From positions 4,261-68,260 of the forward strand of contig CAZNZK010000003.1 in NCBI GenBank assembly GCA_964577595.1: a stretch of 64,000 bases of DNA, in the 5' to 3' direction. This document shows, piece by piece, positions 1 to 64,000 of the stretch. Positions within the stretch are counted from its first letter, which is position 1. Every line of letters starts with the position of its first letter. Source of the DNA: an uncultured Candidatus Saccharibacteria bacterium (lineage in GTDB: Bacteria > Patescibacteriota > Minisyncoccia > Phycocordibacterales > JAKAEA01). The notes under the pieces are model-generated. The model saw only the letters and a program-made list of their open reading frames with translations. It ran no database searches and was not told the origin of the DNA. Position numbers and translations under genes: made by a program.

Positions 1-50
1 TCTCGTTAGGCTCATTCAAGGGAGGAATCCGCTGAAATAAAAAATAGATA

Positions 51-82
51 AAAATAAAATCACCTTTTGGTGATTTTATTTT
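51..82. terminator. Perfect 14-bp inverted repeat (aaaataaaatcacc/tttt/ggtgattttatttt), bidirectional terminator-like hairpin
   Basis: Perfect stem with A/T runs on both sides. Confidence 0.5.
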
Positions 83-331
83 ACTTCGAACCATTATCCG
101 CAAGGTGGACATGGTCATAGAAAGTTGGAACTCACTCCATCTGTGGGTTTTAGAGGCGTCTGAGGCGATTTTAGGGGTTCGGGAATTGAAAATAGCCTGA
201 TAAATCGGCGATAAAACCGGTCATCGGGGTCACAAGATGAGATTGGAATAATATCTAGTCTAGGTATAGACTGAACGTATCTTCAGAAGGAAAAGAAAAG
301 AATACTGTCCGGATAACAATTAAAATTATAA

Positions 332-589
332 ATGAATATTATGTTTGATTTTAGCAAGAAAATACAAAGACTAAGTAAGACAAAAATTCGAGCGGTCTCC
401 GATGTCGACCTTATTGTTGCGCTCGAAAAATTAAAACTTCTTGAAAAGATAAGTAAGGGTGAGATTAAGTGCATATACACGGGAGAGGTAATTACGTTAG
501 AAAACTTGCATGCAGTCATACCAACTGATGATGGGTTTAAATTTGTATCAGAAAACGCAGTAATTAGAGGGTTGGTCTCACCGGAATGA
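332..589 (+). CDS. hypothetical protein (85 aa), first gene of a two-gene island operon
   Basis: ORF whose stop overlaps the next start (ATGA at 586-589). No recognisable motif. Confidence 0.4.
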   Translation: MNIMFDFSKKIQRLSKTKIRAVSDVDLIVALEKLKLLEKISKGEIKCIYTGEVITLENLHAVIPTDDGFKFVSENAVIRGLVSPE

Positions 590-1665
590 TAAAAACCATC
601 TGGACATCACTGCATACTGTTTGGCATTTCTCTGAGCCTTATTTGGCTGCGCTGGCCGTATTGGGTGGGGCTTTGTATTTTCTCAGTCTGCTTATGGATG
701 TAGTGCCCAGACTTGCTTCGCTTAAGGCAAAATTTTTTGCTTGGTTTGCAAATACTTACAAGTATGAAGTATTCAAGCGTAAGGCCATAAGCAGTGATAT
801 TGAGGCTCTCGTCAATTCTATTGTTTTTAGTTTACAGGATGAATTGCCCAAGGGGTGGATAAAAAGAGCGTCGATTAAATGGGTAAGAGACATAACAAGA
901 AAAGACCAAGCGCCTCTGAATGAAATTATTTTAAGAATGAGGCCTATCGAAGACCAAAATACAAATCTGTTGTATAGCGTTCACGCTTTCTTCGGCGAGG
1001 CTTTGTTTCCTAAAATAGGCCATATTATTCCACTAAGTAAGAAAAACGCTGCCACGTTACTAATTACTCGACGAGCACTAGAAAGTCGAGGACCTTCTTT
1101 TAGGGACTTATTTGAGGAGCAATTATTAGAGAAAGCAATCCAGGAAAACTCTGATGTTCTAAGGGACTTTTCAAAATTCGAGAAATTAGACAATAAGGGA
1201 TTTTTCACTAGTGCATTGTTAAGAGAGGTGCATACCCTAACAAATCTGGCAAAATTTAATCCAATAAGAACCACTATCGATAATGAAATTAACTCGGTAA
1301 CAAAGCATATGCTGGACTTTTCGGGTGCACTTACTGGCCCTTCAGTTATTCCTGAGCCACTATGGTCCAGAAAAGGCCCGATAACAAATTACGCCTTTTT
1401 ATTGGTTGCAAGACCAGATAATAACGGCTCAAAAAATTATGTCCTGAGAGCAAAACAGAGATTTATAGAGGGTGTAACTAGACTCTATGTTCTCGCTAAG
1501 GAAGAGCAGCGTGATTTTGCTAAACAAGTAATAAAAGAGATAGGCAAATTGACTGAATGCAACCTTGAAGAAACATTTGAACTCAATAAAGACTACAGGT
1601 GTAATCAGGGTGGTCTGGGCGCAATCTTGACGGTAAGTCAGGGAGAACAACCCGCTACGAATTAA
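586..1665 (+). CDS. hypothetical protein (359 aa) with N-terminal transmembrane helix
   Basis: Long ORF translationally coupled to 332..589. N-terminal hydrophobic segment AALAVLGGALYFLSLL. No recognisable catalytic motif. Confidence 0.55.
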   Translation: MIKTIWTSLHTVWHFSEPYLAALAVLGGALYFLSLLMDVVPRLASLKAKFFAWFANTYKYEVFKRKAISSDIEALVNSIVFSLQDELPKGWIKRASIKWVRDITRKDQAPLNEIILRMRPIEDQNTNLLYSVHAFFGEALFPKIGHIIPLSKKNAATLLITRRALESRGPSFRDLFEEQLLEKAIQENSDVLRDFSKFEKLDNKGFFTSALLREVHTLTNLAKFNPIRTTIDNEINSVTKHMLDFSGALTGPSVIPEPLWSRKGPITNYAFLLVARPDNNGSKNYVLRAKQRFIEGVTRLYVLAKEEQRDFAKQVIKEIGKLTECNLEETFELNKDYRCNQGGLGAILTVSQGEQPATN

Positions 1666-2260
1666 AGGTTTTCCAAGCAATACGCACGTGTAGGATAAAT
1701 AAGACAGGGTTTGATACTGCATAACAGTATAAAAAGCAGTATAAGATTCACTTGTTAAACAGGCTAATAACAGGCGATAGCTCGCTGCTGAACAGTGTAA
1801 TAACAGCGTAAAGGCAACCGATTAAAACGGTGAATAATCGGTTAGGGAACGGTTTGAACTATCTTCCCAGCTAAACTAGCTAATAACTGGTGCTAAATAG
1901 CGAAATCGACAACGGAAAGGTTACCAAATAAATTGGTGGGTAATTGACTGAGGAACAGGCCAAGAACAGGCATCCGCTGCAACTGCTCATCAGTTAAATA
2001 ACAGTTAAAACCCGTGCCGCACACTTGAATTAAGGTCCTATTTGTGGGACTATTGGCTTACAACTAAATATGGAGAGTAGCCTAAACTAGCAAGCGATTG
2101 CTAGCATGGTGAAAAAGTCAGGACGTGCATAAAGAACCCATCATGGGGTCGCATGTCCTGCCACATCGGGAAACTGGTGTGAGTGGCTCCGGCTACTACC
2201 CGTGGTGGGCTTTTTGTAAGCTTGCTACGGGTATCTATAAGCTAAGTAGCTATAAATACC
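1666..2260. repeat. 600-bp non-coding region with repeated (A/T)AATAACAG / GAACAG motifs and several perfect hairpins; candidate origin/regulatory region or ncRNA
   Basis: No ORF of 60 aa or more on + strand. The 5-mer AACAG occurs 8 times; four copies sit in ...ATAACAG... context. Hairpins include aaccgatta/taatcggtt, ctagcaa/ttgctag and caggacgtgc/gcatgtcctg. A GC-rich stem plus T-run (..cccgtggtgggctttttgt) lies just before the next gene. Confidence 0.4.
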
Positions 2261-3094
2261 ATGTTCAATTTTTTTCATAGCGTTTTGTCTGCAGTGGGAA
2301 TGTTTATTATTTCTGTTGGCTTATTTTTTACAGGCTCTAGTGGGGTATCAAACAAAGTTGTTAATTTATCTGTTGTAAGCACTTCTACACAACAAATTGA
2401 GGTAGTTGCTACATCAAGTCAGAAAAGTGAAATTGGAGTTGATTCTTCTGTAAAAACTCCACCACAGCCTATCTCTAATACTATTTCAGTGCCACCACCA
2501 GTGGTTCCTAAAGAGACTCTAGTAAACTATCTACCTGCTTATCTAGGTTTTCTCAATTCGCAAAAAGATTTTTTTACTAAACAAAGAAGTATTCTAGACC
2601 CCTTAATCTCTGATGCACAAAGTAAATCAAATTCTTACGACATACAGGCAAGTTATTTTAGTGGGTTAACGGGCCAAGGACTTGCTGAACAGATATATCA
2701 AAGTTTTTCCAAATTAAGTAACGATACATCGCAATTATATATAGGTTCAATAGCGTCATTAAAAGCAAGACAGTCTCTAGACGATGATGTTATTAATACG
2801 ATTAATACTGAAGAAAACAATGATTCAGGATTGTTTTTATCGTCTGATGAATACACGACTAAATATAATTCAAGTAAAACTTATCTTAGTAATCAATACA
2901 ATCTAATTATGGGTGAGATAAGTGAAGCTGGAAATGCATATTTTGCACAAGATAAGGGGGCTAGAGATAACGAGGCTCAGCTACTCGGTCAATTACAGTC
3001 TTTGACCACAGCTCCTAGTCCGGTTTATTTACAACCGCCAACCCCGAAAATAACTATCTGTAACTTTTCAGGAAACGCTTTTATTTGCAACTAG
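2261..3094 (+). CDS. hypothetical membrane-anchored protein (277 aa), S/T/Q-rich
   Basis: ORF with an N-terminal TM segment (FIISVGLFFTG) followed by low-complexity Ser/Thr/Asn-rich sequence. Confidence 0.5.
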   Translation: MFNFFHSVLSAVGMFIISVGLFFTGSSGVSNKVVNLSVVSTSTQQIEVVATSSQKSEIGVDSSVKTPPQPISNTISVPPPVVPKETLVNYLPAYLGFLNSQKDFFTKQRSILDPLISDAQSKSNSYDIQASYFSGLTGQGLAEQIYQSFSKLSNDTSQLYIGSIASLKARQSLDDDVINTINTEENNDSGLFLSSDEYTTKYNSSKTYLSNQYNLIMGEISEAGNAYFAQDKGARDNEAQLLGQLQSLTTAPSPVYLQPPTPKITICNFSGNAFICN

Positions 3095-3107
3095 TTTTTT
3101 ACAAAAT

Positions 3108-3383
3108 ATGGGAGACTTAATTAAGGTGGGAATTGTTATTGTTTTAGCAAACTGGTTTAAAATATTAGTAGCAATATTACTTATTGTGGCGTGTGTTTAT
3201 TTGGCCAATATAAACAGTTCGCTAGGTGAATTAGACTATCAACTTATTCGGGTCGGAAATATGGCTAGCTACACTAGCGATAATACGTCTGGTATAGATG
3301 ATATCAAGTCAGATGTTTCCGATATAAAAGACAGCGTGTCTAATATAGAATATAGACTACAATATCCATCAATTCTTCGTTAG
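3108..3383 (+). CDS. hypothetical small membrane protein (91 aa)
   Basis: ORF with one strong TM helix (VGIVIVLANWFKILVAILLIVACVYL). Confidence 0.4.
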   Translation: MGDLIKVGIVIVLANWFKILVAILLIVACVYLANINSSLGELDYQLIRVGNMASYTSDNTSGIDDIKSDVSDIKDSVSNIEYRLQYPSILR

Positions 3384-3418
3384 TTGATTGAAAAAACCGT
3401 AAAAGAGAGTAAGTTTAG

Positions 3419-4168
3419 GTGACGGATATGGCACCTCTTGAACGCCTCAGTCCCAGCAATTTTTTTGCAGTCTGCGATGTTGCTATGGACATAAGAGAGA
3501 AACTACAAATGGTTATTGACAACACCGTTGTTATTCCCGTTATGCGGACAATCATAAGGGGTCAATTTAGTATTCTCCTACCCGCAAAAAGTGTAGAGCT
3601 AGTGGACAATTATTGTGAGCTACGATTGACCGCTATAAATTATATAAAGAGCCAAGGTTGTATTAAGGAAACGATACTACTTCGGTCTCATCAAAGATGG
3701 AGTGATAACATTAAAATAATTGTCGATAAGGACGCCTTTAATAAGTTCTATGACCAATTAATAAAGGTCTATGAAGTTAGGGTTGTTGAGCCAAATAAGA
3801 AACAAAAACAACAAGAACAAGGTGTTGTTTCTGGTCTGGAACAAAGTCCATTGCCCGTAATCTCCTACAATTCAATTACTGGTATGGGAATGACAAACAC
3901 AAAGAAATTTAAATTTAAAGACCCTAAACCTGAGTATAGGTTGTTCAAGCTACTCTTTGAGGGTTTAAACAAAAAAGTGTATCGTTATGATGTTTTAGTT
4001 GCAATTTGTTTTTATGAGGATGGTGAAGACCAAGACCCTGCTCGTCATGGTGCAGAAACTGAAAAAATCAATGATGTGGTCAAAAAAATAAGAGAAAAAA
4101 CTGGCTTAACCAGAACGCAGCTGGTAATTAATGGCGGCAATTTAACTTTGTTGGGTAGCAAACAATAA
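3419..4168 (+). CDS. hypothetical protein (249 aa), Lys-rich C-terminal half, possible DNA-binding/regulatory protein of the island
   Basis: ORF only. Basic C-terminal region (KKFKFKDPKPEYRLFKLLFEGLNKKVYRY). No confident domain assignment. Confidence 0.45.
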   Translation: MTDMAPLERLSPSNFFAVCDVAMDIREKLQMVIDNTVVIPVMRTIIRGQFSILLPAKSVELVDNYCELRLTAINYIKSQGCIKETILLRSHQRWSDNIKIIVDKDAFNKFYDQLIKVYEVRVVEPNKKQKQQEQGVVSGLEQSPLPVISYNSITGMGMTNTKKFKFKDPKPEYRLFKLLFEGLNKKVYRYDVLVAICFYEDGEDQDPARHGAETEKINDVVKKIREKTGLTRTQLVINGGNLTLLGSKQ

Positions 4169-4369
4169 ATCTACCAAAACTACCCCAAACTTACCCCAAA
4201 CCACCCCTAAATTTGATTGCTTGAGAAAGATAGGCTTAATCCAGCCTATTTTTTATTTGGTTAAATCTTGAACGTGATAAGTCTTTTGTTTACTTGGTGG
4301 GTTGTCCAACAGGGCGTTCAAGAACCTGCCAAGTGAAGAGTAGATTTATTAGTTAAGTCTATTTAATTT

Positions 4370-4591
4370 ATGGAAGGACAAATTACATGGAAAGCTGATG
4401 TGAAAAATTATCTTCTCATCACAATCAAGCTTGAGAATAGTGATAGTGGCAAGACGTATGTTGTCAAAGGATTTAAGAATGAGCCTCATTGGAGGCAACT
4501 CAAGATTGGAGACCGCATTGGTGGACTGGTTTGGTTTAACGAAAAGAAAAAAATCATCAGTGCCGATTCCCCAATCTATCCTCTAGATTGA
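4370..4591 (+). CDS. hypothetical protein (73 aa)
   Basis: ORF with a TGA stop that overlaps the next ORF. Confidence 0.35.
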   Translation: MEGQITWKADVKNYLLITIKLENSDSGKTYVVKGFKNEPHWRQLKIGDRIGGLVWFNEKKKIISADSPIYPLD

Positions 4592-4596
4592 TTTTT

Positions 4597-4833
4597 ATGT
4601 TGAGTATAGAAGAGTGTAAAAAGTATCTCGGTAATAATCTTACTGACAAGCAAATCGAAAATTTGCGAGGTGCTTTATATACTCTGGTCGAAAATATACT
4701 TGACGATTATTTTGCTCATTATGCTAGCATTGAGTCATGCAAAAATCTCTCATCTACTGCAGAGTCTCTTCTCAGCGTCAAAAAATTGAAGGACACGGTC
4801 TTGAAAGCCAGGAACACCGCTGTCAACAATTAG
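4597..4833 (+). CDS. hypothetical small protein, weak resemblance to phage gp6-like head-tail connector N-terminus; may be a remnant
   Basis: ATG at 4597 (MLSIEECKKYLGNNLTDKQIENLRGALYTLVENILDDYF). Overlaps the recombinase start by about 97 bp in another frame, so it may be degenerate. Confidence 0.25.
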   Translation: MLSIEECKKYLGNNLTDKQIENLRGALYTLVENILDDYFAHYASIESCKNLSSTAESLLSVKKLKDTVLKARNTAVNN

Positions 4834-6311
4834 CCGACCAGAAAGGTTACGAGGTAGAAAAAGTATTTAGAGATAGCTTCACTGGAAAAGGTGATTTCTT
4901 TGCCCGCCCAGCAATGGCTGAGCTATTGCGCTATCTCGATGCTCATCCTAGAGATTCCTACGTGGTTATTTTTGATGACTTGAAGCGGTTCGCCAGAGAT
5001 GTGGTCTTTCACTGGAAGCTAAAACAAGAATTTAGTTCCCGTGGCATCAAACTCGAATGTCTCAATTTTACCTTTGAAGATACGCCTGAGGGGAGATTCA
5101 TTGAAACAATTATGGCGGGGCAGGGGCAGCTTGAACGTGAACAAAACCGCAGACAGGTGCTGCAGAAAATGAAAGCGAGGTTGGAGGCGGGGTATTGGTG
5201 TTTTCCAGACTTGCCAGAAGGCTACGAGTTTATTAAAAGCCCTGTGCATGGCAAATTACCCGTTCTGGTGCAGCCTAAGGCGGCAATAGTGAAAGAGGCG
5301 CTTGAGAGTTTTGCCTCAGGGAGATTAATGGAGCAGGAGGATGTGCGAAAATTCCTAGAGCAAAAAGATATACGAGACGGTAAGCCCGTTTATCTTGATT
5401 ATGTAAAGAGGATGCTTATGAGAATCTTCTATACGGGCTATATCGAATACCCACTCTGGGAGGTGAGTAGGAGACAGGCTAGACACGAGGCCTTAATTGA
5501 TTCGGCAACATATGACCGCATTCAAGAGCGATTGAATGGCAAAACCACCACTCATACTAAAAATTATCTCAATCCTGATTTTCCACTACGCAGCTTTGTT
5601 CTTTGCTCGACATGTAAACAACCAATGACGGCAAGCTGGAGCACTGGTAGCAACGCCAAATTCGCTTATTACCGCTGTAAAACAAAAGGGTGCATAGAAC
5701 GGAACAAGAGTGTGGCTAAGGGGGTTATAGAGGGTGAGTTTGAGTCAATTCTAGGCAAAATAAATCCAAGCAGTGAAGTTCTGAATCTGACCAAAGCAAT
5801 TATTGCGGATGTGTGGCAGAAGAAAATTGCTAACCGTGTAAATGAGAAGAAAGAAATAGAGCAGAAGATTCAGAGATTGATTTCCGAAAAGGAAAAACTA
5901 GTTGGACTAGCTCTGAGGGCTGCTGACGACGGAGTGAGAATGGCATACGAAGAAAAAATATCGGAAATAGTCGGAATAAGCAGAGTTCTAAATAATTCTC
6001 TAGAGTCCTTTGATAGACATGTCCCAAACGTTGAAACCGCATTGAATATCGTATTCGACTTCTTAAAAAATCCTTTGAAACAATGGCAGAAGGGGAATAT
6101 CCATACCAAAAAGCTAGTTCTAAGACTAGTGTTTGAGCAGAATTTGGCATACAGCCGAAAAACTGGGTTTGAAACTGCTATTTTGTCGCTACCTCTAAGG
6201 GTATTTGGCCTCCCAGAGGCTCAAAAATCGATGCTAGTGGAGATGCGCGGAATCGAACCGCGGTGCAGGAGGGATTCAATGGATGATTCTACAGCGTGTA
6301 GCTGCCTTTGA
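4737..6311 (+). CDS. large serine recombinase / integrase
   Basis: N-terminal resolvase catalytic domain (MQKSLIYCRVSSQRQ..SLESQ). Recombinase domain present. Zinc-ribbon (CSTCKQPM...YYRCKTKGC) and coiled-coil C-terminus. The last about 25 codons are antisense of the tmRNA T-arm (..MRGIEPRC..), i.e. the ORF crosses the attachment junction. Confidence 0.9.
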   Translation: MQKSLIYCRVSSQRQKIEGHGLESQEHRCQQLADQKGYEVEKVFRDSFTGKGDFFARPAMAELLRYLDAHPRDSYVVIFDDLKRFARDVVFHWKLKQEFSSRGIKLECLNFTFEDTPEGRFIETIMAGQGQLEREQNRRQVLQKMKARLEAGYWCFPDLPEGYEFIKSPVHGKLPVLVQPKAAIVKEALESFASGRLMEQEDVRKFLEQKDIRDGKPVYLDYVKRMLMRIFYTGYIEYPLWEVSRRQARHEALIDSATYDRIQERLNGKTTTHTKNYLNPDFPLRSFVLCSTCKQPMTASWSTGSNAKFAYYRCKTKGCIERNKSVAKGVIEGEFESILGKINPSSEVLNLTKAIIADVWQKKIANRVNEKKEIEQKIQRLISEKEKLVGLALRAADDGVRMAYEEKISEIVGISRVLNNSLESFDRHVPNVETALNIVFDFLKNPLKQWQKGNIHTKKLVLRLVFEQNLAYSRKTGFETAILSLPLRVFGLPEAQKSMLVEMRGIEPRCRRDSMDDSTACSCL

Positions 6312-6650
6312 TCGGCGCATCACTTTTTGCAAAGTGGTACCCCATTTAAGCCTTACGGGTAAGAAAGAAGCAAAATTCCCGGAAGGCCGAGTCGCTTATT
6401 TCGGCAGGCGGCGCGACAGGCGCTTGCTATATTCCGAGTATGAGCATCGGGATGTGACTGATCGGACATCAATCACGCGATGTCGCTTAGGCCGTAGCGT
6501 AAGCGAATGCAGGGATCCCCTTAAAATAAGGAGAAGCTACTGCACCAAGTGCGTTTTTGGCACTTAAAAGGTTTGTGGCAGATTAAGGAGTTACCACAGC
6601 TCCACGTCGCTCATCCAAAGAGCAAACTCCTGTCTAGGCCGATCATCCCC
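6238..6650 (-). ncRNA. ssrA: tmRNA (ssrA)
   Basis: On the minus strand: 5' GGGGATGATCGGCCTAGACAGG... and 3' ...CGCGGTTCGATTCCGCGCATCTCCA (T-arm plus acceptor strand pairing with 5' GGGGATG). CCA is not encoded; the next bases are CTA. Adjacent to smpB. A candidate tag frame ends ...AFAYATA-TAA, but this is uncertain without a covariance model. Confidence 0.75.
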
Positions 6651-6788
6651 CAGAAAGGCGCAAGAAAATTCTTGTGCGTTTGTGGCGGAAGATTTCCCGA
6701 CAGTATGTAATTTTCAAAGACCCACTATCACTACGAGCGGGGCACTGAAAAGTGTCACTCGCGGACACTGTTCAAAAGTGGTGCTCCA

Positions 6789-7250
6789 CTACCTATCGCT
6801 AAATTCGCGGCGAATATTTCGCTCGGTGTCGCGCTTTTTGGTGGCTTGGCGCTTATCAAATTGTTTCTTGCCACGCGCCAAGGCGATATCCATCTTCAAC
6901 TTCCGGCCTTTATTATACACTGAAATAGGTACGATTGTCAACCCTTTTTGAGAGCCACTGCCAACGCCGGCCAGGCGCTTGAGTTCGGCTTGCGTAAGCA
7001 GAAGCTTGCGAGCGCGGTCACTACCAGCGTCGCTATTGCCGCCAGCAATATTGCCGGGTTGGTAGACCGGAATATCCATTTTTTCCAGCCAGGCTTCACC
7101 AGCGCGCAGGAGTACGTAGGCACCATCTAGGGAGCCGCGGCCAGCTCGGAGGGATTTTACTTCCGCACCCAAGAGTTCTATCCCAGCCTCAAAATGCTCC
7201 ACGAATTCGTAGTTGAAGCTCGCTTTGCGGTTGAAAATAAGGCTAGCCAT
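6789..7250 (-). CDS. smpB: SsrA-binding protein SmpB
   Basis: Translation MASLIFNRKASFNYEFVEHFEAGIELLGAEVKSLRAG... matches the SmpB family. Adjacent to tmRNA. Confidence 0.9.
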   Translation of the reverse strand: MASLIFNRKASFNYEFVEHFEAGIELLGAEVKSLRAGRGSLDGAYVLLRAGEAWLEKMDIPVYQPGNIAGGNSDAGSDRARKLLLTQAELKRLAGVGSGSQKGLTIVPISVYNKGRKLKMDIALARGKKQFDKRQATKKRDTERNIRREFSDR

Positions 7251-7317
7251 TGGTTGTTTTTGCGCGCGTATGTCTATCCTAGCAAATCTCGGGCTAATAT
7301 TGTAGAATGATGCTCCT

Positions 7318-9357
7318 ATGAAAGAACCTATCTCTGACGAACAACTTGATGAAATTCAATTGGAAGAGGAGGAGACTGATGCGGAAATAGAAAACCAAGA
7401 AGAAGAAAACGCCGAGCCGCAACAGCCTGTGCCGGGCTCGCAATTGCCGCCACCTCAAAAAAGCGGCCCACGCCCGCCAAATATGCGGCCAACCAATCAA
7501 TTCATCCGCAACCTGCTTACTGGTTTGTTCATCCTGCTTCTTATCGTGAGTGTGTATTCGCTCATTGTCGGCAACACTGGCTCCAAAAGTACACAAATTC
7601 CACTCTCGCAGGTTGCTACTGATATTACTGCCGGAAAGGTCACGGAAATTGACGTCAACGGTGATAATTTGACCGTGCATTACGACACCACGAATACATT
7701 AGTGAAAGATTCGCAGAAAGAAGACCAAAGCGCGCTTACTGATCAGCTTTCTTCACTCGGTGTGCCTACAAAAAATATTTCCGCGCTTACCATTAACATT
7801 GAAAGCCCAAGTGGCTGGAGCTATTGGCTGAATAATGTGGTTCTGCCATATATTCTGCCGCTGGTAGTGCTTTTGGCGCTGGCTTGGTTTATCACTCGGC
7901 AAATGCGTGGCGCGGGTATGCAAGCATTTACGTTCGGGCAGTCTAAGGCGCGCATTATTTCACCCGACGACACTAAGCAACGTGTCACGTTTAAAGATGT
8001 GGCCGGTGCAAAGGAGGCAAAGGAAGAATTAATGGAGATTGTGGATTTTTTGAAGAATCCGAAAAAGTTTATTGAGATTGGCGCGCGTATTCCGAAAGGC
8101 ATTCTTCTTATGGGGCCGCCAGGAAGTGGTAAGACGCTTTTGGCCCGGGCTGTCAGTGGGGAAGCACGCGTGGCCTTCTTCTCTATTTCCGGTTCTGAAT
8201 TCGTGGAAATGTTCGTGGGTGTTGGTGCCTCGCGTGTGCGCGACCTTTTCAAGCTGGCCAAACAAGCCGCTCCAGCCATTATTTTCGTAGATGAAATTGA
8301 CGCAGTAGGCCGGGTGCGCGGCACTGGCGTGGGTGGTGGCAACGATGAGCGCGAGCAAACCCTCAATCAAATTCTTGTTGAAATGGACGGCTTTGAGCCG
8401 AATGAAAAGGTCATTGTTATGGCCGCCACCAACCGGCCCGATGTTCTTGACCCAGCCCTTCTGCGCCCTGGTCGCTTTGACCGTCGCGTGGTTATTGATT
8501 TACCCGACAGACAGGATCGTTTTGATATTTTGCGCATTCATTCGCGCATGAAGCCTTTTGCTGAAGATGTGAACTTGGAGGTAATTGCTGAGCGCACGCC
8601 GGGCTTTAGCGGTGCCGACCTTTACTCGCTTATGAACGAAGGCGCTATTTTGGCGGCTCGCGAAAATCGCACCAAGGTTTCCCAATACGACCTTATCCGT
8701 TCTATTGAAAAGGTGATGCTTGGACCGGAGCGTAAGAGTCACATTTTGAGCCGCAAAGAAAAAGAAATTACCGCTTATCACGAAGCCGGTCACGCGGTAG
8801 TTGCTTCTGTTTTGCCACACGCTGACCCTGTTCATAAAATTTCTATTATTTCTCGTGGCCGAGCCGCTGGCTACACGCTGAAGCTCCCGCTTGAGGACCG
8901 CAAGCTCCAGTCGCGTCGCGAATTTTTGGACGACATTGCCATGTCACTTGGCGGTTATGTCACCGAAAAAATGATTTTTGGCGACATCACCACCGGCCCT
9001 TCCAACGACCTCCAGGTTTCCACGGCCATGGCTCGCGACATGGTTACTCGCTATGGCATGAGCGACAAGCTTGGCGCTATTGCTCTTGAAGGTGCCGACG
9101 GCCGGGCCCTTTTTGGCCGCGGCGTTGAGGATAGGGAGCACTCCGAAAAAGTCGCCAGCGACATTGACGGCGAAGTTTCTCGCATCATGAGCGAAGGCCT
9201 CCAGCGCGCCGAAGACATCATTAAAAAGAATCGCAAGCTCCTGGACACTATCGCCAGGCGCCTCATTGCGGTGGAAACTATTGAGCGCCAGGAATTTGAC
9301 CAAATACTCGTCGTTCATGGTATCCAGCCCAAGAAAAAAATAGAAGGAAATGTCTAG
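7318..9357 (+). CDS. ftsH: ATP-dependent zinc metalloprotease FtsH
   Basis: N-terminal TM segments, AAA+ Walker A GPPGSGKT, second region of homology, and the HEAGH zinc motif. Confidence 0.95.
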
Positions 9358-9429
9358 TTGCCTCTAGCGGCGCTTACTTGTATACTGCCGCCGGCTGTAT
9401 GATTGAATACCTTTGAAAGGAGGTTTTTC

Positions 9430-9900
9430 ATGCTTACACGTAACGAAGGATGTGCCCTGGAATTTGCCTCGGGCGCGGCACTTCTGCTAACGGTCTTTGT
9501 GTCCTGGTTCTGGCAGGCCTGGTGGCTTGGCCGGACTCTTGCGCGGGCAAGGTTTATACCGGCCGCCCGTAATCCTATTCGCGATCAGGTCAAAGCTGAA
9601 CACAGAATGTATGCGCGTAGGACATTTTGGGTCTTGCCTGTTTTGCTCGGTTTCATTGATGGTCACATTCGCGTATTCGGTTTAGGGCATGGCTGGACCC
9701 CGTTCATTATGGTGCACATCTTTTGTATCGCATCGCCAGCATTCATTTTGACGGGCGTGACGGCCTACTGGATTACCGGCGAAAGATATCCCAAGAAACA
9801 TCGTCGTATCGTATGGTGGACATTGGGATTTTTGCTCATCGCAATCAGTACGGGCCTGTATATTCTCATTCCCGACATCTGGCAACTCTGGAATCGCTAG
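9430..9900 (+). CDS. hypothetical polytopic membrane protein
   Basis: ORF 9403..9900. A strong SD (gaaaggagg) sits 7 nt before the internal ATG at 9430, so the start was moved. Four hydrophobic segments. Confidence 0.5.
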   Translation: MLTRNEGCALEFASGAALLLTVFVSWFWQAWWLGRTLARARFIPAARNPIRDQVKAEHRMYARRTFWVLPVLLGFIDGHIRVFGLGHGWTPFIMVHIFCIASPAFILTGVTAYWITGERYPKKHRRIVWWTLGFLLIAISTGLYILIPDIWQLWNR

Positions 9901-9934
9901 CGGCTACCACACCTTGGTAGCCGCTTTTCTTTTG
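9899..9934 (+). terminator. rho-independent terminator
   Basis: Perfect 11-bp stem agcggctacca/tggtagccgct, loop cacct, then TTTCTTTTG. Confidence 0.7.
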
Positions 9935-9953
9935 GCCGTGGTAAACTATTTCC

Positions 9954-11285
9954 ATGACTCCTAAGAAAATACTCGTTGTACAACATTTGCTCATTTCGTT
10001 TCTGGTGCTCGGCGTTTTGTTCGGCGCGTTTTTTCTGCTTCTGCCATTCGCTGAAAATATATTTCTTAATCCAGATATATTTTTTGCTGGGGCTGCTTGG
10101 TCGCCGGTACAAACTCAATTTTCTATCGTCTGCCTCGCTCTTCTGGTGGCGGCCGTGCTCTTTTCTTACGTCGTCTATTTACTGTTGACTCAAAAGACGC
10201 GCGCCGAGCTTTTGTTGTGGAAGCGTATGGGTGGCATTTTGGTTTCCCAAGAACAGTTTAAAGTGCTCTACGAGAGCGCGCCGGTGCCATACATGATGCT
10301 TAACGAAAGGGGCGAAGTGCAAAACCCGAATAAAGCGGCCCTACGTTTCTTTGGGGTTTTTCCGGAAGAAATTGAGGGCAAAATTCTTTTTTCATTCGCG
10401 CCGGTGGAAGAAAAAGAGCATAGCGACAAGCTTCTGCGTTTCTATAAATCCAAACTGCCCATTAATAGGGAAGAGATACAAATGGCCACGAAAAATGGGG
10501 CGGTGCGCTGGGCTCTACTCTCCGTTTTTGACATGAAGAATCCGGCGGGTGGTGCGCGCATCGGTTTGGCAACTATTGTTGATATCACTGAGGAAAAGAA
10601 TCTGAGCAAAGCAAAAACGGAATTCGTCTCGCTTGCTTCGCACCAGTTGCGCTCACCGCTGGCCACGCTTAAGTGGTATACCGACATGTTGCTTTCCAAT
10701 GGTATTGGCGAGCTCAACGCCAAGCAAAAGGAATACACGGGTAGGATTTTTCAGGTCAACGAGGAAATGATTGGGTTGGTGGACACGCTGCTCAATGTGT
10801 CGCGCATGGAAATCGGCTCGTTTGTGGTTGATAAAAAGGCGACTAATGTGCCGGAATTGTGTGAAAGCATTCTCGTGGAGTTGTCCTCGCAAATTGCCAC
10901 CAAAAAAATCAACGTGGAGAAAAAATATGGCGACGCGCTCAAGGATGTTTCCACCGATCCGAAGCTCTTGCGGATTGTCATTCAAAACCTAGTTTCCAAT
11001 GCCATTAAATACACGCCTGATGGGGGCACGGTTACCATTGCCTTGGAAGAATCGCGCGCCAGCAAACAAATCACCATTTCTGATACGGGTGTGGGTATTC
11101 CTAGGGCGCAACAGGAACGGGTGTTTTCCAAACTCTTCCGCGCGAGCAATGTGGCCTCCATGGGAGCCAATCGGAGTACGGGTTTGGGGCTGTATCTCAC
11201 CAAGTCTATTGTTGAGGCTTTAGGCGGCCATATTAGCTTTACCTCGGAGGAGAATAAGGGGAGCGCCTTTACTATTGTTCTTTGA
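9954..11285 (+). CDS. sensor histidine kinase (TM + PAS + HisKA + HATPase)
   Basis: N-terminal TM helices. H-box SHQLRSPL, N-box LVSNAIKYT, G-boxes DTGVGI and GLGLYL. Confidence 0.85.
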   Translation: MTPKKILVVQHLLISFLVLGVLFGAFFLLLPFAENIFLNPDIFFAGAAWSPVQTQFSIVCLALLVAAVLFSYVVYLLLTQKTRAELLLWKRMGGILVSQEQFKVLYESAPVPYMMLNERGEVQNPNKAALRFFGVFPEEIEGKILFSFAPVEEKEHSDKLLRFYKSKLPINREEIQMATKNGAVRWALLSVFDMKNPAGGARIGLATIVDITEEKNLSKAKTEFVSLASHQLRSPLATLKWYTDMLLSNGIGELNAKQKEYTGRIFQVNEEMIGLVDTLLNVSRMEIGSFVVDKKATNVPELCESILVELSSQIATKKINVEKKYGDALKDVSTDPKLLRIVIQNLVSNAIKYTPDGGTVTIALEESRASKQITISDTGVGIPRAQQERVFSKLFRASNVASMGANRSTGLGLYLTKSIVEALGGHISFTSEENKGSAFTIVL

Positions 11286-11323
11286 TGCGAGTATAATTAC
11301 CACTATTACTAAAAACCACTTTC

Positions 11324-11713
11324 ATGGAAATTCCAACTACCGCCAATACTGTTCTTATTGTTGACGACGACGCCGACTTGCGCAACGTGCTCAAAGACAA
11401 ATTTGAACTCTCCGGCTTCAAAACTCTGACCGCTGTTGATGGGGAAGACGGTCTTAAAAAAGCTCTGGCCAACCATCCCGACATCACCCTGCTTGATATT
11501 ATGATGCCCAAGATGACCGGCTGGCAGGCTCTTGATAAATTACGCGAAGATGCTTGGGGTAAAACCGCCAAAGTTATTATGCTCACCGTCCTTGAAGATT
11601 TGGACAATGTCGCCCAAGCGGTTGAAAAAAATAGTGTCGGCTATCTTATTAAAACCAGCCAAAGTTTGGATGGTATCGTCTTCCGGGTTAAGGAGGCACT
11701 TATCAAGAAGTAA
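11324..11713 (+). CDS. response regulator, stand-alone receiver domain
   Basis: LIVDDD..D..LLDIMMPKMTGW..K signature of a CheY-like receiver. No output domain. Confidence 0.8.
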   Translation: MEIPTTANTVLIVDDDADLRNVLKDKFELSGFKTLTAVDGEDGLKKALANHPDITLLDIMMPKMTGWQALDKLREDAWGKTAKVIMLTVLEDLDNVAQAVEKNSVGYLIKTSQSLDGIVFRVKEALIKK

Positions 11714-11721
11714 TATACCCA

Positions 11722-12027
11722 ATGGCCCAACCTGATTCACACGGCACTCCACCGCCCGCAACTTTGGTGCGAGAGAAAGCCGCAGATGGCTGGCAGTATG
11801 CCGGCACCGAAAATTTAACTATCGCCAATTCGCAAATAGACAGACGTTCCTTTGACGTTCCGTTGCAAACAGAAGTCAGTTTGCGGCACAAGTATGGCGG
11901 CCCCGATAAAGAACTCCAGTTTGTTCTTGTTTCCAGTGACGTCGTTTTTCCAACCGACGATCTTGCGCATCTTGATTCCCAAGCCGAAAACATGTTGTGC
12001 TATGTTTTTAGCAGAGTTAAGAAATAG
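11722..12027 (+). CDS. hypothetical protein (101 aa)
   Basis: ORF only. Confidence 0.35.
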   Translation: MAQPDSHGTPPPATLVREKAADGWQYAGTENLTIANSQIDRRSFDVPLQTEVSLRHKYGGPDKELQFVLVSSDVVFPTDDLAHLDSQAENMLCYVFSRVKK

Positions 12028-12033
12028 ACTTCT

Positions 12034-12252
12034 ATGTATATAAAAGTGCGGGTTTTTGCCGGTGCTAAAAAGGAGGAATTGACTCCGATTTCCAAAGATC
12101 ATTTTGAAGCAGAGGTTAAGGAAAAAGCCGAGCTCAACATGGCTAATCGCAAAGTGATCGCGCTTATTGCCAGTTACTATAAAAAGCCGATAGGTAGGGT
12201 GCGTATCGTGACTGGTCATCACGCTCCCGGTAAAATTCTTTCAGTTGATTGA
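12034..12252 (+). CDS. DUF167/YggU-family protein
   Basis: 72 aa. ..KAELNMANRKVIALIASYYKKPIGRVRIVTGHHAPGKILSV matches the YggU (UPF0235) pattern ..GkAN..li.flak.l....v.iv.G..sr.K. Confidence 0.55.
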   Translation: MYIKVRVFAGAKKEELTPISKDHFEAEVKEKAELNMANRKVIALIASYYKKPIGRVRIVTGHHAPGKILSVD

Positions 12253-12312
12253 ATAAAAGAGCGGGTATACTATATGGTATAAGCATTACTAATTTTTGTA
12301 CGCATCAAAACC

Positions 12313-12492
12313 ATGAATCCTAACAACAACACTCAACAAGACGAGGCGAATAGCAATGGTGTCGTTCAGCCGGTTAAGAACGTTTCTCCTATGGACACTA
12401 TGCAGAAAACCCAACAAGGCGCCACTAATGCCATGAATTTCGTCAGTCGCATCATTTCCTTTGTGAATATGATTAAGGGTCTTTTTAGGTAG
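12313..12492 (+). CDS. hypothetical small protein (59 aa)
   Basis: ATG..TAG ORF just under the 60-aa track cutoff (MNPNNNTQQDEANSNGVVQPV...FVSRIISFVNMIKGLFR). Hydrophilic N-terminus and hydrophobic C-terminus. Confidence 0.25.
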   Translation: MNPNNNTQQDEANSNGVVQPVKNVSPMDTMQKTQQGATNAMNFVSRIISFVNMIKGLFR

Positions 12493-12495
12493 TTC

Positions 12496-13233
12496 TTATA
12501 TTCCTTGCGTTAAGGAAACAATTCGGTAGCCGCGCGATTCAATGGTGGTGAAAACGGCGTCTAGGATTTTTCCTGTAATACTATCGCCGATATGCATGAG
12601 GTATATGTTGCCCGGAGCCAGTGAGGAGAGGATTCTTGATTGTACCGCGGTCGCTGTTTCGCCCTGTGGTTCTTCCCAATCAAGAGCGTCAACGGTCCAG
12701 TAGATAGAACGATAGCCATCTTGAGTGGCTACTGCCAGGACGTGACTATTTCGTGCTCCATAGGGCGCGCGAAAATAGGGTTTAGGCGAAAGGCCCGTTG
12801 CGGCCATAAGCGCGCTTTCAGTTTTGCTGAGCTCGGTTGTTATTTGCGCGTCGGAAAGGGTGGTGAGATCCAGGTGGTCGTACGTGTGGCTAAAAATCTC
12901 ATGGCCGGCCGCCACGATTTCTTTCACGAGGTTGGGGTGGGCCTCAATCATCTTGCCCGTAAAAAAGAATGTGCCCGTAACATGGTGCTTAGCTAGGACC
13001 GCTAAAATTTGCGGGGCGGATGTTATTAAGGTGCCGCCCGCGTCAAAGGTAAAAATTACCTGCTTCTTGTTGGTGTCGCCGTGGGTTATCTCTGTGGTGC
13101 CAGCGGGGTGAGGGTGGTTTGTCGACGGGATATTTCCCTGTAGTGCCGGCCACCACGTAAAAATAAAAATAGCCGCAATGACAACCAGTACTGCAAGCGC
13201 TATCCCCGCGTATATAATTTTTTTGGTCATCAT
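12496..13233 (-). CDS. polysaccharide deacetylase (NodB/CE4 family), membrane anchored
   Basis: N-terminal TM. FTFDAGG..., SHTYDH and RAPYG motifs of the NodB homology domain. Confidence 0.8.
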   Translation of the reverse strand: MMTKKIIYAGIALAVLVVIAAIFIFTWWPALQGNIPSTNHPHPAGTTEITHGDTNKKQVIFTFDAGGTLITSAPQILAVLAKHHVTGTFFFTGKMIEAHPNLVKEIVAAGHEIFSHTYDHLDLTTLSDAQITTELSKTESALMAATGLSPKPYFRAPYGARNSHVLAVATQDGYRSIYWTVDALDWEEPQGETATAVQSRILSSLAPGNIYLMHIGDSITGKILDAVFTTIESRGYRIVSLTQGI

Positions 13234-13247
13234 GATTTATATTAGTG

Positions 13248-13321
13248 TCCACCCCCTTGGAGTCGAACCAAGGACCGCCGAGGTATAAGCTCGGTGCTCT
13301 AACCAACTGAGCTAGGGGTGG
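13248..13321 (-). tRNA. tRNA-Ile with anticodon UAU (reads AUA)
   Basis: Hand-folded cloverleaf. Acceptor CCACCCC/GGGGTGG. D-arm GCTCAGTTGGTTAGAGC. Anticodon stem CCGAG/CTCGG with loop CTTATAC (anticodon TAT). T-arm CTTGG-TTCGACT-CCAAG. Discriminator A. CCA not encoded. Confidence 0.7.
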
Positions 13322-13412
13322 GTTGTGGGGCTTTCCCCGACTGCTTGTAAACTATACTATAGTGGCGTTATACTATCAGCAAGTCAGTATCTTATAAGCA
13401 TAAGTACTAATC

Positions 13413-13724
13413 ATGGATACAAACCAAAATAATAACGTGCTCATGGCAGTGTTGGCGTATATTGGGCCATTGGTTATCGTTTCATATTTGATGGCAAAAG
13501 GGGATTCGTTTGTGAAATTCCACATCAAGCAGGGGTTATTGCTTTTTATCATTGAGGTGGCTTTGTGGTTTTTCAGCTTTATTTTGTGGATACTGTTTCC
13601 GATTATCTTCATTATCAATATCGCTATTTTGGTTCTGGTTATTATTGGTATCATTAATGCCGTAGAGAAAAAAGAAAAAGAATTGCCGCTTATCGGTAAG
13701 TGGGCAAAGAATTTTACGTTCTAA
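13413..13724 (+). CDS. small membrane protein, DUF4870-like
   Basis: 103 aa with 3 TM segments. N-terminal NNNVLMAVLAYIGPL... and HIKQGLLLFI pattern reminiscent of the DUF4870 family. Low-confidence family call. Confidence 0.4.
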   Translation: MDTNQNNNVLMAVLAYIGPLVIVSYLMAKGDSFVKFHIKQGLLLFIIEVALWFFSFILWILFPIIFIINIAILVLVIIGIINAVEKKEKELPLIGKWAKNFTF

Positions 13725-13725
13725 A

Positions 13726-15906
13726 TTATTCAAAATGGATTTCGCCGGAGCGGCTTAGGGAGGCTGCTTTTAGTTTGGGGTTTTGGGTGAGGTCGGGATC
13801 GGCTTCTATAATAGCGCGGGCTTCGGTGCGGGCGGCTTCTACCATGGGTTGATTGCGGAGGGCTTCCATGGCCACGTCGGAAAGGCCCCATTGCTTGGCA
13901 CCGTAGAGCTGGCCGGAACCGCGAAGCTGGAGATCGGATTCGGCGAGTTCAAAGCCGTTTTTGGCGGTGGCCAGGGCTTTGAGGCGGTCAGCGGTTTTTT
14001 GCGAGCCGCTTTCGGTGAAAACGTAGCAGTAGGCTTGGTGATTGGAACGGATGACGCGGCCGCGAAGCTGGTGGAGCTGGGCGAGGCCGAAGCGCTCGGC
14101 ACCTTCTATTAAAATAACGGTGGCGTTGGGGACATTGACACCGACTTCAACGAGCGAGGTTGCCACGAGAATGTTTATTTTGTGTGCGGCAAAATCGGCC
14201 ATGGTTTTTTCTTTGGCGGCTGTAGTCATTTTGCTGTGAATGATCGCTATTTGATATTCAGGAAAAACGTCTTTTTTGAGGCGGCGGGCTTCTGCTTTGA
14301 CCGATTTTGTTTCCAAAGCTTCTTCTTTGTCGGGATCGGGTTCGTCTATTCTTGGGCAAATAATGTATGCTTGGCGGCCTTCTTGTAATTGCGTGCGGAC
14401 TTTTTCATAGACGTCGTCGCGGTGGTCGGGCCGAACAATTTCCGTGATGATGGGTTTGCGGCCGGCCGGCATCTCGTCCAAGAGCGTCAAGTCCAGGTCG
14501 CCAAAGATAGTGAGCGCCAGGGTGCGGGGAATAGGCGTGGCCGTCATAGAAAGAAGGTGGGGCAAGAGAGCGTCCTTGCGGGTGAGCTTTTGGCGTTGGG
14601 CGGTGCCGAAGCGGTGCTGTTCGTCAATAATGACGCAGGCAAGATGCTTGAATTTTACGGCTTTCTGGATGAGGGCGTGCGTGCCTATCAATATGGGGAT
14701 TTCGCCACTTTCTACCCATTTCAAGAGCTGGGTGCGGCTAATGTCGGTCCAACCTTGGCGGTTTACTTTTGACGGAAATTTTTTACAGCCGGAAGAGGTG
14801 ATGAGGCCGACCTGCGTGCCAAGGTGGAAAAAATATTTGATGAATGATTCAAAATGCTGATTGGCGAGGATTTCGGTGGGGCACATATAGGCCACTTGGA
14901 GGGCGCCGAAATTTTGCGACTGGCCGTTTATCTGCGGCTTACTACTCACAGTGGCATAGGTGATGGCGGCGGCCACGGCAGTTTTGCCCGAGCCAACGTC
15001 GCCTTCGAGGAGGCGCGACATGGGCTCGCCGCGCCGAAAATCGTCAAGGATTGTGGCCACGGCATGCTTTTGAGCGGCGGTTTCCTGAAAAGGAAAATGG
15101 CTGGTGAAATCGGTTAAGTCGGCCGGTGTTTTTTCAATAACAAAAGCGGGCTGGCGTTTGGCGGCGACACGCTCGGCTTGTTTGGCTAGTTGAATAAAAA
15201 ACACCTCTTCAAAAGCAAAGCGTTTGCGCGCGGCTTCGGCATCGCCGGCACGGCGGGGCATGTGAATCCACACCAGGGCAGTTTGAATGCCGGGCAAATT
15301 ATATTTTTTTAGGATTTCCGGCGGAATAGGCTCCGCGAGCGACTCCAGAAAATCGGCGGTGAGGATTTTTTTAATGGCATGGTAGAGCCAGCGTGAGCTT
15401 ACACCGCGGCTTTCGGGGTAAATAGGAAATAGAACGGCGGCATCGTGTTCGCCGGCGTCGCCTTTAAAAAGCGAAGTGCCAACGGTCTGGACTTTATCCA
15501 CCAGCTCGTATTCCGGGTTGGCGATATAGAGCTCGCCGGTTTTACGCGCGGTAATACGGCCGGAAAATTTTGCCGGCGTGCCCTCGCTCAACATTTTGGC
15601 GATATAGGGCTGGTGGAACCATATTGCTTCTATAGAGCCGCTTTCGTCGGTAATGGTGGCGGTGGCGCGAGTGATGTGGGTGCGGAAGCTTTTGCCGAGC
15701 TTAAGCTTGCTGACTTTGCCGTAAATTGCCGCCGACTCGCCGGCCACTACGTCGCGGATATTTTTGAGCGAGCTAGTGTCGCTGTAGCGGGCGGGGAAGT
15801 GATAGAGCAAATCGCCAACGGTGCGCACGCCCAGCTTAGCCAAGCCACGCCGCTCTATTTCAGCGACGCGCACAGCTACTTCGATTTTTGTGGTGAGCGT
15901 GTTCAT
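13726..15906 (-). CDS. recG: ATP-dependent DNA helicase RecG
   Basis: 726 aa. Wedge region, Walker A DVGSGKT, DEQHRFG (DEAH box), helicase C motifs. Confidence 0.93.
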   Translation of the reverse strand: MNTLTTKIEVAVRVAEIERRGLAKLGVRTVGDLLYHFPARYSDTSSLKNIRDVVAGESAAIYGKVSKLKLGKSFRTHITRATATITDESGSIEAIWFHQPYIAKMLSEGTPAKFSGRITARKTGELYIANPEYELVDKVQTVGTSLFKGDAGEHDAAVLFPIYPESRGVSSRWLYHAIKKILTADFLESLAEPIPPEILKKYNLPGIQTALVWIHMPRRAGDAEAARKRFAFEEVFFIQLAKQAERVAAKRQPAFVIEKTPADLTDFTSHFPFQETAAQKHAVATILDDFRRGEPMSRLLEGDVGSGKTAVAAAITYATVSSKPQINGQSQNFGALQVAYMCPTEILANQHFESFIKYFFHLGTQVGLITSSGCKKFPSKVNRQGWTDISRTQLLKWVESGEIPILIGTHALIQKAVKFKHLACVIIDEQHRFGTAQRQKLTRKDALLPHLLSMTATPIPRTLALTIFGDLDLTLLDEMPAGRKPIITEIVRPDHRDDVYEKVRTQLQEGRQAYIICPRIDEPDPDKEEALETKSVKAEARRLKKDVFPEYQIAIIHSKMTTAAKEKTMADFAAHKINILVATSLVEVGVNVPNATVILIEGAERFGLAQLHQLRGRVIRSNHQAYCYVFTESGSQKTADRLKALATAKNGFELAESDLQLRGSGQLYGAKQWGLSDVAMEALRNQPMVEAARTEARAIIEADPDLTQNPKLKAASLSRSGEIHFE

Positions 15907-16745
15907 TGAGCGAGGGCAATTTTTTTGCCGGTGTGTCTAATAAAACCTTCGGAAACTAAGGTTGTCACTATTTTTTTGAAAGCGTCCTGAGAAGGAGTAA
16001 GACCAGTTTTAGCCAATTTTCTTTTTAAGGTGGTAGTAGGAATAGGAAGAATACTTACGTGCTTTAGTACTGCCCCGCGCAATTGGCGATTGGAACCGGC
16101 GAAGCGACTTTGCTTTGCGTAGTGCGCGCTCTTGCGACCCAGGTTACCCACTTCTTTTTTAAGATGTGAGCCATAATCCATAAGCGCCCAGTACCATTCG
16201 CGGCTTTTGCCGCGGGGCAGCATTTTTTCTATGAGCGGCAGGAGCTCCTCGTCCCGCACATTTTTTCTGTCGGCGAAAAAGTGGTGGATGAAAACGGTAC
16301 GGATATTGGTTTCTAGCATCACTACCGGCTCATTAAAAGCAAAAGCGGCAATAGCGCTCGCGGTGTAGGGGCCGACGCCGGGCAACTCTAGAATTTTCTC
16401 CTGTTTCCGTGGAAATTTTCCCGCCGCGGCAATAGTTTCTGCCGCGCGCTTTAGAGCAAGAGCTCTCCGATTGTAACCTAAACCTCGCCAAGTTGTCAGC
16501 ACATCCGCGCGCCCCGCCGCCGCCAACGAAGCGGCGGTAGGCCAGCGCGCCAGCCATGCCGCGTATTTGGGAATAACCCTGTCAACTTGGGTTTGTTGAA
16601 GCATTATTTCCGAAACCAGGATTTTATAGGGGTCACGGGTATGCCGCCACGGCAAATCGCGCTTATTTTGAGCGAAAAAATGCCATATCAGTTTTTGAAA
16701 GCCTTGGGTGGTCATAAAATTATATCGCCTGTGGTATACTATCAT
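15903..16745 (-). CDS. HhH-GPD family DNA glycosylase (MutY/Nth-like, no Fe-S cysteine cluster evident)
   Basis: ..LPWR..DPY.ILVSEIMLQQTQV.., and the helix-hairpin-helix LPGVGPYTA. The C-terminal Cys4 cluster of MutY is not seen. Confidence 0.75.
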   Translation of the reverse strand: MIVYHRRYNFMTTQGFQKLIWHFFAQNKRDLPWRHTRDPYKILVSEIMLQQTQVDRVIPKYAAWLARWPTAASLAAAGRADVLTTWRGLGYNRRALALKRAAETIAAAGKFPRKQEKILELPGVGPYTASAIAAFAFNEPVVMLETNIRTVFIHHFFADRKNVRDEELLPLIEKMLPRGKSREWYWALMDYGSHLKKEVGNLGRKSAHYAKQSRFAGSNRQLRGAVLKHVSILPIPTTTLKRKLAKTGLTPSQDAFKKIVTTLVSEGFIRHTGKKIALAQ

Positions 16746-16790
16746 GCGTTAGGCCTACATTATTAAAACAATTTAAACGTAGAAGAAACC

Positions 16791-16904
16791 ATGCAAGCTG
16801 AACAATCATCCACCGCTTCTGCCGAGGTAAAAGCTAAGGCAAAGAAGCCGTTTGTTTGCCCCACAGATCCGGCCGAGCTCGCTCAGTGTGATTCTTGCCA
16901 GTAA
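16791..16904 (+). CDS. possible small Lys/Cys-containing protein (37 aa)
   Basis: MQAEQSSTASAEVKAKAKKPFVCPTDPAELAQCDSCQ. Ends 6 nt before the next gene start. Weak RBS. Confidence 0.2.
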   Translation: MQAEQSSTASAEVKAKAKKPFVCPTDPAELAQCDSCQ

Positions 16905-16910
16905 AAAGCG

Positions 16911-17555
16911 GTGACTTCTGCCGCTAACCCCGCTATCACCCATCGCCACCTTGTTTTTCACAGGTGGCGTTCGCTTTCATTGGGAATTTTTTTGATGCTC
17001 ATGGCTTTGGTTGTTCAAACGTATGCTTCCGCATATGTTGTTCGCACTGGTGGCAATTTCGTTGGCGATATCATTCTGGATAACCTTCCTATTATTAATC
17101 TAAGCTTCATTTACGTAGAGTGCGCTTTTTTACTTATTATTTTTACAACACTTCTGGTCATTGCCAAGCCGCGGTACATCCTTTTTACACTTAAGGCGGT
17201 TGCCTTTCTTATTATCATTCGTTCTTTTTTCATTTCAGTTACGCATCTCGGTATTTATCCGCACCAGATTATTTTGGATGGGGGATTTTTTGATCGCCTC
17301 TTCATTATTTTCGACCTACAGGCCGGGTACTTTTTCTCTGGTCATACCGCTTTTCCGCTTATGATGATGCTTATTTTTTGGCGTGAACCCCTTTGGCGCT
17401 ATTTCTTTCTGATTATGGCATTTGTCTTTGGTGCTTCTGTTTTGTTGTCGCATGTGCATTACTCAATTGATGTTTTTGCCGCGCCGTTCATGGTCTACAG
17501 TATCTTCAAATTAGCCGAATATTGGTTCCCTGGCGATAGAGCACTCTGCTCTTGA
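16911..17555 (+). CDS. PAP2-superfamily membrane phosphatase
   Basis: Motifs FSGHTAFP (PSGH) and SHVHYSIDV (SR..H...D) in a polytopic membrane protein. Confidence 0.7.
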   Translation: MTSAANPAITHRHLVFHRWRSLSLGIFLMLMALVVQTYASAYVVRTGGNFVGDIILDNLPIINLSFIYVECAFLLIIFTTLLVIAKPRYILFTLKAVAFLIIIRSFFISVTHLGIYPHQIILDGGFFDRLFIIFDLQAGYFFSGHTAFPLMMMLIFWREPLWRYFFLIMAFVFGASVLLSHVHYSIDVFAAPFMVYSIFKLAEYWFPGDRALCS

Positions 17556-17585
17556 CAGGCCATACCCTAAGAGTACTATTGCGGC

Positions 17586-18791
17586 ATGCAAACCCTTTCA
17601 AATGTCTTCAAAATAACGTTTTTTAGCGCTGTTTTGGCAATTTCTTTCGCTGTTGTCGCCACCCCCGCTCTGGCTTTTACGCCGACTCTTTCCGTGTCGT
17701 CGCTCAGTAACAACTCCGTCACCTTGACAGTTTCTGGCGACGCGAATTCCACTGTTCAGCTCTACTCGCAATATTCGTATGTCGCCGCGCTCGGCGTTAC
17801 AAATTCCAGCGGCTACCTATATGCCACGGTTTCCGCTACGAGCTACAATATTTCTTCGGGCGCTTCCGTGTATGTGGTTGTAAATGGCCAACAAAGCTCA
17901 GCCGTTATCTGGCCGAGCACGGGCAGTGTTTATTGCCCACTTAATTACCAAACTGGCACATCTTACCAGCAGTATCAAAATCAATATCAAAATTGTCCGC
18001 CGCTTCCCATTGTGCCGCCACCCTACGTTCCACCCGTTGTCACTCCGCCCATTTCCACGGGTTCTCTTTCCGTTGGCGTTAATCAGACATCAACCGTGTA
18101 TGGTCAGGGCAATGGTCCATATACCGTTACCTCCAACTCTAATCCTAATGTCGTTTCCGCAACAGCCAGCGGCAACACCATTACATTTACTGGCAGGCAG
18201 ATTGGCTCGGCCTCCATTATGGTTTGCCCGAACAATGGCTACAATAATTACCAGTATCCCTACAGTGGGATCTACAATGGTGGTACTTATAACAATAGTT
18301 ACAACTACAATTATACGGGCGGTTACGGCTACAACAACGCTCCTTGCGCCAGTTTTGTGATTACGGTTATTCCAGCAATTTCATTCAGTCAGAGCAACGT
18401 TACTCTTTATGGCTTGGGCGCTAGTCAGTCAATCAGCCTTTCGGGTGGTTCCTATAACAACTACTACCAGTATAATCCATACAATAGCGGCTATTACAAT
18501 AGTTATTTTGTCACCAATAACACTAACCCCGGTACCGTTTCTGCCAATGTGAATGGCAACAGTCTAGTAGTCTATGGCGTCGGTTATGGAGGTTCTACTA
18601 TCACCGTGTGTAGTACAAGCGGTGCTTGTGGCACGGTCTACGTTTCTGTTAATGGCTCCACTAATTACGGCTACCCAACCTATTACCAGCCGTATTCCTA
18701 CAACTACACCCAGCCTTCTTATGTTGCCCCGTCACAAAATTATTATCGTGCACCTACGCCCATTTCTGGCGGTTGGTATCGTCGCTGGTAA
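17586..18791 (+). CDS. secreted repetitive S/T/N/Y/G-rich protein
   Basis: Signal peptide ..ISFAVVATPALA. Two internally repeated about 120-aa modules (VTSNSNPNVVSATASGNTITF.. / VTNNTNPGTVSANVNGNSLVV..). Pro-rich linker. Confidence 0.6.
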   Translation: MQTLSNVFKITFFSAVLAISFAVVATPALAFTPTLSVSSLSNNSVTLTVSGDANSTVQLYSQYSYVAALGVTNSSGYLYATVSATSYNISSGASVYVVVNGQQSSAVIWPSTGSVYCPLNYQTGTSYQQYQNQYQNCPPLPIVPPPYVPPVVTPPISTGSLSVGVNQTSTVYGQGNGPYTVTSNSNPNVVSATASGNTITFTGRQIGSASIMVCPNNGYNNYQYPYSGIYNGGTYNNSYNYNYTGGYGYNNAPCASFVITVIPAISFSQSNVTLYGLGASQSISLSGGSYNNYYQYNPYNSGYYNSYFVTNNTNPGTVSANVNGNSLVVYGVGYGGSTITVCSTSGACGTVYVSVNGSTNYGYPTYYQPYSYNYTQPSYVAPSQNYYRAPTPISGGWYRRW

Positions 18792-18812
18792 TTCTCCCTT
18801 TTTTGGAGAATT

Positions 18813-19214
18813 CTACGCATTCAGCCAGCTACGAGCTTCTGCTTCGGTTGAAAAAATCTTAATATTTTCGCGTTGAGCAAGGGCAGTGATAACTTCTCCA
18901 GCCGTCTTTACTTTTTCGGATCCGCCAAAGCTGGCGGTTTTTGCCACGTAGGGCGCATTTGCTTGGGCAAATTTCGTAAGCAGTTGCAGACACTCCGCGC
19001 TGTATGCGCCGGTGAATTCGCGCATATCCAGAATGATTTTGATACGCTTTCCTTGCTTTATTGAGAGTTTGGCAATAACCATTTTACCGAGCTCGAGCTC
19101 TGAAGCAAAGGATTCCTCGTTTTCTTTGAGTAAATCACCCCAAAAGGTAATACGGAGAATACTATCCGCGTCAATATGGATTTTGATGGGCAGTCTGGGT
19201 GTGGTTTCTTCCAT
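18813..19214 (-). CDS. hypothetical protein, possible STAS-like fold
   Basis: Track ORF 18813..19454 extends N-terminally across tRNA-Ser. It is trimmed here to the Met at 19214 (MEETTPRLPIKIHID...). Domain guess is weak. Confidence 0.4.
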   Translation of the reverse strand: MEETTPRLPIKIHIDADSILRITFWGDLLKENEESFASELELGKMVIAKLSIKQGKRIKIILDMREFTGAYSAECLQLLTKFAQANAPYVAKTASFGGSEKVKTAGEVITALAQRENIKIFSTEAEARSWLNA

Positions 19215-19237
19215 ATTTTCAGTTGTTAATGAAATTG

Positions 19238-19326
19238 CGGAGACGATGGGATTCGAACCCATGAGGCCGTTTAACGGGCCTACCTCGTTAGCAGTGAGGC
19301 GCTTTCGACCACTCAGCCACGTCTCC
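19238..19326 (-). tRNA. tRNA-Ser (anticodon GCU)
   Basis: Acceptor GGAGACG/CGTCTCC. Anticodon loop CTGCTAA. Long variable arm. T-arm ATGGG-TTCGAAT-CCCAT. CCA not encoded. Confidence 0.8.
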
Positions 19327-19353
19327 AATTTCTGTGTGGCCAGCATAGCAGAT

Positions 19354-20010
19354 TTAATGGGCAATCGCCAGACAATAAACGTCGGTGAAGCCAGCCCGGA
19401 AAAAAGGCTTGAGGGCCTCAGCAAAGGTAGCGCCCGTGGTGGTGACGTCGTCAAAAAGAATAATGAGTGGATCGGCGGGCATCCGTTGGCGGAAGTTTTT
19501 GACTAGCGCGAAGCAATTTTTCAGATTAGTGAGGCGCTGGCGATTTTTGAGCCTGGCTTGCGGAATGGTGTGGTGGATTTTTTGAAGGATGTTGGTGCGG
19601 ATAGCGAAGTGGGGGATAGTCGGCGGAATTCGTGCGGCGATGAGCTCGGTTTGGTTCCAGCCGCGTTCGCGGCGCCGCGCAGCAGAGCTAGGCAGGGGAA
19701 TAAGAATAATTTCTTTGGGGCTTTGTTCGCGGATTTCTTCCAGTTTTGCGGCTACTGCTTCCGCAAAGAGCCGGGCAATTTTCGGATTGCCCCGGTATTT
19801 TAGTTCCCACATAGCTTCTCGGATGATTGGTTGGCGGTAGTGAAAAATGGCCGTGGCGGCCACTTGCGCGTTGTGTAGGGCCGGGAGGAGCATTTTGCTT
19901 GGTGGCGTGGCGGTGGCCCGAAGCTCCGCGAGGGAGAGCCGTTCAATTTTCGCCACGGGAAATGACCGTGGAAATATCCAATCCAGGAGTTTTGTAAGAA
20001 AATGGAGCAT
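19354..20010 (-). CDS. comFC: ComF-family protein (ComFC-like phosphoribosyltransferase domain)
   Basis: C-terminal PRTase motif LIILFDDVTTTGATFAEAL. Sits upstream of the pilus cluster. Confidence 0.75.
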   Translation of the reverse strand: MLHFLTKLLDWIFPRSFPVAKIERLSLAELRATATPPSKMLLPALHNAQVAATAIFHYRQPIIREAMWELKYRGNPKIARLFAEAVAAKLEEIREQSPKEIILIPLPSSAARRRERGWNQTELIAARIPPTIPHFAIRTNILQKIHHTIPQARLKNRQRLTNLKNCFALVKNFRQRMPADPLIILFDDVTTTGATFAEALKPFFRAGFTDVYCLAIAH

Positions 20011-20153
20011 GTTGTAATCATAATGGTGGATGATAAAATTGTGCTGAAGAAAAGTTAAAATATGTATGAAGGAAAACAGCTCTCTGAAGGCGTTCCCGTT
20101 ATGACTCCAGCCGAAGAGAGCTGTTTTCCGGTATATCTGTTATAATTATTTTA

Positions 20154-21272
20154 ATGGCAAGTTTTCTCTCCAGTATTTTTGGCAGTAAAAACACCAGCAT
20201 TATCGGCGTGGACATCGGCTCCTCCGCCATTAAAGTGGTGCAGTTGGCCCGCAAACATGGCCGGGCCGTTTTAGAAACCTATGGTGAGCTAGCCCTCGGC
20301 CCCTACGGTAATGTGGAAATAGGTCAGGCCACCAACCTTTTGCCGGAAAAATTAAGCGAAGCCTTAAACGACCTGATGCGTGAAGCTAAGGTAACTACCA
20401 GTGCCGCCGCCTTTTCCATTTCCTATGCTTCCAGCTTGATAACCGTTATTGAAATGCCGGCGGTGTCGGAAAAAGAGATGGCGTCAATGATTCCCATTGA
20501 AGCGCGAAAATATATTCCCGTGGCGCTTTCTGAGGTTGTGCTGGACTGGTCGGTTATTCCTAAGTCGCCGACCGTCGGAAGTGGCCGAAGTTTTAGTGAT
20601 CGCGAACCAGCACCTGCCATTGGCGACAAGCGCGATGTTCTACTGGTCGCCATTCATCAGGACACCATTAACCGTTATCAGGCAGTGGTGGAACAAGCAA
20701 AGCTCTCCGCTAGTTTTTTTGAGATTGAAATTTTCAGCACCATTCGTTCCGTGCTGGATCAGGACACTGCTAGCCATATGGTCATTGATCTTGGGGCCGC
20801 GTCAACTAAAGTCTACGTGGTGGAGCGGGGAGTGGTGCGTGTTTCGCACGTTATTAATCGTGGTTCGCAAGACATCACTCTAGCCCTTTCCGCTGGTCTG
20901 AATATCGCCTTGCGCGATGCAGAAACGATGAAGCGTGACCTCACCACGGTTCCTTCCGCCAATGCCGCTGGCGCGCAGGAAATCATCACTTTGGCCCTAG
21001 ATTACATTTTTTTGGAGGCCAACCGTGTCATGCTCAATTATCAGAAGCGCCAAAATAAGAATATCTCATTAGTAACACTGGTTGGTGGCGGTGCTCGCTT
21101 GCAGGGCGTATCTGAGGCGGCAAAAAACCATCTGCAAATTGACGTCACGGTCGGTGATCCTTTCGGCAAAACTCAAGCGCCGGCCTTTTTGACCGACGTG
21201 TTAAAGCGCACTGGTCCAGAATTTGCCGTGGCTATTGGTGTCGCCTTGCGCCGCTTACAGGAATTCGGTTAA
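20154..21272 (+). CDS. pilM: type IV pilus assembly protein PilM (actin-like ATPase fold)
   Basis: IIGVDIGSSAIKVVQL... actin/FtsA-like N-terminus. Position at the head of the pilM-N-O-B operon. Confidence 0.8.
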   Translation: MASFLSSIFGSKNTSIIGVDIGSSAIKVVQLARKHGRAVLETYGELALGPYGNVEIGQATNLLPEKLSEALNDLMREAKVTTSAAAFSISYASSLITVIEMPAVSEKEMASMIPIEARKYIPVALSEVVLDWSVIPKSPTVGSGRSFSDREPAPAIGDKRDVLLVAIHQDTINRYQAVVEQAKLSASFFEIEIFSTIRSVLDQDTASHMVIDLGAASTKVYVVERGVVRVSHVINRGSQDITLALSAGLNIALRDAETMKRDLTTVPSANAAGAQEIITLALDYIFLEANRVMLNYQKRQNKNISLVTLVGGGARLQGVSEAAKNHLQIDVTVGDPFGKTQAPAFLTDVLKRTGPEFAVAIGVALRRLQEFG

Positions 21273-21385
21273 TAGTCTTGGGCGCTAGCCTCGCACCATC
21301 TTGGTCACAAGTGGTGCGGGGTTGTCCACAGTTTGGGGCATACGATGGCTGAAGCTTGTTGTAAAGGTGATACAATAAGTGCCTG

Positions 21386-21967
21386 ATGGATGGCGCTCCT
21401 CAAACCACATTTATACCTCGTAAACCGGTCTCCGACGCGGCTACCGTTCGGGCGGCTGGCGGCAACATGTTCATTACGTTCGGTTCTTTAGTGCTGGCAG
21501 TAGCGGTGTTGGCGACCGGAGCTCTCTTCGCGTATCAAAATTTTTATCTGGCCAATACGCTTAAAAATGATCAAAACAATCTCGCGGCCGCTAGTGGGCA
21601 TTTTGACGCGACTTTTTTACAGAAGATGGCCACATTAAGCAATCAACTTTCTGCCGCCCGCGCTGTTCTTGGCCAACACACCGCCCTTTCTGGTTTTTTT
21701 GATTTTCTTGCCGCCAATACCGTTGTTTCCGTCCGTTTCAACAAGTTTTCCTACGTTTCTGCAAATAACGCCTTAACCGTAACGCTTAATGGTCAGGCCG
21801 CAAACTTCGCCGCTTTAGATGCACAGGTGGCGCAATTCAATCAGTCCACGAGTATCTTGCAAAATGCCAATTTCGGCAGTATCGCGGTGACCAAAACCGG
21901 CAATGTGACTTTCACGCTTACCGGCACAATTCCTGCCGCCAGTGTGTCGTATAAAAATACCCAATGA
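21386..21967 (+). CDS. pilN: PilN-like bitopic pilus assembly protein
   Basis: Single N-terminal TM followed by a periplasmic domain. Operon position after pilM. Confidence 0.5.
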   Translation: MDGAPQTTFIPRKPVSDAATVRAAGGNMFITFGSLVLAVAVLATGALFAYQNFYLANTLKNDQNNLAAASGHFDATFLQKMATLSNQLSAARAVLGQHTALSGFFDFLAANTVVSVRFNKFSYVSANNALTVTLNGQAANFAALDAQVAQFNQSTSILQNANFGSIAVTKTGNVTFTLTGTIPAASVSYKNTQ

Positions 21968-22482
21968 AAGCTATTACCTCAATCATATTCATAGGAGTGA
22001 GTGTCGGCCTATTTTTCTGGTACATGGAACCAGCTTGGGCCGCTATAAGTCAAACGCAAAGTCAGGCTAGCCAATACGCCGAAGACATTGCGCAGGCGGG
22101 CGCTGCCACGGCGAAATATAATCAACTCATCACTTCGTATAATACATTTACTCCCGACAATCTTGCTCAGTTGCAAAAATTCTTACCCGCAGGCATTGAT
22201 CCTATTCATTTTACCTTTGCCCTCAACAGCGTGGCCGCCAACTATAGCTCTGGTTTGACCAGTGTCTCTGTGGGCACTGCCGGGCCAGCCGCAGGTGCTA
22301 ATTACGACATTTTGCCGGTGACGTTTACGGTGGCCATGACCTATCCGAATTTCCTGCTTTTCCTGCATGATTTAGAGCACAGCTTACCCCCGACCGATGT
22401 TACCAGCTTGTCCTTTACACCGCCCGATATCGGCAGTCTGTACACCTTTACGGTCAGCGTCCAAACCTATTATTTGCAATAA
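21964..22482 (+). CDS. pilO: PilO-like bitopic pilus assembly protein
   Basis: Start overlaps the previous stop. N-terminal TM plus a periplasmic domain. Confidence 0.5.
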   Translation: MKAITSIIFIGVSVGLFFWYMEPAWAAISQTQSQASQYAEDIAQAGAATAKYNQLITSYNTFTPDNLAQLQKFLPAGIDPIHFTFALNSVAANYSSGLTSVSVGTAGPAAGANYDILPVTFTVAMTYPNFLLFLHDLEHSLPPTDVTSLSFTPPDIGSLYTFTVSVQTYYLQ

Positions 22483-22487
22483 AAACC

Positions 22488-22883
22488 ATGGTATATAAGC
22501 AAAAAAATCCTCTCGTACCGACATTCATCGCCTTAGCGGTGGTGGTAGGGGGCACGTGTGTCTTTGCCGCTTCAACCACAATTACCCCTTCCTCATTTGC
22601 CGCGGTCGTCACTGGCACTCCGGCTACGGGCGATATGAATCTGGCAGTCACTAATGCCAGCGGTACTCCGATAATTGGCGCGCCTAATCCCCAAGAGTCG
22701 TCACTTCTGGCCAACATTCAGGAAATTCAAAATATCAACCTGGACGCTTCTGTGCTTAACGACTCTTCGTTTACCAGCTTCACCGATTTCATTCGTGCTA
22801 GTTCCGTGCCAGCCGGCCGAGCTAATCCGTTTGCGCCGTTTGCTGGTCTTGTTGCCTCAAGTACGAGTATCGCGGGGCAGTAA
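22488..22883 (+). CDS. hypothetical secreted protein in pilus operon
   Basis: Signal/TM at N-terminus. Ala/Thr/Ser-rich. Confidence 0.45.
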   Translation: MVYKQKNPLVPTFIALAVVVGGTCVFAASTTITPSSFAAVVTGTPATGDMNLAVTNASGTPIIGAPNPQESSLLANIQEIQNINLDASVLNDSSFTSFTDFIRASSVPAGRANPFAPFAGLVASSTSIAGQ

Positions 22884-22897
22884 GTGTTTTTTATATT

Positions 22898-24658
22898 ATG
22901 ACGCTCCTTGAAGTTCTCGCTAAAAAGAATGTCATTTCGGCTAATGACGTGGTTGTCATACACGACGAAGCTGAGGGGTCACACATATCAATTGAGCAGG
23001 CCCTGGAGCGTCGTGGTATCGCCAGTGCAGTTATTCTCAAAGCCAAAGGCGAGGCGGCCGAATTACCGACGCGTACGGTGTTTGCCGATGAGGTGCCTTA
23101 CAGTGTCCTGCAGTATATTCCCGAAGAATCGGCTCGCTACTATCACTTCGTGCCCCTCGGTGTGAAGAGTGGTGTGTTGGAGGTTGGTATTGTTGATCCC
23201 GACAATTTGGAGGCTCGTGACGCTTTAAATTTTATTTCCGCAAAAATAAATCTGCCCTATAAGATTTTTTTAATATCCACACCCGATTTTGATAAGGTCG
23301 TTGGTATCTATCAAGGCCTTTCCGGTGAGGTTAATCAGGCTCTTTCCGATTTAGAAACGGAATTTATTCCTAATAAAGAAGATACTACTATTGAGGAGGA
23401 ATCGGGTGAAAAAGCTAAGAGTTCCGGGCCAATGGCCGGTGGTAAGGGTGGTGTTGTTATCCCAGACGCAAAAATCGTGGAAGATGCTCCGGTTACTAAA
23501 ATTGTTGCTACCGTTCTGCGCTATGCCACCGAGGGCAACGCAAGCGATATTCACATAGAGCCGATGCGTGAAAACATCCGCGTCCGTTTCCGTGTTGATG
23601 GCGTTCTGAGTACCAGCTTGCTCCTGCCGATTTCCGTGCACCCCGTGCTTGCCGCCCGTATCAAGATCCTTTCCAATATGCGTTTGGATGAAAAACGTAA
23701 GCCGCAGGACGGTCGCTTCTCCGCGAAGATAGATGGTCGAAAAATAGACTTTCGCGTTTCCACCTTTCCAACCTATTTCGGTGAGAAAGTGGAACTTCGT
23801 ATTTTGGATCAGGAAAAAGGTTTGCATCAGCTGGATGATGTCGGCCTGACGCCGCGCAATATGGAGATGATACATCGCGCTCTGAAGCGTCCTTACGGCA
23901 TCATTCTTATTTCGGGCCCAACCGGAAGCGGTAAAACCACCACGCTCTACTCCATGCTCGGGCTTATTGATAAGGAAAAAAATAACGTGCTCTCGCTTGA
24001 AGATCCTATTGAATACAATATTGAAGGCGTTAATCAATCGCAGGTGCGGCCGGAAATTGGCTACACCTTTGCCAACGGTTTGCGCACCACGTTGCGCCAG
24101 GACCCAAACATTATTCTCGTAGGTGAAATCCGTGATAAAGAAACGGCTCAGCTGGCTATTCAAGCCGCCCTTACCGGCCACTTAGTGCTTTCCACCATCC
24201 ACACCAATAATGCTGTCGGCATCATTCCGCGCTTGGTGGACATGGGTGTTGACCCCTACCTTATCGCGCCGACCTTGGTGCTTGGCATTGCTCAGCGTCT
24301 CGTTGGTTTACTGTGCGAAGATTCAGGTAAAGATGTGCCGCTGGAAGGCAGTATTAAAATGATGATAGACCGCCAGTTTGAAGATTTGCCGCATGAATTC
24401 CGTTCCCAAATAAAAATTCCTGCCAACATCAAAGAAATGACTCCGACGCCGACTTGTCCCGCCGGAACGCGTGGCCGGGTGGCTGTATTTGAAATGTTTG
24501 AGATGGACAAGGAGTTGGAGCAGGTCATTCTCACCAATGCTTCGGAGCTAGCTATCGGCAAGCACTTGCGTCAGAACGGCATGCTGTACATGAAAGAAGA
24601 CGCTCTCCTGAAGGTCTTCGCTGGCCAGGTGCCATTTGAGGAAATGAACAAACTATAG
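22898..24658 (+). CDS. pilB: type IV pilus assembly ATPase PilB (GspE family)
   Basis: Walker A GPTGSGKTT. Asp/His boxes. Tetracysteine-like CPAGTRG region. Confidence 0.9.
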   Translation: MTLLEVLAKKNVISANDVVVIHDEAEGSHISIEQALERRGIASAVILKAKGEAAELPTRTVFADEVPYSVLQYIPEESARYYHFVPLGVKSGVLEVGIVDPDNLEARDALNFISAKINLPYKIFLISTPDFDKVVGIYQGLSGEVNQALSDLETEFIPNKEDTTIEEESGEKAKSSGPMAGGKGGVVIPDAKIVEDAPVTKIVATVLRYATEGNASDIHIEPMRENIRVRFRVDGVLSTSLLLPISVHPVLAARIKILSNMRLDEKRKPQDGRFSAKIDGRKIDFRVSTFPTYFGEKVELRILDQEKGLHQLDDVGLTPRNMEMIHRALKRPYGIILISGPTGSGKTTTLYSMLGLIDKEKNNVLSLEDPIEYNIEGVNQSQVRPEIGYTFANGLRTTLRQDPNIILVGEIRDKETAQLAIQAALTGHLVLSTIHTNNAVGIIPRLVDMGVDPYLIAPTLVLGIAQRLVGLLCEDSGKDVPLEGSIKMMIDRQFEDLPHEFRSQIKIPANIKEMTPTPTCPAGTRGRVAVFEMFEMDKELEQVILTNASELAIGKHLRQNGMLYMKEDALLKVFAGQVPFEEMNKL

Positions 24659-24688
24659 CCATTTCTCCACGTGCCGCATGATATACTT

Positions 24689-25132
24689 ATGAACATGAAT
24701 CTTACCGACAACAACAGTGCGCCGGCGGTCCAGGCCGTTGTTGGCAAGAAACTGGCGATTGTTGACGACGATGCATTTTTACTCAGTATCTATGCCAACC
24801 GTTTTGTTAAAACGGGCTTTGCCGTTAACTCATTTCCCAGCGCCGTCATCGCCTTGGAAAAACTTCGCGGTGGTTTAGTGCCGGATATTCTCGTGCTTGA
24901 TGTTTTAATGCCCGGCATGAGTGGCCTTGATCTTCTGGAAAAAATTCGCGCTGAAAAACTCTTGCCACCCACCACAACCGTGGTTATTCTTACTAATCAA
25001 AGCGACTCGGTGGATAAGGAACGGGGCAAAAGTTTCGGTGTTGACGGGTATATCGTCAAAGCCACCAGCATCCCGGCCGAAGTAGTGGATTCCGTTGTCG
25101 CGTTTATGACTAAACATCAATCAAAAAATTAA
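24689..25132 (+). CDS. response regulator receiver domain protein (PilH/CheY-like)
   Basis: KKLAIVDDD...LDVLMPGMSGLDLLEKIR. Could also start at GTG 24671. Confidence 0.75.
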   Translation: MNMNLTDNNSAPAVQAVVGKKLAIVDDDAFLLSIYANRFVKTGFAVNSFPSAVIALEKLRGGLVPDILVLDVLMPGMSGLDLLEKIRAEKLLPPTTTVVILTNQSDSVDKERGKSFGVDGYIVKATSIPAEVVDSVVAFMTKHQSKN

Positions 25133-26191
25133 ATGGCTCACGAACACCTCATCAATGACCTTGTCGCGGTAGTGGAAAAGGAAGACGCTTCCGACCTGCA
25201 TTTGTGCGAAGGTCGCATGCCATTCACCCGTATTTCCGGCCTGCTCATTCCTTTGGAGAAGTTTGCGCCACTGACTCGCGCCGATATCGGCGGCATCCTT
25301 GACGATCTTCTGCCTGATGGCAAAAAGGATGAATTTCTTAAAAACAAGGAGGTAGATTTTTCCTATGCCGCCAACAGCGTCCGTTTTCGTGGCAATGCTT
25401 TTTTCCAGCAGGGTCTTATGGCTATTGCTCTGCGTCTCATCCCTAAGCGCATTCGCTCGTTGCAAGAATTACGCCTGCCTTCTTTACTGGAGACATTCAC
25501 CAAGCAAACGCAGGGATTTTTTCTGGTGGTTGGCCCTATCGGCCAAGGAAAATCAACCACCCTCGCTTCCATGATAGAGCTTATTAACACCGACCGACCC
25601 GCGCACATTCTCACTATTGAAGACCCAATTGAGTATCAGTATGAGTCAAAAAAGGCCATCATTGACCAGCGTGAAATCGGGCTGGATACCAGCAGTTTTC
25701 ACCAGGCGCTTGTTTCTATGGTTCGTGAGGACATCAACGTGGTGCTGGTGGGGGAGATGCGCGATTCGGAAACTATGTCGGCCGCCGTGACCGCCGCCGA
25801 AACCGGCCACCTGGTGTTTTCCACCCTACATACCAACAACGCTCCACAAACCATTGACCGTATTATTGACTCTTTCCCCGCTGGTCAACAGCCGCAAATC
25901 CGCACTCAGCTGGCCGGCTCGCTTTCGGGCATTTTCTCCCAACGTCTCATTCCGCGCATTGCCGGCGGCGTCATTCCAGCCTTTGAGCTTCTCATTAGCA
26001 ATACTGCCGTTTCCAATCTTATTCGCGAAAGCCGCACGCACGAAATTCCTTCAGTCATTGAAACCGGTTCGCAGAGCGGTATGATAGATTTCAATCGCTC
26101 ATTGGCCGATTTAGTGCGCGCGGGCGAAATTACCATTGAGAACGCCTACCACTACTCGCTTAATCCAAAAATTCTGGAAAAGTTACTTTAA
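25133..26191 (+). CDS. pilT: twitching motility ATPase PilT
   Basis: Walker A GPIGQGKSTT. PilT-type Asp/His boxes. 352 aa. Confidence 0.9.
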   Translation: MAHEHLINDLVAVVEKEDASDLHLCEGRMPFTRISGLLIPLEKFAPLTRADIGGILDDLLPDGKKDEFLKNKEVDFSYAANSVRFRGNAFFQQGLMAIALRLIPKRIRSLQELRLPSLLETFTKQTQGFFLVVGPIGQGKSTTLASMIELINTDRPAHILTIEDPIEYQYESKKAIIDQREIGLDTSSFHQALVSMVREDINVVLVGEMRDSETMSAAVTAAETGHLVFSTLHTNNAPQTIDRIIDSFPAGQQPQIRTQLAGSLSGIFSQRLIPRIAGGVIPAFELLISNTAVSNLIRESRTHEIPSVIETGSQSGMIDFNRSLADLVRAGEITIENAYHYSLNPKILEKLL

Positions 26192-26195
26192 TACT

Positions 26196-27404
26196 ATGCT
26201 CTTTTCTTACAAAGCTCTTGATACTAGCGGTGTTACTCGCGAAGGCAGTATTGAAGCCATTAATCAGGACGTAGCCATTTCCTCGCTGCAACGGCGCGGC
26301 TTAGTTATTGTTTCCATAAAGTCGCCGGAGGATTCCTGGCTGGCCAAGCTCAATGCCATTTCGGTTTTCAGTCACGTTAGCACCAAGGACGTGGTGGTGC
26401 TTTCGCGCCAAATGGCCGTGCTTTTTGACGCTCAAGTGCCGGCTCTACGCATTTTCGGCCTCCTGGCCGCCGAATCGGAAAACACCGCTCTTCGCAAAGT
26501 GCTCGGGCGAATTTTTGATGATATCCAGGGTGGCAGTTCCATTTCCAAAGCTTTGGAGCGGCACCCAAAAGTGTTCTCCAACTTCTACGTCAATGTTGTT
26601 AGGGCTGGTGAAGAATCCGGCAAGCTTCAGGATTCCTTGCTCTATTTAGCCGACTATTTGGACCGCAACTACGCCATCACCACTAAGGCTCGCAACGCGC
26701 TCATCTACCCGGCTTTCGTTATTTGTACTTTTGTTGTGGTTATGGTCCTTATCTTTATTTACGTTATTCCCGAAGTGAGCAGTATTATTGAGCAGTCCGG
26801 CGCCACTATTCCTTGGTATACCGGTGTGGTTATCAACATCTCGGCTTTTCTAGTGAACTACGGTCTTTATCTCGGTATTTTCGCCGTCCTCGCCATTATT
26901 GTTGGCATCTGGTATGCCCGCACGCCGGAAGGGGGAGCACAAATGGATCAATTAAAGGTGCGCACGCCCATCATTAGTACGCTTTTCAATAAGCTCTACC
27001 TCGCCCGCATTGCCGACAACATGTACACCATGCTTATCTCCGGCATTACTGCCATTAAGGCGTTGGAAATTACCGCCTCGGTGGTAGACAACGCCGTGTA
27101 CAACCGCATCCTTTTGGATAGCTTAAATGAAGTGAAGGCCGGCAAGGCCATGTCCGACGTATTCGCCACTCACCCCGAAATTCCCGGCATTATGGTGCAA
27201 ATGGTTAAAGTCGGCGAAGAAACCGGCCAGCTTGGCCCCATCCTTAAAACTCTCGCTAAGTTCTACGAGCGGGAAGTGGACACCACTGTTGACACTCTCG
27301 TTGACCTCATTGAGCCGGTTATGATTGTGGTGCTCGGCGTCGGCGTGGGCATCCTCATGGCTTCCGTCCTTGTGCCTATTTACAACCTCGCTGGCAGTTT
27401 GTAA
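26196..27404 (+). CDS. pilC: type IV pilus inner-membrane platform protein PilC (GspF family)
   Basis: Start moved to MLFSYKALDTSG... at 26196, because the track ORF from 26136 overlaps pilT. Two GspF repeats with 3 TMs. Confidence 0.85.
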   Translation: MLFSYKALDTSGVTREGSIEAINQDVAISSLQRRGLVIVSIKSPEDSWLAKLNAISVFSHVSTKDVVVLSRQMAVLFDAQVPALRIFGLLAAESENTALRKVLGRIFDDIQGGSSISKALERHPKVFSNFYVNVVRAGEESGKLQDSLLYLADYLDRNYAITTKARNALIYPAFVICTFVVVMVLIFIYVIPEVSSIIEQSGATIPWYTGVVINISAFLVNYGLYLGIFAVLAIIVGIWYARTPEGGAQMDQLKVRTPIISTLFNKLYLARIADNMYTMLISGITAIKALEITASVVDNAVYNRILLDSLNEVKAGKAMSDVFATHPEIPGIMVQMVKVGEETGQLGPILKTLAKFYEREVDTTVDTLVDLIEPVMIVVLGVGVGILMASVLVPIYNLAGSL

Positions 27405-27497
27405 ATTAGGGTTAGTCACCACCTTCTCTTTTATTTCGCAACAAAAACGGCAGAGGGGTAAGTTTTCTGAACTCTTTTACGGGTGTAAAATTGTGGC

Positions 27498-28514
27498 GTG
27501 AAAGAAAAAAATCTCTCTCAAAATACAACCGCGGAATTTCTCATCTTTACTGCCGAAGCGGGCAGTCCTCGCATCGAAGTTCTGGTGGAAGACGAAATGG
27601 TTTGGTTGACACAGAAACTCATGGCGGTACTTTTTGATACCACCGTGCCGAATGTGAATATGCACCTAGCGGCTATCTTTGAAAGCGGGGAACTCACGGA
27701 AATTTCAGTTATTAAGGATTTCTTAATAACTGCCGATGACGGAAAAACCTATAAAACTAGGCATTATTCTCTAGATGCGGTTATTGCTATTGGGTACAGG
27801 GTTAATTCCAAGCGAGCTACACACTTTCGTATTTGGGCGGCAAAAGTTCTTCGGGAGTACATTATTAAAGGCTTTGTTCTAGACGACGAACGCCTAAAAC
27901 AGGGCAAAAAATTCTTCAAGCAAGATTATTTTCGTGAATTATTGGAACGTGTCCGCTCTATCCGTGCCAGCGAGCGACGCATTTACCAGCAAATCACCGA
28001 TATTTTCGCGGAGTGCAGTACCGATTACGATCCCGTTTCAAAAATTACTCGAGATTTTTACGCGCTGGTGCAGAATAAATTTCACTTTGCCATTACCGGC
28101 AAAACCGCTCCGGAAATAATTCACGAAGCGGCAAGCGCCACAAAACCGCACATGGGCCTCGCTACTTGGAAACACACGCCGGCCGGCCGAGTTCTGCGAT
28201 CCGACGTTACTGTTGCTAAGAACTATCTTCCTGAAAAAGAAATCAAACGGCTCGAAAGAACCATTACCGGTTTCTTTGACTACGTTGAAAATCTCATTGA
28301 GCGCGAAAATACATTTACTATGAAAGAATTTGCCGCCAGTGTTGATAAATTTCTAGCTTTCAATGAATACAAAATTCTTACCAACAAGGGTGGCGTTTCA
28401 AAAACCGTCGCTGATAAGAAGGCTACGGCCGAATACGAGCTATTCAATAAGCACCAAAAAATAGAGTCCGATTTTGATAAGGAAGTGAAAAAAATACTCG
28501 GTAAAGACCAATAA
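27498..28514 (+). CDS. RhuM-family protein (COG3943)
   Basis: N-terminal ..IEVLVEDEMVWLTQKLMAVLF....IKDFLITADDGKTYKTRHYSLDAVIAIGYRVNS..ATHFRIWAAKVLREYIIKGFVLDDERLK is the hallmark RhuM-family block. Confidence 0.75.
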   Translation: MKEKNLSQNTTAEFLIFTAEAGSPRIEVLVEDEMVWLTQKLMAVLFDTTVPNVNMHLAAIFESGELTEISVIKDFLITADDGKTYKTRHYSLDAVIAIGYRVNSKRATHFRIWAAKVLREYIIKGFVLDDERLKQGKKFFKQDYFRELLERVRSIRASERRIYQQITDIFAECSTDYDPVSKITRDFYALVQNKFHFAITGKTAPEIIHEAASATKPHMGLATWKHTPAGRVLRSDVTVAKNYLPEKEIKRLERTITGFFDYVENLIERENTFTMKEFAASVDKFLAFNEYKILTNKGGVSKTVADKKATAEYELFNKHQKIESDFDKEVKKILGKDQ

Positions 28515-28522
28515 ACATATGT

Positions 28523-29215
28523 ATGACAAGCAAGACACTCTCCATTATCGTCCCTGTTTTTAACGAAAAAGCGACGCTCGCGGAAGTGGTGGCGCGTCTT
28601 AATGAGGCCGATTTTCTCGGTTGGCAAAAGGAAATTATTATCATTAATGACGCCTCCACCGATGGCACCACCGAAATTATCAAAGCCCTGCCGAGTACCA
28701 TCAAGAAAGTATTTCTACCGCGCAATTCCGGCAAAGGCTCGGCGGTGAAAGCTGGCCTGGCAAAGGCCACGGGCTCGCACTGCCTCATTCAGGATGCCGA
28801 CTTGGAATATAACCCTAAGGACATCCCCATGCTCCTGGCGGCAATCAAGAACGAAAACGATGTGGTTTTTGGCTCGCGCAACCTCTCGGAAAAACGCCAC
28901 GGCGCGCTCATCCCGCGGGCAGGTGTTTGGTTTATCACGTTCCTTATCAACACTCTTTTTAGAACTAAACTTACCGACGTTTGGACGTGCTACAAACTCT
29001 TTCCTAAAACAGCCGCCGCTTTTTTCACGGAGGGCCGTTTTGAGAGTGAGATTGTTTTTACGATAGCGCTGGTCACGCACGGTTTTCACATCAAAGAGGT
29101 ACCCATTTTCTATACCCCACGCGACGTTCTTGGTGGCAAGAAAATAAAAAATTGGGACGGTATTGTGGCGATTTTTAGTATTCTACGGCTGTATTTTACT
29201 TATCCACAGCCATAG
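28523..29215 (+). CDS. GT2-family glycosyltransferase (polyprenyl-phosphate sugar synthase-like)
   Basis: LSIIVPVFNE...IIIINDASTDGT...DAD pattern and a C-terminal membrane hairpin, as in DPM1/ArnC/GtrB-like enzymes. Confidence 0.75.
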   Translation: MTSKTLSIIVPVFNEKATLAEVVARLNEADFLGWQKEIIIINDASTDGTTEIIKALPSTIKKVFLPRNSGKGSAVKAGLAKATGSHCLIQDADLEYNPKDIPMLLAAIKNENDVVFGSRNLSEKRHGALIPRAGVWFITFLINTLFRTKLTDVWTCYKLFPKTAAAFFTEGRFESEIVFTIALVTHGFHIKEVPIFYTPRDVLGGKKIKNWDGIVAIFSILRLYFTYPQP

Positions 29216-29246
29216 TTGCGTCTTTTGGCGACTAGAGGCGTATAAT
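29216..29246 (+). promoter_or_regulatory. candidate promoter of the major pilin gene (TTGCGT..19 nt..TATAAT)
   Basis: Perfect -10 hexamer TATAAT at 29241-29246. The spacer is somewhat long at 19 nt. Confidence 0.3.
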
Positions 29247-29330
29247 GGTTCTTATAGCAATCAGGCATGTCGCCGCGCGCGTCGGCGCTACGGCAAGCCA
29301 GGATTTATTAATCAGTTAATTACCAAGTAA

Positions 29331-29864
29331 ATGAAAACAACGAAGTCTAAGGGTTTCACCCTCATCGAACTCTTGGTGGTCATCGCCATCATCGGCATCC
29401 TGGCCGCCATCGTTCTCGCCTCGCTCAGTACAGCTCGCACCAAAGCTCAGGCCGCTAAGGTGACAGGTCAGTTGGATGAAATGCGTAATGCTGCTGAGAT
29501 TTATTACAGCGCACAGGGTAGCTACTCAAATACAGTTGGTACTCAGGTTGCCGGTTTGGATTGTAATGTATCAACAAACTCAGGTAATCTTTTCTTGGAG
29601 ACGAGCTCAGGCATGAATGCTCTTGTTGCCGGCACCATTGCTGTTCCTGGTGTAGGTAATGCGAATATTGATTGCGGTGTTAGCGGTGCTAACGCTACGG
29701 CTTGGTCAGTAGCGAGCGCTCTTCCTGGTGGCGGTTTCTTCTGTGTTGATAGTACTGGAGTAGCCCGGTCTACCCTAGCTAACGGAGTTGCCTACAGTAA
29801 CTTGGTAAATGCTCTTGCTAATAACGGTGCACACAATACGGCAGGAAATTCTGCCTGTCAGTAA
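29331..29864 (+). CDS. type IV major pilin (prepilin with class III signal peptide)
   Basis: MKTTKSKGFTLIELLVVIAIIGILAAIVLASL: G|FTLIEL cleavage/methylation motif. Followed by a strong terminator. Confidence 0.9.
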   Translation: MKTTKSKGFTLIELLVVIAIIGILAAIVLASLSTARTKAQAAKVTGQLDEMRNAAEIYYSAQGSYSNTVGTQVAGLDCNVSTNSGNLFLETSSGMNALVAGTIAVPGVGNANIDCGVSGANATAWSVASALPGGGFFCVDSTGVARSTLANGVAYSNLVNALANNGAHNTAGNSACQ

Positions 29865-29885
29865 ACGAGTTAAGATTTGTGAAGA

Positions 29886-29913
29886 AAAAGCCCCTGATGG
29901 GGCTTTTTCTTTG
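29886..29913 (+). terminator. rho-independent terminator after pilin gene
   Basis: aaaaaGCCCCtgatGGGGCttttttctttg. Confidence 0.8.
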
Positions 29914-29979
29914 TACGGAATTAGAATTTATTCCACACCCTAGATTCTGTGTTATTATACAGGTTAACTTTTACTATTC

Positions 29980-31728
29980 ATGAAAGCACTAATGAAGTCA
30001 TATAATCGGTTGAAAGTGTTTTTCATCACAATTTTTAAGCGTACAAATAACTATTTAGAATCGCGCAGTCGGTTACGTACTTTTGTGGTTTTTTCTTTCT
30101 TTTTTCTAGTATTTTTTTGGGCATACTTTTACGTAAGCACTGTTTCGTCGTCTGATGATCAGTTTTTCCATTTCCGTTTTGCCCAGCAAATGCTCCAGAA
30201 CGGCGTCCTCAATTCATTTTGGCATTTTAAGGCGATTTATTTTACCAACAACGCAATCGATCATAGTTGGTTTATCTATTACAATTTTCTCTTCTATATT
30301 GTTCTCATTCCATTTACGTTCATCGTGCCGCTCTTCCTGGGTATGAAATTGTTCGCGGTTTTGAGCGCGGCATTCGTGTTTACGACACTTTACTGGTGTG
30401 CCAAGCGTTTTGGCGTGCGCTATCCGTTCGCGGGCACGATGGTGGTTTTTGCCATAATCAGCTCGTTTTCTATATGGCGTTTTTTCCTTTCACGGCCGTA
30501 TACCGTCGCTCCGGCCCTCATGCTTATCTTGCTCTATTTTCTCTATCGCCGGTGGTATACGGCGCAGTTCGTTCTCAGTTTCCTGTATCTCTACTGGCAC
30601 TGCTCAACGTTTTTCTTTCCGCTCATCGTGGTGGTTTCGTATTTTCTGTTCTCGGCAATCTATGGCGAGAAAATTGATTGGAAAAGTATTTTTGCGGTGT
30701 TTGGTGGCGTTGCGGCGGCTATTGGCTTTTCGTATGTTATCTCTCCCGGGTTTTTAACATTCGTTAAAGACACGGAAATCGGGATTTATTGGGAGACTAT
30801 CATCGGCAAGAAGGTACCTTTGCCGGAGGGTGGAGAGCTCTACCCCGTGGATTTTTTCAGTTTTCTTCAGCAGAATACGCTGTTGGTTTCCGGCATGCTC
30901 ATCGGCGTGGTGGTGGAAATCAAAAAGTATTTTATTTTTCGTAAGAAAAAACAAAATAGGGAAGTGCCGGCCGAATCAGTTTCCGCCGATTCTAAACAGT
31001 TAGCGGTGTTGCGGGCCACCCTCTTTTTTCTTTCCATAGGATTCTTTTTGGGTGTGATTGTCGTAAGTATGCGCTTTGCTGATTTCTTCGTGTTTTTCGC
31101 CGGCTTCTATCTGATTATGGCCTTCGGGGCGATCCTTGCCGATATTAAAATCAGTACCGACTATATCCGTAAAAGCATAGTAGTTGGACTATGCGTCGTT
31201 ATCTGTTACTTATTCATTTCTAATATTCTTCTACTTCAAACACAATTTGCTTTAGGGGGTATAGCGCCGGACATGATGGAACAAACGGGGGAATGGCTCG
31301 CCGCTCATACCCAGAAAGGTGACGTTGTCTTTAATGCCAGTTGGAATTGGTTCCCACAACTTTATTATTGGAGCCCTAATAATAATTATGTCATTGGTTT
31401 GGAGCCGCGCTTTTTATACGTCTATAACCCGCAGCTCTACTGGGAATGGTGGCATATGACTACCGACGGCTACATATGCACTACTCAAAACTGCCCCACC
31501 CAGGATGCGGCCCAGAAAACAGGCTACACCAACGCCGGTATAAAGGGCTGGGAGAAAACGGAAGGGGATTTGGTGGCCAAAACAATCCTTACTGATTTTC
31601 ACTCAAAATATATTGTCACGGCGCAGGGGCTTTATCAGCGATTCGGTATTCTATTGGCCAATAACAGTCACTTCAAACTCGTTCTCACGGATACGCACGG
31701 GTATCAGATCTATCAGGTATTACCGTAA
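29980..31728 (+). CDS. GT-C fold membrane glycosyltransferase (ArnT/PMT-like, YkcB-like)
   Basis: 582 aa with about 12 TM segments. The first extracytoplasmic loop carries SSDDQFFHFRFAQQMLQNG, matching the D-E/D..Y...A..M..G signature of GT39/GT83 enzymes. Confidence 0.6.
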   Translation: MKALMKSYNRLKVFFITIFKRTNNYLESRSRLRTFVVFSFFFLVFFWAYFYVSTVSSSDDQFFHFRFAQQMLQNGVLNSFWHFKAIYFTNNAIDHSWFIYYNFLFYIVLIPFTFIVPLFLGMKLFAVLSAAFVFTTLYWCAKRFGVRYPFAGTMVVFAIISSFSIWRFFLSRPYTVAPALMLILLYFLYRRWYTAQFVLSFLYLYWHCSTFFFPLIVVVSYFLFSAIYGEKIDWKSIFAVFGGVAAAIGFSYVISPGFLTFVKDTEIGIYWETIIGKKVPLPEGGELYPVDFFSFLQQNTLLVSGMLIGVVVEIKKYFIFRKKKQNREVPAESVSADSKQLAVLRATLFFLSIGFFLGVIVVSMRFADFFVFFAGFYLIMAFGAILADIKISTDYIRKSIVVGLCVVICYLFISNILLLQTQFALGGIAPDMMEQTGEWLAAHTQKGDVVFNASWNWFPQLYYWSPNNNYVIGLEPRFLYVYNPQLYWEWWHMTTDGYICTTQNCPTQDAAQKTGYTNAGIKGWEKTEGDLVAKTILTDFHSKYIVTAQGLYQRFGILLANNSHFKLVLTDTHGYQIYQVLP

Positions 31729-31763
31729 TCCGCCCCTCATTTGCTATAATTGACGGGCGTATT

Positions 31764-32543
31764 ATGCCTCTGGCCCTTATTATTTTATTCGCCTTTATTC
31801 TGGGCACTATCATCGGTAGTTTTTTGAATGTCATCATTTTGCGCTGGAATACGGGCGCGAGTATTGCCGTTGACCGGTCGCGTTGTTTTTCCTGCGGTAA
31901 AACACTGACGTGGTATGAACTCGTGCCGCTTTTCAGTTTCTTGGTGCAGGGCGGGAAGTGTCGCGGCTGTGGTTCGCGCATAAGCTGGCAATACCCGCTG
32001 GTGGAATGTGTGACAGGCCTGCTCTTTGCCCTCACAGCGTGGCTTTTTCCGCCTTTGACCGCTTTGGCTATGGCGACCGACGCTCTCTACTTTGCGGCCT
32101 GGAGCGTGTTGGTGATTATTACGGTCTACGATTTGCGCCATAAAATTATTCCTGACACCTTCAGCTATCTTTTTGCCCTCATTGGGTTAGCGGTGCTGGT
32201 TTTGCATGTTGCTAGCGGCGGCACGCTTGATTGGTGGAATGTGGCGGCCGGCCCTCTGCTCGCATTGCCGCTATTTCTCCTGTGGCTCGTTTCTGGCGGC
32301 CGTTGGATGGGCTTGGGCGACCCGAAGCTCGTGCTGGGCATTGGCTGGCTCCTGGGCCTAGATGGCGGGGGAGCCGCGCTGGTGTTGGCGTTCTGGATAG
32401 GGGCGATTGTTGGCATCGGGCTCATTATCGCTCGCCGAGTGGGCCTTAAGAGCGAGATTCCTTTCGCCCCATTCCTTATTGCCGGCACGCTCATTTGTTT
32501 TGCCACAGGTCTCACTTTCACCGGCTTAGTGGCGCTCATATAA
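31764..32543 (+). CDS. pilD: prepilin peptidase PilD (A24 family)
   Basis: N-terminal tetracysteine (CFSCGK...CRGCG). Catalytic Asp motifs (..VYDLRHKIIPD.. and GLGDPKL). Confidence 0.85.
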   Translation: MPLALIILFAFILGTIIGSFLNVIILRWNTGASIAVDRSRCFSCGKTLTWYELVPLFSFLVQGGKCRGCGSRISWQYPLVECVTGLLFALTAWLFPPLTALAMATDALYFAAWSVLVIITVYDLRHKIIPDTFSYLFALIGLAVLVLHVASGGTLDWWNVAAGPLLALPLFLLWLVSGGRWMGLGDPKLVLGIGWLLGLDGGGAALVLAFWIGAIVGIGLIIARRVGLKSEIPFAPFLIAGTLICFATGLTFTGLVALI

Positions 32544-32547
32544 AATC

Positions 32548-33225
32548 ATGAATTTTTTCAAGAAAAACGGATTTACGCTCGTGGAGCTCATGGTGGCCAT
32601 CAGTATCTACATTATTATGTCGGTGCTTCTTTTGGCCAGTCAGGATAAATTCAACAGCGGCATTTCTTTTTCCAACCTGGGCTACGATATTGCCCTTACA
32701 ATGCGCCAGGCTCAAACCTATGGCTACGCGGTGCGAGCCACTAGTGGCGGGACATTCGCCAATGCCTACGGCCTGCATTTTGCCGCTAATAATTCCAACA
32801 GCTTCGCGCTCTTTTATGAGCCGATTCTTACGGCTGGAGGGGCGTCAACCGGCGTTTTGCCCGCTACTAATCAGCCTTACCCGTACACCAATAATTTACA
32901 AACCGTTTCCACCTACGCTCTGCAAAATGGCTATCAGATCTCCCGGCTTTGCTATGCCGCAATCAACGATTGTGGTAAAAATGTCACCACGCCCCAAGGC
33001 TGTACCTCTATGAGTCCGGGGAATTCGCTGGATACCGACTACTTGGACATTGTCTTTCAGCGCCCGAATACCACAGCATTTATGTTTAGTTCCGCTCAAA
33101 ATGGAACCCTTCTCACAGAAGGAGCGATTGAACTAACTTCGCCAGTCGGCGAGAAAGAATGTATTAGCGTTTTTCAAAGCGGCGATATTGAGGTGAGTCC
33201 AATTTCCGCAGCCGTGCCTTCATAA
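32548..33225 (+). CDS. minor pilin / pseudopilin
   Basis: MNFFKKNGFTLVELMVAISIYIIMSV prepilin N-terminus. Confidence 0.8.
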   Translation: MNFFKKNGFTLVELMVAISIYIIMSVLLLASQDKFNSGISFSNLGYDIALTMRQAQTYGYAVRATSGGTFANAYGLHFAANNSNSFALFYEPILTAGGASTGVLPATNQPYPYTNNLQTVSTYALQNGYQISRLCYAAINDCGKNVTTPQGCTSMSPGNSLDTDYLDIVFQRPNTTAFMFSSAQNGTLLTEGAIELTSPVGEKECISVFQSGDIEVSPISAAVPS

Positions 33226-33226
33226 T

Positions 33227-33859
33227 ATGATTTTTCATCCTTCTCAACCAAATAAAAAGAATGTAAACGGCGGCTTTACTCTGGTGGAGGTGCTTGTGTC
33301 ACTCATTATTTTTTCCGTGGTGGTGGTGATGGCCGTGGGTGCCGTCTTCTCATTAGTGGATGCCGGTGAAAAAGCCCGCTCACTCAATTCCGTCATGGGC
33401 AACCTCAACACCGCTCTGGAAACCATGGCCGACACGGTGCGTTTTGGTAATACTTTTTCGGGTTTTAGTGCAGTGACCGTTGACTCCGGCTCGTGTCAGA
33501 ATGGTCAACCAGTATCGGCGCTGTATTTTGTGCCAGCTCCCAACACGGTGCTCACTGCTCCGGTGGGCAATGACAACACGGGTGGTTTGGGTGTTACTGG
33601 TATGGTCTACGGGCTTGATAACAATCAAATAGTGGAAAGAGTTAGTTATGGAAACACTGGTGGTGGTCAGTGGTCACCAACTCCTATCCCTGTCACCGCA
33701 AATGAAGTACATATTCAAAGTATGACGTTTTGGATTTATAACTGTTATCCAACGGCTCCCCTTAAATCCTATGTCCTCATGTCGGTTGCTGGCTACGCTG
33801 AAACTCGCCAGAACGACAAGGTGAGTTTTAATATTCAAACCACAATGACCGCCCGCTAA
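33227..33859 (+). CDS. minor pilin / pseudopilin
   Basis: ..NGGFTLVEVLVSLIIFSVVV prepilin N-terminus. Confidence 0.8.
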   Translation: MIFHPSQPNKKNVNGGFTLVEVLVSLIIFSVVVVMAVGAVFSLVDAGEKARSLNSVMGNLNTALETMADTVRFGNTFSGFSAVTVDSGSCQNGQPVSALYFVPAPNTVLTAPVGNDNTGGLGVTGMVYGLDNNQIVERVSYGNTGGGQWSPTPIPVTANEVHIQSMTFWIYNCYPTAPLKSYVLMSVAGYAETRQNDKVSFNIQTTMTAR

Positions 33860-33860
33860 T

Positions 33861-34538
33861 ATGTTTTTACGCAATTCACCACAAAAAAAAGGATGCGCCG
33901 CTAAAAAAGGATTTACGTTGCTGGAAACCCTGGTGGCTATTTCCATTATCGGCATCGCTCTGGTGGCAGCCACGGCGGCCTTACAAAATAGTTTGCAAAC
34001 GTCCAATTTCGTGAAGGATCAAATTTCAGCTTATTACCTGGCCGAAGATGCTATGGAATATGTTGTCGCTTTGCGTGATGCGGGCGCGGCTACGCAGGGT
34101 TGGACAAGTAGTCTTTTGCCGTGTATCACCACTATCGACGTGACAGCGGCAAATGCCAGTCTTTTTTGCGCGACGGACACGTTTAATAATACAATCCAAA
34201 ATTACTACGATCACACTAAAACCGCCATTAGCTCGGGTGTACTTGGGGTTTCTGGTACGCCGCTCTCAGACGTATTCTTTACTCCTTTATACTCGTGCCT
34301 CGATGCGGCATCGGGAGCGACTGTTTTTGAACAGCCTGCATCTCCCATTCCTGGTAATTGCCAGGTTACGAAATTCACGCGAAAAGTCACCATCACGCCC
34401 ATCCAACTCACGTCAGTCGGTACCGGCGATGCAAATGCTTATAGCGAAATGATTGTTACTGTGACGGTGTCGTGGGGGAGTGGGCCGCAGAAGTATGTGC
34501 TTTCAGAAGATTTGTATAATTGGCAGCCGGCGTCATAA
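33861..34538 (+). CDS. minor pilin / pseudopilin
   Basis: ..KKGFTLLETLVAISIIGIALVA prepilin N-terminus. Confidence 0.8.
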   Translation: MFLRNSPQKKGCAAKKGFTLLETLVAISIIGIALVAATAALQNSLQTSNFVKDQISAYYLAEDAMEYVVALRDAGAATQGWTSSLLPCITTIDVTAANASLFCATDTFNNTIQNYYDHTKTAISSGVLGVSGTPLSDVFFTPLYSCLDAASGATVFEQPASPIPGNCQVTKFTRKVTITPIQLTSVGTGDANAYSEMIVTVTVSWGSGPQKYVLSEDLYNWQPAS

Positions 34539-34539
34539 T

Positions 34540-35880
34540 ATGAAAAATTCTTTTCAAAAAAACGGTTTTGCTCTTCTCTACGCTGTTCTAGTAACGGGGG
34601 CGCTTATGAGCTTGGTTTTTGCCACGCTTAATATCGTGTACAAACAAGCCGCACTTTCTAATTTGACTAAAAATTCCGCAGTCGCTTTTTACGCTGCCGA
34701 CAGCGGTATAGAGTGTGGTCGTTACTGGAGCGCTTACGGCGCGTTTAATACTGGCAACCCCGCGGTTAACAATAATCCTGTCAGTAGTGGCCCATTTTCC
34801 ACTCTTGATTGTGCGGGGAATACGCCATCCTCCCTTTCCATCAATGCGGCGCTGGTTAATCCTCTCACGCTTAATTCCGGTTCTTCTCCTTTGTATGATC
34901 CTGCTTTTCCATTTTCCAATCCTGCTGAGTTGTCGTACTCGTTGAGTAACGTGTACTCCGGTGTCTCTAATGCGCCGCAGGCCGACGTAACTATTTGGCA
35001 GAATGGCCAGTTTGCTCCCGACGCAACACAGAGTTATTTTACTACCGCCATTCTTTCTACTGGTTCAAATAATAACAATTCAAGTGATCCCTTGCGCGTT
35101 CAGCGTGGTGTGGGTACGGAAGCGGCTATCACGCAATGCCTGGCGCCGGCGTTTACCTTTGGGCTAAATGGAAAGTATCCAAACTCACTATGGACAGGCT
35201 ACCAGACTTTCACTTCAATTGTCACACCATTTTTTCCTGGTATGGGCATCAACGCTCTTGGTGTTCGTCTCGGCGCCACTCTGGTAAATAACAAAACACT
35301 CCTTCCGTCAAATTTTTTTCCGTATCTATCATATTTTTCGGCGGATAATTGGAAGTTTACTCCCCAAAGTGTCGCTAATGCTCCGGCAGTGATTTCTGTG
35401 ACGGCGACCTTGCTGCAAGTGCCCTCTAGTCCTCATTATCAGTTTGGTTATTATGTTGGAGACGGATTAAATACTGCGGCGGCGGTAAGCTCTTTTGTGC
35501 CGATTGCGGATAATGAAAATGGTTCTTTTACGGTTGCCATACCAGCAAGTCAAGATGTGCATTTTGCCGTCTGTACGTTTACGGATAGTGACACTATTGC
35601 TTCGTGTCATGACAGTTATGCAAGCGGTAGTGATGCCTCATTTGCGTTTTGGTCTACGGATTTTTCGGCTAATACGACCGACTCTGCTCACGCACACACT
35701 ATTTCTCTTTCGTTGCCGATGCCTAATACCCCTTCTGGGCTGATTCAAAATCCAGGAGATCCAACCAATACTAGAATAGGGGGAAAATATGTCTTCGGTT
35801 TCGATACTGGTAGTAGTATTAGCAATGCATCTACCTACGCTAACGTGGTTGTTTTGTTACAGCTTGTCGGTTGCCCATAG
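34540..35880 (+). CDS. minor pilin (PilX-like, large)
   Basis: Start moved to MKNSFQKNGFALLYAVLVTGALMSL at 34540. The track ORF from 34480 overlaps the previous gene. Confidence 0.7.
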   Translation: MKNSFQKNGFALLYAVLVTGALMSLVFATLNIVYKQAALSNLTKNSAVAFYAADSGIECGRYWSAYGAFNTGNPAVNNNPVSSGPFSTLDCAGNTPSSLSINAALVNPLTLNSGSSPLYDPAFPFSNPAELSYSLSNVYSGVSNAPQADVTIWQNGQFAPDATQSYFTTAILSTGSNNNNSSDPLRVQRGVGTEAAITQCLAPAFTFGLNGKYPNSLWTGYQTFTSIVTPFFPGMGINALGVRLGATLVNNKTLLPSNFFPYLSYFSADNWKFTPQSVANAPAVISVTATLLQVPSSPHYQFGYYVGDGLNTAAAVSSFVPIADNENGSFTVAIPASQDVHFAVCTFTDSDTIASCHDSYASGSDASFAFWSTDFSANTTDSAHAHTISLSLPMPNTPSGLIQNPGDPTNTRIGGKYVFGFDTGSSISNASTYANVVVLLQLVGCP

Positions 35881-35932
35881 GGCGCGGCTCAAAATCGCGC
35901 TGTGCATAACTTTAAAAGTGCTGCGGGGTATA

Positions 35933-38900
35933 ATGAACCTACTTATTAAAGGGGCGGTTTCGCTATTATTCATAATTTTTATCATGATGTTCACTAAATT
36001 TTTGAAGATTGTCACGGGAGCAGCTCTGTCGTTTGTAGTTGTAGCGGTAGCGGGGCAAACGAGTGTTGCTCAGGCGCAAAGTATTGCGACCCCCTCAATT
36101 TTCATAAGCAATCTTAGCTTAAACCAATCTTCGGTGGCGGCCGGCGGCATCATCACCGGTTCATTCCTGGCTACTAACGGTTCAGCCAATAGTGCTGCCA
36201 ACATCACGTACTCAGTGTCGTTGGTGGGAAATATAGAAAAAAATGGCCTTATCGCCGATAGTACCTATGATAGTAAAAATTTTGGCCCGCTCTTTTTTAC
36301 AGCGCACGAAAAAAAGCAGGTGAAATTTAGCTACACCTTACCATCTGGCACGAGCGGTGCCAAGCTCGGTATTGAAATACTGATTTCTCAGGCGGGCAAC
36401 GAGCCGCTTGGTTGGGACATCGCTTCGCTGGCCGTAACGGGTGGTAGTTCGGTCGTGCCCGCAGTAACCATCACCACAGTTTCTTTGAAGGTGGCCAGTA
36501 GTACTTTTGATGTTCTCTCTGGTCCTACGGTTCAGAGCGGCCAGCCAATCGCCCTTCAGTTTTCCGCAAAAAGTAGTGTGGCAACAACACTTATTCCTAA
36601 AATCAGTATCTATTCTTTTGATTATTCTGGCCAGCCGATAGTTGTTTCCAATATGCCGGCGATACCGGTGACGGCGGCCTCGGCGCCGCAGAATTTTTCT
36701 GTGGACATGAGCTCGCTCGTTTCCAAGCCGCAAGTGTATGCCGGCCAGGCGGTTTTGACCACAACTGATGGCGTTGCGGTTAGTCCAATTATTTTTTTCC
36801 GCTACATTGTTGGTGGCTCGGTTTACAACCTGCGCTCAGTTACTGCTGACAAAACGGCCGTGGTTAATGGGGGTACTGTGGCGATTACAGTAAGCTACAG
36901 TGGTACGCCAGCCGTCCTCACATCAAATGGTGACATGGCTTCTTCCTCTGTTTCTTCGGGTACTGCAACAGTCGCCGCTACGCTTTACAACGAACACAAC
37001 CAAGAAATTGGCAGTGCAAAGCAAGATGTTGATTTTAGCCAGAGTGGCAATGTAACTTTGCCTGTTATAGTAAACGCTAGTGCCAACGCTTTACGAACCG
37101 TAGTGACCGTAACGAAAAATGGTGTGGTTGTTGTTAATTATGGTGGCGATCTTTCTCCCAACTTTGCCGCGGAAGCACAAGAAGCAATCGCTGCCGGTCC
37201 CGCGACGACCGCGGGTTCCCAGGGAACGCAAGCGATGCTTGAAGATGTGGGATTTTTGGTTTTGGCGATTTTTATTCTCTGCTCTGTCTGGTATTTAAAA
37301 CGGCGCTCGCGAAACAATGACGACACAAACCAACCGCCATTTTCGCCAATCGCTATGCTCCTAGCTATTTTGATCGGTACGAGCTTTCTGGCTGGCGGAG
37401 TAACTGTTTCTCATGCCGATCTTAGTCAAAACATTACTTCGTGTGGCGGTACAAATTTAAAATGCACAGTTTTGGATGGTCACTATAACGCTTCTTCGTA
37501 TGTCAGTGGCTACAACATGAATTTCCAACTCAATAAGCCTACCGACAACGTTCCGGTCGGAGTGCAATTTCCATTGAGCTTTATTCTCGACGACTCCACT
37601 TGCCAAAATAAGGCATACAACGTGGTGTATTATGTTCAATACGGCGCACCAACCGGAGCAAATAATCCTTACGATGCTTCAATACCGGTATATAGCCAGG
37701 ATGCCTGGGGCACTATTGGCACAGCATCGGGCGGCACTAATAAGCACGTGGGTCGAATTCTCACTGGTGGAACATACGTGATTGGGCCCAATAGTGCTGG
37801 TGGCGCGCAGAACAATAGCGATGATTCGGCTTCTTCTGGTCAGGAATTTACCGCTCTTGACGCTCAGCAAGTAGCATCTTATGGCGGCAAAAACACCATG
37901 ACAATTTATTTTGCCGAGGAGCCGGTAGGGTTTGATGCGAAAAAACTTCCTCACATGTATGCTCAAGCCAAGGCAAGTGGTGATTTTAGTGCTTTCAGGC
38001 CTATTGTTAGTGGCGGCTATAGTAACAACTACGCATACCTAATTCTTACAGTCGCCCCCATCACCGACACGATGCCGGTGGGGGCGCTTGGGACTGTAAT
38101 AAATCCTCTCTTGCCATCGGCGGCTATTGCCGGTTGGGCGTGTGATATTGACGATCCGTCTGCTACAGCATTGGTTGATATTTATATGGCCACTTCCACT
38201 AATTCTTTTGAGATTGTCTATCCAAGTTATCCAGCAAATGCGCAAAACTCCGACCCGAACACCTCCTCTGCCACCATAGCCAGTAATTGCGGTGGTACTA
38301 CGGTCCACGCTTTTCTGATTCCAATCCCACCACGGTGGCAAGAGGATGGTCCAACTACGCTTAGTGTTAAGGCGTTTGCACGGAATATTAATTCTTCTGG
38401 CAATACACCATATGACTACATAAATACTACTAAAGGTCCAGGTTCTGACCCAGAGCCATTCCCGGTGTATGGTGGCTCGCACGTCTTGCCTATACAAACA
38501 TTTACCCCTCCCACACCCATCGCCCCAACAGCTTCCGGCGTCTGCGTGAATAATATTCCCGTCCTCTCGCTCAGCTGGAGTTCTATGACCGATAGTCAAA
38601 GTGTTAATGGTGACACTCTAAGTCAGGGTGTGGCCGGATACCAATTACAGATTTCCACAGATTCAGCATTTGGTTCAGAATCGACGAAAAAAATTGGTAG
38701 CCAAAATACGACCCAAGCGACCATTTCTGGTACAGATAGCGGTTTCACTCCAGCATTAACTATTGCTCTGAACACACAGTATTATGCCCGCATTGTGTAT
38801 ATAGCCACGGGTGCCGTGGGTGCAACCGCTAATGCTACTACTCCGGCATCGTGCGGTAGTGGTGGCGGTGGTGCGCCGGTAGTCAATTTTGGCACCTCGG

Positions 38901-39631
38901 CCAGTATCTATCCTGGCGGCTCAATAGCATTAACGTGGACCGCGGTGAATCCAACGCAAGGCATCGCTCCCACGCATTGGTGGAATTGGTTCTTGCCTTC
39001 CGCATATGCTGATAGTAGCGGAATTACCTGCACTGCTTCAAATAGTTCCGGCGGATTAACCGACTCGACGACAGGCTGGAGCGGTAACGTTTCTGCGAAC
39101 GGTTCGCGCGAGGTTGGTCCATTAAGTGACAATGTTAGTCATAAAATTACCTTTAACTTAACCTGTACAAATTCAAGCGGCTCAACAACTCCTCCGCCTG
39201 TGATTGGAACTATCATTACCACTAATGGTGGTGGAACTGTACCGACTTTCAGTTTGTCATTCGCGCAAAATGGAAACCCTTGTCCGGCGAGCGGCAGTGG
39301 GCCATGCACTCCCGTCTGCAATGCTCCACTTACTATTGGTGCGCAGCAAATCAACGACTCAGATACCAGTAAAACAGATGGAACTAACTATTGCGTGGAA
39401 ACAAATGGTAGTTCGGGCTGGCCGGGCGAAACGGTATGGGAAAATTATAGTACCCTTCAGGGTGTGTCTATTCCAGTACCAAGTAAAACGCTGCAATATA
39501 CGCTCACTTGTTATAACTCGGCTGGTGCCAGTCAGCCGGCTAATGCCACAGTGAATGCGCCTACGGGGGGCTGTACTACGCAAAATCCTGGCAATGGTGG
39601 TACTACGGGCGGTAACTCGTTCCCATTCTAG
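35933..39631 (+). CDS. giant surface protein (about 1232 aa) with signal peptide and an internal TM pair, possibly pilus-associated
   Basis: Start moved to MNLLIKGAVSLLFIIFIMMFTKFL..AQA (signal peptide). Two adjacent hydrophobic helices lie near residue 450 (FLVLAIFILCSVWYL / IAMLLAILIGTSFLAGG). Both large domains are S/T/G/N-rich. Confidence 0.75.
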   Translation: MNLLIKGAVSLLFIIFIMMFTKFLKIVTGAALSFVVVAVAGQTSVAQAQSIATPSIFISNLSLNQSSVAAGGIITGSFLATNGSANSAANITYSVSLVGNIEKNGLIADSTYDSKNFGPLFFTAHEKKQVKFSYTLPSGTSGAKLGIEILISQAGNEPLGWDIASLAVTGGSSVVPAVTITTVSLKVASSTFDVLSGPTVQSGQPIALQFSAKSSVATTLIPKISIYSFDYSGQPIVVSNMPAIPVTAASAPQNFSVDMSSLVSKPQVYAGQAVLTTTDGVAVSPIIFFRYIVGGSVYNLRSVTADKTAVVNGGTVAITVSYSGTPAVLTSNGDMASSSVSSGTATVAATLYNEHNQEIGSAKQDVDFSQSGNVTLPVIVNASANALRTVVTVTKNGVVVVNYGGDLSPNFAAEAQEAIAAGPATTAGSQGTQAMLEDVGFLVLAIFILCSVWYLKRRSRNNDDTNQPPFSPIAMLLAILIGTSFLAGGVTVSHADLSQNITSCGGTNLKCTVLDGHYNASSYVSGYNMNFQLNKPTDNVPVGVQFPLSFILDDSTCQNKAYNVVYYVQYGAPTGANNPYDASIPVYSQDAWGTIGTASGGTNKHVGRILTGGTYVIGPNSAGGAQNNSDDSASSGQEFTALDAQQVASYGGKNTMTIYFAEEPVGFDAKKLPHMYAQAKASGDFSAFRPIVSGGYSNNYAYLILTVAPITDTMPVGALGTVINPLLPSAAIAGWACDIDDPSATALVDIYMATSTNSFEIVYPSYPANAQNSDPNTSSATIASNCGGTTVHAFLIPIPPRWQEDGPTTLSVKAFARNINSSGNTPYDYINTTKGPGSDPEPFPVYGGSHVLPIQTFTPPTPIAPTASGVCVNNIPVLSLSWSSMTDSQSVNGDTLSQGVAGYQLQISTDSAFGSESTKKIGSQNTTQATISGTDSGFTPALTIALNTQYYARIVYIATGAVGATANATTPASCGSGGGGAPVVNFGTSASIYPGGSIALTWTAVNPTQGIAPTHWWNWFLPSAYADSSGITCTASNSSGGLTDSTTGWSGNVSANGSREVGPLSDNVSHKITFNLTCTNSSGSTTPPPVIGTIITTNGGGTVPTFSLSFAQNGNPCPASGSGPCTPVCNAPLTIGAQQINDSDTSKTDGTNYCVETNGSSGWPGETVWENYSTLQGVSIPVPSKTLQYTLTCYNSAGASQPANATVNAPTGGCTTQNPGNGGTTGGNSFPF

Positions 39632-39647
39632 GCCGTTAGAACGTGAG

Positions 39648-39677
39648 AAAAAGCCCTCTATCGCGGGGGCTTTTTTC
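39648..39677 (+). terminator. rho-independent terminator after giant protein gene
   Basis: aaaaaGCCCtctatcgcgGGGGCttttttc. Confidence 0.6.
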
Positions 39678-39694
39678 TTGGTAGAAATGCAATG

Positions 39695-39728
39695 AAAAAC
39701 CCCGCACAGCGAACTGTGCGGGGAAGAT
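39695..39728. terminator. bidirectional terminator hairpin (serves the convergent minus-strand gene)
   Basis: Perfect 10-bp stem ccccgcacag/cgaa/ctgtgcgggg, flanked by A-run upstream and T-run on the minus strand. Confidence 0.7.
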
Positions 39729-39777
39729 TCATTTACTTATATACATAAATACGCCACAAAGAACTTGTTTGCTCGTT

Positions 39778-41874
39778 CTAGGATTTTGACGTAGCGATCT
39801 GGATGAATGCGTAGAGGTCTGAGACGAGAGCGTCGGTCAAGTCGCTGCCGTTTAATTGAGGAACAGTAGCACCGTTGGGAATCAGGAACGCCCCAATCTC
39901 CATGTTGCTACCACTTGTTAGGGCACTAGTATCAATAGTGCCGCTCCAAGTGCCGTCAGCGTTGATTTTGTAGACTGACCCTGAGGGTTGAGGTCCTGTC
40001 CACCCTCCTATTTGAGGGGAGTAGATGTACACAGCAACACCTTGATACTGAGTAGGGTCAACATCAACGACTCGTCCAGCTATGTCCATGGTTGGATTTG
40101 CGAAAGTCGGAACGGGTGTGAACAACACTTCGGGTGGGGGTTCAAGAACCGTGTAGGACACCGGGTCGCTTAAAAGCGGTGCGCCCGGAGACAGAATCTC
40201 AACCCAGACGGTGACGGTGCCGAGCGTGTCCGTGGGCAGATCAAACTCTGGGAGTTGATATCCTAGTGTGCCCAGACTAGGTTCTACGTCAGTGGTATAC
40301 ACGCCGCCTACTTGGTGAGGGGAGGAGTCGTTGGGGCCTTGGATCAGCCACACATAGGTATATGTGCCGGCACCAGTGCAGGAAGTGATGGCACCAAAGG
40401 CCTCATCGGGCGCATATTGGTTAATATGAGTACCGTCGCTCACGTTCACACTAACGCCCGTTATGACGAATGGCGTAACTACGTCGTATGTGCCTGTGCC
40501 TGTGCCGTATTCGGGAGCATACGGCATGCTCACAATCTTCAGCAAGACCGTACAACTGCCCTTCAGGTTGCTGGGCAAACCGGTAAAGGTCGGCACTGTT
40601 GCTACGCCATTGACCATGGCGGTGGTTAATGTGCCACTGACTTGCTGGGTAATCAGGCTAGATGTGGAACCATTAGGGATGATGCCGCATTCCCAAACAT
40701 AACTCACGGGCCCACTGCCGGTACCGTTGATGGTGCCCGAGGCCGTGATGATTTCGCCCTGGCCAAAAACCAGAGATCCGTTCGCGTATGTAGGATCCGG
40801 AGTGATGTTGATAGTCACCCCGGTTACATCGGTCACTTTGGATGTGTCCGCCGACATTACCGTGTAGGAACTCGCACTGCTGATGAACCCTTTGGAGGCG
40901 CCGGAGTCGATAACCAACTGCACATTGCAGTTGCCCAAGCAAGACTTGAGTAGGCTAGCAGGGGGAACGGTTGCGACGCCGTTGACCATCTTTGCGGTGT
41001 GGACGCTTCCAACTCGCTTGAAGGTGCCGCCGGGCATCTCCACGTCCCACTCATAGGTGAATGGGCCAGTGCCTGTGCCGGTAGCATTGCCAGAGGCAAT
41101 AGGGGCGGTTTTGTTCTGAATGACCGACGTGGTGTTCAGAACAAAAGAGACGTCGCTCACAGTGATGGGCAGGGTGAGTGCCTTGGCCGTCACGGAATAC
41201 TTGCCGGCATGGCCGAACGAGTCTTCCGTGATTACCTTGTAGGAATACCAGGTGGCGGCGTTGAGGCCGGAATCCACATACGTGGGGCTGGTTTGCCAGC
41301 CGCTGGTGTGGCCGCCTTTGGTGCCGCAGACGAAATCGTACAGCAGAGCGCCTGCCGCAGGGTCGTCGGTGGCGAGGGTGGCCGTCATGGTGATGGACGA
41401 ATTGTCCACCGCCACGGGGAGCGTGTCCCAGGTGCTGGGGTTGGGTGTTGGGCTTGGCGGAATGACGGAAAAGTTCACGACATTGCTCACCAACCCTGCT
41501 CCAACGCCGGAGTCAATAACGACTTCTGCGCTGGAGCTACCCACCGTTGCCGTTGACAGGCCTTTGTAGCCGGTCAGCGTCACGGAACCATTCCTCATGG
41601 TGGCCGTGCCATCGCGGGTGCCGATTCTCATGAAGTCGTTACTGCCGGGTGTTTGAATGGCCCAGTAGTAGAGGACTTTGCCGGAATCGCCCGTGGCACT
41701 GGTGAGAGTGACGGAGGCGACGTCGCCTTTCTTTTGGACGACGACGTCGGCCTTGATGCCCAGTGTGACATTGGTCACGGTTGGGGGAACAATTGGCGCG
41801 GTGCTGAGGAGCACTCGCGATTCTAGCGCTTCAAGGGTAAGGAAGCGCTCCTGCGGCAAACGTGCGCGCTTCAT
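39778..41874 (-). CDS. secreted protein with tandem Ig-like/beta-sandwich repeats; GC-rich, probably horizontally acquired
   Basis: Start set at MKRARLPQERF.. (GGAG SD 5 nt upstream; the track ORF starts 17 codons earlier). Repeated ..MVNGVATVP.. modules. Codon usage is strongly GC3-rich compared with the neighbours. N-terminal RFLTLEALESRVLLS motif. Confidence 0.8.
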   Translation of the reverse strand: MKRARLPQERFLTLEALESRVLLSTAPIVPPTVTNVTLGIKADVVVQKKGDVASVTLTSATGDSGKVLYYWAIQTPGSNDFMRIGTRDGTATMRNGSVTLTGYKGLSTATVGSSSAEVVIDSGVGAGLVSNVVNFSVIPPSPTPNPSTWDTLPVAVDNSSITMTATLATDDPAAGALLYDFVCGTKGGHTSGWQTSPTYVDSGLNAATWYSYKVITEDSFGHAGKYSVTAKALTLPITVSDVSFVLNTTSVIQNKTAPIASGNATGTGTGPFTYEWDVEMPGGTFKRVGSVHTAKMVNGVATVPPASLLKSCLGNCNVQLVIDSGASKGFISSASSYTVMSADTSKVTDVTGVTINITPDPTYANGSLVFGQGEIITASGTINGTGSGPVSYVWECGIIPNGSTSSLITQQVSGTLTTAMVNGVATVPTFTGLPSNLKGSCTVLLKIVSMPYAPEYGTGTGTYDVVTPFVITGVSVNVSDGTHINQYAPDEAFGAITSCTGAGTYTYVWLIQGPNDSSPHQVGGVYTTDVEPSLGTLGYQLPEFDLPTDTLGTVTVWVEILSPGAPLLSDPVSYTVLEPPPEVLFTPVPTFANPTMDIAGRVVDVDPTQYQGVAVYIYSPQIGGWTGPQPSGSVYKINADGTWSGTIDTSALTSGSNMEIGAFLIPNGATVPQLNGSDLTDALVSDLYAFIQIATSKS

Positions 41875-41883
41875 GGTGACTCC

Positions 41884-41898
41884 TTGCCCTAAGGGCAA
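41884..41898. promoter_or_regulatory. perfect 15-bp palindrome TTGCCCTAAGGGCAA just upstream of the SD of the minus-strand gene
   Basis: ttgccct-a-agggcaa. Position is consistent with an operator or 5'-UTR hairpin. Confidence 0.35.
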
Positions 41899-42007
41899 AA
41901 ATTGTAAAAGAACTTCTAACGACAACGTGTCGTCAGAAAGTGTTTCCTTACAAATTATACCGCATAGCTAAAGAAAGTCAAGGGCTCGAAGGGGATAATG
42001 GGGGAGT

Positions 42008-42037
42008 GAAAAAGGCCCTAATATAGGGGCTTTTTGT
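42008..42037. terminator. terminator-like hairpin with T/A runs on both sides
   Basis: aaaaaGGCCCTAatatAGGGGCttttt. Confidence 0.5.
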
Positions 42038-42106
42038 GCTATTTTTAGGACTTGCGACAAGATAACTTTAAGTATATTCTTTTCCGTAGAAAGGAGGTGA
42101 TATGCC

Positions 42107-42268
42107 ATGAGTAAAAGAATGGATAATTTTCAGACCGTCGTGGCCGCTATTCTTGTTGCTATACTGTTTTGCGCCATTGCAATTCGTGGATTCGGCATGG
42201 TCGCGGCGAACAATTCCATTCCCGACTCTCCATTCAATCTCAGTGTTCAACAAATGGCTAATCACTAA
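42107..42268 (+). CDS. small membrane peptide (53 aa) with very strong SD
   Basis: AAAGGAGGTGA 7 nt before the ATG. MSKRMDNFQTVVAAILVAILFCAIAIRGFGMVAANNSIPDSPFNLSVQQMANH has one TM helix. Followed by its own terminator. Below the 60-aa track cutoff. Confidence 0.5.
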   Translation: MSKRMDNFQTVVAAILVAILFCAIAIRGFGMVAANNSIPDSPFNLSVQQMANH

Positions 42269-42275
42269 ACCCCAG

Positions 42276-42310
42276 AACGCCTGGCTCGGAAACGGGTCGG
42301 GCGTTTTTTA
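42276..42310 (+). terminator. rho-independent terminator
   Basis: AACGCCtggctcggaaacgggtcGGGCGTTtttta. Confidence 0.6.
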
Positions 42311-42431
42311 GGTCCTCTTGATTTCCGTCGATATTTGAGTTAATCTTTGGTCGGATTAAGAAAGGAGGTTATTAAAAAAGTTCTTTGTTGTTCTTTGTCA
42401 CATTTTTCAAACCCACAGAAAGGTCCCCGTT

Positions 42432-42575
42432 ATGAAGAAAGAAGCGTTTGATCCGAAGGAAATTGTGGCGTTGCCGTTGGAGCCAACACCGCTCAAAAAT
42501 AACTGTGCGATGCCGTGTCCAAGTCCCGACCCGCAGACTGTTGTGTCGCTGGGATACAAGGTCAAGATTTCATAA
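42432..42575 (+). CDS. candidate RiPP precursor peptide (47 aa)
   Basis: ATG..TAA ORF not in the track: MKKEAFDPKEIVALPLEPTPLKNNCAMPCPSPDPQTVVSLGYKVKIS. Weak SD gaaagg 8 nt upstream. Acidic/helical leader-like N-half, and a Cys/Pro-rich C-half. Immediately followed by a perfect hairpin and a radical-SAM/RRE enzyme gene. Confidence 0.5.
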   Translation: MKKEAFDPKEIVALPLEPTPLKNNCAMPCPSPDPQTVVSLGYKVKIS

Positions 42576-42587
42576 CCATCAACCCAA

Positions 42588-42617
42588 GAGGCGTCTCCGC
42601 AATTGCGGAGACGCCTC
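42588..42617 (+). terminator. perfect 13-bp stem-loop (gaggcgtctccgc/aatt/gcggagacgcctc) between precursor and maturase genes; attenuator-like
   Basis: Perfect inverted repeat, followed only by gATTATT (a weak U-tract). This matches the read-through terminators that set precursor:enzyme stoichiometry in RiPP operons. Confidence 0.55.
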
Positions 42618-42638
42618 GATTATTAGGAGTAAGTTAAA

Positions 42639-43922
42639 ATGTTGTATCGTTTGATAGACGATGTTCTGTACAGAAAAGAAGTTTTTGGTTCCATTATTTT
42701 TAATCGGAGAAATCGTCGGTATCATCACTTCAATAGATCAGCATCGGAGGTTATTGAGCAGTGTGTGTTGCCCAGCTCCTCCTCAGATATCGCACATGCG
42801 ATATCTGAAAAAGAAAGATTCGTCGATGTGAGTAGCGAAAATGTCGCAAGCTTTCTTGAATACCTGACCAGTATCGGACTTCTAGTTGAAATGCCAGAAG
42901 GTAGCCGGTGCGCAAAAAGCGGCGCGGAGATGTTTTTCGTTGAAAGAGAAATCTTCCCGAAAAATTATCTAGCATCTCCGACAACGGTTGCGCTTTATGT
43001 GACGTACAAATGCCACAGACATTGTCGACATTGTATATCCGATGCGAATTCGGAAACGAAAAATGGTCTCCACGAATTGTCGACCAAGGAGTGGTTTCGC
43101 ATAATCGACACTCTAAAGAGTAAGGGTGTCGTACAATTAGTTATTACCGGCGGCGAACCATTTTTCCGCAAAGACCTCGTGCAAATCCTAGACTATGCAG
43201 ACCGTTGCAGGTTCCGGATGTTTGTTCTAACAGAAGCAGGGTTGTTGAACGAAGGGTTGGTACGCAGTGTTGTTGCTCTGAAGCACCTTGATCAGTTGCA
43301 AATTAGCATGGATGGACACACTGCCGAATTACACGACTTCATTAGGGGTGAGGGAGCGTTTGCTACCCTGATGTCGAAGTTGCAAATTTTGAAAGACGCA
43401 GGCGTGAAATTTACGACTGCTACCCTAATGCATAGAGAAAATTACCTCTATTTGCCGGAAATTGCTAAGCTGGCAAAGGAAACGGGAGCAGGGAAGCTCT
43501 GGATAACACCTCTGACGCCTTTTGGTCGCGGACGAGATATCAACGACCTGGTTCTTTCTAACGAACAGTTGGCTGCTGTTTCTCGGGAATACTGTCAACT
43601 GATCAGAGACGGAATCGTGGAACCTGCCAATGACTTCTGGAAAATTGCCAGTCAGGAACAGGGATCTTTCGGGGGAGACTTCAATCCGTTGAAAGATAAC
43701 CCGTTTGAATTCAGTCGTGCTATATATACGCTATCGATTGATCCGTCCGGAAACTGCTATGTGGATAGCAAGTCCAGATCGTTGGACGTTTTGGCTCTTG
43801 GAAATATTTTAACCAACGATTTTGATAGCATATGGCATAATTCTGTTCTTGAAGGCGTGCGTAAGGGTTACGAATTTGGCGATTGGACATTCTTCGATTA
43901 TCTCGGCAAGATAGCAGAATGA
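42639..43922 (+). CDS. radical SAM enzyme with N-terminal PqqD-like RiPP recognition element, no SPASM/twitch cysteines
   Basis: Residues about 10-90: ..VFGSIIFNRRNRRYHHFNRSASEVIEQ...SSENVASFLEYLTSIGLLVE, PqqD/RRE-like. CxxxCxxC = YKCHRHCRHC. GGEP motif LVITGGEPFF. The C-terminal about 150 aa contains only two isolated Cys. Confidence 0.8.
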   Translation: MLYRLIDDVLYRKEVFGSIIFNRRNRRYHHFNRSASEVIEQCVLPSSSSDIAHAISEKERFVDVSSENVASFLEYLTSIGLLVEMPEGSRCAKSGAEMFFVEREIFPKNYLASPTTVALYVTYKCHRHCRHCISDANSETKNGLHELSTKEWFRIIDTLKSKGVVQLVITGGEPFFRKDLVQILDYADRCRFRMFVLTEAGLLNEGLVRSVVALKHLDQLQISMDGHTAELHDFIRGEGAFATLMSKLQILKDAGVKFTTATLMHRENYLYLPEIAKLAKETGAGKLWITPLTPFGRGRDINDLVLSNEQLAAVSREYCQLIRDGIVEPANDFWKIASQEQGSFGGDFNPLKDNPFEFSRAIYTLSIDPSGNCYVDSKSRSLDVLALGNILTNDFDSIWHNSVLEGVRKGYEFGDWTFFDYLGKIAE

Positions 43923-44009
43923 CACAGTAGCCCGATTTGAAAACCAAACACCAACCTCTTAGCTTACTGTTAGGCGAAGAGGTTTTTTATTAGGAAAAAT
44001 CGTCTTTTA

Positions 44010-45503
44010 GTGTTAAAATGGCAATTACGTATGGAACTCGTCGATAATTATGATCAAAAGAAAAACGCCACTCGCATACTTGATGAGTTGCGAAATTCTG
44101 GTGTGAATCCGTACCCCGAAAAGTTTGATAAACAGGCCACGCTAGCACAAGTCCGAGAATTAGAATCTGGTACTCCAGTCGCAACAGCTGGTCGAATCGT
44201 GTTGTTGCGCACTATGGGTAAGCTCACATTTGCCCATATTCAGGATTTTTCCGGACGTATGCAAATAGTTGTGAAAGAAGATAGTCTTGGCAAGGAAAAA
44301 TATACACGGTTTCTGAAAGTCTTTGGGCTCGGCGACCACGTTGGCTGTAAAGGAAAGATATTTATTACCAAGGTTGGTGAGAAATCAATTTTGGTGGACG
44401 AACTCGTTTTTCTCGCCAAGTCTTTTTTGAAAATGCCAGAGAAGTGGGTTGGAATTAAGGATCAGGAGGTTAAATATCGTCAACGATACCTTGATCTAAT
44501 CGCTCACCCAGATACTATGAAGGCCTTTATTTTTCGCAGTGACCTCATAAGGCATATCAGAGAGTTCTACTGGAAAAATGATTTTTTTGAAGTTGAAACA
44601 CCGGCCTTGATGCATCAAGCAACGGGCGCAATTGCGCGGCCGTATATCACAAAAAATAATGCCCTCGATATAGACTTATTCCTTCGTATTTCCCATGAAC
44701 TACCGCTCAAAGAGCTTATTGTCGGGGGATTTGATCGTGTTTTTGAGCTTGGTAAGGCTTTTCGCAACGAGGGGGTTGATGTATCTCACTTGCCAGAGCA
44801 TACGCATCTGGAACACTACGTTGCCTATTGGAATTATGAAGACAATATGGATTTTACGGAAAAAATGTTTCGGTACCTGTTCGAAGAGTTACATATTCCA
44901 GAAAGAATATCCACTGAAGATGGTGGCTCAATTAGCCTCGGGTTTCCATGGCGGAGAGAGAATTTTATTGATTTAGTAGAAAAGGAAACCGGAATACGTG
45001 TGGGTGATTTTCACGAGGCCGACGCGCTTCGTTTAGAAATCAAAAATAAAAAATTTCATTTTGAGGGCATCGACACGTTGTCTTTGGCGGGGCTCGTAGA
45101 TAATCTCTACAAGAAGATAGTTCGACCTAGGTTAATAAATCCGACCTTCTTGTACTATTATCCAATTGAACTTCAACCTCTAGCGCGAAGGAATGATACA
45201 GACCCTAATATAGCCGATCAATTTCAGTTGGTTATAAATGGTTGGGAAATTGTGAAAGCTTATAGCGAGCTTGTTGATCCGTTAGATCAAGAACAGAGAT
45301 TCATGGGGCAAGCGGATGCAAAGAAAAAAGGTGCCGATGAGGTCATGGAAATTGATCGCGACTACATTAAAGCCATGTCGTATGGGATGCCTCCGATTTC
45401 AGGATTTGGCATGGGTGTTGATAGGTTGGTTGCTCTTTTGCTTGGCAAATCGAATCTTCGCGATGTCGTGTTGTTCCCGTTATTGAGGCCGGAAGGGGAT
45501 TAA
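44010..45503 (+). CDS. lysS: lysyl-tRNA synthetase (class II)
   Basis: OB-fold anticodon-binding N-terminus. Class II motifs (..FRNEG.., ..GGFDRVFE.., GMGVDRLV). Could start at MELVDNYDQ, 7 codons in. Confidence 0.9.
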   Translation: MLKWQLRMELVDNYDQKKNATRILDELRNSGVNPYPEKFDKQATLAQVRELESGTPVATAGRIVLLRTMGKLTFAHIQDFSGRMQIVVKEDSLGKEKYTRFLKVFGLGDHVGCKGKIFITKVGEKSILVDELVFLAKSFLKMPEKWVGIKDQEVKYRQRYLDLIAHPDTMKAFIFRSDLIRHIREFYWKNDFFEVETPALMHQATGAIARPYITKNNALDIDLFLRISHELPLKELIVGGFDRVFELGKAFRNEGVDVSHLPEHTHLEHYVAYWNYEDNMDFTEKMFRYLFEELHIPERISTEDGGSISLGFPWRRENFIDLVEKETGIRVGDFHEADALRLEIKNKKFHFEGIDTLSLAGLVDNLYKKIVRPRLINPTFLYYYPIELQPLARRNDTDPNIADQFQLVINGWEIVKAYSELVDPLDQEQRFMGQADAKKKGADEVMEIDRDYIKAMSYGMPPISGFGMGVDRLVALLLGKSNLRDVVLFPLLRPEGD

Positions 45504-45643
45504 AGCATTCGGATTAACGTGGCTAGGGAGAGTGGAGGCTTTTTCCGGGTTATAAATACGGATGAAAAAACATCGGAAGAAGTGGCTAAAGAAATAGTAA
45601 AGATGGGTAAACCATTAATAACAAAAAGAAACCGTTAAGTTAG

Positions 45644-47713
<2,070 letters not shown>

Positions 47714-47807
47714 CAAGTTTTCTTGGCTTGCTATCATTATGTCGTAATCACCCGGTGCGCAGCTACGACTAATCGGCCGGGGAAAAGTACCCCTTAGGGA
47801 CGTATCC

Positions 47808-48350
47808 TTAAGGGGCTTTTCGTTTTTCAAATTGTAATTCTTCTCCAAGTCCATTCATATGAAAAATCTTTTCTTTTGCTGATCGTTGTAAAAGGGCAGA
47901 ACAATTTTCCATACATGGACTGAGCACTATTTCTAATTTGCATTGACTATACAAGTGGTCAACTAAAGAACAGAAATCTCCGTCGCCTGAAACTATTACT
48001 GCTTGGTGAAAGTGGTGCCAATCAATCAGTACTTGTAGAACCAGATCTGTGTCAATGTTTCCTTTAATTTTACCATCACCACGATATGTAATCGGTCTAA
48101 AAATAAGTGTGAAGCCGACTGCTTCCAGAAAACTATACATACTTTGATTAGTAGATACAAAGCCCATAAATATATAGGCTTTTTGAGTATTATATTTTTC
48201 CTGTAGGTACAATCTAAATTTTTTATAATCAAGGTTCCAGCCAAGAGTTTTGATGCCCAAATTAAGATTTTGGCCATCTATAAAGGCGTAATTGTTGGGT
48301 AATTTTTCCACGCAGGGAGAATAACATACAGCAGTTAAAATTCTCATCAA
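47808..48350 (-). CDS. NYN/LabA-like (PIN-related) domain protein
   Basis: ..NYAFIDGQNLNLG....VIVSGDGDF motif pattern of COG1432/NYN domains. Lies in a short AT-rich segment flanked by a hairpin terminator. Confidence 0.6.
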   Translation of the reverse strand: MMRILTAVCYSPCVEKLPNNYAFIDGQNLNLGIKTLGWNLDYKKFRLYLQEKYNTQKAYIFMGFVSTNQSMYSFLEAVGFTLIFRPITYRGDGKIKGNIDTDLVLQVLIDWHHFHQAVIVSGDGDFCSLVDHLYSQCKLEIVLSPCMENCSALLQRSAKEKIFHMNGLGEELQFEKRKAP

Positions 48351-48416
48351 TTTTTCTTAAATCTTTTATGAATTCCGAGTTGAAAATAACGCTCCAGGCT
48401 GGTATGATGCGCAGGT

Positions 48417-48713
48417 ATGATTTCTAAAGAAGATGTGAAGAAATTGGCCACCTTGGCCCGTATCAAGCTCACGCCGGAGGAAGAGGGGTCGTTGGCTGCT
48501 GATATGGAGAATATTCTGGGCTATGTAAAGCAGATTCAGGAGGTTTCGGCCGCGCAGGATTCGGGTGCTACAAAAAAACAGGGCCACCCGGCGGCTAAAA
48601 ATGTCCTGCGGGCTGATGGCGAACCGCATAAAAGTGGTGAGTATACTGAAGATCTTTTGGCCGCGGCACCAGCGCGCCAGGGTCAGTATGTAAAAGTCAA
48701 AAAAATCCTCTAA
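48417..48713 (+). CDS. gatC: Asp/Glu-tRNA amidotransferase subunit C
   Basis: MISKEDVKKLATLARIKLTPEEEGSLAADMENILGYVKQIQEV matches the GatC family. Directly precedes gatA. Confidence 0.85.
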   Translation: MISKEDVKKLATLARIKLTPEEEGSLAADMENILGYVKQIQEVSAAQDSGATKKQGHPAAKNVLRADGEPHKSGEYTEDLLAAAPARQGQYVKVKKIL

Positions 48714-48718
48714 ATTTT

Positions 48719-50143
48719 ATGACCATCGCTGAAGCTCGAAAAAAACTTGATAGCGGGGAAATTACGGCTGTTGAATTAGCCAAGGGTTATTTAGCGCGGA
48801 TTGAAAAAGAAAATCCCAAACTCAACGCCTACCTAGAGGTGTACGATGACGTCCTAGAGCAAGCTAAGGCCGCCGACAAGCTTATTGCCGCCAAAAAGCA
48901 GGGACCGATGACTGGTATTCCCATTTCCGTTAAAGACAATATTTTAATTAAAGGTAAAGTTGCCTCATCGGCATCAAAGATGCTGGAAAAATACGTGGCA
49001 AGCTACGATGCTACTGTTATCACGAAACTGAAAAAGCAGGGCGCCGTTTTTCTGGGCCGCACCAATATGGATGAATTCGCCATGGGCGGCTCCACGGAAA
49101 ATTCCGCGTATGGGCCGACAAAAAATCCGCACGATGTGGGGCGCGTTCCAGGCGGCTCTTCTGGCGGGGCGGCGGCTTCGGTGGCTGCCGACTTGGCCGT
49201 GGCGGCGCTTGGCTCCGACACAGGCGGCTCCATACGCCAGCCAGCGAGCTTTTGTGGCGTGGTAGGCCTCAAGCCCACCTATGGCGCGGTTTCGCGCTCG
49301 GGTGTGATGGCGATGGCCTCTTCGCTGGATCAAATTGGCCCGATAGCAAAAACCGTAGAGGATGCTGAAACGCTTTTTAACGCCATTGCCGGCCGCGACC
49401 CGCTCGACTCCACCAGTATTGACAGGCCTGCTTCACCAAAATCCGACGAGAAAACGGATGCGAAAAAATTTGTTATTGGCGTGCCGCGTGACTTTATTAA
49501 GGAAGGCGTTGATGCTGATGTATTAGCTAATTTCAACGCTTCGCTCGAAGCGCTTAAAGGCGCTGGTGCGGAAATCCGCGACGTGAGCCTGCCCAATTTA
49601 AAATATTCTCTCGCTGTTTATTACGTGCTCATGCCCGCGGAAGTTTCCTCCAACCTAGCCCGCTTTGATGGTGTGCGCTACGGCCTGCATAAGGACGCGG
49701 CCACGGGGATTGAGGAGTATTTTGCTACCCGCCGTGAAGGCTTTGGAGCGGAAAGCCGCCGACGCATCATGCTCGGCACCTACGTGCTTTCTACTGGCTA
49801 CTACGACGCCTACTACAGCAAAGCCAATGCCGTGCGCGAGCTTCTCATAAAAGATTTTGAAAAAGTGTTTGCGAGCGGAGTAGATTTCATTCTTACGCCA
49901 ACCTCGCCCGTGCCGGCATTCAAAATAGGGGAGAAGTCAGCCGATCCGCTCTCTATGTATCTTGCCGACATCTTCACTGTTTCCGCTAACATTGTTACTC
50001 TGCCTGCAATTTCTGTGCCATCAGGCACCACGGAGCGTGACGGTAAAAAACTGCCGCTCGGTATTCAATTCACCGCGCCCTATGCCCGCGAGGACACTCT
50101 TTTTGCTATCGGTACGCTTTTTGAAAAGGCAAACATTGTATAA
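48719..50143 (+). CDS. gatA: Asp/Glu-tRNA amidotransferase subunit A (amidase signature)
   Basis: Amidase signature GGSSGGAAASVAADLAVAALGSDTGGSIRQPASFCG and catalytic Ser-cisSer-Lys context. Confidence 0.95.
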   Translation: MTIAEARKKLDSGEITAVELAKGYLARIEKENPKLNAYLEVYDDVLEQAKAADKLIAAKKQGPMTGIPISVKDNILIKGKVASSASKMLEKYVASYDATVITKLKKQGAVFLGRTNMDEFAMGGSTENSAYGPTKNPHDVGRVPGGSSGGAAASVAADLAVAALGSDTGGSIRQPASFCGVVGLKPTYGAVSRSGVMAMASSLDQIGPIAKTVEDAETLFNAIAGRDPLDSTSIDRPASPKSDEKTDAKKFVIGVPRDFIKEGVDADVLANFNASLEALKGAGAEIRDVSLPNLKYSLAVYYVLMPAEVSSNLARFDGVRYGLHKDAATGIEEYFATRREGFGAESRRRIMLGTYVLSTGYYDAYYSKANAVRELLIKDFEKVFASGVDFILTPTSPVPAFKIGEKSADPLSMYLADIFTVSANIVTLPAISVPSGTTERDGKKLPLGIQFTAPYAREDTLFAIGTLFEKANIV

Positions 50144-50152
50144 TGAAGCCAT

Positions 50153-51010
50153 ATGGCAGATGGCGACGCCAAACCTGGCGATAAAAAAGACGACAAAAAA
50201 GAAGGTTCCGCTTTGAGCGATTTTGTTGGCCTCGGCGCTTTAGAGTGGGGCGTTATTGGCATTATTTTTTTTGCCGCGGTTTTGCGAATTGAGCGTTTTT
50301 TTGCGGGCACCTCGGCGAGTGGTTCTGTCGGCGGCGCGACAAGCCAGTTCACTTCTTGGTTGGCCGCAAATCCAGGCGTTACTGTTGCGGTTGACACGGC
50401 CCGTCTTTGGGCTTCAGAAACCTACCGCTCTTTCGTTGCTGTTTCCACCGGTTTCTCTGTGCTTATGGTTGCTATGATTAGCTACATTAGTTTTCGCCAG
50501 TATGAAATCTACAAAGAATGGCGGGCGAAAATATATCCCCAAGTACCCACGCCATCTACGCGGGTGGCGGCTTCCGAAATCCCAATGAGCGCCGGCCAAG
50601 GTGCGCCTATTCCCGCCAATTTACCTACCGGCTTGCCAACCGATTTTCCGGCGGGCGTGCCACTTTTCTCCCGTTCCGACCAGCATTCTCAAGCACCTAA
50701 TCCGCGCTGGAAGCAGGTGCTCGCGCATATTGGTTCCGACAATCCGAGCGATTGGCGTCTCGCTATTTTGGAGGCCGACATTGTTCTTGAAGAAACGCTT
50801 GATCGCGCCGGTTATGTTGGCGAAACCCTCGGTGATAAGCTTAAAAGTGCTGAACGTCGCCCGTTCAATTCGCTCAATGCCGCCTGGGAGGCACACAAAA
50901 TCCGCAACGCTATTGCTCACCAAGGTCAGGGTTTTGAACTCAATCAACGCGAAGCTTCCCGTGTTGTTGGACTTTTTGAAGCTGTTTTTCGCGAATTTGG
51001 CTCGGCCTAA
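50153..51010 (+). CDS. membrane protein with C-terminal HEPN-like domain (Rx4H motif)
   Basis: Two TM segments. The C-terminal about 100 aa, ..AWEAHKIRNAIAHQGQ.., contains an R-N-x3-H motif. Family assignment is tentative. Confidence 0.45.
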   Translation: MADGDAKPGDKKDDKKEGSALSDFVGLGALEWGVIGIIFFAAVLRIERFFAGTSASGSVGGATSQFTSWLAANPGVTVAVDTARLWASETYRSFVAVSTGFSVLMVAMISYISFRQYEIYKEWRAKIYPQVPTPSTRVAASEIPMSAGQGAPIPANLPTGLPTDFPAGVPLFSRSDQHSQAPNPRWKQVLAHIGSDNPSDWRLAILEADIVLEETLDRAGYVGETLGDKLKSAERRPFNSLNAAWEAHKIRNAIAHQGQGFELNQREASRVVGLFEAVFREFGSA

Positions 51011-51051
51011 TATTGCGTTTGCCGCTTTTTCTGGTATAGTATAAACCCCAT

Positions 51052-51125
51052 AGCGGGGTAGTGGAACGGCACCACGTCAGGCTCATAACCTGAAGAAATA
51101 GGTTCAACTCCTGTCCCCGCCACCA
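51052..51125 (+). tRNA. initiator tRNA-fMet (anticodon CAU), CCA encoded
   Basis: Acceptor AGCGGGG/CCCCGCC with an unpaired 1:72 (A.C). U8 and A9 present. D-arm GTGG-AACGGCA-CCAC. Anticodon loop CTCATAA, the initiator-type loop. T-arm ATAGG-TTCAACT-CCTGT. Discriminator A plus CCA. Confidence 0.7.
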
Positions 51126-51198
51126 GATTTTTGGTACTATCACAATAGTTTTTAAATGTCGGAGTAGCTGTCTTGGCAGGGCAGGAAAGGACAAAAAC

Positions 51199-51271
51199 GT
51201 CGGAGTAGCTCAGTTGGTAGAGCACAGGACTCATAAGCCTGGGGTCGTGGGTTCGATCCCCACCTCCGACA
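51199..51271 (+). tRNA. tRNA-Met (CAU anticodon; elongator, or possibly tRNA-Ile2/lysidine type)
   Basis: Acceptor GTCGGAG/CTCCGAC fully paired. D-arm GCTCAGTTGGTAGAGC. Anticodon loop CTCATAA. T-arm GTGGG-TTCGATC-CCCAC. Confidence 0.7.
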
Positions 51272-51284
51272 CATTTGCTTTTTG

Positions 51285-51712
51285 TAAGAAAATAGGGTAT
51301 ATTATCAGTGGGACCGAGGGTTCGGCTGAAATTGTAGGGTATGGATATCCTCCAGCTATTCCCTTCGAATCTGTCCCAGTCGGGTCTACTTTTCATGGAG
51401 GTAGACATGTTCCACTCACTTCTTTCCGTATCAGGCTCCTGTGCAACGCAGGAGGGGACCGCCCGGTCCCAAACGAGTTTCAGTTGCTCCTCAAAACAGG
51501 AGGAACTGAAAGCGGTTCACCGGAATCGCGCACTTCGGATGCGTAAGGCCGCAGAGGGTCGCTCCTCGCGCCTTACTCAACGTTTCGGTGTGCGGATGCC
51601 GGCGGACATGGAAATGTCGGTTGTCGCAACATTCTGACAACTGACACGCCAGGAGGGGGAATAAGGGGGTTTCGTGCAGAATCGATGTGCACGAGACCCC
51701 TATTTTTATGGT
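51285..51712 (+). ncRNA. candidate structured ncRNA (about 430 nt), family unknown; ends in a strong intrinsic terminator
   Basis: No protein-like ORF; the track ORFs here have non-protein composition. Many perfect local helices: ctcctg/caggag, gggacc/ggtccc, tttcagttgctcctc..gaggaactgaaa, gtaaggc..gccttac, gacat-GGAA-atgtc, ggttgtc..gacaacc. Terminal nested hairpin gggggtt-tcgtgca...tgcacga-gacccc is followed by TATTTTTAT. No RNase P P4 or SRP domain IV motifs were seen. Confidence 0.35.
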
Positions 51713-51891
51713 TGATTTTTTTGACACACAGAAGTATGATTTAATTGGGTGGAAAGATTGCGCGCGCAGTCTACTATCCAGGTTTCTTACTAAGGAGAGA
51801 CAGGCATGAGGTCTTCTCTTACTTCACACAATCAGGGGGAGCTTCGTCGCTCCTCTTTCTTTTTGTCAAAAATCTGATATATTTTAAAAAT

Positions 51892-51965
51892 GCGCTCGTG
51901 GTGTAGCCTGGTAGCACGTTCCCCTGTCACGGGAAAGGTCGTGGGTTCAAATCCCATCGAGCGCG
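51892..51965 (+). tRNA. tRNA-Asp (anticodon GUC)
   Basis: Acceptor GCGCTCG/CGAGCGC. Anticodon stem TTCCC/GGGAA with loop CTGTCAC. T-arm GTGGG-TTCAAAT-CCCAT. Discriminator G. Confidence 0.8.
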
Positions 51966-51968
51966 CCC

Positions 51969-52664
51969 ATGATGTTATTGCTAATTGGCTTGGCTGCGGG
52001 TATTGCTACTTTTATCGGTGGCTCGCTGGCTCTGCGCTTGCGTGATCGTTTGCATTTGATTCTTGGCTTTACGGCCGGTGCCATTATTGCCGTGGCCTTT
52101 TTTGACTTATTGCCGGAAGCACTTTCACTTGGGGAAAAAATCTACAGCCCACTTGCCATCACTACAGTACTGGCACTCGGCTTCTTGTTATACATGTTGC
52201 TTGATCGGGCTCTTTTGAGCGCACGCATGGGTACCCGTGGACATGTGGGTGCGGCGAGCTTGACGATGCATAGTTTTTTGGATGGCTTGGCTATTGGTCT
52301 CGCATTTCAAGTTTCCAGCGCTGTCGGCATGGTAGTGGCAATTGCGGTGTTGGTGCATGATTTTTCCGATGGTATCAATACGGTTAATTTGAGCATGACG
52401 GGTGGGGCAAGTGCAAAAATTGCTCGGCGCTGGCTTATTGCCGATGCGGTAGCGCCTCTGGTTGGGATCGGTGCCACCTTGCTCGTTTCTGTACCACAAC
52501 AATCACTCGCCCTCATTTTGGCGCTTTTTTCAGGGTTCTTTTTATATATTGGTGCCAGCGAGCTATTGCCGGAAAGCTATCATAATCATCCACGTCTCTG
52601 GACGAGCGTGGCCACCGTCCTCGGTATGCTCGTGCTTTTAATCGCCATCCGGGTTGCTGGTTAA
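51969..52664 (+). CDS. ZIP-family metal (zinc) transporter (ZupT-like)
   Basis: HSFLDGLAIG and VLVHDFSDG metal-binding TM motifs. 8 TM segments. Confidence 0.8.
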   Translation: MMLLLIGLAAGIATFIGGSLALRLRDRLHLILGFTAGAIIAVAFFDLLPEALSLGEKIYSPLAITTVLALGFLLYMLLDRALLSARMGTRGHVGAASLTMHSFLDGLAIGLAFQVSSAVGMVVAIAVLVHDFSDGINTVNLSMTGGASAKIARRWLIADAVAPLVGIGATLLVSVPQQSLALILALFSGFFLYIGASELLPESYHNHPRLWTSVATVLGMLVLLIAIRVAG

Positions 52665-52692
52665 TTTCTATTAATTTCTAAATAATCCACCA

Positions 52693-53928
52693 ATGAAAAT
52701 TCTGTACATCATTACTCAGGGCGAATGTGGCGGGGCGCAAAAGAACGTTCTTGATTTGGCCATTGGTGCGCGGCAGGCAGGGCATCAAGTGGTTGTGGCT
52801 ACTGGCCGGCAAGATACGGTGGGTAGCCAATGGCTTTTCAATGAATTGCGACCCTTAGGCTTCCGTGGCGCACCCGCTACCCGGCTCGGCGGCCTTCGTC
52901 GCGAGCAATCAATAAAAAACGTACCCGATCTCGTTGTTCTCTCAGCTCTTAGCCGAAGTATTCATCCTCTTCGGGAATTAATCGCATTTTTCCAGATATG
53001 GCGGCTGGTGCGGCGTCTACAACCCGATATTGTTCATTTACATAGCAGTAAAGCGGGAAGCGTTGGGGCGGTGGCCGCCAAACTAGCTTTTACGGGTACA
53101 AAGGTTGTCTACACTGTGCATGGTTTTGTTACTGCCGAGCCGCTTTCTTGGCCGGCAAAACTTTTTTATCGTGTTTCCGAATACGTCGCTTCTTTTTTCC
53201 GTGATCTTGTTATTACTGTTTCCGCCCGTGACCTAGAAATCGGTATGAAGGAAAAACTCATTCACAGTCCGAGCGTGGTTATTTATAACGGTCTTGATCA
53301 GGCAAAAAAATCCGACATCCTGCCTTTTTCGCAAGCCCGGGAAGCGCTCGGCCAACTTTTGCCGGAAGGGGTGAGTTTTGCTAGTAACGAGCGGGTCATT
53401 GGTGTTGTGGCTAATCTCTATCCTAGTAAGGGCATTACGCACCTCCTGGATGCTATGGCGCTTTTGCGGCGTAACAGCACGCCCGACGACGATGCGAGGC
53501 AGGTACCCGTTGTTATAATTGGCGACGGCGATTTGCGCTTGGCACTTATAGCTAAAACTGAAGCACTTGGCCTTGCCTCACAGGTTTTCTTTGTTGGCGC
53601 GGTGGACGATGCTTATCGCTATCTTTCCGCTTTTAATCTGATGGTTTTGCCGTCGGTCAAAGAAGGGTTTCCCTATGCACTTTTGGAAGCCTTACTTGCG
53701 GGCAGGCCTTTTATTGCCACTCGTGTGGGCGGTATTCCCGAATTGCTTGATGTGTTGCCGCCCCACGTTGGTCGCTTGGTGCCACCAGGCGATCCGCGCG
53801 CCCTGGCCGCCGCTCTGGCAAAATTTCTGCACGAAACGCCACCTACTGCCGTCCGCTTGCCGGAGCTTTTTAGCCTGGAACACATGCGCGCCTCCACTTT
53901 CGCGGAGTATAAAAAACTGCTGGCATAA
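52693..53928 (+). CDS. GT4-family glycosyltransferase (GT-B)
   Basis: C-terminal EGFPYALLEALLAGRPFIATRVGGIPELL (E-X7-E motif). Confidence 0.8.
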   Translation: MKILYIITQGECGGAQKNVLDLAIGARQAGHQVVVATGRQDTVGSQWLFNELRPLGFRGAPATRLGGLRREQSIKNVPDLVVLSALSRSIHPLRELIAFFQIWRLVRRLQPDIVHLHSSKAGSVGAVAAKLAFTGTKVVYTVHGFVTAEPLSWPAKLFYRVSEYVASFFRDLVITVSARDLEIGMKEKLIHSPSVVIYNGLDQAKKSDILPFSQAREALGQLLPEGVSFASNERVIGVVANLYPSKGITHLLDAMALLRRNSTPDDDARQVPVVIIGDGDLRLALIAKTEALGLASQVFFVGAVDDAYRYLSAFNLMVLPSVKEGFPYALLEALLAGRPFIATRVGGIPELLDVLPPHVGRLVPPGDPRALAAALAKFLHETPPTAVRLPELFSLEHMRASTFAEYKKLLA

Positions 53929-53972
53929 AGAGAAAAAATATATTACTATGCAGGCTTAATAAACAGATTTAT

Positions 53973-54048
53973 TAGTAAACCGCCGTTGTAGCTGTTTTGG
54001 TAGATAGTGCTAGTAAATTGCCGTTGTAGCTGTTTTGGTAGATAGTGC
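53973..54048 (+). repeat. two tandem 38-bp degenerate copies of the 5' half of the downstream tRNA-Thr gene
   Basis: agtaaa(c/t)(c/t)gccgttgtagctgttttggtagatagtgct appears twice, then agtaaattGCCGTTGTAGCTCAGTTGGTAGAGCAC (the real tRNA). The copies replace CTCAGTTGGTAGAGCAC with CTGTTTTGGTAGATAGTGC. Confidence 0.8.
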
Positions 54049-54056
54049 TAGTAAAT

Positions 54057-54132
54057 TGCCGTTGTAGCTCAGTTGGTAGAGCACGTCATTGGTAATGACG
54101 AGGTCGACAGTTCAATCCTGTCCAACGGCTCC
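54057..54132 (+). tRNA. tRNA-Thr (anticodon GGU), CCA encoded
   Basis: Acceptor GCCGTTG/CAACGGC. Anticodon stem CGTCA/TGACG with loop TTGGTAA. T-arm GACAG-TTCAATC-CTGTC. Discriminator T plus CCA. Confidence 0.85.
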
Positions 54133-54168
54133 ACGTCAGCGCATTTTTTATGGTATACTTTTAGTCAT

Positions 54169-55053
54169 ATGCACCCGTCTGAAAACCAGCCTGTCCCTCT
54201 GCCACCCATAGGCCAGCTTGCGCCCGTGGTTGAGCTTGTTGAACGCATGTGGCGTCGTTTCTCGCGTCTCTTTTCCGGCATGTTTCCCTGGATGGTGCTT
54301 TCTTGCATTGGCAGTATTGCTTTAGGAGTAGTGAAGGCGAAAGGCACGCTTCCTGGAACTTTGCCTGTTTGGGTAATTCTTTTAATAGCTCTTGCGGGAG
54401 GCATTATTACTCTTATTTCTTATTTGGCACTTATCAGAATAACGTCGGAAGCGGAAAAGGACCCTAAAGACATTCTTGGTAATGGTCGGGTTTCGCTCAG
54501 GCTTTTTTTCCCATACATCTGGCTCATTATAATTCAAGGCCTCATTCTTTTGGGTGGCTTTATTTTTCTCATTTTTCCCGGCTTCATTTTCAGCATCTAC
54601 ATGACCATTCTGGTTTTTGTGTTCGTGGTTGAGGATAAACGCGGCCTGGATGCTATTACGCGTTCCTGGGGCTATATTGCTGGCCGCTGGTGGGAGACAC
54701 TTTGGCGTATGTTTGTGGCTGTTTTCCTTATGGCCATAGCAACCCTTTTGCTTGGTATTATTCTTTCACTCAGTTTTGGCGGCTCCGCCAACTGGGGCAT
54801 GACCATAATTCAAAACGTCGTGGAAGCGTTCTTTTTTGGTCCTCTTCTACTCTGCTATCTTTTTGAGCTGTATAACGACCTGCGTATCACCAAGCCCGCA
54901 TCTGACGCGGTTGCCGAAAAAACGGCAAAGCTCTGGCTGGTTATTTTCCTGATTATTGGTATTATGCTAGCGCTCCTCATTGCTTTTGGGGCCGTGACGC
55001 AAACGGCCGCTCATGGCTATCGGGAGTTTCCAAGAGTGCATAGTTCTCAATAA
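54169..55053 (+). CDS. hypothetical polytopic membrane protein
   Basis: Track ORF 54073.. begins inside the tRNA. Trimmed to MHPSENQPVPLP... at 54169. At least 6 TM segments. Confidence 0.55.
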   Translation: MHPSENQPVPLPPIGQLAPVVELVERMWRRFSRLFSGMFPWMVLSCIGSIALGVVKAKGTLPGTLPVWVILLIALAGGIITLISYLALIRITSEAEKDPKDILGNGRVSLRLFFPYIWLIIIQGLILLGGFIFLIFPGFIFSIYMTILVFVFVVEDKRGLDAITRSWGYIAGRWWETLWRMFVAVFLMAIATLLLGIILSLSFGGSANWGMTIIQNVVEAFFFGPLLLCYLFELYNDLRITKPASDAVAEKTAKLWLVIFLIIGIMLALLIAFGAVTQTAAHGYREFPRVHSSQ

Positions 55054-55068
55054 TTTTTTAATTTTTAC

Positions 55069-55102
55069 GTCGCCAGCGTAGCTGTTTTGGTAGAATGCAC
55101 TA
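55069..55102 (+). repeat. degenerate copy of the 5' half of the downstream tRNA-Thr(CGU) gene
   Basis: cgccagcgtagctgttttggtagaatgcacta versus the tRNA 5' gccagcgtagctcagttggtagagcac. Same CTCAGTTGG to CTGTTTTGG change as at the other tRNA-Thr locus. Followed by TATATAAT. Confidence 0.75.
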
Positions 55103-55109
55103 TATAATC

Positions 55110-55185
55110 GCCAGCGTAGCTCAGTTGGTAGAGCACCGCTTTCGTAAAGCGGGGGTCGTCGGTTCAATCCCGACCGCTGGCTCCA
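55110..55185 (+). tRNA. tRNA-Thr (anticodon CGU), CCA encoded
   Basis: Acceptor GCCAGCG/CGCTGGC. Anticodon stem CCGCT/AGCGG with loop TTCGTAA. T-arm GTCGG-TTCAATC-CCGAC. Discriminator T plus CCA. Confidence 0.85.
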
Positions 55186-55285
55186 GTACCATTTTTTTCT
55201 AGAAAATCACAATCAAGCAATAAAAAACAGCCGCTCCTTTTGAGGGGAACGGCTGTACTGGGAGGGGAGTACGTCGGATTCAGGT

Positions 55286-55831
55286 TTACGCGGCAGATGC
55301 GGCAATTGAGTAAGGCGTGTCCTTTATTGCTCGACGGGTGCCGAAGGGTAAGCCGAGTTGATTTTCCTCAGCCTTTTGACAGATCCGCTTTACTGCCGGA
55401 TCGTTGCCGTCGCCTATGTAGGCGAGCCATTGACCCTTCAGTAACTCGTCGATGTAGAGCAGAAACTCCTTAACTAATCGTTCTCCATAGTGTCTTCCGC
55501 GAAGGTGTTTTTCAACCTCAAGGGAAAACATGAAGAAGCAGGTGCCGATCTTCTGCCAGAACAGATACCCTACAGCTTTGCCGTTCTCAAAGAAAATGAG
55601 ACCGTCGTAGCCGTCTGTTATCAGTTTGCGGAAGAGTTCACTATCGTCCTTGATGGATTCGCGTAGATGGCGTGTTCGTTTGTCGAACACCGATCCTGTG
55701 TCGGGGTTACGAGCGCGCTTAACAACAGCGCCCCTCATGAATTGGTCATTACCAGTCCTTGCCAGCTTGCTTACTACCCGAAAGGTAAGCACCGCCGTCA
55801 AACCGGCTGTTTTCGTTACGTCCATGCTCAT
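55286..55831 (-). CDS. GNAT-family N-acetyltransferase
   Basis: Start set at MSMDVTKTAG... The acetyl-CoA binding core ..LEVEKHLRGRHYGERLVKEFL.. matches the motif A pattern (R/Q-x-x-G-x-G/A). Located about 100 bp past the tRNA-Thr 3' end and divergent from prfB. Confidence 0.6.
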   Translation of the reverse strand: MSMDVTKTAGLTAVLTFRVVSKLARTGNDQFMRGAVVKRARNPDTGSVFDKRTRHLRESIKDDSELFRKLITDGYDGLIFFENGKAVGYLFWQKIGTCFFMFSLEVEKHLRGRHYGERLVKEFLLYIDELLKGQWLAYIGDGNDPAVKRICQKAEENQLGLPFGTRRAIKDTPYSIAASAA

Positions 55832-55912
55832 AGGCACTCCTTTCGTGTAAGAACTAGGGTATGGACTACTCCTGGTACTATAGCAAAAAGTAGGGTACAT
55901 TTCAATGATCAT

Positions 55913-56803
55913 ATGACTGTTCAAAACAATGAAGAAAACGCTGAAAAAATCGCCGAATTGGAGGCGAAAATGGCCGAGCCGGAGTTTTGGGCCGACAAAA
56001 CCGCTGCTCAGGCGGTGATTGCTGAATTACAGGCGCTGAAAGATAAGGCGGCCAACCCCGGCGGGGGAGAATATGATCGCGGCAATGCGGTTATGAGCAT
56101 TCTTTCCGGCGCGGGTGGTGACGACGCTGAAGATTTTTCCGCTATGCTCTTTGGTATGTACCGAAAATTCATTGAGAAGCGCGGCTGGAGCTACCGCTTG
56201 GTGCATCAGAATGAAAATGATCACGGCGGCTACCGTAATCTCACTTTTGATATTGTTGGTCGCGACGCCTACGGCACGCTCAAGAATGAATCCGGCGTGC
56301 ACCGCTTAGTGCGCATTTCGCCGTTCAATGCCAAGCAATTGCGACACACTTCTTTTTCACTGGTGGAGGTGGTGCCGAAATTTGACAAAGAACCGCCGAT
56401 AGAAATTCGGCCGGAGGATATTCGGGTGGAATTTTCGCGCTCTGGTGGCCCGGGTGGGCAAAACGTGAATAAGCGGGAAACGGCGGTGCGGGTGGTGCAT
56501 ATTCCTACCAACTTGGCAGTACATGTGACGAGCGAACGCTCGCAAGCTCAAAATCGCGAACGGGCCATGTCTATTTTGAAAGGCAAGCTCTATAAACGCG
56601 CCGAGGAAGAACGGCTGGCTAAGGAAAAAGGCATGCAATTCAACAGGTCCACTGAAATTGAGTGGGGAAGCCAGATTCGCTCCTATGTGCTTCATCCCTA
56701 TAAAATGGTTAAGGATCACCGCACTGATGTAGAGGTGAGTAATGCAGAAAAGGTGCTAGCGGGCGACCTGGATAAATTCATTGAGGCGGAAAAGATGCTA
56801 TAA
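55913..56803 (+). CDS. prfB: peptide chain release factor 2 (N-terminally short form, no programmed frameshift site)
   Basis: SPF tripeptide (RISPFNAKQ). GGQ motif (GGPGGQNVNK). Start at MTVQNNEENAEK... The track ORF's 82-codon upstream extension has no RF2 similarity and overlaps the divergent GNAT gene. No CTT-TGA-C frameshift cassette upstream. Confidence 0.85.
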   Translation: MTVQNNEENAEKIAELEAKMAEPEFWADKTAAQAVIAELQALKDKAANPGGGEYDRGNAVMSILSGAGGDDAEDFSAMLFGMYRKFIEKRGWSYRLVHQNENDHGGYRNLTFDIVGRDAYGTLKNESGVHRLVRISPFNAKQLRHTSFSLVEVVPKFDKEPPIEIRPEDIRVEFSRSGGPGGQNVNKRETAVRVVHIPTNLAVHVTSERSQAQNRERAMSILKGKLYKRAEEERLAKEKGMQFNRSTEIEWGSQIRSYVLHPYKMVKDHRTDVEVSNAEKVLAGDLDKFIEAEKML

Positions 56804-56814
56804 TTTAACGTCGC

Positions 56815-57495
56815 ATGATTTATTTTGATAATGTCTCCAAGCAGTATCCCGACACTTCTATGGCGCTAGACGGGGTGACGTTCGCGGTAGAGCCAAGGGA
56901 ATTTGTCTCCATTGTTGGCCACTCCGGCGCGGGGAAGACGACGCTGGTAAAAATGCTTCTTGCGGAAGAGCGGCCGAGCGACGGCAATGTTTACTTTCAA
57001 TCGGTCAACATTCACGACTTGCGTCGCAATGCTCTCAACCTTTATCGTCGCCGCGTTGGCGTGGTTTTTCAGGACTTTCGCCTTTTGCCCTATAAAACCG
57101 CCTATGAAAATATCGCTTTTGCTATGGAGGCTGCGGGTCGCACGGACACGCAAATTCAATCCGATGTGCCGCACGTCCTGGAGCTTGTAGACCTTGGCGA
57201 TAAAATGTGGAATTTTCCGCACCAGCTTTCCGGCGGCGAAAAACAGCGTGTGGCTATAGCCCGGGCTATCGTCAATCAACCCGATGTATTGGTAGCCGAC
57301 GAACCCACTGGCAATCTCGATCCTCTGAACACGTATGACATCGTGCAGATTCTGAAAAAAATTAACGACTTGGGCACAACGGTTCTCCTCACCACGCACA
57401 ACCGCGGCGTGGTTGATTCCATCGGTGGCCGGGTGATTTCCATGGAAGGCGGTCGCATAGTGCGCGATGATCGTAATGGCAAGTATGTTTTTTAG
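56815..57495 (+). CDS. ftsE: cell-division ABC ATPase FtsE
   Basis: Walker A GHSGAGKTT. ABC signature LSGGEKQRVAIARAI. Walker B VLVADEPTGNLD. Followed by ftsX. Confidence 0.9.
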   Translation: MIYFDNVSKQYPDTSMALDGVTFAVEPREFVSIVGHSGAGKTTLVKMLLAEERPSDGNVYFQSVNIHDLRRNALNLYRRRVGVVFQDFRLLPYKTAYENIAFAMEAAGRTDTQIQSDVPHVLELVDLGDKMWNFPHQLSGGEKQRVAIARAIVNQPDVLVADEPTGNLDPLNTYDIVQILKKINDLGTTVLLTTHNRGVVDSIGGRVISMEGGRIVRDDRNGKYVF

Positions 57496-57507
57496 AATTT
57501 TTTAACC

Positions 57508-58434
57508 ATGTTCTGGACTACCAACAAACGCATCATTAAAGCCGGCTTCGTCAATTTTTGGCGCAATGGTTTTGTATCGCTTTCTTCTATTGTGGTGATG
57601 ACGGTGACATTGCTGGTCATTATCGCTGCGCTTTTTGCCAGCATTATTTTGAATGCAACGCTGACCCAGGTGAAAAGCCAGGTTGATATCACCGTTTATT
57701 TTGTCACGTCTGCCAATGAAAACGACATTTTAGCTTTGCAGAAATCAGTGCAAGCCCTGCCTGAAGTGGCCAGCGCCACCTATATCTCTGCCGATGAAGC
57801 TTTGGCTAATTTTAAGAATCGCCACTCCTCAGATGCCCTTACCCTGCAAGCGCTGGATGAAATCAGCGACAATCCGCTTGGTGCCGAGCTCAATATAAAA
57901 GCCAATGATCCTTCGCAATATGCCGACATTGCCACCTTCCTGCAATCTAAAAGCGTTTCCGCCACCAACGGTTTACCGATAGTTGACACTATCAATTACA
58001 ACCAGAACCAGGCGGCGATTGATAAGCTCACCGAGCTCATTGCCGGCAGTCAGCGTGTGGCATTCATTATTATCATCGGCATGGTTTTGCTCTCCTTGCT
58101 CATTACCTACAACACTATCCGCCTGGCTATTCACGCTTCGCGCGAGGAAATCGCCGTGGAGCGGCTGGTGGGCGCCAGCTCGCGCTTCGTACGCGGGCCG
58201 TTTGTTATTGTTGGCATCATGGCCGGCATTATTTCGGCCATAGCCAGCGCGGCTGTTCTTTTTCCGGCCACCTATTATCTGGGCCGGGCCACCGCCAGCT
58301 TTTTTATAGGCTTTGACGTTTTCCAATACTATCAGGCTAATTTTTCCCAGGTCTTCCTTGTCCTCCTGGCCGGTGGTATTGTTATTGGCGGCATTTCAAG
58401 TTGGCTTGCGGTGCGGCGGTACCTACAAGTGTGA
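57508..58434 (+). CDS. ftsX: cell-division permease FtsX
   Basis: TM1, a large extracytoplasmic loop, and three C-terminal TMs typical of FtsX. Gene order ftsE-ftsX. Confidence 0.8.
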   Translation: MFWTTNKRIIKAGFVNFWRNGFVSLSSIVVMTVTLLVIIAALFASIILNATLTQVKSQVDITVYFVTSANENDILALQKSVQALPEVASATYISADEALANFKNRHSSDALTLQALDEISDNPLGAELNIKANDPSQYADIATFLQSKSVSATNGLPIVDTINYNQNQAAIDKLTELIAGSQRVAFIIIIGMVLLSLLITYNTIRLAIHASREEIAVERLVGASSRFVRGPFVIVGIMAGIISAIASAAVLFPATYYLGRATASFFIGFDVFQYYQANFSQVFLVLLAGGIVIGGISSWLAVRRYLQV

Positions 58435-58442
58435 AAACCTTA

Positions 58443-58477
58443 GCAAGTTTAAAAATCTTAGCAAGTTTAAAATTTTT
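58443..58477 (+). repeat. 16-bp direct repeat CTTAGCAAGTTTAAAA x2 upstream of pyrG
   Basis: ccttagcaagtttaaaaat/cttagcaagtttaaaat, just before the pyrG start. Confidence 0.6.
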
Positions 58478-58482
58478 CTGAA

Positions 58483-60171
58483 ATGAATAAGAATCACAAA
58501 TACGTTTTTGTGGTCGGCGGCGTCATGAGCGGCGTCGGCAAAGGCATCGCCACCTCCGCCATCGGCCAAATCCTCCAGGCAAAAGGTTTCAGGGTCAATC
58601 CAATCAAGATTGACCCTTATTTAAATGTGGACGCGGGCACCATGAACCCTACTGAACACGGCGAGGTTTTTGTGTTGGATTCCGGCCTGGAAACCGATCA
58701 AGACATGGGCAACTACGAGCGTTTTTTAAATATGGATTTAACCAGCGAGGATTACATGACTAGCGGTATGGTCTATAAGCACGTCATTGAAAAAGAGCGT
58801 AACCTCGGCTACAACGGCAAGTGTGTGGAGGCCATTCCGCACATTACCGGCGACATCACTCGGCGCATCCTTTTGGCCGCGGAAAAGACTCGTTCCGACA
58901 TTTCCCTTATTGAAATTGGCGGCACGGTTGGCGACTATCAAAACATGATGTTTTTGGAAGCGGCGCGTATTTTGCGCTTAAAACACCCCAACAGCGTGTG
59001 CTTCGTGCTGGTGAGTTACTTGCCGGTGCCGGCCAAGCTTGGGGAAATGAAAACCAAGCCGACCCAAACGGCGGTGCGTCAGCTTAATAGTTACGGTATC
59101 CAACCCGATATCATTATTGCCCGTGGCGCTGTGCCGCTAGACGCGCGCCGCAAGGAAAAAATCGGCATTTCCTGCAACGTTACTGGTGAACGGGTTATTT
59201 CCGCGCCCGACATTAGCTCGGTTTATGATGTGCCCATCAATTTTGAAAAGGATAAGCTCGGCGACACCGTGCTTGGTGTGTTGGCGCTAAAGGCAAAAAA
59301 GAATGGCTCAGCCCTTAAAGAATGGAAAAAATTTGTCGTCAAAACCAAAGACACCAAGCATGAAGTGAGAATTGCTGTGGTGGGGAAGTATTTTGATACC
59401 GGTGAATTTGTTCTTTCTGATGCGTATCACTCCGTAATAGAGGCGGTTAAAATTTCCGCCTTCTGGAATAAGGCGCGGCCCGTGCTTACGTGGATTAATG
59501 CCAAGGAATATGAAACCGGCACACGCGATGTGAGCGAGCTGGCCAATTTTGATGGCGTTATTGTGCCGGGTGGTTTCGGTTCCTCTGGTATTGAAGGCGT
59601 TATTTCTGCCATTCAATACGCCCGTGAGCATAAAATTCCGTACTTCGGCTTGTGCTACGGCATGCAGCTCATGGTGGTGGAATACGCGCGCCACGTGGCT
59701 AAAATGAAAAATGCCCACACTACCGAAATTGACCCGGCTACGTCGCAACCCGTCATTGATATTATGCCGGAGCAAAAACAACTTCTCGCCGATGGCCATT
59801 ACGGCGCCAGTATGCGTCTCGGTGCCTACAAGGCCAAGCTTAAGAAGGGTACTATTGCCCGCGACGCGTACGGCAAGGACATTATTTCCGAGCGCCATCG
59901 TCACCGCTACGAAGTCAATCCGAAATTCATTGAAAAAATTACCGCCGCTGGCCTCATTTTTTCCGGTATGTCACCCTCAGGTGAACTCATGGAAATTGCC
60001 GAGCTTCCCACTGAAGCGCATCCATTCATGCTTGGTACGCAATTCCACCCCGAATTCAAATCCCGCCCCCTGGCTCCACATCCTTTATTTAATCGCTTTA
60101 TTGCTGCCGCCATCAAAAACAGCAAATCAGTCCCCGTGCTCACGCCGTTTGTTTCTGTGCGGAGAATGTAA
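58483..60171 (+). CDS. pyrG: CTP synthase
   Basis: N-terminal synthetase domain (VFVVGGVMSGVGKGI..). C-terminal class I glutamine amidotransferase (GLCYGMQ, catalytic His/Glu). Confidence 0.95.
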   Translation: MNKNHKYVFVVGGVMSGVGKGIATSAIGQILQAKGFRVNPIKIDPYLNVDAGTMNPTEHGEVFVLDSGLETDQDMGNYERFLNMDLTSEDYMTSGMVYKHVIEKERNLGYNGKCVEAIPHITGDITRRILLAAEKTRSDISLIEIGGTVGDYQNMMFLEAARILRLKHPNSVCFVLVSYLPVPAKLGEMKTKPTQTAVRQLNSYGIQPDIIIARGAVPLDARRKEKIGISCNVTGERVISAPDISSVYDVPINFEKDKLGDTVLGVLALKAKKNGSALKEWKKFVVKTKDTKHEVRIAVVGKYFDTGEFVLSDAYHSVIEAVKISAFWNKARPVLTWINAKEYETGTRDVSELANFDGVIVPGGFGSSGIEGVISAIQYAREHKIPYFGLCYGMQLMVVEYARHVAKMKNAHTTEIDPATSQPVIDIMPEQKQLLADGHYGASMRLGAYKAKLKKGTIARDAYGKDIISERHRHRYEVNPKFIEKITAAGLIFSGMSPSGELMEIAELPTEAHPFMLGTQFHPEFKSRPLAPHPLFNRFIAAAIKNSKSVPVLTPFVSVRRM

Positions 60172-60214
60172 AGAAGCTTGAAATAAAGCTATTTTTACAG
60201 TATCGTAAGGTCAT

Positions 60215-60285
60215 TGCGGGATCGTCTAATGGTAGGACATATGCCTCTGGAGCATAGTATCTTGGTTCGAGTCCAAGTCCCGCAG
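60215..60285 (+). tRNA. tRNA-Gln (anticodon CUG)
   Basis: Acceptor TGCGGGA/TCCCGCA (U1:A72, as in bacterial tRNA-Gln). Anticodon stem TATGC/GCATA with loop CTCTGGA. T-arm CTTGG-TTCGAGT-CCAAG. Discriminator G. Confidence 0.7.
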
Positions 60286-60313
60286 CCCGTTAATCCAACA
60301 CCCACAGTATGGT

Positions 60314-60613
60314 ATGATTCCAGGGGTGAAATCAATCTTAAAAAAACTATGGAATTGGAAGGTGCTCGTGCCGCTGGCGCTTATTATCTTGGCACTTTTT
60401 GCGGTGGCCGCGTATCAGGTGTATACGCTCAAAATTGCTCACAGTACATTTGAAAACTACTATAATTTCAGGGGCTGTGTTCAACTGCTTGAGCGCACCG
60501 ACACGTATGGTCTCTGTAAGACTTCCTCGGGAGCGGTCATTAAAATTGTGAAGTTTCAAAATAAATGGTATCTGGATGGCGATTTGCCGTATCCGGGTTT
60601 TAATTTTCTATAA
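60314..60613 (+). CDS. hypothetical membrane-anchored small protein (99 aa)
   Basis: N-terminal TM (VLVPLALIILALFAVAAYQVY), then a soluble domain. Confidence 0.45.
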   Translation: MIPGVKSILKKLWNWKVLVPLALIILALFAVAAYQVYTLKIAHSTFENYYNFRGCVQLLERTDTYGLCKTSSGAVIKIVKFQNKWYLDGDLPYPGFNFL

Positions 60614-60675
60614 AGGTCCCAACGTCGTCCCGCACGCCTGGCATTTTTTCCTATCTAAAATGTTAGAATCAGGGC

Positions 60676-61263
60676 ATGACCGACACACGCGTGCTCGTTG
60701 CGATAGTTGCCTCAATTCTGGCTTTCATTGGTAATATTTCTTACATTAAAGATATTTTTAAAGAACGGGTACGGCCGCACCCGTATACGTGGTTTATTTG
60801 GGCTATTGTTTCCATGGTTACTTTTTTCGGAGGATTGGTAAAGGGGGCGGGGATAGGCGCTCTGCCAACTGGTATTTCCGAAGGTTTTACTATTCTGATT
60901 TTTCTTTTTTCGCTTAAATATCTTTTTCAGGGTCAAGTGAGGCATATCCGAAAAATAGATAATTATTTTCTTGTCATCGCTTTTCTCGGCCTCATTCCCT
61001 GGGCGCTAACCAAGGACCCAACTATTTCGGTGGTTATTGTGGTTGCTATGGACGTCGTTGCCTTTATCCCAACTCTTCGTAAAACCTGGACACGTCCTGA
61101 AACAGAGAAGCCGCTTCTTTTTGGTACGAATGTGTTACGACATATTCTCACCCTCTTTTCACTGCAGGCATACAATATTGCTACCACCATTCACTCCGTA
61201 GCCATGATTTGCACGAATACGCTCATGGTAGTATTCATAGCAAGAAAAAAGCGCACCCGATGA
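60676..61263 (+). CDS. hypothetical polytopic membrane protein (195 aa)
   Basis: ORF with at least 5 hydrophobic segments. Stop overlaps the next start (ATGA). Confidence 0.5.
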   Translation: MTDTRVLVAIVASILAFIGNISYIKDIFKERVRPHPYTWFIWAIVSMVTFFGGLVKGAGIGALPTGISEGFTILIFLFSLKYLFQGQVRHIRKIDNYFLVIAFLGLIPWALTKDPTISVVIVVAMDVVAFIPTLRKTWTRPETEKPLLFGTNVLRHILTLFSLQAYNIATTIHSVAMICTNTLMVVFIARKKRTR

Positions 61264-62393
61264 AAACTCCAATCACTCATATTCGTAACTGGTATTTTCG
61301 TTACGAGCGGCCGATTTCGTCGTTGTCGCTCGTGGGCGGTTTCGTTTTTGACGCGCTCACTCTGCAACGCGTTGATTCGTTCTGGGACAACTTGTGGGTG
61401 GTGGGGCATTTCGTTATCATTGGCACGTGCATTATCGTTATCAATTTCCGCGAAAATAAGCGGCTGGCGAAAAGCGGCGGCACGGCGGGCGGAGAACGGG
61501 CGGCGGAGCGGAAAATTGAAGAAGATCGCTGGCATTTTTGGCTCATTCTTGCCTTACAGTTTTTCTTCGGCGGCCTTTTGAGCACGTTTTTGGTGTTTTA
61601 TTTCCGGAGTGGGGCTTGGAGTGTAACCTGGCCGTTCCTTTTACTGCTGGTAGCGGCCTTTGTGGCCAACGAGTCGTTCAAGAAGCACTATGCGCGTTTG
61701 GTATTTCAAATAAGCCTGTTCTACGTCTCGCTCATTTCGTTCGCCATTTTCATCGTGCCGGTGCTGGTGCATGAGATAGGCCCAGGGATTTTCCTTTTGA
61801 GTGGGGCGGTCAGCCTGCTGGCGCTCGGTCTATTTATTTTGTGCTTGCGTTTTTTTGCTAACGAGACGTTCAAAAAAAGCGCCAATTTAGTGCGCGTTTC
61901 GGTGGCGGCGATTTTTGTGGTTACCAATATTCTCTATTTTTTCAATCTCATTCCGCCTCTGCCGCTTTCGCTCAAGGACGGTGGTATCTATCACAGCTTA
62001 ACGCATACGGCCGGCGGCTATACGGTAACCGAAGAGCCTGGTAGTTGGTTTGATTATTTTTCTTTCTCCCAACCGTTCAATGAAGTGGCGGGTAATCCTG
62101 TGTATGCCTATAGCGCCGTGTTTTCTCCGGCCTTACTGGACACAACAATAATCCACGAATGGCAATATTATGACACGGCTACGAGCCGGTGGGTAACGTA
62201 TGGTCGCATACCGCTTACTATTGTGGGCGGCCGGCCGGGCGGCTACAATACTTATTCCATAGAGGACAATGTCGCGCCGGGGGAGTGGCGGGTCAATGTA
62301 GAAACGCAAACCGGCCAAATTATCGGCCGCCTGCGCTTCACGGTCATTGCCGCTACCGCCACGCCGCCACTCATTACTGAAATTAAAAGCTGA
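61260..62393 (+). CDS. hypothetical membrane protein with C-terminal extracytoplasmic domain
   Basis: Start set at MKTPITHIRNW... (ATGA overlap with the upstream gene). 6-7 TM segments, then a 150-aa beta-rich domain. Confidence 0.55.
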   Translation: MKTPITHIRNWYFRYERPISSLSLVGGFVFDALTLQRVDSFWDNLWVVGHFVIIGTCIIVINFRENKRLAKSGGTAGGERAAERKIEEDRWHFWLILALQFFFGGLLSTFLVFYFRSGAWSVTWPFLLLLVAAFVANESFKKHYARLVFQISLFYVSLISFAIFIVPVLVHEIGPGIFLLSGAVSLLALGLFILCLRFFANETFKKSANLVRVSVAAIFVVTNILYFFNLIPPLPLSLKDGGIYHSLTHTAGGYTVTEEPGSWFDYFSFSQPFNEVAGNPVYAYSAVFSPALLDTTIIHEWQYYDTATSRWVTYGRIPLTIVGGRPGGYNTYSIEDNVAPGEWRVNVETQTGQIIGRLRFTVIAATATPPLITEIKS

Positions 62394-62516
62394 TACAATC
62401 AAGCCCCGTGTTTTAAGCTTTTTTGGTGGAATGTCCTCGGTACATCTTAGCTACACAAATAGGGAAATGCTATACTTGTGGTAAGTAATTAATTACTAAT
62501 CATTTTGCCTATTGCC

Positions 62517-64000
62517 ATGAAAAAATACCTTACTATTCTTGCTTTGACGGTTGCGTTTGTTCTGCCGTTTGTCAGCCACGCCCAAACTCTCCCTACCGCC
62601 ATAAAGGTAGTTACTCCTGTAATAGGACAAAACATTAAAGCGGGCGACACGGTTACGGTTAATTGGGTACCACCGGCTATGGCAACAGCTGGTACGCGCG
62701 CAAAAATCACTCTGGAAAGCAGTTTTACTTTACCGATCACGTCGCTCACTTCCTCGGCCTGTACGTCTCATGTCAGCGTTGAGGGTTGGATCCGTATCTC
62801 GGTTTATAACTGCGGTGGTTCTTCGGTCACTTCTCAAAAACAAACTGTTGATCTCGTTACTCTTACCTGCGATGTTACTAGCACACTGTGCCCGCTCCTA
62901 TCGGCGGGTAGTTTCCAGTTTGTTATGCCATCCACGAGCGACATTGTTACTGGCGATTACAAGATCAAGGTTGAATCCCTGGCACCGGACGCGAGTGGTG
63001 CTTCCTATAGCGGCGAAAGTCCCGTCTTTAAAATTACCAGCATCTCAGCGACCCTCTCGGCTTCTCTTTTGGCAAACGGTTCCGCCAGTTCAGTAACGGT
63101 TCCTTACGGCAGTTCCGCCAACTTATCCTGGTCTTCTGCGAATACTTGGGGCTGTTCCGTAACATATCCGTCTCAAAACACTGATAACACCGTTAGTTCG
63201 GTGACACTCGGGGTAGGTGGTTCCGGCACGCAAACAACCGCTCCATTAACGTCGGCAACGTATGTGCCAGCGCTTTCATGTCAAGACAATCAAGGCCACA
63301 CAGCTAAAAGCTCGGTAATCATAAATGTCACTCAACCAACGCTCATACTGAGTAAGAGTACTACTCCACTCGCGTGCACGGCTCTTTCAAATGACATCGT
63401 GGTTGGCGCCGTAAATTCCGACGTGTCCCTGGTGCAGAAGTTTCTGGCCGCCGAAGGATATTACAGTGGCGCACAGGGAATCGTTTTGGACGCCACTACC
63501 CAAAATGCTCTCAAGGCGTTTCAAAAGGCAAATAAGCTTACGGTGACAGGCGCTCTCTTCTCTGGCGATCGGGCCGCACTACGGGCGGCAAGTTGCTCTG
63601 TCGCGGTGCCTGAAAACACCTCGTCGGCCGTGACTGCCAACCTTACTCAGGGTCAGCCACAAGATACGACCTCCACGCTTGATAGTATCTCGGCAAGCGG
63701 TATTGTCCGGGGAACCATAAAAACACCCGGCACTTCTTTCATAGGAACGGTTACTATTGATAGTGACTCCGCGGATACTTTTGCCGGCAATGGCAGTTCC
63801 TACTCATATCAAATTCCTCAAAAATATTTTGACGGTCAGCCGCACACCATCACTATCAAACACCTTACTCTTGGATTCCCGGTGGTGACGGGTTCACCTA
63901 AAGTATTCGTTCTATCCGCTTCCACGTTGTCTTCGCCAAGCGGGGTGTTTTTAGCGAGTACACCACTTAGTGGCGACACTTCAGACACAGTGACTCCCGG
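62517..64000 (+). CDS. secreted protein with peptidoglycan-binding domain (partial, runs off window end)
   Basis: Hand translation from ATG 62517 is open to the window end (at least 494 codons). Not in the track because no stop is reached. Signal peptide MKKYLTILALTVAFVLPFVSHA. A PG_binding_1-like block ..LVQKFLAAEGYYSGAQGIVLDATTQNALKAFQKANKLTVTG.. Confidence 0.6.
   Translation, partial: MKKYLTILALTVAFVLPFVSHAQTLPTAIKVVTPVIGQNIKAGDTVTVNWVPPAMATAGTRAKITLESSFTLPITSLTSSACTSHVSVEGWIRISVYNCGGSSVTSQKQTVDLVTLTCDVTSTLCPLLSAGSFQFVMPSTSDIVTGDYKIKVESLAPDASGASYSGESPVFKITSISATLSASLLANGSASSVTVPYGSSANLSWSSANTWGCSVTYPSQNTDNTVSSVTLGVGGSGTQTTAPLTSATYVPALSCQDNQGHTAKSSVIINVTQPTLILSKSTTPLACTALSNDIVVGAVNSDVSLVQKFLAAEGYYSGAQGIVLDATTQNALKAFQKANKLTVTGALFSGDRAALRAASCSVAVPENTSSAVTANLTQGQPQDTTSTLDSISASGIVRGTIKTPGTSFIGTVTIDSDSADTFAGNGSSYSYQIPQKYFDGQPHTITIKHLTLGFPVVTGSPKVFVLSASTLSSPSGVFLASTPLSGDTSDTVTP

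What the first reader, a model, noticed from the sequence alone, without database searches (positions are those of the whole stretch)
51272..51891. 620-bp non-coding interval between tRNA-Met and tRNA-Asp containing a long structured RNA candidate and a leader-peptide-like mini-ORF
The interval is packed with perfect local helices, including a GGAA-capped hairpin. It ends at about 51712 with a nested GC hairpin plus U-tract, arguing for a discrete roughly 430-nt transcript on the + strand. The sequence lacks RNase P P4, SRP domain IV or 6S hallmarks. Its size and tRNA-adjacent position are reminiscent of large ornate ncRNAs (ROOL/GOLLD-like), but I cannot assign a family. Downstream (51807..51875) a 22-codon ORF with a good SD (AAGGAGAG-ATG: MRSSLTSHNQGELRRSSFFLSKI) overlaps a GGGGAGC..GCTCCTC hairpin plus T-run, like a leader-peptide attenuator preceding tRNA-Asp.
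Basis: seen in the sequence. Interest (0 to 1): 0.55.

Follow-up and report, generated by a model that had tools for sequence, protein, structure and literature searches.

The report
Unclassified 400-nt structured RNA beside tRNAs

Summary
The interval (51273-51890) is real and far more structured than chance (z = -7.7). It is not one element. It holds two back-to-back transcription units plus the promoter of tRNA-Asp.

Unit A (~51309-51709, + strand, ~400 nt) consists of:
- a promoter abutting tRNA-Met;
- a 70-nt 5' helix domain;
- a hairpin that buries a GGAGG;
- a conserved pyrimidine tract;
- a ~230-nt body of near-perfect hairpins;
- a strong terminator.

No Rfam family matches, even at E <= 10. 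Its 76-codon ORF has no protein homologue among 1.84 billion representatives and scores poorly for coding potential. Its fold z-score is -6; 81 real coding chunks of the same window average -0.3, with a minimum of -3.2.

The same layout, with an unalignable body sequence, occurs at the same site in one other Paceibacteria genome, and weakly in a third. The closest relative lacks it.

Unit B (~51747-51866) is the conserved 5' part of a small gene that runs to 68 codons in that relative and to 23 here. tRNA-Asp has its own promoter, so the attenuator reading fails.

Verdict: a genuine, unclassified, lineage-restricted structured RNA, possibly also translated. Its function is unproven and only two or three homologues are known. 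Moderate interest.

The parts
51199..51272 (+). tRNA-Met (CAT), left boundary
   Evidence: ARAGORN and Rfam.
51275..51303 (+). Inferred promoter of unit A: TTGCTT (51275-51280), 17 nt, TATATT (51298-51303)
   Evidence: Read from the sequence. The same TTGCTT-17-TATATT sits at the same distance after tRNA-Met in L005, and L007 has TTGACT-17-TACCAT. The consensus scan did not flag it; by my count the -35 hexamer matches only 3 of 6, below the scan's threshold of 4. It is inferred from conservation, not shown.
51309..51709 (+). Unit A: ~400-nt highly structured transcript (ends inferred)
   Evidence: Fold z = -7.66. The + strand is 33 kcal/mol more stable than the - strand, with 15 versus 4 G-U pairs. 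No Rfam match.
51308..51379 (+). 5' domain: stacked helices P1-P3 (GUGGGAC...GUCCCA enclosing CGAGGG...CCCUUCG and GGCUG...CAGCU)
   Evidence: Best-conserved part shared with L005. Over this domain plus the following hairpin, 18 tested pairs are 100% paired in both sequences and 4 changed on both sides; slid controls give 47-64% paired. The covariance model R1 finds only the window and L005 in 632 kb of related loci, plus a weak reduced match in L007 (8.3 bits).
51384..51406 (+). Hairpin GUCUACUUUU-CAU-GGAGGUAGAC that buries a GGAGG Shine-Dalgarno-like sequence just before the ATG at 51407
   Evidence: Predicted in every fold. GGAGG pairs with CUUUU through U-G and U-A pairs. L005 has an equivalent hairpin, GGCCAUCU...AGGAAGGCC, before its ATG.
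51416..51427 (+). Conserved pyrimidine tract UCACUUCUUUCC
   Evidence: UCACUUCUCUC in L005, UCAUUUCUUUU in L007 and L078, always just after the 5' hairpin domain. It is largely unpaired in the predicted folds.
51407..51637 (+). 76-codon ORF inside unit A (98 codons from the ATG at 51341); translation unproven
   Evidence: No homologue in either protein search. No Pfam or NCBIfam hit. Coding-potential score -2.7 against +16.2 +/- 8.5 for true gene chunks. AlphaFold2 gives one helix, pLDDT 65.6, pTM 0.29.
51436..51646 (+). Body of unit A: five near-perfect hairpins (51436-51454, 51455-51470, 51474-51514, 51515-51607, 51615-51646)
   Evidence: Fold z = -5.96. 81 coding chunks of the same window give mean -0.32, sd 1.06, minimum -3.16.
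51665..51709 (+). Intrinsic terminator of unit A (GGGGGUUUCGUGCA...UGCACGAGACCCC followed by UAUUUUUAU)
   Evidence: About 84% identical to the L005 terminator over 45 nt.
51712..51740 (+). Promoter of unit B: TTGATT, 17 nt, TATGAT
   Evidence: Consensus scan. Aligned with TTGACG-17-TATATT in L004.
51756..51771 (+). GC palindrome GATTGCGCGCGCAGTC in the 5' UTR of unit B (RNA hairpin or operator)
   Evidence: I5. A perfect 16-bp palindrome, GATTGCGCGCGCAATC, occupies the same place in L004.
51792..51877 (+). Unit B Shine-Dalgarno AAGGAGAG (51792-51799) and 23-codon ORF MRSSLTSHNQGELRRSSFFLSKI (51806-51877)
   Evidence: The start region is conserved with the 68-codon ORF of L004, MRSSLSHNKSSES....
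51834..51866 (+). Intrinsic terminator of unit B, inside the mini-ORF
   Evidence: Terminator scan: 9-bp stem, 5 G-C pairs, T-run.
51873..51883 (+). Extended -10 promoter of tRNA-Asp (TCTG-A-TATATT); the TG doubles as part of the mini-ORF stop codon
   Evidence: The motif TCTGnTAnnnT lies 7-34 nt (mostly 7-20) upstream of tRNA-Asp in 14 of 44 loci by a strict pattern, and in more with one-base variants on reading the printed sequences.
51891..51969 (+). tRNA-Asp (GTC), right boundary

Best explanation
The interval is a small mosaic of three things: two self-contained promoter-to-terminator units, then the promoter of tRNA-Asp. Unit A (~51309-51709, + strand) is a lineage-restricted, ~400-nt RNA whose secondary structure is itself under selection. 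It has a conserved 5' three-helix domain, a hairpin that occludes a GGAGG, an exposed conserved pyrimidine tract (UCACUUCUUUCC, which resembles the 16S anti-Shine-Dalgarno tail), a fast-evolving body of about five near-perfect hairpins, and a strong terminator. I propose that it works mainly as an RNA: a stable regulatory or scaffold transcript. The conserved single-stranded pyrimidine tract is the likely contact site. It could pair in cis with its own GGAGG, or in trans with purine-rich ribosome-binding sites. The hairpin body would give stability or bind protein. The 76-codon ORF may be translated, since a ribosome-binding site is present but occluded, which would make this a dual-function RNA. 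Its peptide sequence, however, is not what is conserved. Unit B (~51747-51866) is the 5' part of a small-protein gene that is full length (68 codons) in the nearest relative and truncated to 23 codons here. It is not a regulator of tRNA-Asp. Shown: the structure excess, the strand bias, the absence of any family match, the conserved layout in L005, and the homology of unit B to the L004 gene. Inferred: the transcript ends, action at the RNA level, and the role of the pyrimidine tract.
For: Structure. Unit A has z = -7.66 and its ORF body alone z = -5.96. The L005 counterpart has z = -8.75 overall and -7.13 for the body. 81 coding chunks of this window give mean -0.32 and minimum -3.16.

Strand. 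The + strand is more stable than the - strand in the window, L005 and L007, with more G-U pairs.

Conservation. At the same site after tRNA-Met, L005 has the same promoter, 5' domain, SD hairpin, pyrimidine tract and terminator. 18 of 18 tested pairs are kept and 4 changed on both sides. The hairpins lie in the same order at an offset of about -10 nt. The consensus fold of the two bodies is -42.5 kcal/mol, against -12 to -30 kcal/mol for reversed, rotated or unrelated controls. L007 keeps a reduced core.

Not a known RNA. No Rfam hit in the window at E <= 10 or in the relatives at E <= 1.

Weak coding signal. There is no protein homologue in 5.8 billion or 1.84 billion sequences. BLASTP between the window and L005 ORFs finds nothing. 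The coding-potential score is more than two sd below real genes. Stop triplets are rare in all three frames simply from composition, so a long ORF is weak evidence. L005 has two overlapping long ORFs.

Unit B and tRNA-Asp.
Against: Only two clear homologues and one weak one were found, so covariation is thin, and the structural alignment of the bodies was fitted to structure. The nearest relative (L004, neighbour protein 78% identical) lacks unit A altogether, so it is dispensable. A canonical GGAGG sits 5 nt before an ATG, and ORFs run almost to the terminator in the window, L005 and L007 (ORF length versus shuffles p = 0.024, 0.055, 0.072). The window and L005 ORFs show a weak in-frame local similarity (p about 0.008 by shuffling). 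Other genomes carry ordinary small ORFs with loosely similar N-termini at the same site. No expression data exist and no target is known. The body helices are almost all Watson-Crick pairs, so a DNA-level or mutational origin of the palindromes is not excluded.
Confidence: 0.5

Rival explanations
1. Unit A is simply a fast-evolving small-protein gene: 76 residues, basic, Ser/Arg-rich and mostly disordered. It would belong to a loose family of small ORFs that occupy the tRNA-Met/tRNA-Asp spacer in Paceibacteria. The heavy mRNA structure would serve only to stabilise the message or throttle translation.
For: GGAGG sits 5 nt before an ATG. The ORFs end just before the terminator in three genomes. 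Window versus L005 gives an in-frame local alignment with p about 0.008. The same site in L013, L078, L098, L011 and L004 holds SD-linked ORFs of 66-120 codons whose N-termini loosely share S-[HKR]-[RND]-x-[GS]. The start regions of units A and B resemble each other.
Against: No homologue in a full HMMER scan of 1.84 billion proteins. No BLASTP similarity to the L005 ORF with default statistics. The weak protein alignment is offset by +12 nt, whereas the hairpin register is offset by about -10 nt, so the two cannot both reflect homology. Coding-potential scores are -2.7, -11.9 and -10.8, against +16.2 +/- 8.5 for real genes. In L007 the frame that contains the conserved tract has no ATG. Fold z-scores of -6 to -7 lie outside the coding range of this genome, while the ordinary small ORFs at this site give z of about -1. 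Stops are rare in all frames from composition alone.
Confidence: 0.3
2. Unit A is a relic with no current function. It would be left by insertions and rearrangements at a tRNA-linked hot spot, with its perfect hairpins produced by mutational processes (template switching or palindrome formation) rather than kept by selection.
For: The content between tRNA-Met and tRNA-Asp differs in almost every genome examined: gaps of 40 to 1580 bp holding unrelated small genes or tRNA-like repeats. L004 has 1 kb of other ORFs in place of unit A. A fragment of the tRNA-Met 5' end is duplicated at 51154-51183, and a T-rich 17-mer flanks units A and B. The body helices are nearly all Watson-Crick pairs.
Against: The layout, promoter, 5' domain and terminator persist between genomes whose neighbouring protein is only 51% identical. 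The helices remain perfect although the body sequence is no longer alignable, which neutral decay would not allow. The + strand is favoured through G-U pairs.
Confidence: 0.12
3. The whole interval is one large ROOL/GOLLD-like ornate RNA, or a very divergent RNase P, 6S or SRP RNA, followed by a leader-peptide attenuator that controls tRNA-Asp.
For: Size, position next to tRNAs and richness in helices. A short ORF overlaps a terminator just upstream of tRNA-Asp.
Against: No Rfam match at E <= 10 in the window or at E <= 1 in three syntenic relatives. The 5' and 3' ends do not pair with each other, and no P4-type conserved strands are present. The mini-ORF unit has its own promoter and is homologous to a 68-codon gene in L004. 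The peptide has no Asp codons. A conserved tRNA-Asp promoter lies downstream of the terminator.
Confidence: 0.04

Closest known systems
Dual-function (coding plus regulatory) bacterial RNAs such as Staphylococcus RNAIII/hld, SgrS/SgrT and SR1/SR1P (from general knowledge)
   Same: An autonomous promoter-to-terminator unit of several hundred nucleotides, many hairpins, a small ORF with an occluded ribosome-binding site, and an exposed pyrimidine-rich segment that could pair with Shine-Dalgarno regions.
   Different: No sequence or covariance-model relationship. No target, partner protein or expression data. The peptide is not conserved. The phylum is different (Patescibacteria). Membership cannot be claimed; the resemblance is one of architecture only.
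Large structured RNAs of unknown function that often lie near tRNA genes: ROOL (RF03087) and GOLLD (RF01998)
   Same: Structured, non-annotated, adjacent to tRNAs, function unknown.
   Different: No Rfam match at E <= 10. About 400 nt instead of roughly 580-800 nt. A chain of simple hairpins with a fast-evolving body rather than a conserved ornate multi-junction core. Found in only 2-3 genomes.
fourU-type RNA thermometers and other SD-occluding hairpins (from general knowledge)
   Same: In the window, four consecutive U pair with the GGAG of the Shine-Dalgarno sequence in a short hairpin directly before the ATG.
   Different: The U-run is not conserved: L005 occludes its SD with CCAUCU. The downstream ORF is not a heat-shock or virulence gene. 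A temperature response was not testable.
Leader-peptide transcription attenuators (trp, his and pheA leaders; from general knowledge)
   Same: A short ORF that overlaps a terminator hairpin upstream of another gene.
   Different: No run of cognate codons, an independent promoter between the terminator and tRNA-Asp, homology to a longer free-standing gene, and the downstream gene is a tRNA rather than a biosynthetic operon.

Membership tests
Bacterial RNase P RNA (RF00010/RF00011) | Match to the covariance model | tested here: not met
   No hit at gathering score or at E <= 10 in 51100-52000. None in L004, L005, L007 or L010 at E <= 1.
Bacterial RNase P RNA (RF00010/RF00011) | P4 helix built from the conserved strands (GAGGAAAGUCC / ACAGAA..CCGGCUUA) and a P1 helix joining the 5' and 3' ends | tested here: not met
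   Neither strand is present in 51273-51890. The 5' end closes locally within 70 nt and the 3' end is a terminator hairpin.
ROOL, GOLLD, OLE, HEARO and raiA large ncRNAs | Match to the Rfam covariance model | tested here: not met
   All 4227 Rfam 15 models were scanned at E <= 10; only tRNA and tRNA-derived chance matches appeared.
6S RNA and SRP RNA | Covariance-model match; for 6S a closing stem plus a central bubble; for SRP the domain IV loops | tested here: not met
   No covariance-model hit. No end-to-end closing stem.
Leader-peptide transcription attenuator | Leader ORF enriched in codons for the amino acid being sensed | tested here: not met
   MRSSLTSHNQGELRRSSFFLSKI contains no Asp.
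Leader-peptide transcription attenuator | The regulated gene is transcribed only by read-through of the leader terminator, with no promoter in between | tested here: not met
   An extended -10 promoter at 51873-51883 lies between the terminator and tRNA-Asp, and the motif recurs upstream of tRNA-Asp in many loci. Promoter activity itself was not measured.
Leader-peptide transcription attenuator | Mutually exclusive antiterminator and terminator helices coupled to ribosome position | tested here: inconclusive
   The minimum-energy fold of unit B offers an alternative pairing of the SD with the 3' arm of the terminator. It is not conserved in L004, where the ORF continues for 68 codons.
fourU RNA thermometer | A run of four U pairing with the SD in a hairpin next to the start codon | tested here: inconclusive
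   Met in the window (51390-51393 with 51397-51400). Not met in L005, where the SD is occluded by a different sequence. Melting behaviour is not testable here.
Type I toxin-antitoxin | A small hydrophobic (membrane) toxin ORF and an antisense or overlapping antitoxin RNA | tested here: not met
   The 76- and 23-residue products are Ser/Arg-rich and not hydrophobic. No promoter-like site on the minus strand of 50500-52500.
Known protein families (for the 76-residue ORF) | Detectable homology to any protein | tested here: not met
   Only the identical sequence was found in the 5.8-billion and 1.84-billion searches. No Pfam or NCBIfam hit.

The most novel reading that the evidence does not exclude
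Unit A is the founding member of an undescribed class of ~400-nt structured RNAs in a Paceibacteria (Patescibacteria) lineage. It would be a stable RNA whose conserved 5' domain and exposed anti-Shine-Dalgarno-like pyrimidine tract let it bind ribosome-binding sites, or a ribosomal or RNA-binding protein. In these minimal genomes it would thus supply a piece of translational control that protein regulators provide elsewhere.
Probability: 0.25. Interest if true: 0.6.

Novelty: new member of a known kind. Interest (0 to 1): 0.4.

Why it matters
Patescibacteria have tiny genomes with little room for non-essential sequence, and their regulatory RNAs are almost unknown. A 400-nt transcript whose structure excess rivals that of tmRNA or riboswitch-class RNAs, with its own promoter and terminator and kept at one site across genera, would be a rare lead to RNA-based regulation in this uncultured phylum. 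It also shows that the spacer between tRNA-Met and tRNA-Asp is a hot spot where small genes and RNAs are gained, truncated and replaced. The practical value is limited until more homologues or expression data exist.

Tried and rejected
1. Rfam was run at gathering score on the whole window, at E <= 10 on the interval, and at E <= 1 on four syntenic loci. Nothing matched beyond tRNAs.

2. The 76-residue ORF was searched as a protein. The word-index search, a full HMMER scan, Pfam and NCBIfam all returned nothing. AlphaFold2 gives a single helix at low confidence.

3. Homologue collection:
   - The metagenome scan returned one useless locus.
   - Look-ups of closer relatives gave contigs too short on the downstream side, or no DNA.
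   - Relatives of the downstream ZIP gene sit at a different locus.
   - Viral, phage and plasmid collections gave no match.

4. A motif and helix descriptor search, and covariance model R1 of the 5' domain, found no further members in 632 kb.

5. L078 and L013 share the pyrimidine tract after a 5' hairpin, so I first took them for homologues. They are ordinary small-ORF mRNAs (z about -1) and were dropped from the RNA family.

6. A group I intron in a split tRNA (known in Patescibacteria, PMC13011429) was considered. It was rejected because the unit has an internal promoter and terminator and no flanking tRNA halves.

7. CsrB-like GGA-loop sponges, retron or RT-associated ncRNAs, REP-like repeats and integron attC sites were considered. 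They were rejected for lack of GGA loops, of an adjacent RT, and of repeated copies in the window.

8. A whole-window fold z-score scan timed out. It was replaced by scans of the intergenic gaps, which showed no second unit of this kind.

Full report
**Source and boundaries.** The window is a contig of an uncultured Patescibacteria (Paceibacteria/Parcubacteria) genome. The protein encoded just upstream has 715 relatives, and every one that carries a source name is Patescibacteria-type. The same 620 bases occur unchanged in three independent assemblies. ARAGORN and Rfam place tRNA-Met at 51199-51272 and tRNA-Asp at 51891-51969. The interval is therefore 51273-51890.

**Anatomy.** The sequence and its relatives show three consecutive modules.

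- Unit A begins with TTGCTT-17-TATATT directly after the tRNA (51275-51303). The promoter scan did not flag it; by my count the -35 box matches only 3 of 6, below the scan's cut-off. L005 has the same two hexamers at the same place, however.
- After the promoter come a 70-nt 5' domain of stacked helices and a 10-bp hairpin, GUCUACUUUU/GGAGGUAGAC, that buries a GGAGG.
- An ATG follows at 51407, then a pyrimidine tract UCACUUCUUUCC, about 230 nt made of five near-perfect hairpins, and a 13-14-bp terminator with a U-tract.
- Unit B has TTGATT-17-TATGAT (flagged), a 16-bp GC palindrome, AAGGAGAG, the 23-codon ORF and a terminator inside that ORF.
- The last 20 bases hold TCTG-A-TATATT, an extended -10 promoter ending 7 nt before tRNA-Asp.

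**Known RNA families.** None of the 4227 Rfam 15 models matches the interval, at gathering score or at E <= 10. None matches the syntenic stretches of L004, L005, L007 or L010 at E <= 1. The RNase P P4 strands are absent and the ends do not pair with each other. Membership of the RNase P, 6S, SRP, ROOL, GOLLD, OLE, HEARO and raiA families was therefore tested and not met.

**Relatives.** The gene order LigA-GatC-GatA-(285-residue protein)-tRNA-Met-tRNA-Met-...-tRNA-Asp-tRNA-Thr is widely kept in Paceibacteria. What lies between the second tRNA-Met and tRNA-Asp is highly variable. Gaps run from about 40 to 1580 bp and hold unrelated small ORFs, secreted or membrane proteins, a ~190-residue enzyme-like ORF, or tRNA-like repeats.

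- **L005** (GCA_027341405.1; neighbour protein 51% identical) has a clear counterpart of unit A. It shares the promoter, the 5' domain, an SD-occluding hairpin, UCACUUCUCUC and a terminator 84% identical over 45 nt. The 230-nt bodies cannot be aligned by sequence. Both are nevertheless chains of perfect hairpins in the same order, at an offset of about -10 nt.
- In the 5' region, 18 of 18 tested pairs hold in both sequences and 4 changed on both sides. Slid controls give 47-64% pairing.
- A structure-aware alignment of the bodies gives a consensus fold of -42.5 kcal/mol. Reversed, rotated or unrelated controls give -12 to -30 kcal/mol. This is suggestive, but the alignment was fitted to structure and there are only two sequences.
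- **L007** (46% identical) keeps only a reduced core: GUGG, one helix and the tract (8.3 bits, E = 0.012 in a 581-nt search).
- Model R1 finds nothing else in 632 kb of related loci.
- **L004**, the nearest relative (78% identical), has 1 kb of small membrane-protein ORFs where unit A would be, but it does have unit B.

**Coding or not?**

In favour of coding:
- A canonical GGAGG lies 5 nt before an ATG.
- ORFs of 76, 73 and 65 codons end shortly before the terminator in the three genomes (ORF length versus shuffles p = 0.024, 0.055, 0.072).
- The window and L005 products show a weak in-frame local alignment (p about 0.008 by shuffling).
- Ordinary small ORFs with loosely similar N-termini sit at this site in other genomes.

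Against coding:
- The product has no homologue in the 5.8-billion word-index search or in a full HMMER pass over 1.84 billion representatives.
- It has no Pfam or NCBIfam hit.
- BLASTP against the L005 ORF finds nothing.
- A three-periodic Markov model trained on 42 genes of this window scores true 228-nt gene chunks at +16.2 +/- 8.5. The three ORFs score -2.7, -11.9 and -10.8.
- Stop triplets are rare in all three frames simply from composition: 5-7 in 230-260 nt, as in shuffles. L005 has two overlapping long ORFs.
- The weak protein alignment implies an offset of +12 nt, which conflicts with the hairpin register.
- The ORF bodies fold with z = -5.96 and -7.13. 81 coding chunks of this window give mean -0.32, sd 1.06, minimum -3.16. 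The ordinary small ORFs at this site in L078, L013 and L004 give z of about -1.
- The + strand is favoured through G-U pairs in all three genomes.

I conclude that selection acts on the RNA structure. Translation of the ORF is possible but unproven, and its peptide sequence is not what is conserved.

**Mechanism (inferred).** The conserved parts are the promoter, the 5' domain, occlusion of the GGAGG, and the exposed pyrimidine tract. That tract (UCACUUCUUUC) resembles the 16S 3' tail CACCUCCUUUC with C-to-U changes that still allow wobble pairing to GGAGG. This comparison rests on general knowledge of the 16S tail; the organism's own 16S is not in the window. The tract could compete with the upstream CUUUU for the RNA's own GGAGG, forming a translational switch. 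Alternatively it could pair in trans with ribosome-binding sites, as the C/U-rich seeds of RNAIII-type or RoxS-type RNAs do. The variable hairpin body would give stability or bind protein.

**Unit B and the attenuator idea.** About 110 nt covering the promoter, the GC palindrome, the SD and the first codons align with L004. There the same ATG opens a 68-codon ORF with its own terminator, about 260 nt before tRNA-Asp. In the window the ORF stops after 23 codons, inside a terminator. The window copy is thus a truncated or remodelled version of a free-standing small gene. The peptide has no Asp. The tRNA-Asp promoter motif lies downstream of the terminator and recurs upstream of tRNA-Asp in many loci regardless of what precedes it. 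The leader-peptide attenuator is not supported.

**Novelty and limits.** Unit A is a real, unclassified structured RNA candidate confined, as far as I could see, to two or three genomes. No expression data were available. Interest is moderate: a good lead to RNA biology in Patescibacteria, but not yet a family.

Noticed in passing
window 50153-51010 (+): The 285-residue protein upstream of the tRNA cluster has an N-terminal membrane segment. Its conserved C-terminal domain carries an invariant R-N-x-x-x-H motif (R251, N252, H256 in alignment A1). Family members give weak Pfam hits to HEPN families: HEPN_Swt1 in 13 of 35, RiboL-PSP-HEPN in 9 of 35 (best E = 5e-4). It may be a membrane-anchored HEPN-type RNase, kept next to GatCAB and the tRNA-Met/Asp/Thr cluster across Paceibacteria (715 relatives). 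No Pfam or NCBIfam model reaches significance for the window protein itself.
   Followed up: partly
L007 4957-5092; L017 4971-5125; L016 4989-5330 (tandem copies); L024 4145-4280; L035 4294-4450; L045 3938-4140: Directly after tRNA-Met, several relatives carry 130-170-nt elements. Each starts with an acceptor-like 5' strand and ends with a copy of the tRNA 3' end (...CCACCTCCGACA), with hairpins and a long T-arm-like stem in between. They are tRNA-derived structured elements or integration scars. In L007 no Rfam match was found at E <= 1; the other loci were not scanned.
   Followed up: partly
window 51154-51183: The spacer between the two tRNA-Met genes contains an 80%-identical copy of the first 30 nt of the second tRNA-Met (AAATGTCGGAGTAGCTGTCTTGGCAGGGCA). 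This is a sign of past duplication or rearrangement at the locus.
   Followed up: no
window 51873-51891 and the tRNA-Asp upstream regions of the L0xx loci: An extended -10 promoter (TCTGnTAnnnT) ends only 7 nt before the mature 5' end of tRNA-Asp in the window, and 7-20 nt before it in most matching relatives. This suggests tRNA transcripts with little or no 5' leader.
   Followed up: partly
window 2079-2197 (+): LOOT RNA (RF03000), 81.4 bits, full-length match.
   Followed up: no
window 6235-6650 (-): tmRNA, 88 bits, with tag peptide AKNALGAVASPYFKGIPAFAYATA.
   Followed up: no
window 13247-13321 (-): ARAGORN calls a tRNA-Ile with the uncommon anticodon TAT.
   Followed up: no
window 1-200 (+): Strong local structure (z = -7.8), mostly from a hairpin-plus-T-run at about 55-85. 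Only a sub-threshold Rfam hit was found (ohsC_RNA, 26 bits, E = 0.12).
   Followed up: partly
window 51965-51971: The ATG of the ZIP transporter gene (51969) overlaps the encoded CCA end of tRNA-Asp. In other relatives the ZIP gene lies at a different locus next to an ECF sigma factor.
   Followed up: partly

What the first reader, a model, noticed from the sequence alone, without database searches (positions are those of the whole stretch)
53960..55110. Both tRNA-Thr genes are preceded by degenerate copies of their own 5' halves carrying the same D-loop rewrite
Upstream of tRNA-Thr(GGU) there are two tandem 38-bp units. Upstream of tRNA-Thr(CGU) there is one unit. Each reproduces the acceptor/D-arm 5' half of the cognate tRNA, but CTCAGTTGGTAGAGCAC is replaced by CTGTTTTGGTAGA(TAGTGC/ATGCAC). 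Each unit ends in a -10-like TAGTAAAT / TATATAAT. The shared pattern at two separate loci suggests a functional module rather than random duplication debris. It could be a promoter/leader unit, a tRNA-mimic decoy, or the footprint of a site-specific recombination system using tRNA-Thr.
Basis: seen in the sequence. Interest (0 to 1): 0.5.

Follow-up and report, generated by a model that had tools for sequence, protein, structure and literature searches.

The report
Self-copy leader repeats before tRNA genes
Several tRNA genes in this Patescibacteria (CPR) genome, and in more than 100 related assemblies, are preceded by one to five short repeats that copy the start of that same tRNA but carry one shared three-base rewrite. 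The repeats lie inside the transcribed leader rather than acting as the promoter, look selected, and have not been described in anything I could search.

Summary
Each unit copies the cognate flank and positions 1-12 and 16-22, with C13-A14-G15 rewritten to G-T-Y.

The same module occurs in 63 species genomes, all Patescibacteria/Parcubacteria-group, and in 43 metagenome contigs. It always lies upstream of a tRNA, and only of tRNAs with the TAGCTCAG-type D-arm.

In a scan that left the D-region free, positions 13-22 are 81% conserved against 35% for the following spacer.

A canonical promoter lies upstream of the first unit in 57 of 93 arrays (14.6 expected). Promoters inside units are rare, and T at the -7 position is depleted. 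The units are therefore leader sequence, not promoters. Their AT-rich ends are the A-T-A-T 5' flank shared by all tRNAs here.

Arrays hold 1-5 units, and copy number differs between otherwise identical contigs, which indicates slippage.

Best reading: a selected, slippage-maintained pre-tRNA leader module whose acceptor-strand copy competes for the tRNA 3' strand and whose D-arm is inactivated. Its exact role is unproven.

The parts
51132..51140 (+). Extended -10 promoter TGgTACTAT, 17 nt upstream of the Met unit. It places the unit inside the transcript.
   Evidence: It matches the clade consensus TnTGnTAnnnT derived.
51158..51198 (+). 41-nt mimic unit of tRNA-Met(CAU): GTCGGAG TAGCT GTC TTGGCAG GGCAGG... 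The core lies at 51165-51181.
51199..51272 (+). tRNA-Met(CAU), elongator type, with D-arm TAGCTCAGTTGGTAGAGC.
53921..53949 (+). Probable promoter of the Thr(GGU) transcription unit: -35 TGGCAT at 53921-53926, a 17-nt spacer, and -10 TACTAT at 53944-53949. It corresponds in position to the conserved TTGCAA-17-TA(C/G/A)TAT promoter of relatives.
   Evidence: It is a weak match in the window itself (score 8), and the correspondence is inferred from L002, L003, L008, L014 and L060.
53973..53981 (+). Flank TAGTAAACC before unit 1. It resembles the unit end TAGTAAATT and is the residual 5' flank of the ancestral tRNA start.
   Evidence: TRF extends the repeat to 53973.
53982..54019 (+). Mimic unit 1 of tRNA-Thr(GGU), 38 nt. 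The core UAGCUGUUUUGGUAGAU lies at 53989-54005.
54020..54057 (+). Mimic unit 2 of tRNA-Thr(GGU), identical to unit 1. The core lies at 54027-54043. This unit is absent from the otherwise identical contig L107.
54058..54133 (+). tRNA-Thr(GGU), with the 3' CCA encoded.
55072..55109 (+). Mimic unit of tRNA-Thr(CGU), 38 nt. The core lies at 55079-55095.
55088..55096 (+). TGgTAGAAT, a canonical extended -10 box made from the copied D-loop, 13 nt before the tRNA. It is one of the few units with T at the -7 position and may be an auxiliary promoter in this one case.
   Evidence: T at unit position 25 is rare overall: 5 of 64 and 2 of 36.
55110..55185 (+). tRNA-Thr(CGU), with the 3' CCA encoded.

Best explanation
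The units are transcribed 5'-leader repeats of the pre-tRNA, not promoters.

**Origin (inferred).** A partial tandem duplication copied the tRNA's immediate 5' flank and roughly its first 22-30 nt. The copy sits between the gene's own promoter and the mature 5' end.

**Maintenance (shown in part).**
- Slipped-strand or unequal exchange between the copy and the true 5' end expands and contracts the array to 1-5 units.
- Copy number differs between otherwise identical contigs.
- This process keeps overwriting positions -3 to +12 of the proximal unit with the cognate sequence. That is why each unit tracks its own tRNA's acceptor strand.

**Selection (shown).**
- The D-region of the unit is not free to drift. 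C13-A14-G15 is replaced almost everywhere by G-U-Y, and the 3' D-stem strand is lost.
- The result is a conserved 17-nt core, UAGCUGUYUUGGUAGNU.
- The change removes the C13-G22 pair and the universal tertiary nucleotides A14 and G15.

**Action (inferred).**
- In the primary transcript, the unit presents a second copy of the RNase P-type flank (A-U-A-U) plus the 5' acceptor strand. This copy can pair with the tRNA's own 3' acceptor strand, much as an external guide sequence does, and competes with the true 5' strand.
- The rewrite stops the copy from building a tRNA-like D-arm or elbow.
- The rewrite also leaves a single-stranded U-rich stretch, G-U|Y-U-U, which fits the RNase E/G-type R-N|W-U-U preference.
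- The module would therefore modulate pre-tRNA folding and 5' maturation, with unit number as a slippage-adjustable dial.

The leader position, the selection and the slippage are well supported (about 0.75 on their own). The specific effect on processing is a hypothesis, and the stated confidence is for the whole chain.
For: **Distribution**
- 63 species-representative genomes carry the module, all from the Patescibacteria/Parcubacteria group. So do 43 metagenome contigs.
- All 158 core-motif hits in 825 kb are followed by a tRNA.
- 93 of 180 TAGCTCAG-type tRNAs carry units, against 0 of 78 tRNAs with other D-arms.

**Tracking of the cognate tRNA**
- Acceptor positions 1-6 equal the cognate in 91-100% of loci across 8 or more isotypes.
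- Distal units in arrays lose this identity but keep the core.

**Selection on the core**
- The metagenome scan was unbiased for positions 13 onward. In it G13 is 33 of 36, U14 32 of 36, Y15 32 of 36 and U24 27 of 36.
- Identity over positions 13-22 is 81%, against 35% over 23-32.
- All three rewritten bases are transversions.

**Leader position, not promoter**
- A canonical promoter lies within 60 nt upstream of the first unit in 57 of 93 arrays. Shuffles give a mean of 14.6 and a maximum of 26.
- A promoter lies inside the last unit or spacer in only 5 of 93, against 10.9 expected.
- Canonical tRNA promoters in this clade end 8-11 nt before +1.

**Flank signature**
- The A-U-A-U flank is shared by real tRNAs and by first units.

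**Slippage**
- Array sizes are 46 with one unit, 17 with two, 10 with three, 1 with four and 1 with five.
- Copy number is 1 against 2 units in identical contigs, and 5 against 4 in L071 and L087.

**Competition**
- For the Thr(CGU) precursor, the RNAfold minimum-energy and centroid structures pair the mimic strand with the 3' strand. For the Met precursor, the centroid does the same.

**Rare unrewritten units**
- L068 and L074 show that fresh duplications still occur.
Against: - There are no transcript data. Transcription start sites are inferred from consensus promoters only. 32 of 93 arrays have no recognisable upstream promoter, including the window's Thr(CGU).
- No conserved secondary structure or pairing partner was found for the core. 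The claimed effect on folding rests on thermodynamic prediction for three precursors.
- The RNase E/G-like site is a resemblance recalled from the literature. Whether these genomes encode such an enzyme was not tested.
- 'Disable the D-arm' alone does not explain why G13 and U14 are nearly invariant rather than merely different from C and A.
- No benefit of carrying the module has been identified.
- The genome scan was ascertained with the motif itself.
Confidence: 0.4

Rival explanations
1. Trans-factor site or small RNA. Under this reading the conserved core UAGCUGUYUUGGUAGNU is the binding or cleavage site of a lineage-specific protein. Alternatively, the units are released as roughly 34-54-nt RNAs resembling tRNA 5' halves that act in trans, for example as a decoy for a factor that recognises the acceptor or D region. 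The copy of the acceptor strand would then be a by-product of how the units are made.
For: - Distal units keep the core while their acceptor copy decays.
- The core is nearly invariant even though no RNA partner or hairpin explains it.
- The module is restricted to one bacterial lineage, as expected for a lineage-specific factor.
- Every unit starts with an RNase P-type flank, so discrete unit-length RNAs could be cut out.
Against: - No candidate factor has been identified.
- No conserved neighbouring gene is present. The window neighbours are a GT4 glycosyltransferase, a UPF0259 membrane protein and RF-2.
- The unit lacks a 3' acceptor strand, so it is a poor mimic of a whole tRNA.
- No expression data exist.
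Confidence: 0.2
2. Neutral slippage debris. Under this reading the units are non-functional by-products of slippage at tRNA 5' ends in repair-poor genomes. The shared rewrite is inherited or merely tolerated.
For: - Arrays expand and contract on very short time scales.
- Slippage alone explains the identity of the acceptor copies.
- Rare unrewritten arrays exist (L068 and L074).
Against: - Core positions 13-22 are 81% identical across deeply diverged lineages, while the adjacent spacer is 35%.
- The same three transversions recur in units of 8 or more unrelated isotypes.
- Precise loss by the same slippage should be easy, yet the module persists across candidate phyla.
- Tandem repeats are otherwise rare in the window.
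Confidence: 0.15
3. Auxiliary promoter. Under this reading each unit is a promoter built from the tRNA 5' end, and tandem units are tandem promoters.
For: - The copied D-loop supplies TnTGnTA, which is 6 of the 7 specified bases of the clade's extended -10 consensus TnTGnTAnnnT.
- The rewrite G15 to T creates the upstream T of that consensus.
- The window's Thr(CGU) unit has a complete TGgTAGAAT 13 nt before the tRNA and no other promoter within 90 nt.
Against: - T at the essential -7 position (unit position 25) is depleted: 5 of 64 and 2 of 36, against a background of about 0.32.
- The alternative register, positions 24-29, shows no enrichment of T either.
- Only 5 of 93 arrays have a canonical promoter inside the last unit, fewer than in shuffles.
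- Canonical promoters sit upstream of the arrays.
- C13 to G and A14 to T are not promoter-favourable.
- The Met unit in the window has no TA at all.
- The AT-rich unit ends lie 0-1 nt from +1.
Confidence: 0.1
4. Footprint of a site-specific recombination or guide-RNA system. This covers an integrase att site or a TIGR/CRISPR-like array.
For: - Partial tRNA copies are classic att remnants (PMC9897764).
- TIGR arrays have 36-nt units and occur in CPR bacteria (PMC12045711).
Against: - The copies are of the 5' end, are directly tandem and enclose no element.
- Units within an array are identical and match only the adjacent tRNA, so there are no variable spacers.
- No integrase or Nop-domain gene is called in the 20 kb around the window's Thr loci.
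- There are no hits in viral contigs.
Confidence: 0.03

Closest known systems
Partial tRNA-gene repeats next to tRNA genes, such as the 178-bp repeats downstream of E. coli tyrT that contain the tRNA 3' end (recalled from Egan and Landy 1978, not re-read)
   Same: These are tandem repeats that include a fragment of the adjacent tRNA gene. They are generated and varied by unequal recombination or slippage.
   Different: The known repeats copy the 3' end and lie downstream. Here the 5' end is copied into the leader. The present case also has a conserved rewritten core, occurs in many isotypes, and is spread across a whole lineage.
tRNA gene fragments left by integrating elements (attL/attR) or captured as CRISPR spacers (PMC9897764)
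   Same: A truncated direct repeat of a tRNA gene lies near the intact gene.
   Different: att fragments are usually 3' parts separated from the gene by a kilobase-scale element carrying an integrase. Here the copies are 34-54-bp units of the 5' part, directly abutting the gene, with no element between.
External guide sequences and leader-3' end pairing in RNase P substrates (Forster and Altman 1990, recalled; PMC9433436, abstract seen)
   Same: A 5' strand paired with a tRNA 3' acceptor strand plus RCCA forms an RNase P substrate. Pairing of the leader with the 3' end is known to alter RNase P binding.
   Different: Here the alternative 5' strand is encoded in cis, is an exact copy of the true strand, and occurs in up to five copies. 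No cleavage data exist.
Extended -10 (TGn) sigma-70 promoters
   Same: The copied D-loop supplies TnTGnTA, and one unit in the window, at 55088-55096, is a complete match.
   Different: The -7 T is missing, and appears to be avoided, in most units. The real promoters lie upstream of the arrays.
TIGR arrays (PMC12045711)
   Same: Both are tandem units of about 36 nt with a conserved centre, found in CPR bacteria.
   Different: TIGR units carry variable spacer pairs and sit beside a Tas (Nop-domain) gene. The units here are identical to each other, match only the downstream tRNA, and have no such neighbour.

Membership tests
Sigma-70 extended -10 promoter (clade consensus TnTGnTAnnnT, ending 8-11 nt before tRNA +1) | TG at -15/-14 and TA at -12/-11 | tested here: met
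   Unit positions T17, G18, T20 and A21 are inherited from the D-loop. They are present in at least 32 of 36 unbiased units.
Sigma-70 extended -10 promoter (clade consensus TnTGnTAnnnT, ending 8-11 nt before tRNA +1) | T at -7 | tested here: not met
   Position 25 is T in 5 of 64 units and 2 of 36. It is met only in exceptions such as the window's Thr(CGU) unit.
Sigma-70 extended -10 promoter (clade consensus TnTGnTAnnnT, ending 8-11 nt before tRNA +1) | It is the promoter nearest the gene, with no other promoter upstream | tested here: not met
   57 of 93 arrays have a canonical promoter upstream of the first unit. Only 5 of 93 have one inside the last unit.
Sigma-70 extended -10 promoter (clade consensus TnTGnTAnnnT, ending 8-11 nt before tRNA +1) | Transcription starts about 7 nt downstream of the box | not testable with these tools
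   This needs 5'-end mapping.
Integrase att-site tRNA fragment | The fragment and the intact gene flank an integrated element that encodes a recombinase | tested here: not met
   The units abut the tRNA with a 34-54 nt period. No recombinase gene is called in the 20 kb around the locus.
Integrase att-site tRNA fragment | The duplicated segment is the part of the tRNA that the element replaces, typically the 3' part | tested here: not met
   Positions -3 to +22, the 5' end, are duplicated.
TIGR / CRISPR-like guide array | Units carry variable spacers between conserved repeats | tested here: not met
   Units within an array are identical or nearly so, and their variable part equals the adjacent tRNA's acceptor strand.
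TIGR / CRISPR-like guide array | An adjacent Tas (Nop-domain) or cas gene | tested here: not met
   The precomputed Pfam calls for the neighbours in L107 and L108 show none. Only this locus was checked.
Pre-tRNA 5' leader element removed by RNase P | It lies between the transcription start and mature +1 on the tRNA strand | tested here: met
   Promoter positions are given. This is inferred from consensus promoters, not from transcripts.
Pre-tRNA 5' leader element removed by RNase P | An RNase P-type cleavage context, with U at -1 and G avoided at -1 | tested here: met
   At -1, T is 62-67% and G is 0-4% before real tRNAs and before first units alike.
Pre-tRNA 5' leader element removed by RNase P | Actual cleavage by RNase P at the unit and tRNA junctions | not testable with these tools
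   This needs in vitro processing or RNA 5'-end data.
RNase E/G-type cleavage site (R-N|W-U-U, recalled from the literature) | The sequence motif lies in a single-stranded context | tested here: inconclusive
   G13-U14|Y15-U16-U17 fits the motif, and no stable local structure was found. When Y15 is C, the W position is violated.
RNase E/G-type cleavage site (R-N|W-U-U, recalled from the literature) | The enzyme is present in these genomes | not tested
   No whole genome was available. The literature search found nothing for Patescibacteria.
Any Rfam family | A covariance-model match | tested here: not met
   No family overlaps the units at the gathering threshold or at E up to 5.

The most novel reading that the evidence does not exclude
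The units may be a lineage-wide, self-templating control device for tRNA biogenesis. Each tRNA gene would carry in its leader one to five disabled copies of its own 5' third, kept in register with the gene by slippage. These copies would use the tRNA's own 3' strand as a built-in guide for RNase P. They would either gate maturation, with copy number acting as a heritable and rapidly adjustable dial, or be cut out as tRNA-5'-half-like small RNAs recognised through the conserved core by a Patescibacteria-specific factor.
Probability: 0.25. Interest if true: 0.8.

Novelty: new variant of a known kind. Interest (0 to 1): 0.62.

Why it matters
**Cis-element.** If the module acts on pre-tRNA folding or processing, it is a new kind of cis-element. 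It would be a tRNA leader that mimics its own tRNA, found throughout a large and poorly understood bacterial radiation with minimal genomes.

**Evolution.** It also gives a clean natural example of concerted evolution by slippage. Part of a repeat (positions -3 to +12) is kept identical to a functional gene, while an adjacent part (positions 13-24) is held by a different selective constraint.

**Annotation.** The units explain odd tandem repeats and possible tRNA-fragment calls in CPR genome assemblies. The promoter analysis also shows that tRNAs in these genomes are normally made with leaders of only 1-4 nt.

Tried and rejected
- **Units as promoters.** Two -10 registers were tested, at positions 20-25 and 24-29. 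Neither is enriched for T at -7, and promoters inside units are under-represented.
- **Hairpin between the rewritten GCUGUYUU and the spacer.** Many individual loci fold this way. However, the C/U state of position 15 does not covary with AAGA or AAAA in the spacer (Fisher p = 0.5).
- **A 'mini acceptor stem' in which the spacer pairs with the copied acceptor strand.** This is striking in L022, L062 and L057, but it is not enriched overall: 26 observed against 24.9 in shuffles.
- **Small hairpin 8-13 / 20-25.** Only U24 is enriched. C at position 23, which would close the G10 pair, is avoided. The hairpin is not supported in the unbiased set.
- **Pairing of the core with the tRNA body or trailer.** It is no better than a shuffled core: -8.97 against -9.02 kcal/mol.
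- **Similarity to the tmRNA D-loop analogue, boxA, Chi, sigma-54 or NusG pause motifs.** I inspected these by eye and they do not fit. The window's tmRNA 5' end is unrelated.
- **TIGR array or att site.** Both were rejected on anatomy and neighbourhood.
- **Phage origin.** There are no hits in viral contigs.
- **Literature.** Six searches found no description of the element.
- **Selection for pairing with the 3' strand.** I inspected by eye the mismatches between units and cognate acceptor strands. They are mostly C-to-T and G-to-A. About half keep wobble pairing, which does not distinguish this from mutation bias.
Full report
**1. The observation.**
- tRNA-Thr(GGU) at 54058-54133 is preceded by two identical 38-bp units at 53982-54019 and 54020-54057.
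- tRNA-Thr(CGU) at 55110-55185 is preceded by one 38-bp unit at 55072-55109.
- Each unit repeats its own tRNA's acceptor strand (GCCGTTG or GCCAGCG) and then TAGCT. It replaces C13-A14-G15 with G-T-T, keeps TTGGTAG (positions 16-22), and then diverges.
- The 13-mer CTGTTTTGGTAGA occurs exactly three times in the window, only at these sites.
tRNA-Met(CAU) at 51199 is preceded by a 41-nt unit at 51158-51198 with its own acceptor strand GTCGGAG and the rewrite G-T-C.
- All three tRNAs share the D-arm TAGCTCAGTTGGTAGAGC. The other five tRNAs in the window have no unit.

**2. Distribution.**
- I scanned one genome per species for unit plus tRNA. This returned 63 loci, every one from a Patescibacteria MAG. 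The labels include Parcubacteria/Paceibacterota, Nomura-, Zambryskii-, Lloyd- and Taylorbacteria, with some labelled Saccharibacteria. NCBI ranks several of these as separate candidate phyla.
- Units precede Thr(GGU), Thr(CGU), elongator Met, Phe, Ala, Ile(UAU), Lys and Asp.
- Across 825 kb of fetched DNA there are 158 core-motif hits. All are followed by a tRNA gene, apart from one that is cut by a contig end.
- Units occur before 93 of 180 tRNAs with the TAGCTCAG-type D-arm and before 0 of 78 with other D-arms.
- Viral contigs give no hit. Rfam has no matching family. Six literature searches found no description.
- The window's own locus is present in two independent metagenome assemblies.

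**3. What is conserved.**
- The genome scan was ascertained with the motif itself. I therefore used the single metagenome scan on a pattern requiring only a duplicated GCCGTTGTAGCT upstream of tRNA-Thr(GGU), leaving position 13 onward free.
- Among 36 unique units, G13 is present in 33, T14 in 32, a pyrimidine at position 15 in 32, each of positions 16-22 in at least 32, and T24 in 27.
- Mean pairwise identity is 81% for positions 13-22 and 35% for positions 23-32.
- Three units are not rewritten. L068 has an array of 51-nt units with the native D-arm through position 30. L074 is similar. L093 has a 22-nt hairpin inserted in the D-loop. Duplications therefore still arise, and G-U-Y is the long-lived form.
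- All three rewritten bases are transversions. They remove the C13-G22 pair and the universally conserved A14 and G15. The 3' D-stem strand GAGC is also lost.

**4. The units track their tRNA.**
- Acceptor positions 1-6 equal the cognate in 91-100% of loci, although they differ between tRNAs. Identity continues into the flank at 79% at -1 and falls to baseline by about -7.
- Array sizes are 46 with one unit, 17 with two, 10 with three, 1 with four and 1 with five.
- L052 has units before four consecutive tRNAs, in two or three copies each.
- Copy number is polymorphic. Contig L107 is identical to the window around Thr(GGU) except that it has one unit instead of two, and L108 has two. L071 has five units and L087 has four.
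- Slippage in which the nascent tRNA 5' end re-pairs with the upstream copy creates a new unit made of the tRNA's positions -3 to +12 and the old unit's positions 13 onward. This explains, without selection, why the proximal unit always matches its tRNA.
- It also explains why distal units drift in the acceptor part (1.27 mismatches per 7 nt) while keeping the core.

**5. Promoter or leader?**
- tRNAs without units in these genomes have a clear promoter: cTTG, then 16-17 nt, then TnTGnTAyAtT. The -10 box ends 8-11 nt before mature +1, so leaders are only 1-4 nt.
- The copied D-loop supplies TnTGnTA, but the essential T at -7 (unit position 25) is depleted: 5 of 64 and 2 of 36.
- Among 93 unique arrays, 57 have a good canonical promoter within 60 nt upstream of the first unit. 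Shuffles give a mean of 14.6 and a maximum of 26.
- Only 5 of the 93 have a canonical promoter inside the last unit or spacer, against 10.9 expected.
- Examples include TTGCAA-17-TA(C/G/A)TAT after a terminator in L003, L008, L014 and L060, and TGnTAnnnT 9 nt before the unit in L023, L057 and L062.
- In the window, the Met unit has TGgTACTAT at 51132-51140. The Thr(GGU) array has TACTAT at 53944-53949, with TGGCAT as the -35 box.
- The window's Thr(CGU) unit has no upstream promoter within 90 nt. It carries a complete TGgTAGAAT at 55088-55096 and may be an exception.
At -1, T is 67% and G is 2%. The same signature precedes first units. This is the flank expected for an RNase P cleavage site, which is an inference from the known preference of bacterial RNase P for U at -1.

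**6. How it may work.**
- Shown: the units lie in the transcribed leader. The core is under purifying selection. The acceptor copy is kept in register by slippage. The rewrite abolishes the capacity to form a D-arm.
- Predicted: the copied 5' strand competes with the true one for the tRNA's 3' strand. For the Thr(CGU) precursor, the RNAfold minimum-energy and centroid structures use the copy. For the Met precursor, the centroid does so.
- Inferred, step 1: a unit paired with the 3' strand would be an RNase P substrate by external-guide logic.
- Inferred, step 2: the rewrite prevents the copy from nucleating a tRNA-like fold. It leaves a single-stranded G-U|Y-U-U that resembles the RNase E/G preference.
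- Inferred, step 3: unit number would then tune maturation.
- Argument for function: precise deletion of a unit by the same slippage should be frequent. Persistence across candidate phyla therefore argues that the module is useful. I could not identify the benefit.

**7. Tests that failed.**
- The state of position 15 does not covary with the spacer (p = 0.5).
- Spacer complements to the copied acceptor strand are at chance level.
- The small 8-13 / 20-25 hairpin is supported only by U24.
- The core has no better duplex with the tRNA than a shuffled core does.
- The core is therefore more likely read as a sequence, by a protein or nuclease, than as a structure. This keeps the 'trans-factor site or small RNA' rival alive.

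**8. Comparison and verdict.**
- The closest known things are tandem repeats containing tRNA 3' ends (E. coli tyrT, recalled from memory), att-site tRNA fragments (PMC9897764), external guide sequences for RNase P, extended -10 promoters and TIGR arrays (PMC12045711).
- The element fails the defining features of a promoter, an att site and a TIGR array. It fits a pre-tRNA leader element.
- It is a new variant of known partial-tRNA repeats. It is self-mimicking, lies on the 5' side, carries a conserved rewrite and is spread across a whole lineage. Its function is unknown.
- Interest is moderate to high, and transcript mapping would settle the main question quickly.

Noticed in passing
window 51290-51720 (+): A non-coding stretch of about 430 nt lies between tRNA-Met and tRNA-Asp. 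It has a promoter-like TATATT near 51299 and a terminator hairpin with a U-run near 51660-51712. It folds far better than shuffles: -186 against -143 +/- 6 kcal/mol, z = -7.1. No Rfam family matches, and the only other copy is in the same organism's contig L107. One hairpin loop (CUCCU-CAAAAC-AGGAG) is complementary over 8 nt to the unit core CUGUUUUG. This may be chance, at roughly 0.05.
   Followed up: partly
L001, L006, L015, L026, L027, L029, L048, L055, L058, L069, L070, L084, L089, L090, L098, L104 and others: Many related tRNA-Thr(GGU) genes, and a few others, carry an insertion of 180-260 nt just after the anticodon. ARAGORN calls these introns. Rfam group I intron models do not reach the gathering threshold on them.
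   Followed up: partly
window 51035-51052, 51875-51892, 60197-60214; loci: tRNA promoters in this clade place the -10 box only 8-11 nt before the mature 5' end. Primary transcripts should therefore have leaders of about 1-4 nt, which is unusually short for RNase P substrates.
   Followed up: partly
L068 about 4000-4110; L074; L093: These are arrays of partial tRNA-Thr 5' copies in which the D-arm is not rewritten. L068 has 51-nt units identical to the tRNA through position 30. In L093 the D-arm is instead interrupted by a GC-rich hairpin insertion. They may be younger or alternative forms of the same phenomenon.
   Followed up: partly
window 2079-2197 (+) and 6235-6650 (-): A LOOT RNA (Rfam RF03000, 81 bits) and a tmRNA with tag AKNALGAVASPYFKGIPAFAYATA are present. 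There is also a tRNA-Ile with anticodon UAU at 13247-13321 (-).
   Followed up: no
window 4170-4207 (+): A tandem AAACTACCCC-like repeat of 3 copies lies directly after the ORF at 3419-4168, in a lower-GC stretch. It starts with TCTACCAAAACTA, which is complementary to the unit core with 2 mismatches. This is probably chance.
   Followed up: no
window 58426-58472: An 18-bp tandem repeat, CAAGTTTAAAAATCTTAG, is present in 2.6 copies. It is the only other sizeable tandem repeat in the window.
   Followed up: no
window 54150-54158: A canonical extended -10 box, aTGGTATACT, lies directly after tRNA-Thr(GGU). It probably drives the UPF0259 membrane-protein gene at 54169-55053. That gene has no obvious terminator before the Thr(CGU) unit, so read-through into tRNA-Thr(CGU) is possible.
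   Followed up: no
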